Source: Blepharisma stoltei ATCC 30299 (taxonomy: Eukaryota > Protista > Ciliophora). Taken from it: a DNA stretch of 64,000 bases. The translations under genes were made by a program, and so were the position numbers. The stretch's first letter is position 1; the number at the start of each line of letters is the position of its first letter. The notes below the pieces were generated by a model. The model saw only the letters and a list, made by a program, of their open reading frames with translations. It was not told where the DNA came from and ran no database searches. Where the stretch lies: assembly GCA_965603825.1 (NCBI GenBank), contig CBFDEM010000053.1, positions 868,001 through 932,000 of the forward strand, written 5' to 3'. Shown piece by piece: positions 1-64,000 of this stretch.

Positions 1-11208: not shown

Positions 11209-13917
11209 CTAATGTTTATCTTTCTTATTAAAAGTAAGAGACATATCAGTTTCATTAGGTTTGTTCATAAATATCTGAACACTTAAATCCTCATTTTCAC
11301 TCCTAATAATCTTCAATAAATTTTCCACGTCTTCTAGCTTAACTTTCTTGATTTCCTCAGACAAATTTCGATAATACCCAAACTGTCTTCTTCCTGTCAA
11401 AATTTCAAGTCATAAGTCTCCATGCTCTGCTTCCATTGATTCATATTTCCATAGTAAGCTTTCTGCCACTCTGTTTGCTAAGCTCATATCATCAGGTAAA
11501 AATTCGAAATTGTCCCAAAAACGATCAATAATTTCATTCATCTCAGGAGGACTTTTATATGACCCTTGCACAATTAAATACATTGAATTAGTCCCAAATC
11601 TTTCAATTACATCAGAAAAAACAATATAGCCAAGCTGGTAATTGCTTCTCAGGACTTTAAAAGCTTCATCAGATGACTTAGCAACGAGGACTCTTAAAGC
11701 TGCAGTTGTGGGTAAATCAAAGTAGCCAAAATCATATCAATTAAAAATACAGTGATTTGAGATGCTTGTATCTGTAGATATTCCAGCTTTCGAAATTGAT
11801 TTTGCTTTTGGATATTTTCTTATGTCTTTTACTGAACTTTTTATATATTTTTGTATAATTTTTTTGTATATATCTACGTTACTTTGCAAAGCATTCCCAT
11901 AAACAAAAAAATCGATATTTGTTTTTTCAAAAATCTTAAGAAATTCTGTATAGTCTTTTTGGCTAAACGCATTAAGTAAGCTGAGTCTTTCAGAATTTGT
12001 ATAATAGTCTTCAAGAATAATATTTCCTAATTTTTCATAAGCAATTTGATATGGCTGAGAATTAATCGCAGACACATATTTTTCGTTTAAAGATTCTAGC
12101 ACAGAGCTTAATTTATTGAGACTTGGATTTTTATTTGTTTTCATTATTTCTTCTAAAAATAGGTCCATTTTATCTCTCCATCCAGTTAATGTAATAGAAA
12201 TCCCAGAATATTCAGATTTTATGTCAGCATAGAACCCTGAGGTGATAAACATAGAAAGCTCTTCTTGGATTATTCTAGAAACTAGATCAGCGTGAATATC
12301 ACTTAGCATTGAATTAGAATCTGTAAAAATCATAACACTAATAATAACTTTCGGCTGCTCAAAATATTGGTCAAATTTATACCACACATTTAATTGAGTG
12401 CTTGAGCTAAGCTCAATTACTTCAGTTTTGCAGGAATCACAGTCTAATACATATAAATCTGATGGTATAAATTCATTTATACTGATAATCGCGAAGTGGT
12501 TTCCATTAGGAATAAGATTAAATTTCAAGATATCGTAATAAAAGTTGTAATAAGGATCATAGCTGGTAAATTCTAATATAGATCCATCAAAATTAGCTCC
12601 TTTGTCAAATGCATCTGACATAAAAACAGCGAACATTTTTTCAGAAGTAATCATACTCAAAATATCACTAAAAATTTCACTATTAAAAGCTCGCTTTATT
12701 TCAAATCCTGCAATATAATGTCTTTCAGGAAAGTTTTGCATATTACTTGATATTACAGAAACAAGCTCTCCAGGGGTAGAAAACTTAAAATAATTATAGT
12801 TAACTCTGGCAATTGCGCTATAGTCATTTCATAACAATTCAAGCTCTTCTGAAGATAATTGCTTTAAGTCTTCAATATAGGCTAAAACAGATTCAGCCAC
12901 GTATTTTCATTTTTCAAAGCCTTTGTCAGTTAATGTTATTTCTATTTGAATTAATGAAAAATCTGGATAAGTCATTGAAATATAAGATTCCATATGACCA
13001 ATTAAGTCTGGCAGTGAGGCGCTGATACTATTTTTCCCTGAATAGTTCAATAAATACGATAAAAAGTGGCTTGGCTGAGACCGAAAAAAGCGAAATTCTG
13101 ATGGGACTGCCCAGAATAAAATCAAGCTTGACCCATTATTGATTTTAGGTGCCAAAATTATTTTTCCTGAATTCAGAAAAGGAGGGTCATATATAAATTC
13201 AGACTGGCCTATAGGAATATCAGAGTAATAGTCAACTGCATATTTCAATAAGGTTTCTATAGGATATTGCCCATATATAACTAATTTCATATTCCCAGCA
13301 GTATAGTAATCTTCATAAAATTTTTGAACTATCCCCACCAAGCCTTCAACATTCAAAGTTTGTGTATTTCCCGTCGCAAAATGGCTTATAGGGTGCTTTT
13401 CCCCTGCTAAGGTCTCTATTAGCCTATACATTCTTCAGGCATCACTAAATCTATTTTTATCATGCTCAGAATTAACTGCTTTTACTTCCCGATTGACAGC
13501 GCTTTCAAGGAAAACAGGCTCAATAAAGGCTTTTGAGAATATTTTCAAGGACTCTTCAAGAGCATCATTGCTAACTGTGAAAAAGAAATTGGTTTCTTGC
13601 TTATCGGTGTAAGCATTTGTGTAGCCTGAATGGTTGTTTAGGAAGGATCTTAAATAGTCTTCTTCTGGGTAGCTTTTTGAGCTGAAAAATAGCATATGCT
13701 CTACGAAATGGGCTAGACCTGGTATTGTGTCTTGGTTTGAGCCAACATTAATGGATAAAGAAGCTGCAGCTTGTGGGCAGTCTAAGCAGGAGACAACTAG
13801 GCATTTGAGGCCGTTGTCAAGCTCTATATAGTCATAAGCATTTTTGTCGTTTATTGGAGTCTCTATTTCAAGTGCCTGAGCAATAGAAAGAAATAGGACA
13901 ATTCCTACAATCAGCAT
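11209..13917 (-). CDS. Insulysin-like M16A metallopeptidase with signal peptide, copy 1 (902 aa)
   Basis: Four ORF-track fragments in one frame, joined by TGA=Trp. Inverted Zn motif GLAHFVEHMLF, NAYT, EVKAVNSEH; hydrophobic N-terminus; stop TAG. Confidence 0.92.
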
Positions 13918-14020
13918 ATTTATATAAAATTAATATTTTTCTATTATTCTATATCAGTTAAACTATTATATTTATATAAAAAAGGCTTATTTTACCTAAA
14001 TTTATAATAGTAATTAACAA

Positions 14021-17000
14021 TTAACTCTCTTGAAAAAACTCTGCTGCACTTTCCCACAAGTACCTTGGAAATCGGTTAGTAAATACAAGCTTCAAAGACG
14101 CTGCAGCAAGAATGGATTTCGACGAAGAATTCGAGCTTGAAATTGACAATGATTTTTTAGACCTTATCACATCTTTTTTCTCCTCTTCAATAGGTGGATC
14201 ATGAATTGGATAATATTGGCACTGCTGAGTAATATAAGTTGACAGCATATCCACGCTCATTTCTTGCTGCAAAATTGATAAATTATGGCTGTGTTTATAA
14301 CATATTGAAATTAAAGTAGGGAAAAGCACATTTGTGTATTTCTTATCAGTAAAATATGCAAAAGGCAGCCCACACAATCTTTGCAAAATAGAAGTTTCCC
14401 CTAAATTCATCATGTCCTGGTTTTTTGTGTTTTGGGTTACAAAGTACCCAATTAGCAGTATAACTTCATGTAATAGTTCTCGGACATCTTCTAGCCCAGA
14501 ATCTATATGTTCTGTGCAGTATCTTAATATGTAATTAAACAAATGATACATCTGGTCATAATATTCTTCACTTGACAACATTTCTTGAAGCAGAGGCAGA
14601 TGAAGCCTTGCTAAATTATTCAAAAATCGCATTGATAATATTGAAACTGCCAAAGAAGTCTGAGGAATCACCCTTGGAGCTTGCTGCTTTGGAGGACCAT
14701 CATTAAGCAGTAAACATAAAAGCAAATACGGAATCCCAGCCAGCTCAGACTCTTTGAAAATATAAATAAAATTATCTGTTAAAAATGTAGAAACCTCATA
14801 GGCAGGTTTATTTCCAAGACCCCAGCCGTGAAAAGTGTTCAAGGACTCTAAAAATCCTACACATTTTAAAAGCAGTAAGGAAAAATTATTGGACGTCAAA
14901 TCTAATGGTCTCTGCAAAAGATGAAGCTTTTGCCGAAGTAAGGAAAGCAAGCCACAGTTTAATAAATAATCAATATATAGCTCTCTAAGCTCTCTATATT
15001 CAGCTTGGAGCCTATGCTTAAGGTGGATTGTGAGTATGTGGAAAAGCTGGGACAGGTAGGTTAATTCCATAATTGCTTTAGGAGGTTTTTCTAAAATTCA
15101 GCAGACTAAGTCTACAAGAGGGATCAGCCGATTTGTGATGATCATATATGTGCGGTTTTCACTAAGCCCAGAAAAGATTGCTAAAAATTTGGAGCCAACT
15201 TCCAACAGGCCTAAAATGTATTTCATTTCGTGCTTTGGGCAATTTTTAACTTTTTTAATGATTTCCATTAAACAAGGAATAAATTTCAGCTGCCTTATCA
15301 CATGCAAATCAGCCTCTTTTCTCTGATCAAGTATTTTTATTGTATCTTTCAATATACTATCAATTTGTCCATAATCAATAACATTATTCGCAATGCACTT
15401 CTCAAAATCGATCCCCAGCTTTTGTATTCTATTTTTATTCACCCCAGACGTTTCTCTCCCCATAATGCACACTTTTTCATGTTTTTGGCATCTATTCGTC
15501 AACATCTGCTTGACTTTTTTCATTCTTTTTTTTACATAAAGGTCTCTTTGCTGCTCTAAATCTTGAGAGCTTGTCAGCATAATGACAGGGTCTGATAAGT
15601 TTCCTTGGACGAGAAATCTACGCAGCTCATCTTGATGTCTGTCTGAATTTATGTGCTCTTCTGGGCTGGAGTCTGTGGGGATTTCAAAATTGCAAACAGA
15701 GCATCATAAATATCTCTGCTGAAATATTTTTTGTTTTTGGATTTTGCCTTTTTTCATGTTGAAAGTCATTTTTACGTTGGGGTCTTTGTGTGTGCTTCAG
15801 ACTCTGTAGGCTCAGAGTTTTGGAACGTCGTCGACTGAAGAGGTAGAGCTGCTGTCTCAGCTTTCGTTTTCTTTTTCTTCAACTATTTCAGTTTCGTCGC
15901 GGGACTTTATACTTATGCTGCTTCTATAGGTTCTTTCGCCGCCGCGTTTGCCGAGTTCTTCTGCTTTTGTTTTCTTTTCTTCTAAAAATTTAATTCTACG
16001 ATTTTCAGCTTCTTCTAGCTTCGTTTTCGCTGACATCCACTTATTTCCCCTTTCCGACTGCAGCGCAAGTCTTCTTTTCTCTGCAGCTTCTTCTTTCTGT
16101 ATTCTTTCTGCCTGTTTTTGTTTAATACTCTGCAAGGCTTTCGTTCTTCTTTCCCTTGTATCTTCTATTTTCTGGTCAATCGTCATCTTTTTATCCTCTG
16201 CTTGCAGCTCTAGTATAAACGCAACCTCATTCGGCTTCGAATTTTCGGTTTTAGCCCTATTCCTGATCTGGCTTAAGTGTGCTTCATACCTTTCATCAGC
16301 CTTGCTTTGTTTTAACAAAATTTGCAGCTCAATTGCTCTTTTTTTATCCTCATTAATCTTTTCGATTTCCTCTTTTATTTTTCTCATTTTCCTCTGCTTT
16401 TGTAAAGCGACGTCTTGCCTTTTCATGTCAATAAGGCTACGTTTTCATTCAGCGCGCTTTTGTTTGTCGTCAATTTTCTGCTTGACCTCTACAGGGCTTG
16501 GTTTTTCTCTGAATAGTTTTTCTTCAAGCTTTCTGATCCGGTCTACTCTTCCAGGAGAAAGTGATTTGCAGCGTTTGTCGGAATCAAAAGAAATGACGGA
16601 GAGTTCTTCTCAGCTTTCTTCTTCAATTTCGTCACTTTCTTCAGCAGCTCTTTCTCGGATCAGAAGGACTAAGGCTTGGACAGGACTTAAGCCATCGTCT
16701 AAATACTGTCTTAAAAGCTCACCGTCGACACTTCCGGAAGGATCAGAAATATCAACGCTTGTGTTCCCGCTTTGCTTTTGTCGCAAATTTCTAAATTCTT
16801 CTAAGGAATGTTCGAGGGTTTCTATAGCGCCATCAGTAAATGCTGAGAAATTTTCGTTAGTGCACATTGTGAAGAGATCTTCAATAGCATTGTTAAGATG
16901 CCGAAAAAGGTGAATTCAGTTTTCGACTTGATTACTGTAATCTTGAATTGGCTTTTTGGGGGCAGAACCGGTCTTTTTAGGAGGGTTTGAGCATGATGGA

Positions 17001-17074
17001 ATCTTGCTGGAATTGATCTGAGGGGTTGAAGGAGGTGTTTTTTTGGGAAGTTTAGGTGATTTTTTCTTGTCCAT
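14021..17074 (-). CDS. SCAPER: SCAPER-like protein (S-phase cyclin A-associated protein in the ER)
   Basis: Single frame from ATG 17074 via TGA=Trp. SCAPER_N-like WIHLFRHLNNAIEDLFTMC, long coiled coil, C2H2 finger (CSVC..H..H), C-terminal ILQRLCGLPFAYF..LFPTLI and RFPRYLW. Confidence 0.85.
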
Positions 17075-17321
17075 TTTAGAAATGATTTACTAATAGATGC
17101 TTATGCGATTTAATGAATTTTTGTGATTTGTAATAATATCATAATATATGAGATACTATTTATAAAAGAGAAATTATTTAAAACATCGTATTAATTTAGA
17201 TAAATTTATTGTATATAAGCTAACATGTATTATTAGCGTTTTTTATTATATAAATACCTTTTCTTGCATATAAAATCAAAATTTCTTATTGATATGATTT
17301 ATTATGCGTTTTTGTATAAAA

Positions 17322-20039
17322 ATGACTGTCTGAAGACTTTTATTTCTCATCTTCCACATAGTATCCTCAGATGACATTGATATCCCAATAAACGACAAAA
17401 ACGTTTACGATTACATTGAGCTTGAAAATGGTCTTAAATGTGTCGTTATCTCTTGTGCTGAATGCCCTGAAGCTGCAGCATCTTTATCAGTCGGTGTAGG
17501 CTCAAACCAAGACCGAATCCCAGGTCTCGCTCACTTTGTAGAGCATATGCTATTTTACAGCTCAAAATCTTACCCAACAGAAGACTATTTACGTACCTTT
17601 GTGAATTCCCATTCAGGTGACACAAATGCGTATACTGATAAAGAAGAAACTAATTATTATTTAACTATCAGCAATGACGCATTAGAAGAGTGCCTAAAAA
17701 TATTTTCCAAAGCCTTTGTCGAGCCTATTTTTGTTGAAAATGCAGTTAATAGAGAAATAAAAGCTGTCAATTCTGAACATGATAAAAATCGTTATGACGA
17801 CACTTGAAGAATGGCAAGATTAACAGAAATTTTAGCTGGAGAAAATCATCCAATAAGCCATTTTGCGACTGGGACTAATAAAACTTTGAAAGGTGAAGGA
17901 ATTGTAAGAGAAGTCCAAAAATTTTTTGATGATTACTATTTGGCAGAAAATATGAATTTGGTTATTTATGGGAAATACTCAGTTGAAAAACTTCTGGAGC
18001 TTGCTGTGGAGTATTTCTCTGATATTCCAAGTGGCAGAAATGAGTTTTTTTATGAAAAACCATATTTAGAAGCAGGGAAAATAGTAGTTGCACCATTAAT
18101 GGCAGAAGGGTCAGTTATGAATATTTTTTGGGCATTTCCTTCGGAATTTAAAAATTATCAGTATCAGCCATGCCATTTTATTTCGTATTTGTTAAGTTAT
18201 AATGGGAAGAATAGTGTTCCTTCAACACTTTCAGACTATATAACGTATTTAGAGTCTTATGCAGCCATGACTTATTCAGATTTTTCATTAATTGAAGTCA
18301 AAATTACACTAACTGAAAAAGGCCTTGACCAATGGAAATATATTGCTGAGTGTGTTATTGCATATGTGGAACAGCTTAAGCAACTATCGTTTGATGAGCT
18401 AAAAATGCTTTGAAATGACTACAGCCAAATTTCTCAATTAAACTTTGATTATTCGGAGTTTTCCTCACCAGATGACGAAATAACTTTAATTTCTTCTAGC
18501 ATGCATAATTTCCCAAAAAAGCATTATGTTTCTGGTTTTACTATAAAAGAAAAATTTGATTATAAGCTGATTACTCAAACACTAAAAATGATGACTTCTG
18601 ATAATATTTTTATCGTATTTATGTCAAGTACTTTTGAAAAAGGGGCCATTTTTGATGGCTCTGCCTTGGAGTTTTCATCTCATGAGCCATATTATGATTT
18701 TGACTATGATATTTTACAAATCCACTTGACTAAAAGTGACAATAAATTTAGCGTTATTGAAATAAATAAAAGCATTCCTTCTGATTTAAGCATTTTATCG
18801 TGCAAAGATTGCTCCTTATCTGTGGTCCAGCTTAAAAAGTCAGATAATAGCTTGCAGATGTGGTATAAATTTGATGATTCTTTTAGCCAGCCAAAAGTAA
18901 TAATCAGCTTTATCCTTTTTTCAAGTTCAGATTCTGTGCTAAGAGATATCCATTCTGAATTAACTGAAAGAATCATTTCTGAAGAGCTTGCAATGTTTTT
19001 AGCATCTGGATTTGTTGCTAATATTAAATCAGAGTATTCAGGAATAAGTGTGACTTTGATAGGCTGGCGTGACAAAATGCAGGAATTTTTAGAGGAAGTC
19101 ATAAAAATCCTTTCTAAGCCAAATCTCTCCAAAATTAATGCAATTGCTGAATATTTAAATGACCAATATAACTCAGCTAGTAACGAGCAAGCATATATGC
19201 TTGCTTATGAAAAATTAGCTAACATTATTTTAGAAGACTATTACACATATCCAGAAAAGCTTGAAATTTTGGAAAATTTTGAGCTCAAAGATTTCATTAA
19301 CTATCTCGAAGAAATTCAAAACGCAAATATTGACCTTTTTGTTTATGGAAACGTTTTGCAGAGCCATGCTCAAAATTACAAAGAAATAATATGCAGTTAT
19401 TTTGAGCCATCAGAAAAAAATACAAGAAAATACCCTCAAGCTGTCTCTGTGTCTGGAGGTGCAATTTCAATAGATACTTCCATTTCTAATCATTGTATTT
19501 TTAATTGGTATGATTTTGGGTATTATGATCCTACAACTTTTGCAATATTAAAAGTCCTTAGCGCAAAATCATCTGATGAAGCTTTTAAAGTTTTAAGGAC
19601 AAATTACCAGCTTGGATATGCAGTAATTTCTGATGTCATTGATAAATTTGGGGTAAATATATTATACGTTGCAGTCCAAGGGACATATAAAAATCCTCCT
19701 GATATGGACGAAATTATAGAAATTTTTTGAGATGATTTTGAGTTTTTGCCTGAAGATATGTGCCTTGTTGATATGGTGGCTGAAAATTTGCTGTGAAAAT
19801 ATGAGTCGATGGAAGCTGAACATGAATTTTTGTGGACAGAAATTTCAAATGGAAGAAGGGAATTTGAGCACAATAAGAGTTTAGCAGAAAAAGTAAGACA
19901 AGTGACATATGAAGATATAAATAAAGTTTTGGAAATTATTAGAAGTGATGGAGCGGATTTAAGCATTCAAATATATTTACAAGGATCTGAGCCAAGCAAT
20001 ATTAATGTTGGCCTGAATTATAATAAATCAAAATTGTAA
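17322..20039 (+). CDS. Insulysin-like M16A metallopeptidase with signal peptide, copy 2 (905 aa)
   Basis: One frame from ATG 17322 to TAA with TGA=Trp; GLAHFVEHMLF; colinear paralog of 11209-13917. Confidence 0.92.
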
Positions 20040-20138
20040 ATATAATTTTTAATTATTCTAATGAAGATTCAAATGAATAGAAATTATTACATTTATCGGC
20101 CTAGAAATATAATTAATAAACCAAATCTTATCTATTCC

Positions 20139-21095
20139 TTAAAATCCCATCCCCATTCCTGGCATCCCACCCATCATTTGTGGAGGAAAGACTCTTGCCA
20201 TTACAGCGTTAAGTCTATCTCTGATATCAGCCCATTCAGCTTCTGTATCAATTCCATACTTGACTAATCCCTGTGCTATTTCATTTTCGTCATATCCGTA
20301 TTTCTTCATTATTTCATCACCTTCTCTGATCTTAAATAAAATGAAATCTTCCCCACTTCTTGGTGGATGGCTATTTAAATAATCATCAAGGTATGAACAA
20401 ATATATTCCATAACTTCTCTCATCTTTTCTTTAGTTAAACTTTCAGGAATTTCCACATTACCTTGAAGGGTCTTTACAGCCATTTCTTCTAGTGCTCTTC
20501 CAACCTCAGGCACTGTTGCGTGCTTTCTGCAAGAATTTTGGAAAATCTCAGGGTTGAGTCCGTAGCTATGGCACACTTCTCCCGTGATTCTCATTAAAAT
20601 TCCTTCCTGCTCTTGCAGCTGCTGATAAACCACCGCTTTCCACTTATTTTCATCTGTTTCATAAAACTGCTGTCTTAGCGCCATGAAATTTTTGTTGCTT
20701 TCCACGAGTTTTCTCTGTGCTACATTGGTCATTTCATCAATAACTCTGATTAAATCAGCTTGCTCAATGGTGCCATTAGTCACTGTGACTTTTTGTGCTG
20801 GCCCTGAGCTTTTTAAGTGTTGTGACACATTGTCTACAGCGCTTCCAAGGTATCCAGTTGATTGAAGATTTTCATCAACCAAAAATTCAATCGAGTCTTC
20901 TTTATTTTCCAGGTAAGCTGTGAACAAATCAGAGTCGTTCTTGATGACAACATCGCGGAACTTCACCGTGAATTGGACAGCACCAGTCGTCCTGTAGACA
21001 GCGCTGAGGAGCTCTTCGAAGCTGATAGGAACTTCTTTAAGAGTGTTTGGCTCCTCGTCTTCCAATCTGATTCTAATGGTGACTTGTGGCTCCAT
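20139..21095 (-). CDS. Hypothetical protein with PB1-like N-terminus and GGM-rich C-terminal tail
   Basis: 318-aa ORF; SFEELL..VIKNDSDL resembles PB1; ends MMGGMPGMGMGF. Confidence 0.7.
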   Translation of the reverse strand: MEPQVTIRIRLEDEEPNTLKEVPISFEELLSAVYRTTGAVQFTVKFRDVVIKNDSDLFTAYLENKEDSIEFLVDENLQSTGYLGSAVDNVSQHLKSSGPAQKVTVTNGTIEQADLIRVIDEMTNVAQRKLVESNKNFMALRQQFYETDENKWKAVVYQQLQEQEGILMRITGEVCHSYGLNPEIFQNSCRKHATVPEVGRALEEMAVKTLQGNVEIPESLTKEKMREVMEYICSYLDDYLNSHPPRSGEDFILFKIREGDEIMKKYGYDENEIAQGLVKYGIDTEAEWADIRDRLNAVMARVFPPQMMGGMPGMGMGF

Positions 21096-21236
21096 GATGA
21101 GACCTGATTTTTATTAGGAAATTATGGGGATAAGAATGCTTATTAGAAGCTAGAAAACATGCAATAGCCCGAGATAGGCTAAAAATTGTGATTTATTAAA
21201 TATTTATTTTTAAGAATTCTTAATATTTTACTTAAT

Positions 21237-21662
21237 ATGTCTGTGACACACTGCGCTTTATCAGGGCAGCCTCTTATTGACCCAGTGGTATCAGTAAAAA
21301 CAGGCCATGTTTATGAAAGATCAGCAATTACCAAATATATCCAAAGCACAGGAAGGTGTCCAATTACAAATGTAGAGCTTTCATTACCAGATATCATATC
21401 ATTACAAGCAAATCCATCAGCTAAGCCAAGGCCTTTAAGCCAAAACTCTATTCCTGGACTAATAGACGCTTTCAAAAACGAATGAGATGCCGTTGTTATC
21501 GAAACCCACGAATTAAAAAAGTACATCGATGTGCTGAGACAAGAACTTTCGCATTCCCTATACCAATATGATGCTGCTTGCAGGGTAATTGCACGATTAG
21601 TTAAAGAAAAAGATGAGCTCGTGCATGCCCTTCAAGAGTTAAATAAAGAAGATAAAGAATAA
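21237..21662 (+). CDS. PRP19: Prp19-like protein: U-box plus tetramerisation coiled coil only, no WD40 (141 aa)
   Basis: CALSG..PVVS..GHVYER..CPIT U-box; [12 protein letters not shown](TGA=W)[29 protein letters not shown]; TAA at 21660-21662. Confidence 0.88.
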
Positions 21663-21744
21663 AGTTTGAAAATTAGATAAATTAATACACATTATATGAA
21701 TTTTCTATTAGAATAAGAATTGTCTTCAATTATTGTGCCAATCT

Positions 21745-22572
21745 TTAGAAATTAAAAAATTTCTTATGCAATGGGATTTCTGGTTTTCCTAAATCTTTTA
21801 TATGTAACAGTAATTTTTCAATGTCAAAACTAATTCCTTTAAACTCCTCCGCTCTTTCTCCTATAGGATCGACGATTTTTGCATTAATAGACCTTACTTG
21901 AAAAGTCCTGAATTTTTCAATTTGGTCTTTAATTTCCATTTTTCCAAGATCTTCTATATATTTTAGCTCTGCTTTATTGAACTTCAAAGCTGCTTGGAAT
22001 TCTGCAGAAATTCCTTCAAGTTTTGACGTGATTGGCCTTATCATGCATTCTAGCTCTTCTAATAGTTCTAATTCTTTTTGGTCTAGTGCCTCTCTTACCT
22101 CTTGAATTTTTTCTTTGATGTTTATTACATATTCCTCTTTTTCTATATTTATTTTGTTATGTAATAAACCTATTCTATTCAGTGTGTCTTGAATTAATTT
22201 ATTGGAATCTTTTAATTTCTTGCTTGCAGATTCCAATTTTTCTTTAGTGACTGGCGATATTGAACTGTCAGAAAGAGGGAGCACCCCATGCAAATTATGA
22301 TACACTACACATTCTAAACATAAAGCATAACTGCAGAGAGGGCAATAAAGATACCTAGGAGAGTGAGAACAGGGCTTTGAGGGTGCTGAATTTACTTGGA
22401 AAACTAAAAGATTCGTGGCTGCACTTGTTGAAGTTTTTCGGCATAAAGGACATTTAGATATTTGGGAAACACAGATTTTGCAAAATGTGTGGCCGCATGA
22501 GAGGATTAGTGGGAGATGGTCATTGTGGGTGTATCTTGAATAACAAACAGGGCAGGTTGTTAATGTTTCCAT
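21745..22572 (-). CDS. TRIM-like RING / B-box / coiled-coil protein
   Basis: CPVC..CGHTFCKIC..CPLC RING; CSH..YCPLC..CLEC..H..H B-box; first ATG at 22572. Confidence 0.85.
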   Translation of the reverse strand: METLTTCPVCYSRYTHNDHLPLILSCGHTFCKICVSQISKCPLCRKTSTSAATNLLVFQVNSAPSKPCSHSPRYLYCPLCSYALCLECVVYHNLHGVLPLSDSSISPVTKEKLESASKKLKDSNKLIQDTLNRIGLLHNKINIEKEEYVINIKEKIQEVREALDQKELELLEELECMIRPITSKLEGISAEFQAALKFNKAELKYIEDLGKMEIKDQIEKFRTFQVRSINAKIVDPIGERAEEFKGISFDIEKLLLHIKDLGKPEIPLHKKFFNF

Positions 22573-22744
22573 TTCTAATATGCAGTATCTGCTTTGCAAT
22601 CACAAAATTTTAGTTTATTTTTAAAAATAATTTAGAATTAGCGATCTTTATGCTAGAAATTTATAAAAAAATTAGCCTACTTGGGAGTCTTATTTTATGC
22701 TATAATGAGCCATTTTGGCATTAAAGCTAATTATGGTCTTATAA

Positions 22745-24865
22745 ATGTCTAGCAAAGGGAGCAACCACAAATCACACTTAAAGCAGGAAAATAAACCATT
22801 CAAACACCACGGAAAAACACAACCAAAGAAAAAAATCCAAGGCAGGACTGCTATTGCTCCCCACGTCGTGACAGATTGGGTAAAGGTCAATAAATCTGAC
22901 CGATTAAATGCAGCCTTACAAAAACGAAAAAACAAGCGAGAAGAGCTCAGCATGAAAAGACGTGGCATTAGCTCATCAAAAGGTGACGAAATGGATATTG
23001 AAGGCCGCTTTGAATTTATTCCAAAAATTATTGGAATCTTAGATATGAATGGCAGAGCAGATATCGACAGACTGAAAAACAGCTTATTAGCTGGCTGTGA
23101 ACAGAATGAAAATTCATATATTCTTCCTAAATACGCAGCAAAAAATATGCCGATCTCCTTTGTACACATAATGCGAGACGATCTGCATGTGATCAACTGG
23201 TGCAAAGTAGTCGACATGCTCATTGTAGTTCTCAGCTGCAATGGAATTGATGTTGCACAAGTAAAAACTGACCCAGATAAGTGTGATGCTTTTGATGCCA
23301 AAGGCTACGATTTCTTGTCAGCCATGAAATCGCAAGGGCTGCCACCTGTACTTGGTGTATTGCAACATCTAGAGACAGTCCCAGCCAAAAAGCAAAAAGA
23401 TGTAAAAAAATTATTTTCCAGGTACTATGAGAGCGAATTTCCTGAGACTCAGAAGCTAATCCCTGAAGAAAAACAAGAAAATATATTAAGAGGGATTGGG
23501 AATACTTTATTTTACACAAATGAAATGATGTGGAAAGAGTTTCGCAGCTATTTATTAGCAGAAAAAATAGATGTGAGGGGAAATGATTTAGAAGTAAGTG
23601 GGTATATTAAAGGAAGTGGCTTCTTAAATGTGAACCAAATTGTACATGTGACTGGGTTTGGAGATTTTGTGTTGAGCTCAATGACTATTGGCTCAGGGGT
23701 GATTGTTAATGAAAACCCACAGTCCTTGCAAGCTGAAAATGAGCCTGATACTTTTGTAGCAGAGCAGACTTGGCCGACTGAGCAAGAGCTTGCAGAAGCG
23801 TTTTCTAAGCTAGATGTAGTCCCTACAGATCATCTTCCTAATGAGCTAATAGATGAAGACGAAGATGAAGGGGCTGCCTTAGAGCTAGATCAGCCTTCTC
23901 AAGCTTTTGAATTTCAAGAACGAAAGCCAGAAGAGCTTGACTTCCCTGACGAGGTTGAAACACCTTCAGATCAGCCTGCAAGAGTCCGATTTCAGAAATA
24001 TCGAGGCCTCGCCAGCTTCAGGACTTCTAAATGGGATCCTTATGAAAATCTGCCCAGAGAATACGCCAAGCTTTTCGAATTCAAAGAGCCGAACCACATC
24101 ATCAAAAAATACACAGTCGACGAAACCAAAGAAAATTCCCAAACAAAATACGGAGAATATATATTTTTGCTAATCAAAGATTTCCCTATCAATGCTTTGA
24201 AAAATTCCCCACAAACTCTCCCATTGATAATTTCCTCAGTTTTGCCTCATGAGAGAAAATTGACTGTTTTGAACTTCAAGCTTGAAAGATGGGGAAACCC
24301 AGACATCCCGCTAAAATCTAAAGAGCCATTGATTTTTCACTGTGGGTTCAGAAGGTTTGTATGCAGACCTATATACTCAGAAGACACAACTGCTGACAAG
24401 TTTAAATATTTGAAAGAGTTTAAAGACGAAGGCAGCATAATAGCAACGATTTTTGCACCAGCCATGTTTGGTCCTGCGAATGTACTTGTATATAAAGAAA
24501 CCAGTAATTTTTATTTAGTGGATGGAGTTGAACAAGTCGCTGTCGGGGCTTTGCATAGTTTTGATCCTAAAAGGGTGGTAATTAAGAGGATATTGTTGAC
24601 TGGGTATCCTTTAAAAATACACAAAAGGAAGGCTGTGGTGAGATATATGTTTTTGGATCCGAAAGATATTAATTATTTTAAGCCTGTGGAATTGTTTACT
24701 AAGGCGGGGCTAAGAGGGAATATTAGAGAAAGCTTAGGGACACATGGGTATATGAAATGTGTTTTTAATGACTTCATAAAGCATGGAGATATTATATGTC
24801 TACCTCTATATAGAAGAGTGTTTCCAGTCTGGGATGCAAGCATTTGGGCACCAGTTTCTAATTAA
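22745..24865 (+). CDS. TSR1: Pre-40S ribosome biogenesis factor Tsr1
   Basis: LKQENKPFK, EQTWPTE, FPDEVETP..ARVRFQKYRGLASFRTSKWDPYENLP, ESLGTHGYMKCVF, LYRRVFP. Confidence 0.95.
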   Translation: MSSKGSNHKSHLKQENKPFKHHGKTQPKKKIQGRTAIAPHVVTDWVKVNKSDRLNAALQKRKNKREELSMKRRGISSSKGDEMDIEGRFEFIPKIIGILDMNGRADIDRLKNSLLAGCEQNENSYILPKYAAKNMPISFVHIMRDDLHVINWCKVVDMLIVVLSCNGIDVAQVKTDPDKCDAFDAKGYDFLSAMKSQGLPPVLGVLQHLETVPAKKQKDVKKLFSRYYESEFPETQKLIPEEKQENILRGIGNTLFYTNEMMWKEFRSYLLAEKIDVRGNDLEVSGYIKGSGFLNVNQIVHVTGFGDFVLSSMTIGSGVIVNENPQSLQAENEPDTFVAEQTWPTEQELAEAFSKLDVVPTDHLPNELIDEDEDEGAALELDQPSQAFEFQERKPEELDFPDEVETPSDQPARVRFQKYRGLASFRTSKWDPYENLPREYAKLFEFKEPNHIIKKYTVDETKENSQTKYGEYIFLLIKDFPINALKNSPQTLPLIISSVLPHERKLTVLNFKLERWGNPDIPLKSKEPLIFHCGFRRFVCRPIYSEDTTADKFKYLKEFKDEGSIIATIFAPAMFGPANVLVYKETSNFYLVDGVEQVAVGALHSFDPKRVVIKRILLTGYPLKIHKRKAVVRYMFLDPKDINYFKPVELFTKAGLRGNIRESLGTHGYMKCVFNDFIKHGDIICLPLYRRVFPVWDASIWAPVSN

Positions 24866-25205
24866 GAATTTTAGTCATAATTTCGATATATTAAATAACT
24901 TTTAAGTTCACCTCATATAGAATCAGCCAGCTATCTGTTTTCTGCTACCCAGAGGATCAGAATTAGTTTGAATTTTCATGTTTGATAGATATATTGGATC
25001 ATCTCTTTAAAATCAAAATTATTATTTTCTTAATTAAGTTAATCATTGAAGTAAATCATTATAAGCTATATATAATACTTTTCCACTAATAAATAGTGTT
25101 AAATCAGCATTGCAAAGAGACCTTGATCATTTTTAATTACATTTCTTTTTATGGGCAGTTACAACGATCATGTCTAATATATAATTGCTAAAAAATAATA
25201 GCAAA

Positions 25206-28200
25206 ATGATAGGCAAATCGATGGTTTCTCCAAGCACTATTACAATTGATGACGTAAAAGTTGCATTAGAACGGTTTTTGATTCCAGGAATTATTGTTAA
25301 AATCCCAGTTGAGTGTTTTACATCCAGCAACGAATTACTGTTTATTGGCACAAAAACTGGCGAAATTAGGATCATTCAGCTGGAAACCCAGCTAGAAGGA
25401 AGGCTTGAGGGCCACGTAGAAAAAGTCAGCTGCTTAAAATTAATTAAGCAAAATAATTACCTTATATCAGGATCTTATGATGGCTCTGTCAGAGTTTGGC
25501 TAATTGAAGAGCGAAAACATGTCTCTATCACCCAATTTCACAGTCAAGTTTCATGTATAGAAATTACTCCAGATAATTACTACATCGGAATTGGTACAAA
25601 TGAAGGCATAATGCATATTTGGAACTATGAAAAAAATCAATTATGAGATTTAGAAGGGCACATTGGCAGAATAAAATCAATAAAAGCGACTCCTGATAAT
25701 AAAACCTTTATTTCTTGTTCTGAAGATGGGTCTATCAGGCTCTGAAGCATTGAAGATAAAAATCAAATAAAATTGATAGAAGACATTGAATTTCCTTCAA
25801 AATTCAAACTAACTCATAGCGGAAAAATTATTGTAGCAGTAGCTGCTGATGTAGATTTAAGCTTTTGGAGCATCGAAGAAAGCAAGCAGCTTGAGAAAAC
25901 TGAAGCTCATTCGCAATTAATAAATTGTTTAGAAATCACCAATGATGATAAAAGAGTTATCACTGCATCAAATGATGCTTCAATAAAAGTGTTCTTAATT
26001 GAAACAAAAAAACTTGAATTTACTCTTGAAGGCCACTTAGGAGAAGTTCAATCACTTGCAATCAGTAGCAATGACAGATATGTAATTTCTGGCTCATCTG
26101 ATTTTACTGTAAGGGTATGAGATTTAAATAAAAAAGAACAAATCCATGCTTTAGATGGGGTTGAAGCTATTTCCTGACGATTAATGATGACTGAAGATAG
26201 AAATTACATTATATCTGCTCTTACTGACGAGTCACTAAGAGTTTGGCATTTAGATGAAAGAAAACCGAGTAGCATTTTAAAAGGCCACGAATCCGAAATA
26301 AAGCAACTGAAAATTACCAGAGATAGTAAATATATAATTTCAGGCTCAGGCGATAAAACTATCAGAATATGGAACGTGGAAGAGCAAAAAGAAGTAAACA
26401 GCCTTAGAGGCCATGGAGAAGAAATTAGTTGTATGCAGCTTTCATGTGACGATCAGTATATTATTTCTGGCTCCAAAGATGAGTCTGTAAGAGTGTGAAA
26501 TATGGGTGGAAAATTCAAAGAAAATGTTATAAAAAGAGAAGGGGTTAAATTTTTACACCTGCAAATTACGCTGGATAATTATTATATAGTGACTGCTGAC
26601 TCTGAACATAAAGTTAGAATTTGGTCTCTAGATGAAGACTCTGGCTTTGAATATGTCCTTGAAGGCCATACTGACCTTATAAACGACTTGCAAGTTACCA
26701 CTGATAGCCAATACATTGTAACTGGATCAAGAGACAACACGTTAAGAATTTGAAGCATTGAAGAAAAAAGATGCAGAGCCATTTTAGATAGCCACACAGA
26801 CCATGTATTCTGTTTACAAATTACTAAAGACAATAAATACATTGTTTCTGGTGCCAATGACACAAATATAATTATTTGGAATATAAATAGTGGAGAAAAT
26901 CTTGCAGTCCTGGAAGGGCATAAAAATGAATTAAGGTGTCTTGCTATTACAAGTGACAATAAAATCATAGTTTCTGGCTCAAATGACAAAACAATTAGAC
27001 TCTGAAGCTTTGTAGATAAAAGGCAAATTTCAGTACTCAGAGGTCATGAGGATAGAATTTCTTGTCTAGAAATATCGAAAGACAATAATTACATTTATTC
27101 TGGCGCTTTTGACTCTACAGTGAGAATTTGGAATATAAAAGAAAGAAGACAAGAAGCTGTCCTCAAAGGGCACAATTATCCAATAAATTGTCTAAAAATT
27201 TCCTATGATGGGTCATATTTGGCATCTGGGTCGAAAGATAAAACAATTAGAATTTGGACCTTAAATGAAGTATTAATAACTACTAACGAGCTAAGGCAAA
27301 CAAAGCAAATCAAATTTTATGGAGTTGGGACTGGAATAGACAATCAAATTTATTGCAAAAAGCTAACTAATGGTGAGCACCCTGATGAAACAATGATGAA
27401 TACTTTGATTTATCCTTTGAAAATAAATATTTTGCATTATTATTGCTATTATGATTTAGTTGATGACTTATCAAAAGCTTTGCAGCTGAACTGTGCTATT
27501 TTTAAAGACATATATGGAAAAAGCCCACTACGGTACGCCATTGAGAGGAAATCCAGGAGAAGTTTAAATTTGATTCTTAGGTATATCATAGGGATTAGAA
27601 ATGATATTATATTAGAACAATTTATGCACGGAATTAGGGATGATATTGTACCGTTATTCGGGTCATATTCAGAACTTTTACTTCCATTTCTATTTGCCTT
27701 GTTTAAAAAAAGTGAAGACAAAGATTTAATCGCGTTTGCAAGACCTAAAAGTAAGCTTCCTATTACTATTTTTTCTCCGTCAATTGTCCCATATTATCCA
27801 GACTTTGTGTATGGTCCAAAAGAAAATAACCTTGTGCCAGAAGTCTTGGTACAGTATTGGGCTAGTCCATTAAGCTGAAATTTCAGCAATGGCTCTAAAG
27901 ACAGCTTAAAATTTTTAATAGGTGTTCATCAGTGCCCAAATATAGATATATATAGGACTCCTCTAATTAGATGGCTTATAAGGCTGAAATGAGAAGAAAT
28001 GAAATATTTTACAGTATCATTTACCATTCTTTTCTACCTCAATCTTGTTGCAATGGCTGTTATAATGGACACTCCATCAATCCCTATTTATATCGTTTTT
28101 TGGGTTATAAATTTCCTGCTATTTTCCTATGAAATATTCCAGTTGTATTCTTTAAGGCTAGTTTACTTCGAAGATGTCTGAAATTATCATGATATTGTTA

Positions 28201-29018
28201 GGCTTGCGTTATGCTTTACATGAAGTATTCTTGATATACAAGGTTATAGATATGATGTGCTTACATTTTTAACAGTAATATCCAATTTCTTAAGAGGAAT
28301 TCACTATTTCAGAGCTTTCGATAAAACACGTTTCTATGTGAGATTAGTCTTCAGAGCTGCCTATGACACTGTTTACTTTTTGTTTATTCTATTATATTCT
28401 ACCTTTGCTTTTGGTGTTTTATATGCTTCAGCTAAAAGCGATGATGTTGAAATAGAGAAAAGCTGGAAAATTTCTTATGAATTAGATATGGGCTATTTCA
28501 ATAATGAAGGCTATAATGGTCTGCAATACCTCTGCTTTTCTTTGGCTAGCATCCTCAACGTCATTTTAATAGGCAACCTTCTGATTTCAGTACTAGGAGA
28601 TTCCTTCAAAAAATTTCAGCGGAGCGCAGAAGCTCTAGATTTCAAAGAAATGCTTGACGTCGTCATTGAATTCGAGTCTCTTATGTTCTGAAAGCGAAAA
28701 TCAGGTCAGCGGACTTATCTTCAAATGTGTGATTTTTATCAACAAAACGAAAAGCCAGATGCTGCTGGTAAGTTTACCCAGCAGCAAGGCAATAAAATAG
28801 AAATTTTCAAAAACGACGTGATTGAAAGCTTCAAAGATAAAACCTCTTCATTAGAAGAAAAGCTGACCGATAAAATAAATGAAAAAATAAACGCTCTTGA
28901 TATGAAATTTTATTCTTTAGAAACAAAAATCAAAGAAAATGAAGAAAAAATGGCAGCTCAGGAAGAAAGGCTGAATAAAAAATTGGACTCAATTTTAGAA
29001 CTTTTAAATAAAAAATAA
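25206..29018 (+). CDS. WD40-repeat protein fused to an ankyrin-like segment and a TRP-like ion-channel domain with C-terminal coiled coil (about 1270 aa)
   Basis: Eight ORF fragments in one frame with TGA at WD-repeat Trp positions. Many GH..SGS.D.T.RIW repeats; GKSPLRYAI; YF.D.WNY.DI; S6-like ILNVILIGNLLISVLGDSF. Confidence 0.85.
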
Positions 29019-29089
29019 TTTAAAATTTATTGCTATATCCTGCCGTCTTAAAGATCAATTATTTATTCTCTGCTAAAGTGGTTTTTTAA

Positions 29090-30304
29090 TTACAAAATTA
29101 TTTTTTTAACAAATTTCATTGGTTTCTTTATACCAAGAAGATTTAATACTTCATCTGGAATTTCAAAATTCTTCAAAGCTGTTTCATGGAAATTTAGCTT
29201 CATTAGAATATCAGAATCCTCAAAACAGTAATATTTTTTCTGAAGCTTTATTGAAACTTCTGTGTTGCCTTTACTACAGTCTATATGAATCTATATAAAG
29301 TTTACATTTTTTGCTTTTTCTTCTTCTGTAGCTACTATAATGAATGGGAAGCGAATTATTTCACGACTCATTATAAATTTTTTGTTTCTGTTTATAAGTG
29401 ATTTTATTGAAAGATATTTGTATGAGAGCTGTTTAAGTGATTTTTTCTTAGTTTCAATTCTTTTTTTAGCTTCATCCAAGCTGTTTTTAATTTTAAAATT
29501 TTCATTTGGAATAACAACACTTTTCATACCTTTCCAAAAGTACCTTTTTCCTTCTTTACGCAATACGTCAGATGCTATTAAAACATTAAGTGCATCATAC
29601 ACTCTTCTTAAAATATTTTTTCCATCCTTATCTGAATTAAAACCTTCTGCTCTGTTAAGCTCTAAAATCAGCTCATCTGCAACTTCTTTGTAAGAACTAA
29701 ATCCATTCCGAGATATTATATCCTTTACTCTTACACTTAACATTTTTAAGCCTTTCCCCATTCTAGGGGTGCTTTGTTCTGAATAAGGCACTTTTGGAGA
29801 AAGTGGGGTGCTAGCTATAGTAGGCTTATAAACTGGGACTGGGGTCATACAAGGAGTGCTTGTCCACATAGAACTTAAAGAATTGTCTTCAAAGTCAAGA
29901 GGATCACTTTCATCGTAATTTCTCAGCCCTAAATCATATGCTTCAGATATGTCATAGATACGATTTTCATAAAAAGTTTTTAAAAATTCCTCTCTAACCC
30001 CTCGTGAAATGTCCCACGGTTTCGGTGAATATTGGCTACTGCTAGGAGTTATAGATCCAAGCTCATCCTGCATTGGATCTTGGTATTCTGATGTGATTTG
30101 GGCTATCACATCGATCACAGTCAAAGGTTTATTAAAGGCACCTTGATGAGGCAAATAACCCAAATTGAGGAAAATATAATATAATGATGTATCTGAAGAG
30201 AGATGAGGAATATAACTCTTAAGGACATCAGATGTATCATGCGAATTCTGTAAATCTTTGATTAATGATTTGATGTGGGCAGGATAATATTTAGATTGGT
30301 CCAT
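29090..30304 (-). CDS. E2F/DP-family transcription factor (DP-like), one 15-nt intron
   Basis: KGLKMLSVRV..SYKEVADEL..NILRRVYDALNVL winged helix; FPFII dimerisation motif; removing intron 29291-29305 restores the frame to TAA 29090. Confidence 0.88.
29291..29305 (-). other. 15-nt spliceosomal intron GTAAACTTTATATAG
   Basis: GT-AG with A at position 10; contains an in-frame TAG; removal extends the DP ORF. Confidence 0.85.
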
Positions 30305-30789
30305 TACCAATATAAAGGTTATGATTTAATAACTAAATGCATTCTCAATATGGAGTTATATCATTTTTAAGCTATTTAAGTTTCAGCTATGTTAGTTTTT
30401 AAAAAATTTCTTGAAGAAAACAATTTATGATTAATAAATTATTTAATATGAAATTATCCTTAATGAGAATTTTTATAAGGATAATGCAATAAATGAGAAA
30501 ATCATTGATTTCGCAGATAACTAGTTCTCTGCAATGAGCACATAATGAAAAAATTTGAAAGATAAACACATAATGGATATTAATTTGATATAAAGGTGGA
30601 ATTAGCATATAGTCTTAGAAAAATAATTACAAATAAATGGAAGCATTTATCAAAAAAAATTATGCATGAATCCTAAAGAATTAATTAAAACTATAGATAA
30701 ATTCATAATTTCAAAAATGAACAGAAAGGCCATTGCATTACACCTTAAGGTAAAAGTACAGGATTTCTCTAGCCAAAAAACTAATTTTA

Positions 30790-33033
30790 TTAACTATTAG
30801 TCTGCCTAAATTTATTATCAAAAAATTCTAGACATACAAGTTCCCAATTTTCATAATGCGATATCACAAGCTTCTCACAAATTTCGCTATCCAAGATTAT
30901 ATAATCTTGTTTTTTAGTTTCTGGATCATAAATATCAACAGTAGGCATGATGAACTGGCAATTATAAGTAGTCCCATCAATCATGACGTCTGCTTTGCAA
31001 GGCTCAAGTTTATTATCATTATTCCCTAAAAACTCAAAGCTATCTATTACGAGCTTCAGTTTCCAAACTTTTTTCTTCCTTACCTCTAAGCTTGAAATTT
31101 TACACCCAATCACTAAATTTTCTAAAAATTTTTCTCTATTTTTCTCAAAAAGTGCAAGAAGTGAAGCGATATCTTCAATTTTGTATGAATATTTAGCTTC
31201 AATTTCATTATTTTTCAATATAACTTCAGGCGCATTTAATGATAAAATCACTGTTTTTTCGTTTTGAACTGTATTAGCTTTAAGGGAGCTTGTATCCGTC
31301 CCTGATCTTCTTGCGCGAAGAGATTTTTCTTCTAATTCATGTAGCTTGAAATAATTCAATCATTTTTCGTTTCATTCGTTAAAATTGGCTTCAATCATTT
31401 GCTTTAAAAGACCAAGAGGGATTGGACGAATAGCACTGACGCCAACTGCATATACTTCAACAGTTGGTAGGCTTATTTTCCAAATGTGGCCTGTTTGCTT
31501 TGTTTTTATTATTACTGGGGTTTTATGATAATCCCAACTGTTTCTCTCTTCCTCAGAAAATCACAGATTTAGCTGTTTTTCAGTATCTTTTGTATTTTCT
31601 GGATAATAAATGCTTGATTTCACAGGGGAATCAGGAGATAGCTTATCATCTATAGATTTTATTATTTTTTTGCACGCCGCTAATGCATTTGATCCTTCCC
31701 AACACATAATAACAGCTGGGCCTTCAATTAACTCTTCAACTATTTTTTTATAATTTTCGTTTTGGCTTAAATCTTTATAAAACTCTTCTACAAGTTCTTT
31801 GCTCGGTTTTATTATTTTATTCGCTTTTATACTTAGTCCAGCAGATTCTAGCTTTTTAATTGTCTGTCCTATAACTCTCCTTTTAACAGCATTTGGCTTT
31901 AATAGTAGAAATGCTCTTTGAAAGTCTGAGTGAAACAGAATTTGTGAATATTTCTCAGAAATTTCTGCGAATGATGTGGAGTAATTTTCTTTTTTCATAA
32001 AAGTTAGCTGATTATTTCCTATAAAAACACTAATTGTGACGTTGGTGATGATATCAAGATCGGTTCCAAAGACTACATGCTTCAGTAAAGAAAGAGGGAG
32101 TTTTAAATCAAAATCAACCCCCTCAACATTAATTATAGCTGAATTCAGCTTTAATATTATTCCTGGTATTTCATAAGTCAGACAAGAATTTTCTGCTATG
32201 TTATGCGCTTCTATTTGTTCCTCAAAAATCTGAATATTTGGTATCGATATAGGAGTTCTCCTTGCTGAGTCTTCACTTTCCAGATAATTCGTTTCAGTAG
32301 GAATATTAAGCTTTGGAATCACAACTTCTTCTACTTTATTTTTTTCCTGATCATCTTCAAGCTTTTTGTCTTCTTGTTTTGTATTTTCCAGATTTTTTAA
32401 TGCTTTGAACTCTTCTTCAATTTCTTTATCTTCATTTTCCCTAAGCTGGTTGAGGTTGTTAACAGCAATTTCTTTATTTTTAAATTTTTCTACTGTCGTT
32501 ATAACTGGGTGAAAGTTTTCTGGCTTCTCAATCACCAGTTCAGATTCTTGATTTTCTGCAATTTCTTCAATTAGATGTGCATCTTTATAGAACTCTATTG
32601 GGTTTTCACTTTTTGTTGTATCCGCTCCAATAGATTTATAGTCAACGATATCAGACCTATTGCTGTATCCTGACAATTCAAGCGAAAATGCTTGCTTTTC
32701 TTTTTCTTGAATTTCAGTTGTTTTCGAAAGTCTGCTGGTATAGTGTTTCCGAGTTAACGGAGGCAAGTTTTTTGGCTTGCGGATTCTTCCTAATATTTGC
32801 CGCTCATGAAGAGAAGTAAAAATAACTGCAGGCTGACTGTAAAGCCTAGTAAAACTCATTACATTATCTCCTCGATTTTGGTTTTTATTGGTATTATCAT
32901 TCGAAGTTTTAAAAGATTTAGCTCTTAGCCTTTCTTGATCTCTTGAAATCAATCTGCGGAAAGGAGCTGTTGATTGAAATGGCGAATACAGTTGTAATGG
33001 GACTAATCGTGTTGGTTTCGAGTATTGCTCCAT
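30790..33033 (-). CDS. Protein with a degenerate NDP-kinase domain (catalytic His absent)
   Basis: One frame via TGA=Trp. RAFLLLKPNAVKRRVIGQTIKKLE, GPAVIMCWEG; SSIYYPE replaces NIIHGSD; QLNL(W)F. Confidence 0.8.
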
Positions 33034-33104
33034 TTATATACTCAATTTTAAGCTGTATTTTATTATCAGTTTTATTACAAATACAGTTTATTTTGAAAAA
33101 TAAG

Positions 33105-34211
33105 TTAATAAAATTGGGTTTTAGTTGGAAGAATAAGTGGCTTCACCTGCATGTCCTCCTGCTCCATTACAGAGGAACTTTGAAAATGCTGCACAAGGTT
33201 TTGTCTTCCTTGAATTCGCGCATAAGCTAATGCGCAGATCTTTTCACTATTGAATCTTTCCCATCTTTTCCCATTAAATTGATTACAAACCAGCGGAATG
33301 ATTTGTGGATTCAAGAAATTAATGAAAGCATAGCCCACATTGCAGTTATTCTAAATATAATTTACCTTGAAATCAATTGGAAGGTAAAAAAAGTCATACG
33401 AGCATGGGAAATGTCGATCAATGGTATCAAGCAACATTTGCTGAGTGTACTTATTAGGGATGTTTTTAATCATAATTGTCGTTCTTATATCTTCCCCTCT
33501 CTCAATGCTCTCTACATTTATTGTATAATACATCTTTTCATCTTCGTCCATCATTTTTTTCCTCTGTTTTCTTCTCTCATCAAATGGACTTTCCTTATTT
33601 GACCCTTCAGAGCTATAGGACGAAAAGTACATATAAGGGCTTGGCTCTGTTGACTCTGAGCTTACACTGCTATCGAAATCCTGCTTGTAGTTTAAAGGGT
33701 TGTCATGAAACTCGTTTTCAAAAAACTTTTCAGGCTCAGTTTCGATTGGATTTGTAAGTTCAGAATAGGCTCTTCTGGCACATCTGACGTCAAAATAGTG
33801 GAGAAGTACATAAGTGCCGACAATTTGGGTGTACATGATATCTCCAAACGATTGAAACAGGTAAAGCCTTTCAAGATAAGTAGGATGAGGGATAACCAAA
33901 TAGTCAGCATTAGTTGGGTCTGAATTAGGTGCAACGAATTTGACTTCACATTTAGGCTGGAGGGCAAATTTAGCTTTGCAAGCGTCTCGGATATCAAAAT
34001 ACGACACTGAGAGAATCCCGTGCTTCTTCTTACCTAAGTCTATAGATTGGAGATCTCCAAATGCTTGGAGGTCGGGCAATAGTGCTTCTGGGGAGTCAAG
34101 TCCGACAATTTCCAAGACCCGTGATGGGGTTTCAGGCTCAAGCTCACATGTAGTAATTTTCTCAAAGATCCTGAGCCTGCGCCTTTTAGTTAGACATGTG
34201 TGATTGGACAT
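33105..34211 (-). CDS. Mei2-like RRM RNA-binding protein, one 15-nt intron
   Basis: RTTIMIKNIPNKYTQ..YDFFYLPIDFK|NNCNVGYAFINF..SEKICALAYARIQG (RRM_2). Confidence 0.92.
33351..33365 (-). other. 15-nt spliceosomal intron GTAAATTATATTTAG
   Basis: Removal gives the conserved PIDFKNNCNVGY. Confidence 0.92.
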
Positions 34212-34549
34212 ATATAAGGAAAGAATTATGAAAATGTTGAGCGGTTTGAGAACTGATTAAATTTATTTTAGAGAATAATAAAGAACAGAATATCTTTTTT
34301 AAACGCAAAAAATTACCGCTTTATATTTCAATTTGGGGTATTACTTAAAAGTGATTTGAATTAGGGACAGTAATAATTTTTATTAGTAAAATAATTTCTT
34401 ATATCAGATTTGATATTTTTAAATAAATTTCATTATAGAAAAGGTTAAAGCTTTAATTTTCCAATATTTCTAGAACTGGTCATTGAATTTTGAATTTTTA
34501 TTAAAATGGCTTGACAGAAATCATATTTATTTTTACATAATCACTTATG

Positions 34550-35800
34550 TTACGCCTCTTTCGGCAGATCTATCATTTGTGCTAAATTTTCCATTTGTTT
34601 ATACATTCTGTTCATTCTTTGTTCTAGGTTTTTTACTGACGTATTGATGTCCAAAATTGCTTGCTCTCTATATGTATTCAGCTCAGTTAATTTTTCTTTT
34701 TTTCGTTTAAATGCAAGTAATTGCTGCCTGAGATGAAGATAAGCAATAATTGTGTGTGGGTGGTCTGGGCCTCTTTTTCTTTTAGATACATAATAGTTCA
34801 TGCCTTTTTGGATTGTTTTTGCAGCTGCAGTCGTCTTTAAAATGCTTAAAAACGCTTTACTTTGGTTATTATTGAGTGTGATTTGCCCATCAACTGCTAC
34901 AATAATGGTTGAAAAAATTAAGGCGCCGAGTAAAAATCCAAGCACACAGATCATTCTGCCAAAGAAACTTATAGGATAAAAATCACCATAGCCTATAGTT
35001 GCCATTGTTGTAAACATAAGCCACAGCGCATTTAAAGGATTTTGGTAATCTTGTCCTGATAAATCAATTAATGGTCTTTCAAAAATTCTGACTAAGCTTC
35101 CTAATATAAAAATTGTTGGAATTCCTATCACATATGCAACCATATAAAGTGGATGCTGCTTCAATATGCACTTGAAGGAAAACCTGACATTTGCTTTTAC
35201 ATTATTTCTTTCACAATATCGTCTTGCTAAATGATCTTCATATGGGGCAAAATTAGCTAAGGCTCTTAATAAGAAGATAAACCTGCCAAACATAATCACA
35301 TAAAATATCTCGGATAAAGTATAGCAAACGGTCAAAGTTTCATATTGCCACCTGAATGGCATTGGAATTCCTGCATGCATAAAAGGATAAGGAAAAACCA
35401 AAAGCATAATAATTTCTAAAATCCTGACAATATTAAACGTACTTTTTTTCTTCAGTGGCTTCCTTCTCTTAATCACATTTAAACTAGCCTCAGCTTCATG
35501 CAAATATTTATCCCACAACGCCTTTTTTTGGTCTCTTAGTATAAGAAAGAACAGAGACATCGCTGTAGTAGTTGTAGTAATATAACGGAAAAGCTCATCG
35601 TCTGTTCCCTCAGCACAATTTCAATGGTTTCGGTCTAGAGAATAGTTAAACTCATAATCCAGTGTTGCAGAAACAATTCCTGCAATTGCGAAAACAGCTG
35701 ACAAAAATTCACATAAGCTCCAATTATCAAAAAGCTGCTCAGAGCGGGTGATTTTGTTTATTTTTCGCCTAGAAATAGCGTTTTCTGCCAAATCAGTCAT
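34550..35800 (-). CDS. Small-conductance Ca-activated (SK/KCNN-like) potassium channel
   Basis: TTMATIGYGDFYP pore, RIFERP, several TM helices, C-terminal coiled coil; TGA=Trp at 35621. Confidence 0.87.
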
Positions 35801-35944
35801 ATTACTGGAAAAATAATTAATATAGAAATTAGAGACTTTTGGTATAAAAAACAATTCCTTTGCAGTAGCAAAGCTAGTAGAAAAAATATCAAAAAAGTTC
35901 ATCTTATTTATGTCCAATCCAGTAATTAAATAAAGCTTCATATC

Positions 35945-37426
35945 ATGGGGAATTGTTTCAAAAAAGAGAAACCTGTTAAGACTGACACAACTCCAAGGAA
36001 AAGAAGTAGAAGAATGACACCTATGCTAGATACAATAATCCACAAAAGCTCAATCCACCCCAGCATTATTACAATGAATGTCAAAGATTTCTGAAAGATT
36101 CATGAAATTATTGGAAAAGGGCATTTCGGTGCTGTTTATAGGGGAACACCTGTGGACAATTTATACAAAAACTATGCAATAAAATCGATCCCTAAAAAAA
36201 TGTTCAGAAAAGATAATAGAATACGATACCTAAAAGGGGAGCTTGAGACTTTACAAATGTTAGACCACCCTAATATCATTAAACTTTACCAAAGCTATGA
36301 GGATTCTAGTTCATTATACTTAGTAACAGAATATTGCTCAGGAGGCAAACTTTTAGACAAAATAATAACCCGCCGGGTATTTTCAGAAAAAGAAGCTGCA
36401 TCTATTATTTTAAAAATTTTAAAGACAATTTTTTATCTCCACGCAAATAACATATCTCACAGGGACATAAAGCCGGATAATTTCCTATTTGAGAATAATA
36501 GTGAAAAAGCTGAACTGAAACTGATTGACTTCGGACTGTCTAAAATTTGCGGATCTGAAGCTAGGATTAGTTCTGTGGTTGGAACACCACAATATGTTGC
36601 ACCTGAAGTGCTAGAAGGAAATTATGACAGTAAATGCGATTTATGAAGCTTAGGTGCAATAATGTATCTTATGCTGACAGGCAAAATGGCAATGGACGTC
36701 AGAAGTCCTGCTGAGGCATTCGTCGCATTGAAAACTAAAGAAGTCAGAACACAAGGGCCTGATATTGACATGATCAGTGCGTCTGGAAAAGATCTGCTTT
36801 GAAAGTTGTTGAAAAAAAATCCTAGGGAAAGAATTGATGCAAGGGATGCCCTTGAGCACAAGTGGTTTACAGAGCAGAAAGAGAAAAAATCAATTGGCAT
36901 TGACCCAGAAATATTTCATTGTTTGAAAAAGTATAAGTACACTAGTTTATTAAAAAAAGATGCAATGGATATCATTGTGAAAGATTTGACTTATGCAGAA
37001 ATCTGCGATTTAAGAAAAGCTTTTGTGCAGATTGATAAATCAAATCTGGGAGTAATAAATATTGATGACCTATCCACAGCTGCAAAAAAGGCAAAATATA
37101 AGCTTAAAGATAACGATATCATGAGCATATTTGCCAATGTAGGCTCAGAAACTAATTTAACTATCAAATATTCAGAATTTTTGGCAGCCACTTTAAGCTA
37201 TAAGAATGTAATAAACGAGAAGCTGCTTCGGGAAACTTTTAGTGCTTTTGATATCAATGAATGTGGATTTATCAATGAAGCAAATTTTATTGAAGCTTTA
37301 AAGAGGAGAGGCAATAATGTAGACCCAGAAAAAGTAAAATCCATGATAAAAGATCTTGGGAAAACAAATCCTGGGTTTATCACTTTTGAAGAATTTAAAG
37401 CAGAAATCGTTGACAAAGATGAGTAA
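35945..37426 (+). CDS. Calcium-dependent protein kinase (CDPK), N-acylated
   Basis: Starts MGNC; GKGHFG, AIK, HRDIKPDN, DFG, APE, DL(TGA=W)SLG; junction plus EF-hand domain. Confidence 0.92.
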
Positions 37427-37497
37427 TCTGAAGAGCTAGCAGATTGAAGCATATTTTAAATATGTTAGTTTTTTTGTATAATATTAGCTTCCAAAAA

Positions 37498-38565
37498 ATG
37501 TTTATTAAGAATCAACTATACCCACTTCCATGGGATGAACCGAAAAAGAAAATCCGAATAAAAACTTCGAAATATTTTCATGAAAAAGACCAACTATGAG
37601 GATCTTTGGAACATACATCACCAAAAATGTGAAAGTTTTATTTGAAGCAAAATTCTCCACAGAACATTGCAGAACCAAAAAGGCCAAATACAGCATCTTT
37701 TATTCCACAAAAATCGTTATCAGGTGATGATTTATTTCAAAAAATAAAAGAAAAAGAGACTTCTTTATCTTCTAAAAGGACATGTTCTACTTCTCAAACA
37801 CCAAAAAGCAGTTATCTTGCAAATGGAAAAGCATTGACTTACAAAAATCCGAATTCTAAAGTTTTGCATAAGAACTTGCAAGCTTTTGACCAATACAACG
37901 ATTTACCATCAAATAAGCTAAAAATACTTTTAGATCCACGAATAGTTAAATTAGACGAAAAAGGAGTTAGATCAATTCAGAAAAAATTAGAAGAAGAACA
38001 AAAAGAAGAAGAAAAAAAAGAAAACTGGATCAAAGAAAACAGATACAAAACCATAGCTACTTTTTTAAAAAAACAGCAGTATTCTAAAGATCTCCAAGAA
38101 AGATCAGGCTTACGATACATAAGATGTGGCCCAGAAAAATGCTCACCTACTATAACAGACAGACTAGCTATCCTTTCAACCCCAAAATCTAAAAAACAAA
38201 TAAAACCTGAAGATCTACTTGACGCTCGAGGGTTACTTACAATAGACTACGAAGACGCCATCCGGGAGGTTTCAGGGTTTCCAAGAGCCTCAAAAACTTC
38301 CCAATTAGCTCTCCGAAAATCAGAAATTTTCCCAATCCCTCTCTCTTTACAACAAACTGACAGAATCTCCAGCAAAACCCCAAAATCAAAATCCACAACC
38401 CGCTCGTTTTCTGTGCATTCTAAAAAATGTGCCTTATCTCAAACAGAAATCAAAGAAGGCTTAAAAGACATCAACGACTTCCACAAAAAATTCGGCGAAC
38501 TCAAAGGACGTGTCGGATTTCCACAAATCGACCTAGAAAAATATAAATCGTGTAATAATCCCTAA
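37498..38565 (+). CDS. Hypothetical basic low-complexity protein
   Basis: Open from ATG 37498 with two TGA=Trp to TAA. Confidence 0.65.
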
Positions 38566-38567
38566 GC

Positions 38568-39596
38568 TTATTTAAGCGCATTTAAAAAGAATGGATTGAG
38601 AATGGTGTGGTAAGCCCTAAATGGCTCTGGTTTAGGAGTTTTGCGATGGAATTTCAACTCTTTAGGCTGTCTAGGTAGAATTCTTGCTCCCCACTCTCTT
38701 GCAGGCTTCAGCTCATTTCTGATATTAAATAGCTGGAATGGCATTTCGTCATATTCAGGGTTGCCAAACTCCGGCACAGGTGTGACAGTTTTTTTCAATG
38801 GTATAAACCCTTTTGCAGCAATCAGCTCTTTTTTGCTTCTTACTCTTTTAGGCAAGTTTTTAATGTCTTGTACATCAGCTTTTGTAAACGGCACTGCAAT
38901 ACTTTCATAAGTCGCAATAATTTTTTCAGCAACATCTACAGTGACCCCAATTTGTTCAGCAAGGTCTTTTGCATCGACCCTGGCGTTTTCGTCGTCACCT
39001 TCTTCTAATCCTGTAACAAAATTCATTAAAGCAGCTTTTTGGTCTGTGGTGCCGCTTGGATACGCTCTTTGGATTGCTTCTAAATAATTAGAGAACTTGT
39101 TAATGGCCTGTGTGAGATCTTTTTTAGCTTCTTCTGCTGCTTCAGAGTTTCCAAAAACAGCTCTGGCGTTGTCTTGTTGCATTTTTTTTGCTTCATCGAT
39201 TTTTCGTTCTCTTTCTTCGATTTCGTCTATATATTGTATGTATCTGGGTCCAAATTCATGAGCACGAGGATGCATTTGCGGTGAGGTATAAGTTTTCTCT
39301 GGCTTTGGGTAAAGGGTGGAAATGCCCATTGGTGGAGGTCTTGGAGGGATAAATTCTGCCTTTGCCAAAAAGGCGATGACACCTTTGGTAGGCTGAGCTC
39401 CTATACTAAGCCAATATTTGATTCTGGGACGATTAATGAGAATTCTTCTTTCTAGCTCTCTGCGTCTTTCAGGAAACCAATAGCCTAAGCGCTCAATAGC
39501 AAAACCTTTAGGATTCCTTCTGTTTGAAGAAGCAATTAGCATTCAGTAGGGATTATTTCTCGTGCCTTTTCGTTGAAGTCTAATGCGAGCAGGCAT
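38568..39596 (-). CDS. MRPS16: Mitochondrial ribosomal protein S16 (bS16m) with long C-terminal extension
   Basis: MPARIRLQRKGTRNNPY(W)MLI..GFAIERLGYW..RIKYWLSIGAQPT. Confidence 0.88.
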
Positions 39597-39661
39597 ATTT
39601 TATATTTAGTGATAAAAATGAAGGCTTTTTTAACTTTAAAAGCTTTCATATTTCATAATTT

Positions 39662-42286
39662 ATGGAAATACCTCTTGGGTCTCTTGGAGAGTTTCTTGAT
39701 TTATCTTTTACCACAACAAAAACACGTGCACAAACTGCAAAAACAGAGCCTTTTTCAAACTCTTATCGCCAGGCACACGGAAGGCAGTATTCAGGAGCAG
39801 CAACTACCCCAACAGCCAAGCCAAGCGCAAAGCAGTATTTCTCTACAAATAGCCGGTCATTCCACAATATAAAAGCAGATAACTCTAATGAGGGCTACTG
39901 TTTCACAAATTCAATTAAGCTTGCTCATGAAAGAGTTAGGCTGCAATCTCAGCAGCAGCCTCGTCCTATGACTCGGGGTGTTACGCTCAAAGCTCGACCC
40001 AAAACGACAGAGTCTAAAAATTCAAAAAAAACTACAGTTACAAAAAAAGTAGAAGAAGACGCTACCAAGCCTTTAGAAGAGCTAGAAAACAACGTTAGAA
40101 GTGAATTACAGTAAAATTCATATAGAATGCGGGCTAATCATTTTTTGATTAGGACGATGAAAAGAGAACAAGCGCTTATAAACCAGGCAGGCGTCGTTAA
40201 ACAGTCTACATCTGATAACTTGTTTTATGAACTTGCAGGGCATGTGATGAATATTCATAAAGAAGAAACAAGGGCAAAAACCCCAGATAATAATCATTAT
40301 AAGCCGACTTTAAATAATCTGAGCTTTGAATCTGCCCAACAAAAGCTTGCACAGAGCTCTATTGATTTTTGACTGAAAAAGAGAGGGATTGGGAAAGAGA
40401 CGAAATATGATTTAAACCATTTTTCTACAGCTCTTTTTGAGCAGCTTGATATAAATGGAGTCGGGTATTTAGAAGGAGAAGCCGTTTTACAGTCTTTATT
40501 AAGACTAGGAATTGCTACTGATCCTACCATACTGAGAAAAACGCTTGGGCTTAGTTTCCGCACGAATTCTTTAAAAACGCTAAAAATCCATCTGCATGAT
40601 TTTAAAACACTTTTTAAGTCAGACGGGAGAACTAATTCTATATTGACAAGAATGAATGAGCTTTCCCTTGAAGAAAGAGAAAATAAATCAAGAAGAACCT
40701 CAAAAACTGAAAGGAATTCTGACTATGAAGACGATAGCTCAATAATAAGCAGCAAAGGAAATAAAAAAGAAAGCTGATTTAAGCTGTTTAAAATTGGATT
40801 TGGAAGGCAGCTCACTGGCAGTGATTTTGGGAAGAAAAAATTAGACTCTATTGTCACCATAAACGAGCACGAAGATTTAATTAAAAAATGATGAAAAGAA
40901 ATAGACCCTAATGAGAAAAACCAGGTCACCATAAATGAAGTTGCATTAAAATTAGCTGAGCTAAAATTCGCACCTAATCGGAATGAGTCTAAAAGGATAA
41001 TTTATGGAATAATCGGTATAAAATCACATGTGAGCAACACTCAATTTCATCAAATTTTCGCAAAAAGTATGCTGATAGGTTCTTTATTAAATTTATCAAA
41101 TAGGCTATTTGAAGAAAATTCAAACCCTTCTACCGCAAATTCTCTTAAAATTTCTTCATATCAGAGATCATTAATAATGTCTGGGATAAGATGCCCGAAT
41201 TCTGATATTTCAATTGAAGAAGGCTCCAACACCATAAAAGCAGTCGAAAAATATCAAATTCAAGCAGAAGGACAAATTATTAAAGTTGACCCTGATGAGC
41301 TCCGTTCCAAAATGCTAAAACTCGCTGGAATTTCAGAAATTGAAGCAAATCAGCGTTCTTCTTCAATGAAACATTACAGAAAATTATCTGGTGAAATAAA
41401 AGGAATTTCTGAAAATTTTTTCCATCAAAAATCAAGCACTTTGCAATCTCCTATAAAAATTGAAAATTCTCAATCAATAATTGAAGAGCCTAAAGATATA
41501 CAAGAAATTTCAGATGAGGAGTTAAGGACTGATAAAGAATCTGAAGAAGGAATTTTTACTCACAAGTCCTCAATGAGGAGGTCTAGCGCAATGTCAAGCA
41601 AAAGGTCTAACCATTCGCGTCAAGAAGTGGAAATAAGGATTGGAAAAGAAGACCATATTGAAATGGAAACCACAACGGAAAAGGCAAAATTTTATAAATC
41701 GCATATAAAACCAAAACAAATTGTGGAGGCTAATATAACACCTAGCAATCATGGGTCAAGATTGTCTAAAGTTTTTGATAAAATACGTTGGGGTGCTAAA
41801 GTATATAGAAGATTTTCTAGTAGATTGCCTCCTTCTGAAGAGCCAGCAGTTTCTAAAAGCATTTCTCCTATATTAAAAGATATTAAAGAGACGAGAAGGG
41901 AAAAAAGGTCACAGAGCTTTACAAAGACTGAGGCTGGTATGGTCGGCATAACGTATAATTTTGCAAGTTTAATAAGTAAAATTGCTTCACAACCGAAACA
42001 AGAGATAAAAGAGACAGAAATTCTGAGACCAGTAGAGAAAGATGAAGAGATAAAGGAAAAACCAAAAGAAAGTGCAAGTGAAATTCATTGGAAGGATAGC
42101 TCTTTTCTGATAGTTGAAGAGGCTCCGAAAGAAAAAAGACTATTTCTACCAAGCAGAGAAGAGTATTTTAGGAGGCTTAAGGCAAAAGAAGATTCGAAAA
42201 AAAGATCTGAGGCTCAGTCTGATCTTTTGAAAAATTATCAAAACATGGTATTTCATGTTCCTGAAAATAAAAATTTTGTAAATTAA
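39662..42286 (+). CDS. Hypothetical protein with degenerate EF-hand-like segments, one 15-nt intron
   Basis: Removing intron 40111-40125 and reading TGA as Trp gives one frame; LFEQLDINGVGYLE is EF-hand-like. Confidence 0.72.
40111..40125 (+). other. 15-nt spliceosomal intron GTAAAATTCATATAG
   Basis: GT-AG, A at position 10, removes an in-frame TAA. Confidence 0.85.
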
Positions 42287-42567
42287 TTATTTATATGGCT
42301 ATATACCCATGTAAAAGAAATAGTTTTTTAATTTTTGAAATATAAGTACTTCTTCATTTAAACATATGTTTATTTATTTTAAAATTCTTTATTTATGCTA
42401 TCTATAAAATTGACCAAATCTAATTTGAATTACAAAATATAACGAATTAATTTATGTATTTTATATTCTATTTTTTTAAAATTTAAATAGCAATAAATGA
42501 AGAATATATCTTAACTTTTTATTAATAAGAGAAATTACTAAATCATAATTTACTTTAATTTTTAGAA

Positions 42568-42878
42568 GATGACGAGCGATGAATAGTTCCGGAGTGACTC
42601 GTAAGTTGATCCCAGCCTCAGGTAAGCAGATCCCATTCTTTTACAGACGATAAACAGAAGGCGCAAAGCTCGCTCATACTTCTTGGAAGTAATTTTTACG
42701 CTTGATAAGGCACGTTAGCCCAGAATGAGGCAGTGGGCACTTCCCCCATGCCCGAGCACTAGCATTGCTAAGAGAGTGTTTTGTCACAGAGTTGACCCGC
42801 TGATATAATAATTGTTTTGGTGGCACGAACAAGAAAAAGTGTAATGTGAAACCAGGGGACTAGTATCACTAGAGCTCT
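42568..42878 (+). promoter_or_regulatory. GC-elevated, hairpin- and uORF-rich region upstream of the Myb gene (long 5' leader or unidentified ncRNA)
   Basis: Sharp compositional contrast with the AT-rich flank; several ATG-initiated short ORFs; stem-loops; consensus-like splice donors. Confidence 0.45.
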
Positions 42879-43543
42879 ATGCCATATGAGCTTGATGATG
42901 AAGGGCTGTGGATGGTCCCTTGTAAAATAAATAGAGTATTCCGAAAATACTATCCTCTTTGTCGTCCTTATATTAATGATGGAAATAACAGCATCGGCAT
43001 CCCTGAACACAAAGGGAAGACGAAATCTTAATAGAGCTTATCAACCAAAAAGGCCCAAAGCGTTGAAAATCAATTGCTCAAAGCTTAAATGAAAAATTAC
43101 ATAGAGGTAAAGAATTTCGACTCGGTAAACAATGCAGAGAGCGCTGATACAACCATCTTAATCCTAACCTAAAAAAAGGCGAATGGTCCTTAGAAGAAGA
43201 CATCAAAATTCTTGCACTTCAAAAGAAGTTCGGAAACAGATGAAGCCTTATTTCAAGAGAATTAAAAGGAAGGACAGAAAATAGCGTTAAAAATAGATGA
43301 AAAAGTATTTTTAAAAAATCCAAAAAAGGAGACGCCAGTGTCGAAGAGATTGTTGGAGATATCAAAGAAGAAAAAGGAGGGGAAATTGGAGAGGGAAGTG
43401 GTGAGTTTAATAGTGGCTGGGAAAATGATGAGATAAATAATGTGGAAGAATCATACGGGTATGAGCTAGATAATCGGATGAAATATGAAGAAAATTCTGA
43501 AGAAAACTCCGAGCACTCTCCTACCTCATTTTTATATATGTAA
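42879..43543 (+). CDS. R2R3 Myb transcription factor with a -1 frame break at about 42989-43003
   Basis: N-terminus MPYELDDEGLWMVPCK.. is in one frame; HP(W)TQRED..GPKR(W)KSIA..GKQCRER(W)YNHLNP..WSLEED..FGNR(W)SLIS..GRTENSVKNR(W) is in the -1 frame. Confidence 0.85.
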
Positions 43544-43586
43544 ACCCTTAAATTTATGAAAATAAAAGGGGGATATATAAATAATA

Positions 43587-43793
43587 ATGGCTCGATCCAA
43601 AACATCAACGAGAAAGCTTCCAACTAGAAAAACTCCAAGGAAGCATTTAGCTACAAGAGTTGCAGTGAAAAAGACATTTGAAGCAACTGTTATAGACAAG
43701 GGAAAAAAAACGAAAAAAAGAGTTAAAAAGGATTCTGGCTCAGAACAAGAAGAAGAAGAGAAAGAATCAGATTTAGAAGCAGAAGAAGACTAA
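43587..43793 (+). CDS. Histone H3 tail-only mini-protein (68 aa; H3 residues 1-27-like, then basic and acidic tails)
   Basis: MARSKTSTRKLPTRKTPRKHLATRVAVKK aligns without gaps to H3 [27 protein letters not shown]; no histone fold; ATG to TAA with AT-rich flanks. Confidence 0.8.
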   Translation: MARSKTSTRKLPTRKTPRKHLATRVAVKKTFEATVIDKGKKTKKRVKKDSGSEQEEEEKESDLEAEED

Positions 43794-43929
43794 TTGATAT
43801 ATAACTTTAATATATTCAGATTTTTAAATTAAGCAAAATCTATTATAATAACTAAAAGTCTCATAATTTGTATTATTTTATAAAATGATATTTATTAAAG
43901 CTTCATTGAATTATTTATAAATATCCTAA

Positions 43930-44943
43930 ATGAGCTTTTTGAAAAGGATACTTTCCAAAATTTACCAACAAGCCAGTAAGATATATTCAGAGTACCCCGA
44001 TGAAGGCTTCTCACGCAACTCTATAAAGGTCCTATTCGCATTTACTATGCTCCCTATAATCTACTCACTAAAAGGCACAGACAAAAACACAAAATACGTC
44101 CTCTCATTATCAAGAAGCTGCTCTCGAATCTACGGCGCGGCTTTCAGAATCCCAATCCCTCAGAATTGGCGTGCGTCCATTTATGGAGGATTTTCCTCAA
44201 TTTTTGGAGTCAATTTATCTGAAATTAAAAAGCCTATTACTGAATTTGAGACACTGAATGAATTTTTCGTAAGGGAAATAAAAGAAGACGCCAGGGTCAT
44301 TGGCAAAGGAGATTTGGTGTCCCCTTGTGACGGAAGAGTTATGAGCATGGGAATTGTGGAAAATAATAAAATTGACAGCGTTAAAGGGAGAGATTACTTA
44401 ATGACAAGGCTGCTTATAGGGACTGATGGGGTTAATTTTGATTGGTATGTGGACAGTGTTAAGAAAAATAAAGAAAATCAGCTTTATTATGTCAACCTCT
44501 ATTTGGCTCCTGGCGATTATCATAGATTCCATTCACCTACAGAGTGAAGAGTCTCTTTTAGAAGGCATATTTATGGGTATTTACTTGGTGTCTTTCCTTT
44601 GAACATATGGAGGAAAGGTGATGTGTTTACAATTAATGAAAGAGTAGCTTATTTTGGGGAATGAAAGCATGGGCTTTTCAATTATGTCGCTGTCGGAGCT
44701 TTTAATGTGGGATCAATTGAGGTGAATTTTGATAAAGAGCTAAAAACAAATTTGAAAAAATTTGAAAATCTTGAAAAAACTAATGATGAAATCAATATTG
44801 AAGGAGAATTCAAAAAAGGAGAAGAGTTTGGAAGGTTTAATACAGGATCGACCATTATTATGATTTTTGAAGCTCCTAAAGGGTTAGAGTGGACAATACA
44901 AAGAGGAGACAGAGTTTTATTAGGGCAGAATCTACTAAAATAA
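43930..44943 (+). CDS. PISD: Phosphatidylserine decarboxylase proenzyme (mitochondrial type)
   Basis: LNEFFVR, SPCDG, YLAPGDYHRFHSP, NERV, VGAFNVGSI, and the GRFNTGSTII self-cleavage motif; TGA=Trp. Confidence 0.93.
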
Positions 44944-45049
44944 ATTACTTATCATATCAAAGTTAAATAATTTCTTTGAATAAACTCAGAGTTATAATGA
45001 AAGAAGTAATAATATTAAAAATCTAATTTTGAATACTTAGAATATACTT

Positions 45050-45970
45050 TTATTTATTGTATTTGAGACTTCTCGCAGTGTATGGATCAATAAGATGATG
45101 AAGCAGATCCATAGTAAGCAGTGTAATAACTACATGTGGAGCTAACTTCATTACGAACAACGGAAATCCTGTGTATAATCTCCAAAAACCTTCTGATTTC
45201 AAGCTTTTCCTTACACAATCAATAAACCCTTTATATTTAAAAGTTCCATCAGGGCCTATTTCCATTCTCTGGTACTTTACTTTAATATTATCAAACGGCA
45301 TTGCAACAATGCACGACAAAGTTGCAGCCAAAACTGAGCTGAAAAATCTATGTGACGGATTTTCCTCAAAACTGGTCATAAAATGCTCATTAGATTCATC
45401 ATATGTTGCAAGCATTGTAAAATTAATTATCATTGCCCTCAAGATTGTGGGCACTGAGCCTTTCCAAAACGTAAAAATCCCTTCTTCTTTAATCATTTTT
45501 CTCTGGGCATCAAAAATGCCGGAATACTGTTTATGGTCGTAGCGGAGCCTTACCATAGTAAGATCGAGAGGATTTACAAGAAAAGAAGCTAAACCACCTG
45601 AAAAAATAGAATAAAACGCTTTTTTAACAAATGGGATTGTAGGCTGGCCTGAGTGCTCTTTGTCGTGGTCACTCAGAGTTTTATATAATCCAATACGGGT
45701 TGTGGAATAAATGGCTTGCCGATGGATTGCTGGATGAATGCCTGAGTAAAACTTTTTGATTCCTTTCTCTTTTAATATACGTTGGGCGAAATGTAATGGC
45801 TTCTCGTAGTCACCTCTGTGTCCTTCTGCTAATCCTTGAATTTTAACTTTTACGTAGTCGACTGGTAGAATAACGATTGTTCCGATTACTCCTGCGAATC
45901 CACCAATAAGGAAGTTATTTACGTGATTGGCATATCTTAGGTGGTCAAGTTCTGGATTATAAGCTTTCAT
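45050..45970 (-). CDS. Mitochondrial carrier (2-oxoglutarate/malate, DTC-like)
   Basis: Three PxD..K/R repeats; RQAIYSTTRIGLY, PTILRAM, MLATYD. Confidence 0.9.
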   Translation of the reverse strand: MKAYNPELDHLRYANHVNNFLIGGFAGVIGTIVILPVDYVKVKIQGLAEGHRGDYEKPLHFAQRILKEKGIKKFYSGIHPAIHRQAIYSTTRIGLYKTLSDHDKEHSGQPTIPFVKKAFYSIFSGGLASFLVNPLDLTMVRLRYDHKQYSGIFDAQRKMIKEEGIFTFWKGSVPTILRAMIINFTMLATYDESNEHFMTSFEENPSHRFFSSVLAATLSCIVAMPFDNIKVKYQRMEIGPDGTFKYKGFIDCVRKSLKSEGFWRLYTGFPLFVMKLAPHVVITLLTMDLLHHLIDPYTARSLKYNK

Positions 45971-46822
45971 TATAGTATAAACTATATATTAACCAGCTCC
46001 ATTACGATCTGAAAAGATATGGTATTATTGGTATTATTCAAAAAATTATGTAAAATTAATATCCAAGTTAAAGAAATTTAACAAATATTTAGAAAGGCAG
46101 ACCGAGGCAGCAATATTTAAACCGAAAATGATATAAGTTGCATTTTAAAAAATTGAGCTTCATAAAAAAATTTTAGTTTATGACGTCATCAATCATAGAA
46201 GTCAGAGAAATAATTCGCAGGCACTTTTTAATACAAGAACTCTTCATAAAGCTAATTTTGAGAGTCCTTTATTTTAATATTAAATTTGATGGCATTGCAA
46301 TAAACTTATTCGAATCTTCCAGCATTTTAATTAATTAAATTAAATTTCATAAAATTAATATATTGATAAGGAATATCTTTTTAAGTTATTATGCAATACA
46401 TGCAACTAAAGGCAATTATTGAATTACGAAAGATTTTCATTTACAAGATCTTAGGAAGAAACAAAGAGCTGTATTATAAAAGACAAGTAAAAATTATTTC
46501 CTAATAATTAAAAGAAAATTTTCGAAATTAAATCTGATTCCTAACAAATTATTATTAAATTTTTGAGGTTGCCTGCTTGCTCATTGATACTAATTTCATC
46601 AAAATTATCATCCTTTATTTCTTAAACATTTTTTTAGCTTCATATACACTATCTTCATTAAGCTCTTTTAAATCTCTATAAAGACTGTATAGAAAAATAA
46701 AAGCGACTCATAACATCTATAATACAGTTTTTTATTAATTTGTGAGAGAGAGGCGTCTAACTGATACTTGAAAACATCTAATATAATTTCATTAAAATTA
46801 TAAACTAAATTTTCAATCAAAA

Positions 46823-47623
46823 ATGATAAGGCCATTAATGCTGCTGAAGAGAGAGTTTAAAGCTAGTTTTGCCATTCTTAATGGTGAAGAGTATAAGTTA
46901 AGTGCTTATCTCCCGAATATTGGTAACAAATCTTTCACAATTTCTAGATCTCACACAATCAATGATTTTTTGAACGAAATTCAATTGCAAAGTCCAGACA
47001 TTCAAATAAAGCATTCATATAGCTCAGACTCTTCTTTTAAAGCTACTATTGAGCAAGAGCCCATAAAAGTTGAAATTAATGATGAAGAGTACGAATTCTC
47101 AAAAAACGATTCACAAGCACAGTCCAAGCCTGAGTACGCTGAAGCCTATTTTAATAAAGGAAACCTTTTATTTGAATTAAAACGCATGGAAGAAGCAATA
47201 GAAGCATACAGCCAAGCTATCAAAATTGACCCTGATTTTATTAAATCTCATTACAATAAAGGAGTTATTCTCTCTGGATTAGGCTTACATAAGGACTCAG
47301 TTCACTCTTTCGATGAAGTGATTCGAATAAACCCGAATTATATTTCAGCCTATTACCAAAAAATAAATTCTTTAATTTTATCAGGAAAAAAGAAAGAAGC
47401 AATTTCTGTGTGTGATGATGTAATTTCAATAAATCCATATGACTCAAGCACTTATTATCAGAAAGGTATTTTATTAGACAATATAGGAAACTTTGATGAA
47501 GCAATTGAATGCTTTGACGCAAGTATTGAAATTGAGCCAAACAACCCTATATTTCAGCATGCAAAACTAAGAGCTCAAGAAAATAAAAAAACAGAAAATT
47601 CCACAGAAAATAGCAAAGCATAA
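46823..47623 (+). CDS. Chimeric protein: MCU-like N-terminal domain plus TPR repeats
   Basis: First ~95 aa are paralogous to the neighbouring MCU N-terminus; then about four TPRs (AEAYFNKG..EEAIEAYSQAIKIDP). Confidence 0.85.
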   Translation: MIRPLMLLKREFKASFAILNGEEYKLSAYLPNIGNKSFTISRSHTINDFLNEIQLQSPDIQIKHSYSSDSSFKATIEQEPIKVEINDEEYEFSKNDSQAQSKPEYAEAYFNKGNLLFELKRMEEAIEAYSQAIKIDPDFIKSHYNKGVILSGLGLHKDSVHSFDEVIRINPNYISAYYQKINSLILSGKKKEAISVCDDVISINPYDSSTYYQKGILLDNIGNFDEAIECFDASIEIEPNNPIFQHAKLRAQENKKTENSTENSKA

Positions 47624-47760
47624 TTAATCTAGTTATTAGGATTTTCATATAATTTTATTTTATTTTCATTAGGATTTTATATTGATTTGCATAAAAAAAC
47701 TTATAAGTTATATTTTGTCAGCGAGTAAAAAGACCATTAATAAAATAAAATACTCTTATA

Positions 47761-48621
47761 ATGCTCAAAATATTGAGAAGAGGACTAAAAACATCCTTTG
47801 CAATCCCTTTAGGAACTGATTACAAGTTCAAAATTCTTCTACCAAATGGAAGTGAATGCTGGTTTACAGTAGATAATTCTCAAACCATTGAAGATGTCTT
47901 AAATGAAATTCAAACTGAAGATCCATCAATTGTCCAAAAAGACGCTGAAAACCCTAAAGTAACATTTAAAACTGCAATAGAAAAAGGTCCAGTAAAGACT
48001 AAAATTAATGGGGAAGAGTATGAGTTCAGAAAAAGTGAATTCCGAGAACTCAAGCCAAGCCAGCGAGAAATAGAAAATTTTGCGAATATCCTGGTTATGC
48101 ACAAGCCTACAAATAAGGCTGATTTAATAGAAGCTGCTAAGAAAAGTTTAAATTCAATTGGAAAGCAAACTTCATCGCAGCTTGCTTACTTGAAGAGCCA
48201 ACTGAAAGATATTGAAAAAGAAATCGCTCTATTAAATGATGAAAAGGCTAAAATTGATAAAAAAGTGAATTCGAGAGCCAACTTGATGATAAATTTAGGG
48301 TTTTTAATGTTTCTGTCTCAGTATTCCTTTTTTGTATACACTATTTATGGAGTTGAGTGGCTTGGCTGGGATCTTATGGAACCTATAACGTATACTGTCC
48401 AACAAGGGTTATTTATGTTTGGTGTTTTATATTTTTTAAAAACCAAAGAAAGCTGCAATTTAGACAATTTATTAGCACGATTCCAAAGCAAAAAAACTGA
48501 ATATTATACCAGAGCTTACGGATTTGACGCCAACCGATTGAAGTTTTTAGAAGAGGAGAAGCTGAAACTGCTTTCTTCAATAACCCTGCTTGAAAAGCGC
48601 TTATTTTATGATTTTAAATAA
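47761..48621 (+). CDS. MCU: Mitochondrial calcium uniporter pore subunit
   Basis: Presequence-like start, coiled coil, two TM helices flanking the WDLMEPITY selectivity filter. Confidence 0.92.
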   Translation: MLKILRRGLKTSFAIPLGTDYKFKILLPNGSECWFTVDNSQTIEDVLNEIQTEDPSIVQKDAENPKVTFKTAIEKGPVKTKINGEEYEFRKSEFRELKPSQREIENFANILVMHKPTNKADLIEAAKKSLNSIGKQTSSQLAYLKSQLKDIEKEIALLNDEKAKIDKKVNSRANLMINLGFLMFLSQYSFFVYTIYGVEWLGWDLMEPITYTVQQGLFMFGVLYFLKTKESCNLDNLLARFQSKKTEYYTRAYGFDANRLKFLEEEKLKLLSSITLLEKRLFYDFK

Positions 48622-48627
48622 TCTTTA

Positions 48628-50214
48628 TTAATCGTTAAATGCTTTTGGAATTGTTTTATTCCATAGCGAAATTTTCTCATTTCTTTTTTGCTCGTCCCAA
48701 GTGAAATCTACGATTTTTTCAATATTTTTATTAAGTTTTTGGATGTCGTCAAGGCTTCTATAGACTCCACAGCCTAGTCCAGCTGCAAAAGCGGCTCCAA
48801 GAGCAGTTAAATCTTTCTCAAAAGGAAGCTCAAGCTGCACTCCGAGAATATTTGCTTGGATTTCTAAAAATAAAACATTTTTAGTCATTCCGCCATCAAC
48901 ACAAAGTTTATTAAGCTTGTAAGGTGTATCAGAAAGCAAGGCATCTATAACTTCTTTAGTTCTAAAACAAATCCCTTCAAGCAATGCTCTCAAAATATGG
49001 GCTCGGGTTGTATGCTGTGTCAAGCCAATTATTACACCTCTTGCATCTGGCCTCCAATGAGGAGCGAACAAGCCGCTAAGTGCAGAGACACATACAACGC
49101 CATCAGAGTCCGCAACAGTACGGGCCTGTGCTTCTAGCTCTGCAAATGTCGAAAAAAGCCTCAATTTATTGAGTGCCCATTTAATTGCACTTCCAGCATT
49201 TTCCACAGATCCTTCCAGTGCATAATAAATCGGTCCATCTGGTCCAAACTTTCCATATACAGTAGTCAATAGTCCAGTCGAGCTTTGAATTATATCATTT
49301 CCAGTGCTCATTAACAAGAAGGCTCCAGTCCCATATGTATTTTTTGCTGATCCTGCTTCGACACATTGGTGTCCTAATAAAGCTGACTGTTGATCTCCAA
49401 GACTTCCACAGATAGGGATTCCTTCAAGATATCCTGATTTCATATACCCATACACCTCAGCAGAACTTACAATTTCTGGCAAAGCAGTAATTGGAATATC
49501 AAGTGCAGCCAATATCTCTTCATCCCAGAATCCTCGCAAATTCATTAGTAATGTTCTTGAGGCATTGCTTATGTCTGAAACATATCTTTTGCCTTTAGTT
49601 AAATTATAAATCATCCAGGTTTCTACTGTTCCGAATAAACAAGTGTTTTCAGACAAACTTTTTCTGACTGCTGAGTTATTTCGGATAAGCCACAAAATTT
49701 TTGAAGCAGAAAAGTAGGTGGAAATAGGAAGCCCTGTTTTTGATCTAAAATCAATTTTTAGGTTTTGAAGCTCGTGACAGATTTCAGCCGTGCGGGCATC
49801 ATCCCAAATTATTGCATTGTGGAAAGGTTTACCGGTTTCTTTATTTCATGCAATAATTGTTTCTCTTTGATTGCTAATGCCGATTCCTTTAAATAGAGTT
49901 TTAGGAATCCCTGCTTTTTGACAGGCTGTTTCTATGCATTTTAATGAAGCTTCAACATACTCTAAAGGGTTTTGCTCATGCTCTTCATGAGATGGGAAGT
50001 ATTGGGTCAAGTCAATGCTATGTGAAGCTATTTGTACACCTTTGGAGTTAAAAATCAGAAATCTTGTGGATCCTGTGCCGACATCAATAGCGCCAAGATA
50101 AGACTCTGATCCATCATAAGCAGGAGGGAGAGGCTTGCTAGTGCGTAATTTATATAAAAAGAAACCAATGGCAGCTGCAGCTGCACCACCTATCAGAATG
50201 GTATTTTTGTCCAT
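48628..50214 (-). CDS. GK: Glycerol kinase with N-terminal hydrophobic anchor
   Basis: AIDVGTGSTR, GISNQRETIIA(W), GDQQSAL, KNTYGTG, YALEG, GLFAPHW, VDGG; TGA=Trp at 49846. Confidence 0.93.
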
Positions 50215-50263
50215 ATTACAATGAAATCTACAACAAATTTTCTATATTAAAAATTTATCAATT

Positions 50264-51451
50264 TTATTTTAATTTTCCTGGTTTTTTTAATACATCATAA
50301 GAACTGATTTTGGGTCCGATTTCGACTTTTGGAATTAATGGGTCTTTACCAGGATTTGCTATTCGAGCTCTGCTTTTAGGCGATTGTGGCCTTTTGCTTG
50401 GAGCTGTAATTGGCCTTTTTATTTTGGAACTTGAGCTTTTATCGGCTGTTTTTTCTTTTATTTTTAGTCCGAAATTATTGGTCAGCTTTCCTGCCGGCGT
50501 TATTTGGACTTTTTTAGGAATCGGTTGATTATTAGGCATGTCAAAATATTCCCTTTTAGTTAGCTTCGTTTCTTCAGGAGCATACACTTGAGACAATTTA
50601 GCTCCTTTTGGTGCAAGATTGTCCTCGTTGTTCAAGGTTTGAGAATTGTATGAACTTGGATTATTTTCTCCTTTTTTTCCTTTTCGTTTAGGCTTTTCAG
50701 CGGCTTGGGATACTAAAGGTGCTCTAGCTTCTTTAGTGCTTCCTTTAATGCACGATTTCAAAATAACATAGCCATTCTCTATCGGATTTTTAACATTTGG
50801 CTGGATATCTACAGCTTTCCCAGACCAATTAATTCTCGGATCTCTTGGCCCTCCATCTCCGCTTGGCCTTGCCTCAACTGCAGCCCCTACTTGTGAGTTC
50901 AAGAAAGTATTTCTCAATATCAATTCTTCCACATCTTCAATTTCTTTTTCATTATCATTCCAATTTCTCGATCTTGGCCCTTCACCCTGTCTGACAAGTC
51001 TATTTTCAAATGCAGCTAATTGATTAACAAAATTTGGCTTTATATCTAAGTCTGGTCTCCTCGAGTAAAGAAATTCCAGCGCTTTATTTAAGCCTCACTT
51101 GTATCGTTTTATTAAATAAGCTGAAACAATGGCTGCGGATCTCGAAACTCCTCTGACAGAATGAACAAGTGTGCTTTCGCCTTCTTTTAAAGCTTGCTCT
51201 ATAAAGTTGTAAATCGCAGAAATATTTTTGTCGTTGGAGTCTAATAAGACTTGAGAGTCATGGTCAAGTCAAGAAAAAGAAATATATCGTACACCGATCG
51301 GCTCCCAATGATTTGGAACCTGTCGTGCCGCGCAGTTTATGATGTGAGTAACCTTGTTGGCTACAACGAATTCTAAGTCTTGAGCTGCAAATTCATCACC
51401 GATAAAAAGACCGTCTTTGACTTTAATAGCACCTATTAGTGTTGTTTCCAT
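50264..51451 (-). CDS. Dual-specificity phosphatase-like protein with catalytic Cys replaced by Ser (pseudophosphatase)
   Basis: GLFIGD, VTHIINCA, LVHSVRGVSRSA, YK(W)..AL, RRP..IKPNFVNQL; TGA=Trp. Confidence 0.87.
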
Positions 51452-51704
51452 ATTAAATGTAAAAAACCATAAAATTTGAAAATAGGTGAAGTTAAGTAGG
51501 AAGTTAGCAGATTTGTGCTGAAGAGATATAGGATTTAAAGTAATTAAAAGAAAAAAGTAAAAGATAAATAGAATTATAAAGAAGATAAAGAAATTTTATA
51601 TAATTTAAGCTAATTTTAAAAAAGTTAACAGATTTTGTTATGGTAGAAAAATTGAATTTTTGGCTCATATTAGCTTATAAGCAAAATATTGGGGTAAAGT
51701 GCAA

Positions 51705-51777
51705 TCCGAGATAGTATAGTGGTCAAGTATCCCTGCCTGTCACGCAGGGGACCCGGGTTCAATTCCCGGTCTCGGAG
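51705..51777 (+). tRNA. tRNA-Asp (GTC)
   Basis: Cloverleaf: acceptor TCCGAGA/TCTCGGA, anticodon stem CCTGC-CTGTCAC-GCAGG, T-arm GGTTCAATTCC. Confidence 0.96.
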
Positions 51778-51786
51778 TTTTTTTTT
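51778..51786 (+). terminator. Pol III terminator T-tract
   Basis: Run of T immediately after the tRNA. Confidence 0.8.
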
Positions 51787-51790
51787 GAAA

Positions 51791-54019
51791 ATGTCAGAGT
51801 TCTTTTACCAGCCATCTCCAAATCTTCCCAACATTATGACAATCAATTTTCGACCTCCAAAGCCAAAAAAGATCCTAAAGCCTGCACTTTTGCCAATTGA
51901 TCGCTCTGAGTCCAGCTTTAAAAATATTCAAAAAACAATTATTAAAAGAAATCAATCAGAATCATTTCTTCGAAAACCTATAAAAATCGTGCACTTAGAG
52001 TCCATCTCAATAGACGAGTCTTCTCCTCTACAAGAACCCAAAAAACTATCACAAAGTTTCGCTTATCCAAGCTATAAAACTAAAGAAATAAATACTTCTT
52101 TTCAAGAATCCAATAGTCATGAGCCAAAACAAATGCTACTTGACTTGGTCGCCCAAGAAAAAGAAACATTAAAAGTCCTTGAAAATCGATGCCATATCCT
52201 AGGGGAAATACAAAAAATTGTGGAAACAAGTTCTGTGTTTACAGAGCGTGACGGTGAAAAAATCATGAAATTAATTCAAGAAATCAGTGTAACTATTCTA
52301 GATGCATCAAACAGAGAAATCGAGCTAGGGCTAAAAAACCGTGAATTGGAACAGAAGAAGCTACAGCTTTCTTTAATTTCTCAAAAATACGAAGTTTTGC
52401 AGAAAAGGGCTCTAAATTCTGAAAGCGAGTTAAAAGATCTGAGAGGGAAAATCAAAAATTTAAATAAAGAAAATGCAAAGCAAGCAAAAGTGATTATGAC
52501 AGAAAAACAAAAATTTTATCGTAAATTTTAAATAGAAATTGCAGGGAAATTGCAAACATTAGAAGAAGGATTTTGGGCTATGACTGGAGATGTGAAAATA
52601 CAAAGCGAAGATGCGTGTGGAAAGCTAAAATCTGCTATAAATGCACTGATAAAAGATGGCCACGAGCATAGGAAAGAAATAGGTGAGCTGTAAGATTTAT
52701 TTAGAAAAAAAGAAAAAGAAATGCTTGAACAAACTATTAAAAGACTGTCAAGGAAAATTTCAAGGCTTACTGCCAAAATAAATGAAAATAAAATCAGAAA
52801 TTCCGAATATGAAAAACTCAATGAAGCAGGGGCTAAGTATTATTCTGGGTCGTATTCAAGAGAAATAAATCAGCCAAGAACTTTACCATTTAGAATAAAC
52901 TCTTTAACAGGCGACAATTATAGTTTCATGAATGAAATAATCGAGCATGGCATACAAGCTCTGCCTCAATTCATCAAAGATCCTGCTTCTTTGCCTTATT
53001 TAGAAATTTTGGTAGAAAAATTGTTAAATCTAAACGAATTTGTTGAACAATTTGGACTCTTGAAGAAAACTTTATCAGTACTTATTTCTAATGAAAGCTT
53101 GCCAGCTTTAATAGAAACCGCTGGAAAAGAAACTGCAGAGCTGCTTAACTCAGAAAGGTGCCACTACTGGCTTTATGAAAAAAACACCCACGAAATCTGG
53201 ACAATTGACTCTCACAGTAAAGAATATCGCTTTTCTGCTGACACTGATTTATTTACTTTATTTAAAGAAAATAAAAATTTTGTAAATTCTTATTCAAAAG
53301 AATTTGAAACAAATTATTCTCCCGAAATTCAAAAAGAAATGGGCTACAAAACAAACTCATTACTAGCTTATCCTATATTTAAAGATAAAGAAAACCTGAT
53401 AGGAATATTAGAAATAGTTAACCACCATCAACGAGTATTTGAGCATGATGACGAATATTTAGCTGAAATGATCATCCCTATTTTATCTGCTTTAACTTTA
53501 CAAATATGCTCAATGCAGCTAGAAACAATGATAAACAAAATTAAAAATAATCTCATCAAATGTGGGGTCGAGCTGATTAAAAGTAAAAATTTATGCGATT
53601 TTTTAGAAGTCTCAGAAAAGTGGCTATGCAAAATTTTTTCTGTGTCGACTGCAAGGGTTTGTATTAGATTGGAAAATTGCATTGTGAGGTCTGATAATGG
53701 AGAAAGAATTACTATGAGCTTAAATACTGGTATTTGTGGATGTGTTTTTGAAAAAAAAGTAAAGGAATACGTGGTGAACCCTTATAATGATTTAAGGTTT
53801 AATATACTCTCGGATATTCATGCTTCGTTTCCTATGAATTTTATACCAATATTAGGAGATGTTAATACAATTGCTGTATTTCAAATCCCAGAAAAGATAA
53901 AAGTATCAAGGCTCGACAGTTTGATGGAATTTGATTCAGAATTGAGTTCTCCTTTATCTTTATTTTCACAGCTATTCACTGAGGCACTTACAGATATTCT
54001 TCATAAGGAAAATAGTTAA
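51791..54019 (+). CDS. Coiled-coil plus tandem GAF-domain protein, two 15-nt introns
   Basis: ATG 51791; introns 52521-52535 and 52690-52704 restore the frame; GAF motifs GYKTNSLLAYPI..IGILEIVN..FEHDDE and NPYNDLRFN. Confidence 0.85.
52521..52535 (+). other. 15-nt spliceosomal intron GTAAATTTTAAATAG
   Basis: GT-AG, A at position 10, removes an in-frame TAA. Confidence 0.85.
52690..52704 (+). other. 15-nt spliceosomal intron GTAAGATTTATTTAG
   Basis: GT-AG, A at position 10, removes an in-frame TAA. Confidence 0.85.
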
Positions 54020-54129
54020 GGAATTATAAAATTTTTCAAAATTAAAATAATCATCAGAATTTAGCTATTTATTAATTATAATTAATTGAAAATATTTTCT
54101 CTATATCATATTATAACTGTTCAGAGTAT

Positions 54130-54774
54130 TTAGTTAATTGCAAGAGAAGCTGAAGAGTCTCCTGTTGCAGTCCTCACATGTGCCATTGAGAAAAAATGTA
54201 GCTTCTTTTTATTCAGCTGTATTCACTCTAATCCTCCTAAATTCATTCTCCTCACAACGTCTAAACAAAAAAATCCATGAAAGACCATACATAATGATAT
54301 AGCTGGACTCACAATAGAAACACTATCCCACAGCCCTAAATCAAAATTTGTTAAAATCTGCAGAATTGCCATTGGCAAGCTTTCAAATATTGATTGAATA
54401 ATCAGAAATGTTATGAAATCTTGCTTGATTCGGTCCCCAAAAACTTCTGTTTCCTTACAAAGAGTTATTTTATGGAGAAATGTTAGCATAAGTTTAAACT
54501 CAGCAATAATCATGTATATAGGAGCTCTAAATATAAAAGAAAATATAAAATTCAGTAAACCTAGATCTAAGTCTCCAAAAATCTGAGAAACTATTAAATA
54601 AAGCCAAAAATAGAATAAGTAAGATAAAGGCTGAATTACAATAAATGCAACCAAAGCATCGTAAGTTGTGGGGTCTTCAATTTTCCTTGTGTAGATTATA
54701 TCTGAAATTATATCAGCCCAGGATAAAGAAATCGAGAATAGAATGAAAATCAGGCGCTTGGAGTTGAAGTTCAT
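54130..54774 (-). CDS. Multi-pass membrane protein, XK-related-like
   Basis: ADIISD, SIFESLPMAILQ, SPAISL motifs. Ends at TAA 54130 if TGA 54223 is Trp. Confidence 0.65.
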
Positions 54775-55069
54775 GTATTTTCAATTTACAAATTCATATT
54801 GCTATATAATTAAAGTGTAATAATATTAAAAAGAAAGTTACTAAATGAATTAATAATCCCAAGAAAGTGTTTCAATATCCTATTTTCATTATAGAGACCT
54901 CTAGAATACCCCAATTCTTATTTCCATTAAATAATAAAATAGCCAAATCTTGAAATTTTTCATTGAGTTAGATACATGAGATTTTGTTTTCAAGACTATA
55001 ATAATCTTACTGCATGGAGTATAATATTAATTTTAACCACATTTATTTTTATAATACCCATATAAAATA

Positions 55070-56317
55070 TTATTTCTTTTGATGCTTTTTCGGAATCATA
55101 TCAGGAAGATCATTTATTATAGATCGATCATCAGTTTTAAATTGAGATTTTTCATTCTTTTTAGGAATTTGATTATATTTCTGTTCCTCTCTATCAGGTT
55201 TAGGTCTTTTCATTGGAATATTATTACCATTTATGATTTCATGAACTTTTTTTGCTTGCATCTCTGAGTCTGCGTCTTTCTTATTTTCTTTATTTTTTTC
55301 AAATTTCTGTTTTAAATTCTTATTTTCTATAACTTGATGGCTTAATGCTTTATTAAACATTCTTTCAATTTTTGCCATCAAATCTCCATGATTATTTTTT
55401 CTATTTACGAGTTCTATTAGCTCATCCTTGATAATAGCCAGCTCACTTTTATATTCTTCATCCTTTTTTCTGTTTATTTCACTGTTCTCTTCAAATATTT
55501 CTTCATTTGTTCTTTCTAAGTCCCCTTTTGCTATTTGCAGATCTTCTATTATTTTATCTTTTTCTTTAATTGCTTCATCTTTTTTCTTAATTTCATTCAT
55601 ATAAGTCGATTCCATAAATTGAAGCCTATTTATCTGATGCCAATACTCTTCTTTTAGCTTTTCATATTTAGTTGCTATGCCTTTACCTGCAGTTTCTTCA
55701 GGGTTTAATCTAGCAGGAGAATTAGGCTCTGCCTTTAATTTTGTTTTTCATTTTTCTTCAAATTGTGATGCCATTGTGTTTATGGAGTAGTAATGAAAAA
55801 TTGTATTTTTACTTAAATAGTTTTCTATATCAGGAACTTTAAACATGCTTTGTAAGTTTGAAGATAAATTTACATTACCCTGTCCTAAGGAATAGTCTAC
55901 CAGCTTTTTGTAAAGATTTCTGTTGACTGTTTTAATTTCTGAACTGCGGTCGATAATTAATGATAAATCAGCTTTTACTTGATTGATGACTTCTAAAGTT
56001 GTCTTAAGTGCACTATCTATAGTAAGTTTTAGTTCTTTTTCAGAGATTGAGAAAAATTTCTCAATAACGCGAGCTTTTTCTTCTGATACTTTAGGGGAAA
56101 CTAGAACTTTTTCTTCTGATACTATAGGGGAAACTCGAGCTTTTTCTTCTGATACTTTAGGGGATAAGCGAATAATTTTGTGACTTCCCACATTACTCGT
56201 CATGCAGTGCCATTGTATATGCCCTTCGCAAATATAAATTGGAGGCTGTTCAATGTGTTCGCACTTAATTTCTGCGTCCTTTTGGCAATTTGGATAAGTA
56301 CAGTAATATGATTCCAT
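55070..56317 (-). CDS. B-box-like zinc finger plus coiled-coil protein
   Basis: CTYPNC..CEH..ICEGH..HC..H; TGA 55748=Trp joins two ORFs. Confidence 0.75.
56066..56164. repeat. Coding 33-bp tandem repeat, 3 copies (SPKVSEEKARV)
   Basis: Units at 56066-56098, 56099-56131 and 56132-56164 with few substitutions. Confidence 0.9.
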
Positions 56318-56685
56318 AAATTAAAATATTACTATTTGCAAGTATTATTAGCAATATATTAAAATAATTTTTTACATATAATTTAAGACCAAATCATTAA
56401 TGATTTTAGATATATATTTTCTTTTAAAATAAAGATAAATGAGAGAAATGATTTAAAACAAATATGAGTATATTATATTTAGACTATTTCTTTTGCAATG
56501 GCGACATTTGCAAATTTCTATATTTATAGAAAGCCAATCTACATAAATAATAATTTAAAAATTGCCACTGTTTTTTATAAATAATTCCAATAGGAATTGA
56601 TAAGCATTTTAGTATTTCTCTCTAATTATGTGGCGATTATTGATTTTTTTTTAATAAATTTTTATGAAAAGTCTTTTATTATATT

Positions 56686-58731
56686 TTAATTATTTTTACT
56701 TAAGTAATCTGTATTTTTTGAGTAATCACTTTCAAGTTTTTTAATTTTTGAATCTAATCCTTTTACATCTCTTTCAACTGATACCAGAGCTTCAAATAAG
56801 TTATTTAGAATATTTTCAACATCATCGCTTAATCCATAATCTTCAGATTCCTGAGACTTATTAATAAATTCAACTATCTCCAAGAATTTAGTTTCACTTT
56901 CTTTCATTTCATTACAAATTTCAGCTGTTTTTATATACACATTATCTTTATCTTCTCCACTAAATCTTGGATACATATAGCTTCCAGGTCCGCTCATAAC
57001 GCTATCTAACTGTTTCTCAATTGTATCTAGCGCTGAATTCAAATCTGCTTGCTCAGAAATAATTAAATCAATATTTTCATTGATACCCTGATGTGAGCTA
57101 TTTAAACTTTTCACAATGTCATTTAATGTAATTATCCCTTCTTGTGAGCTATACATTTTAGTTTCACAGTCAACCAACTTTTGTGTGAGGATTTTGAATT
57201 TTTTGTATTGGTTTTCTATTTCATTGTTTCATTCTTTAAATATATCGTCAATTCTTCGTCTGTTTAAGAGAGCTTTTTTGCTTTCGTCAAGAGTTCTTGT
57301 AGGAGCTTGTTGGAGAGGAGCTCCTGGAGGGTGGGAAACTGATGGCTGAGGTGTGGATAAGATAGGAGCATTTGAGACTGAAGGCTGAAAGAGAGAGGGA
57401 GAAGTGGAAGCTGGCTGTGAGGACTGGGGAAATAGGCTTGGCTGAGCAGGCTGTGGCTGAGTAGCTTGAGGAAATAGACTTTTAGCTGGCTGAGATGTTT
57501 GAGGGAGGGTTGATGCTGGAAAAAGACCAGGCTGAGATGTCTGAGGCTGAGTTGAAGGAGTAAATAAGCTAGGTCCAGCCTGAGAAGTAGCAGGGAATAT
57601 GCTATCTGTGTGCACCTTTTTCTGAGGCTGGTCATCAGTTTTAGGTCCAAATAAAGAAGGAGCAGTCTGTGGTGCTGTCTGTGTTGGCTGTGGGTTAACA
57701 GTAGTCGGAAATAGAGAAGGAGTAGATGTTTGGGTTGCTGGCTGAGTAGGGAATAAAGGTTGAGATGAAGCTGGCTGAAATAGTGATGAAGCACCAGGAG
57801 GATTTATAAGTGAAGGAGCAGGAGCTGGCTGAGAAACTTGAGGAGTAAAAAGAGATTGAGTATTTGGCTGAGGCTGAGACATTGGTGGTACAATTGGGTT
57901 AGCTTGTTGAGGAAAAACAGTTTGTGGGAATAATGATGCAGGTTGTGGCTGTGGCTGCGTTACTGCTGTTGTTGGCTGAGGGAATCCAGGTGATGGCTGA
58001 GGAAATCCAGACTGAGCTTGAGGGAATATCCCTGTTTGGCTTGGAAATAGAGAATTTGTTGCTTGAGGTTGTGTCGATTGAGGTAGAACTGTGTTTTGAA
58101 AAGGACTTGGAGCAGGAAATCCTCCACCAGACTGAGGAAATGCCCCTCCTGGTTGTGGAAAGGCTGCTTTTTGTTGTGTTGGAAATAGCGGATTATTAAT
58201 CTGAGGCTGTGCATTCATTCCTGGAGTTGGATTGGCTTGAAAGCCAGTCTGCATCTGCGCTTGCTGCATAAATCCTGACTGTTGTGGCTGTTGGGTTTGA
58301 GGCCACTGAGAAGCTCCAGGCTGTCCTGTTTGCATAAAACCAGACTGAGCCGGGGTCTGATTAAACATACCTGGCTGCTGGGCAGATGGAAATCCTCCTG
58401 TTTGTTGCGGAAACATCGTCTGGGGCTGTCCAGGCTGAAATATGCTTGCTGTCTGGATTGGATTTGGAGCTGGCTGTTGAAAGCTTGGAGTTTGGGGCTG
58501 ATTAAATCCTGTCTGAGGTTGAGGAAAGCCTCCAGTCGGCTGAAATCCACCTGTTTGCTGAGGATTCTGAAATGAAGATTGTTGGGGAAATCCACTTACA
58601 GCTTGACTAAAGCCTCCAGGCGTTTGGGTAAAACCAGTAAATCCTTGCTGAGGGTTGCTAAATCCTGGGTTCATTCCTGCTTGAGTTTGTTGGAATAATG
58701 GCTGGCCTCCTTGAGTTGTTCTTTGAAACAT
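56686..58731 (-). CDS. Nup62/Nsp1-like nucleoporin with non-FG (GFP/SLFP/FQ) repeat domain
   Basis: About 480 aa of Phe-spaced Q/P/S/T low complexity, then an Nsp1_C-like coiled coil LNRRRIDDIFKE(W)KNEIENQYKKF..EQADLNSALDTIEKQL..ILNN. Confidence 0.75.
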
Positions 58732-58856
58732 TTCTTTTCTCGTAAATTATAAAAAACTATTTCCTATTTTTTCTATTTTGGCCTAAAAATTATTCAAAAA
58801 TTACCTTTAAAGCCTAAATAGTCATTCTTCCTCCCCAACAATTGTTATCAATAAAT

Positions 58857-60554
58857 ATGTTTAGGAGATTTGGCACATTAGCTGACCTTTCAAGCAGGCA
58901 CGTTGGAAAAGCTGTGGACTATTTCAGATCACTCTCATTAGAAGAAAAACTAAAAGCTGAAGAAGATTTGCCTGCATATGCGACTCAGCTAATCATGTAC
59001 GGTGGCACCACCCAGCCATTAGAAGAATTAAAGAACTTTTCAACAAACCACCTTAAAAAACCTATAATTCTCTACAAACCTGCCAAAGAGCCTTTAAATA
59101 CCATGCTTGAAAATGCTCTGAGTCACAAAAGCATGGTCGATTTAGACATAGCAATCCATTTTCTCTGGCACAATTTCCAAGAAGTAAAATTCCCATACAA
59201 GAAAGTAATAATTACCTAGATCCTCAAGAAGCTTTTGCCGCTTCAACCTATAGGTTCAACTGAAAACAAAGAGTTATGGAGAAAGCTGACTTCAGAAATG
59301 TTCTACTATGCATGTCCAGACTACATTAATGAAGAAGACACAAGTAACTTTACTTTAAATTACTCAGACCAGCCTTACGCATATCCAGCCCTTGCTAAAA
59401 TGGCACACAAATTCGAAGACGTGAGAGCTACCAAGCTTAGACAAGAGGTGAGTAATCTGCGTAAACATTATTTAAATTCTCTTGAAAAGACTTTTATTGA
59501 CAAAAAGAACTACGAGCTTGCAAAAGGCTACATAAAAAATTTATTTGAAATGAAAGAGCCAGCAAGAGTTGAAATCGGGTTTTTGTCGTCGCTTTTCTAT
59601 TGGGCTACTTATTATCAAGACTCAGAATTCATCTTCCAAGCATACGAAAAGCAATCTTTGATAAACCGAGGAAACCAAATCACTGAATTGTATGCCCATA
59701 CAATGTACCAAATAAGTTTATTGGATCTTGAAGGAGAATATATCCCTGTGATGGACAAAATTATTAGCAGGCTGAAATTCGAAAACCCAAATTATTATAA
59801 AGAATTTGTGTTCGCGAATAAATTTGCAAGTGAGGCTATGGTGAGAAGCTACATAAAGGATGGAAGATATGAAGACGCAGTTGTGTTTATGTATGACTTG
59901 AACAGACTTGGCTGTAAATTGCCATATAATTGCACTTCTGAGCTTGCACAGCTTGCTTTTAAAGATAAAAAAGCTAGGGTCATTCAAATGATCCAGTCTT
60001 TTGACCACACTTTAAGCTACATCGAAATGAACTCTATGATTATGACACTGAGAGAAGAAATGGATAAGAATGGAGAGCTTTTGGAGAAAAGATTTGCAGA
60101 GGATAAGTATTATACGCAGTCCTCAAAGTATTTAATCCCTATGCTATTATGCAGAAAAATGCCTGTGAAAGGAGTGATTGGAGAGGAGGATAATTTTGTG
60201 CCTTATTTTAGAGAAAAATGAGCACCTATAGATTCGGAAGAAGACGATTCGGATATGGAAGAAAAAAATGAAAGACAAGAAAGGAGGAGAAGGGATGAAG
60301 AAAGTGAGGATGAGAGATTTAACCCGGAAAATTTTGTTAATTTAAGAGATGAGGCTGATGGAGAAAGGAAAGAGAAAAAAGGGAAAAGGGTGGCAAATGA
60401 TATAGATATGAGGTCTAAAAAGAGATATGCAAGCCAAAGAAGTGAAATAGATGAATTTGAAGACAAGTCTGAGGTTGAAGACCCAGATATTGTCCCAGAT
60501 ATAAAAAAGCATGAAGATGAAGCAGAAGAAATACCAATAGAATTAAAGGATTAA
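58857..60554 (+). CDS. Probable mitochondrial helical-repeat (PPR-like) protein with acidic tail, one 15-nt intron
   Basis: Presequence-like MFRRFGTL; intron 59205-59219; AMVRSYIKDGRYEDAV is PPR-like; TGA 60219=Trp. Confidence 0.65.
59205..59219 (+). other. 15-nt spliceosomal intron GTAATAATTACCTAG
   Basis: GT-AG, A at position 10, in-frame TAG. Confidence 0.85.
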
Positions 60555-60829
60555 TTTTAAGAATCTTTAATAAAAGCTTATATTTTCATATTGATAAATC
60601 AATTTATCGAGTATTTGTCAAATGTTTTTTAGAGAAATTTGTAAAAAATAAAAACAAGTTTTTATTTTCATATACTTGGATATTCTCGTAAACAATTCTT
60701 TAAAAGGCTATACGGGAATAATGTTATGAGCTAATATAAAAACATAAATTGCTTTAATTTGTATCACTTTTTCAAAGTAGTGTCAATAATTCAATGCCAT
60801 TTATTGACTTTTGAAAATAGCTACAGATA

Positions 60830-62106
60830 ATGGCTGGCAAAAAGCTCAACATCCCTCGCAACGTAATAGACTGGGACGTAGGCCCTAACTACCAAATTAT
60901 CAAGCAGCTTGGCTCAGGCAGTTATGGAATGGTCTGTGAAGCAAGACATGTACCTACAGGCAACGAGTGGCAATCAAACAAATGACCAAAATTTTTGATG
61001 ACTTAATAGATTGCAAGAGGCTGCTACGAGAAGTAAGCATCTTAAAGCATCTCAATCATCCAAATATAGTCAAAATGAGAGAAATTCTGCTACCTAAAAA
61101 CCTTCAAAATTTCAATGAGCTTTATGTTGTTATAGAACATGCCCAGTCAGACCTCAAAAAACTGATAAAAAGCCCAGTCCACTTGCAAGGACACCATATT
61201 CAGCTAATCACTTATAATATTATCTGTGGACTTAAATATATTCACAGTGCTAATATTTTGCATAGGGATCTAAAACCTGCAAATATTTTACTTAATGAAG
61301 ATTGTGAAGTGAAAATTTGTGATTTTGGGCTAGCGAGAAGTGTGACAGAGGAGAATAAAGAGAATGCTGATATGGAGGTGGAGCAAGAAGAAGTGCATCC
61401 TACGACACAACATGTGAAGCAAGAAAAACCTCAAGGGAAACCGAAATTGGTGAGAAGCAAGCCAGGACTTCAGACGAAAACTGAATTAACTGGGCATGTT
61501 GTTACAAGATGGTATAGAGCACCGGAGCTGATTTTACTAGAAAGAGAGTATACTAAGGCAATTGATGTTTGGAGTCTTGGTTGTGTTATTGCAGAACTCT
61601 GTGGGATGCTAAGGGAAAATACTCCAACTTTTATGGATAGAAGCCCATTATTCCCAGGAAACTCATGCTTTCCGCTATCCCCAGACCACCACACCAAGAT
61701 GAGAAGTGCAGGTTTTCCTTCAAGCAACAGTGACCAATTAAATGTAATTTTTGAAGTCATCGGGACTCCTGATGACTCCGACAAGCAGTTCATTACTGAT
61801 GATAAAGCGTTAATTTACTTGAATTCCTTCGGCGAAAGAGAAAGAAAAAGCCTCGCTTTAATTTATCCACATTCTGACAGAGCTTTAATCGAGTTGATGG
61901 AAAACATGATCTTATTTAACCCCAGAAAGCGAACTTCATGCATCGAAGCTTTGCGGCACCCTTACTTTGACTCTGTCCGAGATGTTCAGAAAGAAATTGA
62001 CGCAGAAGTGCCTGCTGATTTTGAATTTGAGCATATTGAAAATATTACGGCTCAGCAATTGAGAGAGTACTTTATCCAAGAAATTATGCGGTATCATCAA
62101 TCCTAA
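60830..62106 (+). CDS. Alveolate-type atypical MAP kinase (TGH activation loop) with a -1 frame break at about 60959-60961
   Basis: [20 protein letters not shown] in one frame; [15 protein letters not shown] and [13 protein letters not shown] in the -1 frame. Confidence 0.9.
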
Positions 62107-62166
62107 TCTAAAAATCCCTAACTCATATATAAAACCTGATAATCAGTTTCATACTTTATAATTAAA

Positions 62167-64000
62167 ATGGAAATTGAAGAGCTTATTCTGCATAGAAAAC
62201 AAACATCGCATTCTGAAGATACCGAACTGATTGAAACAATAGAAGAAACCGCTTTTTCGCTTCTTGACAAAGGAAACTGAAAGAAAGCTCTCGAACTGAC
62301 AGAAAAAGCAACCCATATAAATGGTCCTGTAAAAGGTCAAAACGACCCAAAAACTGAAGAATTCGTATCCACCATGCTTAAAAAAATCTGCGGAATCGCA
62401 ATCGAAAGGATCGAAAAAAACGACGCAGCATCTGCCTTGACTCTTTTGGAAAGGCTTGAAACAATAACACTGAAATTTCACAGCTCGCAACTCACAGCTG
62501 ATAAATGTGAAATTTTTAATAATATAGCTTGTGCCTATCGAAAAATCAATAAACTGCATACAGCTAAGCGGTACCTAGAGAAGGCTTTACTGCTTACCAT
62601 GAATGATCATGAGGACAGAATTGACAAATCCACGACCTATTTGAATATGTGCGCTGTATTATCCAATTTGCATAAGCATAGCCAAGCTATTCGGTATGCG
62701 AGACAGGCAATGCAGTTCGCTCAAGAAGAGCTGCTAAATGCGAAACTTGATGAAAAGCAAGAAGTGATGAACCATAAAATTGCTGTGCTGGGAATTGCTT
62801 ATAACAATTTAGGGGTTGAAGAAGAGTTTTTGGGGAATAAACAAAATGCTATTGAATGGTATAGAAAAGCTGTGAATTTTATGATGAAAAATTCGAATGC
62901 ACAGCAGGAACATTTGTTGGAAAATTTCAGACAGTGCTATGAAGAAGCTGTTAAAAAAGGAGAAGGGAAAAAGACTGTGAAACTTAAAAGACCAATGTCA
63001 GCTATTATAAATAAACAAAGCCAATTAAGTATTTCAAGCAAAAGCAATAGTTCGAAGGTGAATTCAAGACCAAACGGGAATAAAAGAAAATATGAGAGCA
63101 CGCCAATGTCACCTTCCTTGGAAGGAGGATTTAATACAAGGTATCCTTTGGAAGGGAAGCCTATCACTTTTGACGATATTAGGGTAAAAACAAGGAAAAT
63201 AGCATCTGCTAAGCAAAAAATGCATTATAAGCTTTATGCAGGGTCAGAGGCAAGCAGAGATAGTGATACAGAAGAAGATATCAAAGATTTAGATGATCTT
63301 GGACTTCTTAGTGATTTAGAAGAATCTGAGAAAATTGACAAAACATCTAATAAAAGGGTTGCTTGAAGTGCTGCAAAAGATAGACCTCCAATTCATCCAA
63401 ATATCAATTCTAAACCAATATTTTCTATCAGATCAATAGCTTCAGCACGCAGGCAGCCAAAAAATTTAAGCAGTACTGATAAAAAATCCTCAACTTCCAA
63501 ACTTCTTCCTCTTGAAATTATGGAAACCCCAAATAAAGGTACAGAAATCGTGAGTCAGCCAATTTTTCATTTTATCGACTACAATGACCCTAAAACCTTA
63601 ATAATCCCTAAAAAAAAAGAAGAAATCAAAGTCGAACCCGAACCAAAAATTGAGGAAATCCCAGAAACACCTAAAAGCAAACCCCAAACCCCAGAAATAA
63701 TCACAATTATAAAAGAAGAAAAAATAGTTGAAAAACCAATGCCTGAAATTAAGCTAACAAAAAATGAAGAAAAAAAACCCTCGAAAAATCTTATTGAAAA
63801 AATCGACAAAAACGTGACAAAGAAAAAAAATGAAATTGACATGTCAAAGGCGCTTCCTTTTATAATAAAGCTACAAGCTAGAGTAAGAGCCATGCAAGCT
63901 AGAGAAAAATTTAAACTAATGAAAAATAAACCAAATGTTGTGTATAGAGCAGTAAAGTTTATAAACCAGCAAGAATTCAAAATAATTGTGTCAAAAATGG
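62167..64000 (+). CDS. TPR and IQ-motif protein, 3' end runs off window
   Basis: FNNIACAY, TYLNMCAVLS..H..A, IAYNNLGVEEEFL TPRs; IIKLQARVRAMQAR IQ motif; TGA=Trp. Confidence 0.8.

What the first reader, a model, noticed from the sequence alone, without database searches (positions are those of the whole stretch)
43587..43793. A free-standing histone H3 tail: 68-aa mini-protein with no histone fold (candidate histone-mark decoy)
Seen: ARSKTSTRKLPTRKTPRKHLATRVAVK aligns without gaps to H3 residues 1-27 at 14 of 27 identities. K4, K9, K14, K18 and K27 are all kept at their H3 positions, while the phospho-acceptors S10 and S28 are lost. The tail is followed by an NLS-like basic patch (KKTKKRVKK) and an acidic end (EQEEEEKESDLEAEED), then TAA and an AT-rich spacer with no room for a histone fold. 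Known: in ciliates H3K9/K27 methylation marks germline DNA for elimination, and histone mimics can titrate readers and writers. Inference: a soluble H3-tail decoy or substrate, whose acidic end might bind histones or fold back on the tail, possibly tuning developmental chromatin.
Basis: partly seen in the sequence, partly recalled or inferred. Interest (0 to 1): 0.9.

Follow-up and report, generated by a model that had tools for sequence, protein, structure and literature searches.

The report
Free-standing histone H3 tail gene family
A ciliate (Blepharisma stoltei) carries two old, transcribed and selectively maintained mini-genes that encode only the modifiable N-terminal tail of histone H3, followed by a basic patch and an acidic end, which makes a naturally encoded 'loose histone tail' available for testing as a chromatin regulator.

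Summary
Window 43587-43793 (+) is a 68-codon ORF. Its first ~28-36 residues are homologous to the H3 N-terminal tail, and no histone fold lies in any frame nearby.

New evidence makes it a real gene, not a relic:
- **Transcription.** RNA-derived contigs cover the ORF as a separate piece in 3 of 4 runs. A 15-nt intron is spliced out of the next gene, so these runs are RNA.
- **A second copy.** An 80-aa paralogue with the same three-part design lies on contig C5, in an old colinear duplicated block (neighbour dS 1.3-2.0), again just downstream of a Myb-like gene. The scan had noted that copy separately (s1-664903).
- **Selection.** At that divergence a neutral copy keeps its ATG and open frame in ≤0.6% of simulations, and ≥16/27 H3-tail identities in ≤0.03%. 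pN (0.49) is below pS (0.73).
- **H3 ancestry.** The tail carries Blepharisma-specific H3 residues (P11, T15, H19). Both mini-genes share a rare GGGGG[AC] upstream element with one H3 subtype.

No orthologue was found outside this genome. The published H3 inventory, built on fold models, does not list them.

Function is untested. The most likely role is a disordered nuclear H3-tail mimic (competitor or substrate). The scan also noted another H3-tail motif elsewhere in this genome (s1-646642).

The parts
43568..43573 (+). GGGGGA upstream element, 19 nt before the ATG. The paralogue has it at -24, and the two L005/L006-type H3 genes have GGGGGC at -27.
   Evidence: Upstream sequences printed. 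GGGGG[AC] occurs only twice on the + strand of the 64-kb window. Genome-wide, the motif-plus-ATG pattern has 310 hits against 98 for the control.
43587..43793 (+). Complete coding sequence of the 68-aa H3-tail-only protein (mini1), ATG to TAA.
   Evidence: RNA contigs lie at 43591-43783 (X1), 43590-43790 (X2) and 43601-43790 (X4). The gene model is present in the protein collection as P0001.
43587..43673 (+). H3-tail homology segment (Met + H3 residues 1-28). A1-R2-S3-K4, K9, K14-T15-P16, K18-H19-L20-A21-T22, A25 and K27 match the organism's own H3. Profile-level homology runs on to about residue 36-43.
   Evidence: Neutral simulation.
43698..43730 (+). Lysine-rich basic patch K38-K48 (NLS-like). 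The middle segment, residues 29-48, has net charge +7.
   Evidence: charge blocks. The paralogue has an equivalent patch with net +8.
43731..43790 (+). Acidic C-terminal end D49-D68, net charge -11, with CK2-type Ser at 50, 52 and 61. It contains the best-conserved C-terminal motif, SE[QS]EEEE[KL][EP]SD[LF], at 43740-43775.
   Evidence: The paralogue's C-terminal block has net -10. The first Ser of the motif uses TCA here and AGT in the paralogue (sequence).
43151..43543 (+). Last exon of the upstream Myb-like gene, ending ...SPTSFLYM then TAA. It is the synteny anchor: its paralogue sits in the same position upstream of mini2 on contig C5.
   Evidence: 98/124 aa identical, pS 0.655, dS 1.55.
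43930..44943 (+). Downstream phosphatidylserine-decarboxylase-like gene. Its 15-nt intron, 43976-43990, is removed in the X1 and X2 contigs, which shows the runs are RNA. It has no partner in the C5 block.

Best explanation
This is a genuine, expressed small gene. It is one of two ancient paralogues in Blepharisma stoltei that descend from a histone H3 gene. They encode only the H3 N-terminal tail, fused to a Lys-rich patch and an acidic, Ser-containing end. The proteins are about 7.8 and 8.9 kDa and are predicted to be disordered.

**Shown:**
- The ORF is real.
- It has H3-tail ancestry.
- It lacks a histone fold.
- It is transcribed.
- A syntenic paralogue exists.
- Purifying selection acts on both the open frame and the tail residues.

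**Inferred:**
- After removal of the initiator Met, the protein exposes an authentic H3 N-terminus (A-R-S/T-K).
- It also carries Lys at the H3 positions 4, 9, 14, 18 and 27.
- It enters the nucleus through the H3-tail NLS and/or the basic patch.
- There it engages the factors that normally bind or modify nucleosomal H3 tails: PHD-type readers of the free N-terminus, acetyl- and methyl-transferases, and histone karyopherins. It would act as a soluble competitor or substrate, that is, a tail mimic.
- The conserved acidic motif either masks the basic tail in cis or docks the protein onto histones.
- CK2-type phosphorylation could tune this.
For: **ORF and tail homology.**

**Own-lineage H3 residues.** P11, T15 and H19 are shared with the organism's H3 and not with canonical H3.

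**No fold.**

**Transcription.**
- Separate contigs cover almost the whole CDS in 3 of 4 runs.
- Contigs break in the intergenic gaps on both sides.
- The neighbour's 15-nt intron is removed.

**Paralogue.**
- It is an 80-aa protein with the same charge blocks: +10/+8/-10 against +10/+7/-11.
- It lies in a colinear duplicated block, again downstream of the Myb paralogue.
- It is annotated as 'unnamed protein product [Blepharisma stoltei]'.

**Selection.**
- Neighbouring gene pairs have dS 1.3-2.0.
- The mini pair has pS 0.73 against pN 0.49, Fisher p 0.009.
- In neutral simulations the ATG and open frame are kept in 0.1-0.6% of runs.
- At least 16/27 tail identities (mini1) are kept in ≤3e-4 of runs, and at least 21/33 (mini2) in <1e-4.
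- A 20-nt, 90% match spans the start codon, while the rest of the flanks are unalignable.

**Shared upstream element.** A GGGGG[AC] element is shared with the L005/L006 H3 subtype.

**Disorder.** The ESM Atlas model has mean pLDDT 0.39.

**H3TM rules.** M-A-R-x-K satisfies the three sequence rules defined for H3 N-terminal mimicry proteins (PMC8166343).
Against: - No protein-level evidence exists: no mass spectrometry and no ribosome profiling.
- The RNA evidence is from assembled contigs only. It gives no strand, no ends and no expression level. One run joins the 5' part of the ORF to the upstream gene's transcript.
- RNA support for the paralogue could not be checked.
- No orthologue was found outside this genome. 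The selection argument therefore rests on one paralogue pair, near-saturated dS and a substitution-only simulation.
- The mini pair evolves about 3-5 times faster at non-synonymous sites than its neighbours (dN 0.79 against 0.15-0.27).
- The K9 context is not conserved between the copies, and K23 is Arg in both.
- The mimic or competitor function is inference from sequence alone.
Confidence: 0.55

Rival explanations
1. It is a real, selected protein, but the H3 ancestry is incidental. On this reading it works through its charge pattern (basic N-terminal two-thirds, acidic C-terminus) as a small disordered chromatin or histone-chaperone-like protein, in the manner of prothymosin-alpha or HMGN. 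For example, the acidic motif would bind H2A-H2B or H3-H4 and the basic part would bind DNA or RNA.
For: - The charge blocks are almost exactly conserved between the paralogues, while only 41% of residues are identical.
- The best-conserved C-terminal element is an acidic run followed by S-D-[L/F]. From my own knowledge, and untested here, this resembles the acidic-plus-hydrophobic histone-binding motifs of chaperones.
- The tail is not clearly more conserved than the rest: pN 0.43 against 0.53.
Against: - The positions conserved in both copies within the tail are almost all the ancestral H3 residues, 12 of 14.
- These include the non-charged T15-P16, L20-A21 and A25, and the exact N-terminus A-R-S/T-K.
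- Lys, not Arg, is kept at positions 4, 9, 14, 18 and 27 in both copies, although K-to-R swaps occurred at 17 and 23.
Confidence: 0.22
2. It is a transcribed but functionless relic: the 5' fragment of a duplicated H3 gene that lost its fold and has not yet decayed.
For: - It is short, has low complexity and diverges fast.
- It has no orthologues in the databases.
- RNA depth is low, k-mer depth 4-9 against 58-84 for the next gene, and the tool warns that depth is a poor measure.
- The published work states that RNA-seq covers almost the whole of this compact genome.
Against: - Two copies are kept intact across a duplication with dS 1.3-2.0, while several neighbouring genes were lost from one block or the other.
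- Neutral retention of the ATG and frame occurs in ≤0.6% of simulations per copy, and retention of tail identity in ≤0.03%.
- pN is below pS.
- There is no recent gene conversion from H3: the longest DNA matches are 10-26 nt.
- The contigs break in the flanking intergenic DNA, so the signal is not uniform background.
Confidence: 0.1
3. It is the first exon of a longer gene, joined by splicing or stop-codon read-through to a histone fold or another domain.
For: Contigs drop rare isoforms, so absence of a joint is not proof. Some heterotrichs do reassign stop codons.
Against: - There is no H3-fold remnant in any frame within 42500-45000, nor around the paralogue.
- No GT lies near the stop.
- A second in-frame stop follows 12 codons later.
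- The RNA contigs are colinear with the genome up to 43790.
- TAA ends the neighbouring genes, and only TGA is reassigned in this species.
- Both paralogues end at the same point of the acidic block although their downstream genes differ.
Confidence: 0.03

Closest known systems
Canonical histone H3 of the same organism (L005/L006 type, 137 aa)
   Same: - The first ~28-36 residues are homologous: 16/27 identical for mini1 and 21/33 for the paralogue.
- The shared residues include lineage-specific ones.
- They share the same start context and an upstream GGGGG[AC] element.
   Different: - The histone fold is entirely absent, so the protein cannot form a nucleosome.
- The fold is replaced by a Lys-rich patch and an acidic tail. 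These show no detectable similarity to any frame of H3 genes.
H3 N-terminal mimicry proteins (H3TMs; Chen et al. 2021, PMC8166343)
   Same: The N-terminus reads Met-Ala-Arg-x-Lys. After Met removal, A1, R2 and K4 are therefore presented as in H3. Those human proteins bind H3K4me3/me0 reader domains in vitro.
   Different: - H3TMs are unrelated, larger proteins that share only about 4 residues by convergence.
- Here the whole ~30-residue tail is retained by descent from an H3 gene, and it makes up nearly half of a free-standing protein.
Short-motif histone mimics (G9a ARKT automethylation site, influenza NS1 ARSK, SARS-CoV-2 ORF8 ARKS; reviewed in PMC6028506)
   Same: A non-nucleosomal protein displays H3-tail sequence that could engage readers and writers.
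   Different: - Those are 4-6-residue motifs inside viral or enzyme proteins.
- The ARK[ST] context at K9 is not kept here (TRKL and GSKP).
- Here the mimicry is endogenous, extended and ancestral.
EZHIP/CATACOMB and JARID2 K116 (endogenous H3K27-like peptides that inhibit or activate PRC2; my own knowledge, not checked here)
   Same: These are endogenous proteins that regulate a histone methyltransferase through an H3K27-like peptide; EZHIP is largely disordered and lineage-restricted. The paralogue keeps the exact own-H3 K27 context, A-K-K-V-S-A.
   Different: - EZHIP has Met in place of K27 and acts as an inhibitor. Here Lys is kept, so the protein is substrate-like.
- There is no sequence relationship to these proteins.
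- The effect on PRC2/Ezl1 is untested.
Prothymosin-alpha / HMGN-type small disordered chromatin proteins (my own knowledge)
   Same: They are small and disordered, with a segregated basic/acidic charge pattern, and are likely nuclear.
   Different: There is no sequence homology. None of these proteins carries a histone tail.

Membership tests
Histone H3 / core histone family (Pfam PF00125) | Histone fold (three helices, alpha1-L1-alpha2-L2-alpha3) that pairs with H4 | tested here: not met
   Pfam finds no family even at E ≤ 10. tblastn with three own H3 proteins finds only residues 1-61 or 1-39 of the tail and nothing of the fold in any frame of window 42500-45000. The same holds around the paralogue. 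The ORF ends after 68 codons.
Histone H3 / core histone family (Pfam PF00125) | H3-type N-terminal tail (A-R-T-K ... K9 ... K14 ... K18 ... K27) starting at residue 1 | tested here: met
   The alignment starts at Met1 and is gapless for mini1. It gives 16/27 identities to the own H3 and 14/27 to canonical H3.
H3 N-terminal mimicry proteins (H3TM, PMC8166343) | Sequence rules: the initiator Met is removable (small residue Ala next), Arg at position 2 and Lys at position 4 of the mature protein | tested here: met
   M-A-R-S-K in mini1 and M-A-R-T-K in the paralogue. The rules are as stated in the abstract read.
H3 N-terminal mimicry proteins (H3TM, PMC8166343) | Binding to PHD/Tudor effector domains, and K4 methylation by H3K4 methyltransferases | not testable with these tools
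   Needs peptide arrays, ITC or in-vitro methylation.
ARKS-type histone mimics (G9a, NS1, ORF8) | A-R-K-[S/T] motif around the methylatable lysine | tested here: not met
   At K9, mini1 has T-R-K-L and the paralogue has G-S-K-P, whereas the own H3 has A-R-K-T.
EZHIP-like PRC2 inhibitors | H3K27M-like peptide with Met (or another non-Lys residue) at the K27 position | tested here: not met
   Both copies keep Lys at the K27-equivalent position.
Acidic histone-chaperone motifs (acidic run plus hydrophobic anchor) | Acidic stretch followed by an aromatic or hydrophobic anchor residue that binds H2A-H2B or H3-H4 | tested here: inconclusive
   A conserved SE[QS]EEEE[KL][EP]SD[LF] motif is present in both copies. 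No binding prediction or assay was run.

The most novel reading that the evidence does not exclude
Blepharisma encodes histone H3 tails as separate, diffusible gene products that form part of its chromatin-marking system. The tail-only proteins would be methylated or acetylated like H3. They would then tune the Ezl1/PRC2-type K9/K27 methylation and its readers, buffering or allosterically feeding them, during small-RNA-guided DNA elimination. Alternatively, they would be delivered through their acidic motif to nucleosomes built from this genome's two H3-fold variants that lack a canonical tail (L015, L016). That would supply an H3 tail in trans, a 'split histone'.
Probability: 0.1. Interest if true: 0.93.

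Novelty: new variant of a known kind. Interest (0 to 1): 0.74.

Why it matters
Histone-tail mimicry is known only as short convergent motifs inside viral proteins or chromatin enzymes. Here an entire H3 tail has been split off from its histone by gene duplication. It has been kept as an independent protein in two copies for a long time, in an organism that uses H3 marks to decide which DNA to delete.

If it acts as a soluble tail, it is a natural experiment on what a histone tail does off the nucleosome: titrating readers and writers, nuclear import, or marks carried in trans.

It also shows that histone inventories based on fold models miss such genes. The published count of eleven H3 genes for this species was made with domain models.

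Tried and rejected
**Orthologue searches (all blank).**
- The word-indexed search of 5.8 billion proteins with mini1 found only itself.
- The same search with the two-sequence profile found only the two Blepharisma proteins.
- Exhaustive phmmer over 1.84 billion representatives found only mini1 itself.
- For a 68-aa low-complexity query these blanks are weak evidence of absence. No heterotrich genome other than this one was reachable.

**Other searches without result.**
- Pfam gave no family.
- ESM Atlas gave no usable feature hit. Its structure neighbours are meaningless because the model is disordered, pLDDT 0.39.
- A profile search of the own genome for a third member found none.
- The look-up of encoding contigs for both proteins returned nothing, because records of this genome are withheld.

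**Origin of the C-terminal half.** I tested whether it arose from a frameshifted H3 fold. Local alignments to all three frames of three H3 genes score no better than shuffles, so this was rejected.

**GGGGGM element.** I asked whether it is a histone-specific promoter element. Genome-wide it precedes an ATG about 310 times against 98 for the control. It is therefore not specific. It counts only as modest support (roughly 1 gene in 80) for shared 5' ancestry or regulation with the L005/L006 H3 subtype.

**Expression level and stage.** These could not be obtained, because read laying returned contigs only.

**Steps not run.**
- No complex prediction was run. No specific binding partner is claimed, and a pass for an A-R-S-K N-terminus in a PHD finger would be nearly trivial.
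- One simulation timed out and was rewritten.

Full report
**1. The observation.**
- Window 43587-43793 (+) is an ATG-to-TAA ORF of 68 codons.
- An in-frame TAA lies two codons before the ATG.
- The upstream Myb-like gene ends at 43543 and the next gene starts at 43930.
- No GT is available near the stop to start one of this genome's tiny introns. A second in-frame stop follows 12 codons later.
- Residues 2-28 align without gaps to canonical H3 1-27 at 14/27, as shown in the HMMER alignment to PDB H3 chains.
- Against the organism's own H3 the figure is 16/27.
- Pfam sees nothing.
- tblastn with three own H3 proteins finds only the tail and no trace of the fold in any frame of 42500-45000.
- The similarity is beyond chance:
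  - Six-frame searches of the whole 41.5-Mb genome connect the ORF only with H3 N-termini (E 0.002-0.009).
  - A profile of the ORF and its paralogue hits the own H3 tails at E about 1e-5 from residue 1.
  - The same profile hits practically only histone H3 among 177,635 PDB sequences, best E 4e-4.
The own H3 has T10 and V28/S29, so 'loss of S28' is a lineage trait, not a feature of the mini-protein.

**2. Organism and context.**
- The window is G000:C53:868001-932000 of a 41.46-Mb, 64-contig assembly.
- TGA reads as Trp and introns are 15 nt.
- The paralogue is named 'unnamed protein product [Blepharisma stoltei]' by NCBI/UniRef.
- That paper counted eleven H3 genes using HistoneDB fold models. 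It describes two VIT-VWA-H3 fusions. The text read here mentions no tail-only genes.

**3. Transcription.**
- Four runs from one 2022 study hold the locus.
- They are RNA. The 15-nt intron 43976-43990 of the downstream phosphatidylserine-decarboxylase-like gene is removed in the X1 and X2 contigs. The contigs also break in intergenic DNA.
- The mini-ORF is covered by its own short contigs: 43591-43783 in X1, 43590-43790 in X2 and 43601-43790 in X4.
- These are separate from the upstream gene's contigs, which end at 43544-43566. They are also separate from the downstream gene's contigs, which start at 43925 (X1, X2) or 44052-44060 (X3, X4).
- In X3 one contig runs from 42558 to 43660, so some read-through or UTR overlap exists across the 43-nt spacer.
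- Contigs give no strand, ends or level.
- No joint to another exon was seen.

**4. A second copy in a paralogous block.**
- Searching the genome with H3 revealed a further tail-only hit.
- It lies at L020:1414-1656 (-), which is G000:C5:782176-782418, and is an 80-aa ORF.
- It begins M-A-R-T-K-Q. It keeps K-T-P-x-K-x-L-A and the exact own-H3 stretch A-K-K-V-S-A-T-T.
- It continues with a Lys-rich patch and ends in an acidic, Ser-rich tail.
- Like mini1, it lies directly downstream of a Myb-like gene ending ...SPTSFLYM.
- tblastx shows that C5:772000-791999 (reverse complement) is colinear with window 29086-50459. Three further gene pairs, the Myb pair and one short distal match (window 50309-50461) are shared, and genes were lost differentially from each block.
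- The PSD-like gene and window 33.1-42.9 kb have no partner on C5. A DEAH-type helicase follows mini2.
- The two mini-proteins share 28/68 residues (41%).
- Their charge plan is almost identical: +10/+7/-11 against +10/+8/-10. They also share the motif SE[QS]EEEE[KL][EP]SD[LF].
- No third member exists in the genome.
- The scan's own notes list this second copy independently (s1-664903).

**5. Selection.**
- The neighbouring paralogue pairs have pS 0.62-0.70, dS 1.3-2.0 and dN 0.15-0.27. The duplication is therefore old and synonymous sites are near saturation.
- The mini pair has pS 0.73 and pN 0.49, Fisher p 0.009.
- Apart from the conserved end of the Myb gene, the only flanking DNA that aligns (E ≤ 0.002) is a 20-nt, 90% match across the start codon.
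- I ran substitution-only neutral simulations at half the block's dS per lineage (0.65-1.0 per site):
  - The ATG and open frame are kept in 0.2-0.6% of runs for mini1 and 0.1-0.3% for mini2.
  - At least 16/27 H3-tail identities are kept in ≤3e-4 of runs. At least 21/33 for mini2 are kept in <1e-4.
- Leaving out indels makes these figures conservative.
- Recent gene conversion from H3 is excluded. DNA matches to H3 genes are only 10-26 nt long, and synonymous positions differ in most shared codons.
- Caveats: there is one pair only, the sequence is low-complexity, dS is saturated, and the alignment was guided by the protein.
- The proteins evolve several-fold faster than their neighbours, as is usual for disordered proteins.

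**6. Origin.**
- The tails carry residues specific to this lineage's H3: P11, T15 and H19. The own H3 reads K-T-P-K-K-H-L-A where canonical H3 reads K-A-P-R-K-Q-L-A. The mini-genes therefore descend from a Blepharisma-lineage H3 gene and are not convergent mimics.
- Both mini-genes carry GGGGGA 19 and 24 nt before the ATG.
- The two L005/L006-type H3 genes carry GGGGGC at -27, in a similar A/T-rich context. The other H3 subtypes have different upstream motifs.
- The element is rare. It occurs twice on the + strand of the window. Genome-wide it precedes an ATG 310 times against 98 for the control, which is about 1 gene in 80. It is not histone-specific, so this is modest support for shared 5' ancestry or co-regulation.
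- The C-terminal half resembles no frame of any H3 gene.
- Because both copies share the C-terminal design and the synteny, the truncation predates the block duplication.

**7. What is conserved.**
- Within the tail, 14 of 28 aligned positions are identical between the copies. Twelve of those are the ancestral H3 residue: A1, R2, K4, K14(15), T, P, K18, L20, A21, A25 and K27, plus Met.
- K9 is also Lys in both copies when each tail is laid gaplessly on its matching H3 subtype (mini1 on L005, mini2 on L008; sequences).
- Lys is kept at positions 4, 9, 14, 18 and 27 in both. K17 became R in one and H in the other, and K23 is R in both.
- This hints that lysine identity matters, not only charge. 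The contrast is not statistically robust once K23 is counted as a modification site.
- The K9 context diverged (TRKL against GSKP). The K27 context is exact in mini2.
- The ESM Atlas model of mini1 is disordered, mean pLDDT 0.39.

**8. Mechanism and rivals.**
- Shown: a real, transcribed, selected, fold-less H3-tail protein family.
- Inferred: Met removal exposes A-R-S/T-K, and the three sequence rules for H3 N-terminal mimicry proteins are met (PMC8166343).
- Inferred: the protein is nuclear. It competes with, or serves as substrate for, factors that engage H3 tails. The acidic motif masks the tail or docks onto histones.
- I give this mimic reading about 0.55.
- Rivals:
  - A charge-pattern chromatin or chaperone-like protein whose H3 ancestry is incidental: 0.22.
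  - A transcribed relic: 0.10, disfavoured by section 5.
  - An exon of a longer gene: 0.03, disfavoured.

**9. Comparison with known systems.**
- It is not a member of the histone family, because the fold test fails.
- It behaves formally like an H3TM or histone mimic. It differs in being free-standing, extended over about 30 residues, and derived by descent from H3.
- It is not an ARKS-type mimic and not an EZHIP-type K27M mimic; both motifs were tested and are not met.
- Literature searches for histone mimics in ciliates, H3-tail mimics and Blepharisma histones found no description of a tail-only histone gene.

**10. Limits.**
- There is no protein evidence and no expression profile.
- There is no orthologue outside this genome.
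- RNA for the paralogue was not checked.
The zero depth over 45048-46500 may be an effect of the tool's filter and is not interpreted.

Noticed in passing
G000:C14:557682-557704 (+), locus L063: The only ARTKQTAR outside the H3 genes. It is internal, in the context [19 protein letters not shown], within an ankyrin-repeat ORF. It matches scan note s1-646642. The WGR/PARP part of that note was not checked.
   Followed up: partly
L015:1459-1827 (+) and L016 about 1450-1842 (-): Two H3-fold genes (122 aa and about 129 aa) whose short N-termini (MSKFVKEIEE..., MSKAVTSPQEK...) lack the canonical H3 tail. So the genome holds fold-without-tail variants alongside the tail-without-fold genes. Any link between them is speculative.
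   Followed up: no
window 29086-50459 against G000:C5:772000-791999: An old colinear paralogous block with differential gene loss (dS 1.3-2.0). H3 gene pairs on C28 and C54 suggest further such blocks. This may indicate an ancient large-scale duplication in Blepharisma.
   Followed up: partly
L005-L012, 120 nt upstream of the H3 start codons: H3 subtypes have distinct upstream motifs. L005/L006 have GGGGGC at -27. L008-L012 have a CCAAT-like 'gccaatca' or 'attggc' element plus 'agatt' and 'tgcga' boxes, and a conserved 3' element 'atc.cttaattac' just after the stop.
   Followed up: no
window 41270-41650: RNA contigs of run X4 differ from the genome at 4 positions each in pieces of 103 and 257 nt, and a matching contig is also present over 41621-41650. 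This probably reflects the second mating-type strain or allele in that sample.
   Followed up: no
window 45048-46500: No RNA contig was laid over the mitochondrial-carrier-like gene on the minus strand in any of the four runs.
   Followed up: no

What the first reader, a model, noticed from the sequence alone, without database searches (positions are those of the whole stretch)
46823..48621. MCU N-terminal domain duplicated and fused to TPR repeats, directly upstream of MCU
Seen: residues LLKREFKASF..EEYEFSK of the TPR gene match ILRRGLKTSF..EEYEFRK of MCU without gaps at 41 of 88 identities, including the presequence-like start. The similarity stops just before the MCU coiled-coil/TM region, which is replaced by about four TPRs. 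Known: the MCU N-terminal domain lies in the matrix and mediates oligomer contacts. Inference: a new soluble matrix protein that could co-assemble with the uniporter as a TPR adaptor or dominant-negative regulator, a lineage-specific analogue of MCUb/MCUR1-type control.
Basis: partly seen in the sequence, partly recalled or inferred. Interest (0 to 1): 0.82.

Follow-up and report, generated by a model that had tools for sequence, protein, structure and literature searches.

The report
Uniporter N-domain copy fused to TPRs
In the ciliate Blepharisma stoltei, the gene just upstream of a mitochondrial calcium uniporter gene is an old, intact, apparently transcribed copy of that channel's N-terminal domain fused to four TPR protein-binding repeats; no database searched holds this architecture, and its function is untested.

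Summary
ORF 46823-47623 (+, 266 aa) and the MCU gene 47761-48621 (+, 286 aa) share their first ~92 residues: 42/92 identical, no gaps, E 5e-22. The shared part of the upstream protein models as an MCU N-terminal domain (NTD); the top 27 PDB fold matches are all MCU NTDs. It is followed by four TPRs and has no coiled coil, no membrane segment and no pore motif.

The window is Blepharisma stoltei MAC DNA (41 Mb, 64 contigs, UGA=Trp). The duplication is old, because third codon positions are near saturation. It is specific to this MCU paralog (tree support 98/98). No NTD+TPR protein was found in two protein collections (5.8 billion clusters; 1.84 billion cluster representatives), in JGI metagenome contigs, or beside related MCU genes.

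The gene looks maintained:
- The frame is open (chance about 5e-8).
- A second haplotype differs by 5 nonsynonymous and 8 synonymous changes (P about 0.015 under neutrality).
- Contigs that behave like transcripts cover the ORF and cross the NTD-TPR junction.

Its NTD evolved faster than MCU's and lost 11 of 24 family-conserved residues, including E-C-W of GECWF. That argues against simple mimicry of MCU. Matrix location and binding to the uniporter remain untested.

The parts
46823..46858 (+). Basic N-terminus of the chimera (aa 1-12, MIRPLMLLKREF). It aligns without gaps to the presequence-like start of MCU. A second Met at aa 6 is an alternative start.
   Evidence: 4 basic and 1 acidic residue in the first 15 aa; net +3 in the first 14 aa and hydrophobic moment 0.66, against 0.82 for MCU. 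Descriptive only; no validated targeting predictor was available.
46859..47104 (+). MCU-type N-terminal domain (aa 13-94), with beta-beta-beta-alpha-beta-alpha-beta-beta order.
   Evidence: AF2 model with an 8-sequence alignment, pLDDT 81. The Foldseek PDB top 27 hits are all MCU NTDs: 4xsj E 3.5e-5, TMq 0.72, rmsd 2.2 A over 93 columns. 46% identity to the NTD of the adjacent MCU.
47105..47137 (+). Linker (aa 95-105) at the NTD-TPR junction.
   Evidence: Low-confidence, unstructured stretch in the full-length model. Contigs X1 rec 2, X3 rec 18 and X4 rec 23 bridge it.
47138..47545 (+). Four consecutive 34-residue TPRs (aa 106-139, 140-173, 174-207, 208-241).
   Evidence: Pfam TPR_1 E 6.8e-35 with 4 stretches, plus TPR_8, TPR_2 and TPR_11. 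Close to consensus and OGT TPRs in the PDB. Part of a TPR family with 153 matches in this genome, best 42% identity.
47546..47623 (+). C-terminal capping helix, polar tail and TAA stop.
   Evidence: Helix 242-265 in the model; stop read.
47624..47760 (.). 137-bp spacer between the two genes.
   Evidence: No contig spans it in the four runs; only the MCU contig of X3 enters its last 8 bases (from 47753). No remnant of MCU or TPR coding sequence.
47761..48039 (+). N-terminal domain of the MCU gene (aa 1-93), the source-type copy.
   Evidence: It groups with the NTDs of related ciliate-type MCUs and keeps 22 of 27 positions conserved among the other six NTDs.
48079..48543 (+). MCU coiled-coil and two-TM channel region with the WDLMEP selectivity motif at 48367-48384. 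The gene ends at 48621.
   Evidence: Pfam PF04678 E 3.1e-20; PDB MCU chains 6xqn, 6x4s, 6wdo, 6o58 and others; motif position.

Best explanation
The upstream gene is a chimera. It arose by an old partial duplication of the 5' part (basic N-terminus plus N-terminal domain) of the adjacent MCU paralog. That part is joined in frame to four consensus-type TPRs from the large TPR family of the Blepharisma stoltei genome. The product is a 266-aa soluble protein with no coiled coil, membrane helix or pore motif, so it cannot be a channel subunit. Shown: it is encoded by an intact single exon, appears as its own transcription unit separate from MCU, and has been kept open by selection. Inferred: the inherited basic N-terminus still directs it to mitochondria, where it acts as a small two-module scaffold. 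The beta-grasp-like NTD would be one docking surface and the TPR groove the other. Its NTD evolved fast and lost about half of the residues conserved in MCU NTDs. It has therefore most likely acquired a binding specificity of its own rather than copying the contacts of the MCU NTD. Association with the uniporter's matrix face is possible but not shown.
For: - Homology and fold.
- No channel part: Pfam gives TPR families only, and the maximum Kyte-Doolittle 19-mer score is 0.76.
- Origin from the neighbouring paralog: the chimera NTD is sister to the adjacent MCU NTD with 98/98 support. The genome has four PF04678 genes, and only this one has a second NTD copy.
- Age: codon-aligned nt identity is 56% and third positions 40%; there is no similarity in upstream DNA.
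- Maintenance: stop-codon frequency is about 0.06 per codon in shuffles, so 266 open codons by chance is about 5e-8. Second-haplotype contigs differ by 5 nonsynonymous and 8 synonymous changes against 9.0 nonsynonymous expected, P about 0.014-0.019.
- Transcription-like evidence: in four runs, contigs cover 46824-47620 and, from 47753 or 47824, the MCU gene. They leave the 724-bp stretch 45986-46709 and the spacer between the genes uncovered, apart from its last 8 bases in one run. Three runs each have one contig across the junction.
- Changed constraint: relative-rate tests give 14-18 chimera-unique against 3-8 MCU-unique changes (p 0.001-0.05 with 5 of 6 outgroups), and only 13 of 24 family-conserved positions are kept.
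- The TPR part belongs to a modular family, with Kelch-like+TPR genes among its nearest relatives by eye.
Against: - The runs are only guessed to be RNA, come from one study, and are contigs, so level, strand and transcript ends are not shown.
- The polymorphism test rests on 13 sites.
- Mitochondrial targeting rests on charge and amphipathicity alone, and one acidic residue (E11) sits in the putative presequence.
- No partner is identified.
- No orthologue is available, so long-term constraint (dN/dS) could not be measured.
- Fast evolution of the NTD would also fit partial relaxation of constraint.
Confidence: 0.6

Rival explanations
1. The protein is imported into the matrix and docks through NTD-NTD contacts on the uniporter made by the neighbouring MCU, or by the other three paralogs. 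There it acts as a TPR adaptor or as an inhibitor of NTD-dependent regulation or clustering.
For: - It has the same fold as MCU NTDs.
- Human MCU NTDs self-associate in crystals and in solution, modulate uptake without being needed for assembly, and bind MCUR1 (PMC4662854).
- The N-terminus stays basic.
- No CCDC90/MCUR1-like gene scores over the cut-off in this genome, so an NTD-binding partner of that kind is not evident.
- The gene lies next to its parent MCU.
Against: - 11 of 24 positions conserved in related MCU NTDs are changed, including E-C-W of GECWF and the E-D pair, and evolution on the chimera branch is accelerated.
- Adjacency is explained by tandem duplication alone.
- No orthologue in other ciliates accompanies MCU.
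- No interaction data exist, and complex modelling was not available.
Confidence: 0.2
2. It is a TPR scaffold that works outside mitochondria. The captured NTD serves only as a generic ubiquitin-like/beta-grasp binding module or a stabilising cap, and the function is unrelated to calcium uptake.
For: - The genome holds a very large, modular TPR family (153 matches). Among the chimera's nearest TPR relatives are genes with Kelch-like N-terminal parts.
- MCU-specific conserved residues are lost.
- There is an acidic residue in the N-terminal 12 aa.
Against: The N-terminus still aligns without gaps to the MCU presequence-like start and keeps four basic residues despite fast evolution elsewhere.
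Confidence: 0.15
3. It is a non-functional by-product: a chimeric ORF that is transcribed but has no selected function and is slowly decaying.
For: Architecture seen in a single species; fast-evolving NTD; 5 amino-acid differences between two haplotypes in 266 residues.
Against: The frame is open over 266 codons although synonymous sites between the copies are near saturation (chance about 5e-8). There is an excess of synonymous polymorphism (P about 0.015). The NTD still models confidently (pLDDT 81), and all four TPRs score strongly.
Confidence: 0.05

Closest known systems
N-terminal domain of the mitochondrial calcium uniporter MCU (human 4XSJ, 4XTB, 5KUE; in the complexes 6O58 and 6K7X; fungal 6DT0, 6C5R)
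   Same: Same fold: TMq 0.70-0.72, rmsd about 2.1-2.2 A over about 90 residues, and the top 27 PDB matches are all MCU. Clear sequence homology to the NTD of the adjacent MCU.
   Different: Here the domain is not attached to a coiled coil or channel but to TPRs. About half of the residues conserved among the nearest MCU NTDs are replaced.
MCUb (CCDC109B), the dominant-negative MCU paralog
   Same: Both derive from a duplication of MCU and could in principle modulate the uniporter.
   Different: MCUb keeps the two TM helices and coiled coils and enters the pore tetramer. The chimera has none of these, so it cannot act by that mechanism.
MCUR1 / CCDC90-like scaffold
   Same: MCUR1 is a matrix-side factor reported to bind the MCU NTD (PMC4662854).
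   Different: There is no sequence or domain relationship: no PF07798 hit for the chimera, and the family is not detected over the cut-off in this genome.
Consensus-type TPR arrays (OGT TPR domain, designed CTPR proteins, Tom70-class TPRs)
   Same: The four repeats match TPR_1 strongly, and consensus and OGT TPRs are the best PDB sequence hits.
   Different: Only four repeats with a capping helix, no catalytic or membrane-anchor domain, and N-terminally fused to an MCU NTD. No database protein covers more than 59% of the sequence.
PDE12-like N-terminal domain (PF21171)
   Same: An ESM Atlas cluster carrying this domain matches the NTD model at TM 0.69 over 91 residues. This is a second case of a similar small fold placed before an unrelated domain.
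   Different: Fold-level resemblance only. No sequence similarity was seen, and the match was not examined further.

Membership tests
MCU family (PF04678), tested on the chimera 46823-47623 | Two transmembrane helices joined by the W-D-x-x-E-P (DIME) pore motif | tested here: not met
   No PF04678 hit and only TPR families for this protein. Maximum 19-residue hydropathy is 0.76, so no TM candidate, and no such motif was seen by eye in the sequence printed.
MCU family (PF04678), tested on the chimera 46823-47623 | Coiled-coil segments flanking the TM helices | tested here: not met
   Similarity to MCU ends at residue ~96. The rest is TPR helices.
MCU family (PF04678), tested on the chimera 46823-47623 | N-terminal domain with the MCU NTD fold | tested here: met
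   AF2 model pLDDT 81. Foldseek top 27 PDB hits are all MCU NTDs, best E 3.5e-5 and TMq 0.72. An ESM Atlas MCU cluster matches at TM 0.71.
MCU family (PF04678), tested on the downstream gene 47761-48621 | Pfam MCU domain over the curated cut-off, with pore motif | tested here: met
   73.5 bits against a cut-off of 30.8. WDLMEP at residues 203-208. PDB MCU chains E 4.8e-12 to 1.4e-5.
TPR repeat proteins (PF00515 and clan) | Tandem 34-residue helix-turn-helix repeats over the Pfam cut-off | tested here: met
   TPR_1 117.9 bits (cut-off 27.8) in 4 stretches. Helix pairs in the model, with pLDDT mostly above 90 over about residues 190-260.
MCUb-type dominant-negative subunit | Pore-forming paralog that enters the tetramer through its TM and coiled-coil parts | tested here: not met
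   The chimera has no TM or coiled-coil part.
MCUR1 / CCDC90-like | CCDC90-like coiled-coil domain (PF07798) | tested here: not met
   Not among the Pfam hits for the chimera at E<=1. The best match in the whole genome is 22.6 bits, below the cut-off of 33.5.
Mitochondrial matrix protein with N-terminal presequence | Cleavable basic amphipathic presequence and experimental matrix localisation | not testable with these tools
   Descriptive only: 4 basic and 1 acidic residue in the first 15 aa, net +3 in the first 14 aa and moment 0.66, and gap-free alignment to the MCU N-terminus. No targeting predictor or localisation data were available.
Hsp70/Hsp90-binding TPR co-chaperones | Two-carboxylate clamp residues in a three-TPR unit | not tested
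   Clamp residues were not mapped. Sequence similarity to HOP and Tom70 TPRs is generic.

The most novel reading that the evidence does not exclude
Blepharisma has evolved a trans-acting, soluble uniporter accessory protein. A free MCU N-terminal domain would dock on the NTD layer of one or more of its four MCU channels in the matrix and use its TPR groove to recruit another factor. That would be a regulator class not seen in animals, fungi or plants, in a genome without a detectable MCUR1.
Probability: 0.2. Interest if true: 0.7.

Novelty: new variant of a known kind. Interest (0 to 1): 0.45.

Why it matters
[quoted passage not shown] It is dispensable for assembly yet modulates uptake, self-associates, and binds MCUR1 (PMC4662854). 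A naturally occurring, selectively kept, free-standing NTD joined to a peptide-binding scaffold would be a ready-made probe for what that domain binds. If it acts on the uniporter, it would be a new mode of regulation in a lineage that has four MCU paralogs and no detectable MCUR1. It is also a clean example of a new gene formed by partial tandem duplication plus capture by an expanded repeat family in a ciliate somatic genome. If it proves unrelated to calcium uptake, it is an ordinary lineage-specific chimeric gene.

Tried and rejected
- The word-based protein search with the NTD region returned only the query. It missed even the adjacent MCU at 46% identity, so its blank carries little weight; the exhaustive HMMER search replaced it.
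The 2-sequence profile and the single NTD found no relative.
- The full-length single-sequence AF2 model was poor in the NTD and first TPRs (pLDDT 63). I used it only for helix layout and did not search folds with it.
- I looked for duplication scars. There is no DNA similarity between the two upstream regions, and no MCU or TPR remnants in the 852-bp upstream spacer or the 137-bp spacer. The order of events (full tandem duplication then replacement, or 5' fragment inserted before a TPR gene) therefore stays open.
- Synteny: three related MCU loci from metagenomes or transcriptomes (L006, L007, L008) have unrelated upstream genes (unnamed 225-aa ORF, calpain, H+-PPase). They hold no second NTD copy.
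- P0003, a 115-aa 'NTD-only' hit, sits on a 516-bp scaffold. I treated it as a fragment, not as a second free NTD.
- The NTDs of the other three MCU paralogs have no extra copies in the genome.
- I considered an assembly artefact and a read-through transcript with MCU and rejected both. Independent contigs bridge the junction, and none crosses the intergenic spacer.
- Depth figures from contigs were not used to rank expression, as the tool advises.
- Paralogs with in-frame TGA (Trp) were translated only inside scripts with the organism's code. Only TGA-free pieces were sent to search tools.

Full report
**1. What is in the sequence**

Two ORFs lie on the + strand, 137 bp apart: 46823-47623 (266 aa, P0001) and 47761-48621 (286 aa, P0002).
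- BLASTP aligns residues 5-96 of the first with residues 2-93 of the second: no gaps, 42/92 identities, E 5e-22.
- Pfam finds only TPR families in the first (TPR_1 E 6.8e-35, four stretches). In the second it finds PF04678 MCU (E 3.1e-20, residues 107-261).
- The second protein matches solved MCU channels over its coiled-coil and TM part (6xqn E 4.8e-12, plus human and fungal MCUs). It carries WDLMEP at residues 203-208.
- The first protein has no hydrophobic segment; its maximum 19-residue hydropathy is 0.76.
- Both ORFs lack in-frame TGA and end in TAA. The frame upstream of the first ATG is closed by TAA at 46793 (read).

**2. Organism**

The window is contig 53 of a 41.46-Mb, 64-contig assembly. 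The genome paper matches: 41 Mbp, 64 telomere-to-telomere sequences, 66% AT, 15-16-bp introns, UGA reassigned to Trp, and an RNA-seq time course made from mixed strains ATCC 30299 and HT-IV (PMC9942806).

**3. Is the shared part really an MCU N-terminal domain?**

The sequence of this part matches no solved NTD, so I tested it by fold.
- A profile of the two NTDs, searched with HMMER against 1.84 billion representative proteins, found six eukaryotic relatives. Four are full MCUs (P0005-P0008, PF04678, WLGWDLMEP). Two are fragments (P0003 of unclear extent; P0004 a truncated MCU). The rest were spurious hits in long proteins; the two that I scanned carry bacterial-type domains.
- With these eight NTDs as alignment, AlphaFold2 gave a confident model of chimera residues 1-100: pLDDT 81, order beta-beta-beta-alpha-beta-alpha-beta-beta.
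- Foldseek against the PDB returned MCU NTDs as the top 27 matches. Human 4xsj scored E 3.5e-5, TMq 0.72, rmsd 2.2 A over 93 columns; 5kue, 4xtb, 6o58, 6k7x and fungal 6dt0, 6c5r and 6d7w followed.
- The ESM Atlas search put an MCU cluster first, at TM 0.71.

The domain assignment is therefore tested and met.

**4. Origin and age**

- The genome has exactly four PF04678 genes, on contigs 14, 41, 51 and 53. Their NTDs are only 16-23% identical to that of P0002.
- Only the contig-53 type has a second copy. The NTDs of the other three have none.
- In a maximum-likelihood tree of 11 NTDs, the chimera NTD is sister to the adjacent MCU NTD with 98/98 support. Both sit inside the clade of related MCUs.
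- The duplication therefore came from the neighbouring gene, after that lineage separated from the other sampled relatives.
- It is not recent. Codon-aligned nucleotide identity is 56% and third positions 40%. The upstream DNA shares nothing, and the spacers contain no remnants.
- The TPR half belongs to a very large TPR family in this genome: 153 six-frame matches, nearest 42% identical. Some of its nearest relatives are TPR-only, and some carry N-terminal parts that look Kelch-like by eye.
I did not re-test it.
- The likely process is tandem partial duplication plus fusion with a member of this modular family. The order of the two events cannot be told.

**5. Is it unique?**

No other NTD+TPR protein was found in any of these searches:
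- the exhaustive HMMER search;
- the word search of 5.8 billion clusters with the full protein, where all hits cover at most 59% of the query, i.e. the TPR part only;
- two scans of JGI metagenome contigs;
- the flanks of three related MCU loci.

'Species-specific' therefore means 'not seen elsewhere in the data at hand'.

**6. Is it a working gene?**

(a) Stop codons occur at about 0.06 per codon in shuffles, in the off-frames and in the neighbouring spacer. A 266-codon open frame after near-saturating divergence has a chance of about 5e-8.

(b) Four runs from one study hold the locus as contigs.
- The contigs cover 46824-47620 and, from 47753 or 47824, the MCU gene.
- They leave 45986-46709 and the inter-gene spacer uncovered, apart from its last 8 bases in one run.
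- Adjacent genes have very different contig depths.
- This is how RNA behaves and not DNA, although the runs are only guessed to be RNA.
- In three runs a single contig crosses the NTD-TPR junction. No contig joins the two genes, so they are separate transcription units.

(c) Two runs contain a second haplotype, most simply the HT-IV allele.
- The 13 differences in the chimera are 8 synonymous and 5 nonsynonymous (E11G, S37Y, N95S, A99V, E107Q).
- About 9 nonsynonymous changes are expected for the same mutation types placed at random, giving P about 0.014-0.019.
- The three differences seen in MCU are all synonymous.

Together this supports a maintained, expressed gene. The caveats are few sites, one study and no orthologue.

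**7. How has the copied domain changed?**

- The ML tree puts nearly all divergence on the chimera branch: 1.34 against 0.014.
- Tajima-type counts give 14-18 chimera-unique against 3-8 MCU-unique changes, with p 0.001-0.05 for five of six outgroups.
- Of 24 positions conserved in at least 6 of 7 related MCU NTDs, the chimera keeps 13 and has changed 11: P19, R25, E35-C36-W37 of the GECWF motif, V40, D41, Q44, E56-D57 and P68.
- In a parallel test, 27 columns are conserved among the other six NTDs. The adjacent MCU keeps 22 of them and the chimera 13.
- The positions kept include L30-P31, F38, I60, F72 and I85-N86.
- My inference is that the fold is preserved while MCU-specific residues are not. 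Which residues lie at the surface could not be checked, because I had no coordinates.

**8. Mechanism**

Shown: a soluble two-module protein (MCU-type NTD plus four TPRs and a capping helix) that cannot form or enter a pore.

Inferred:
- The N-terminus (MIRPLMLLKREF) has four basic and one acidic residue in the first 15 aa and aligns gap-free to the MCU presequence-like start. It may still target mitochondria.
- The protein then acts as a scaffold, with the NTD and the TPR groove each binding a partner.
- Human data show that NTDs self-associate, modulate uptake without being needed for assembly, and bind MCUR1 (PMC4662854). B. stoltei has no CCDC90/MCUR1-like gene over the cut-off. Docking on the uniporter is therefore conceivable.
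- The loss of half the conserved NTD residues argues against faithful mimicry.

My estimates are:
- about 0.9 that this is a real, maintained chimeric gene;
- about 0.5 that it is mitochondrial;
- about 0.2 that it acts on the uniporter.

**9. Comparison with known systems**

It is not an MCU-family channel, not MCUb-like and not MCUR1-like; the defining features were tested and not met. It is an MCU-NTD-fold protein and a TPR protein. To my knowledge no free-standing or re-fused MCU NTD has been described. A literature search for uniporter + N-terminal domain + tetratricopeptide gave nothing relevant judging by titles and abstract openings, and Blepharisma + calcium uniporter gave only a general review. 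I rate it a new variant of a known kind, of moderate interest.

**10. Limits**

No spliced model was needed, because both genes are single exons. Multimer modelling, targeting prediction, raw-read mapping and sister-species assemblies were not available.

Noticed in passing
window 43930-50214: The chimera and MCU sit among other genes whose families are typically mitochondrial: phosphatidylserine decarboxylase (43930-44943, +; PF02666) and an SLC25 mitochondrial carrier (45050-45970, -; PF00153, three repeats). A glycerol-kinase-type FGGY kinase lies downstream (48628-50214, -). The FGGY gene looks split into two ORFs. No intron joint appears in the contigs that cover the gap between the two ORFs, so I take it for one gene read through one or more UGA=Trp codons; I did not inspect the gap itself.
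   Followed up: partly
window 45971-46822: An 852-bp spacer lies upstream of the chimera, long for this compact genome. No contig from the four runs covers 45986-46709. It shows no MCU or TPR remnants and no similarity to the MCU upstream region.
   Followed up: partly
G000 C14:151125-151946, C41:95981-96862, C51:410053-410937 (L013-L015): B. stoltei has four MCU paralogs (280-311 aa), all with W-D-x-M-E-P. The NTDs of the other three are only 16-23% identical to that of the window's MCU. No CCDC90/MCUR1-like gene scores over the Pfam cut-off.
   Followed up: partly
L023:637-2133 (+) and L024:1345-3405 (-): Two of the nearest TPR relatives carry a shared non-TPR N-terminal region that looks Kelch-repeat-like by eye. 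The expanded TPR family is therefore modular. Many family members lie within the first 20 kb of their contigs.
   Followed up: no
model of window 46823-47122 (chimera aa 1-100): Besides MCU, the NTD model matches an ESM Atlas cluster of 2',5'-phosphodiesterase 12 proteins carrying PDE12-like_N (PF21171), at TM 0.69 over 91 residues. The MCU-NTD-like fold may therefore occur in front of another enzyme.
   Followed up: no
window 46854-47524 and 48141-50181: Two of the four runs carry a second haplotype with about 1.6% differences in the chimera gene. Variant contigs also cover the glycerol kinase gene. This fits the two-strain (ATCC 30299 x HT-IV) design of the published RNA-seq series.
   Followed up: partly
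L029 (516-bp metagenome scaffold), protein P0003: A 115-aa ORF from a related ciliate-type organism has an MCU-type NTD for about 70 residues and then an unrelated tail. It is most likely a fragment or an intron/frameshift artefact, but the scaffold is too short to say.
   Followed up: partly
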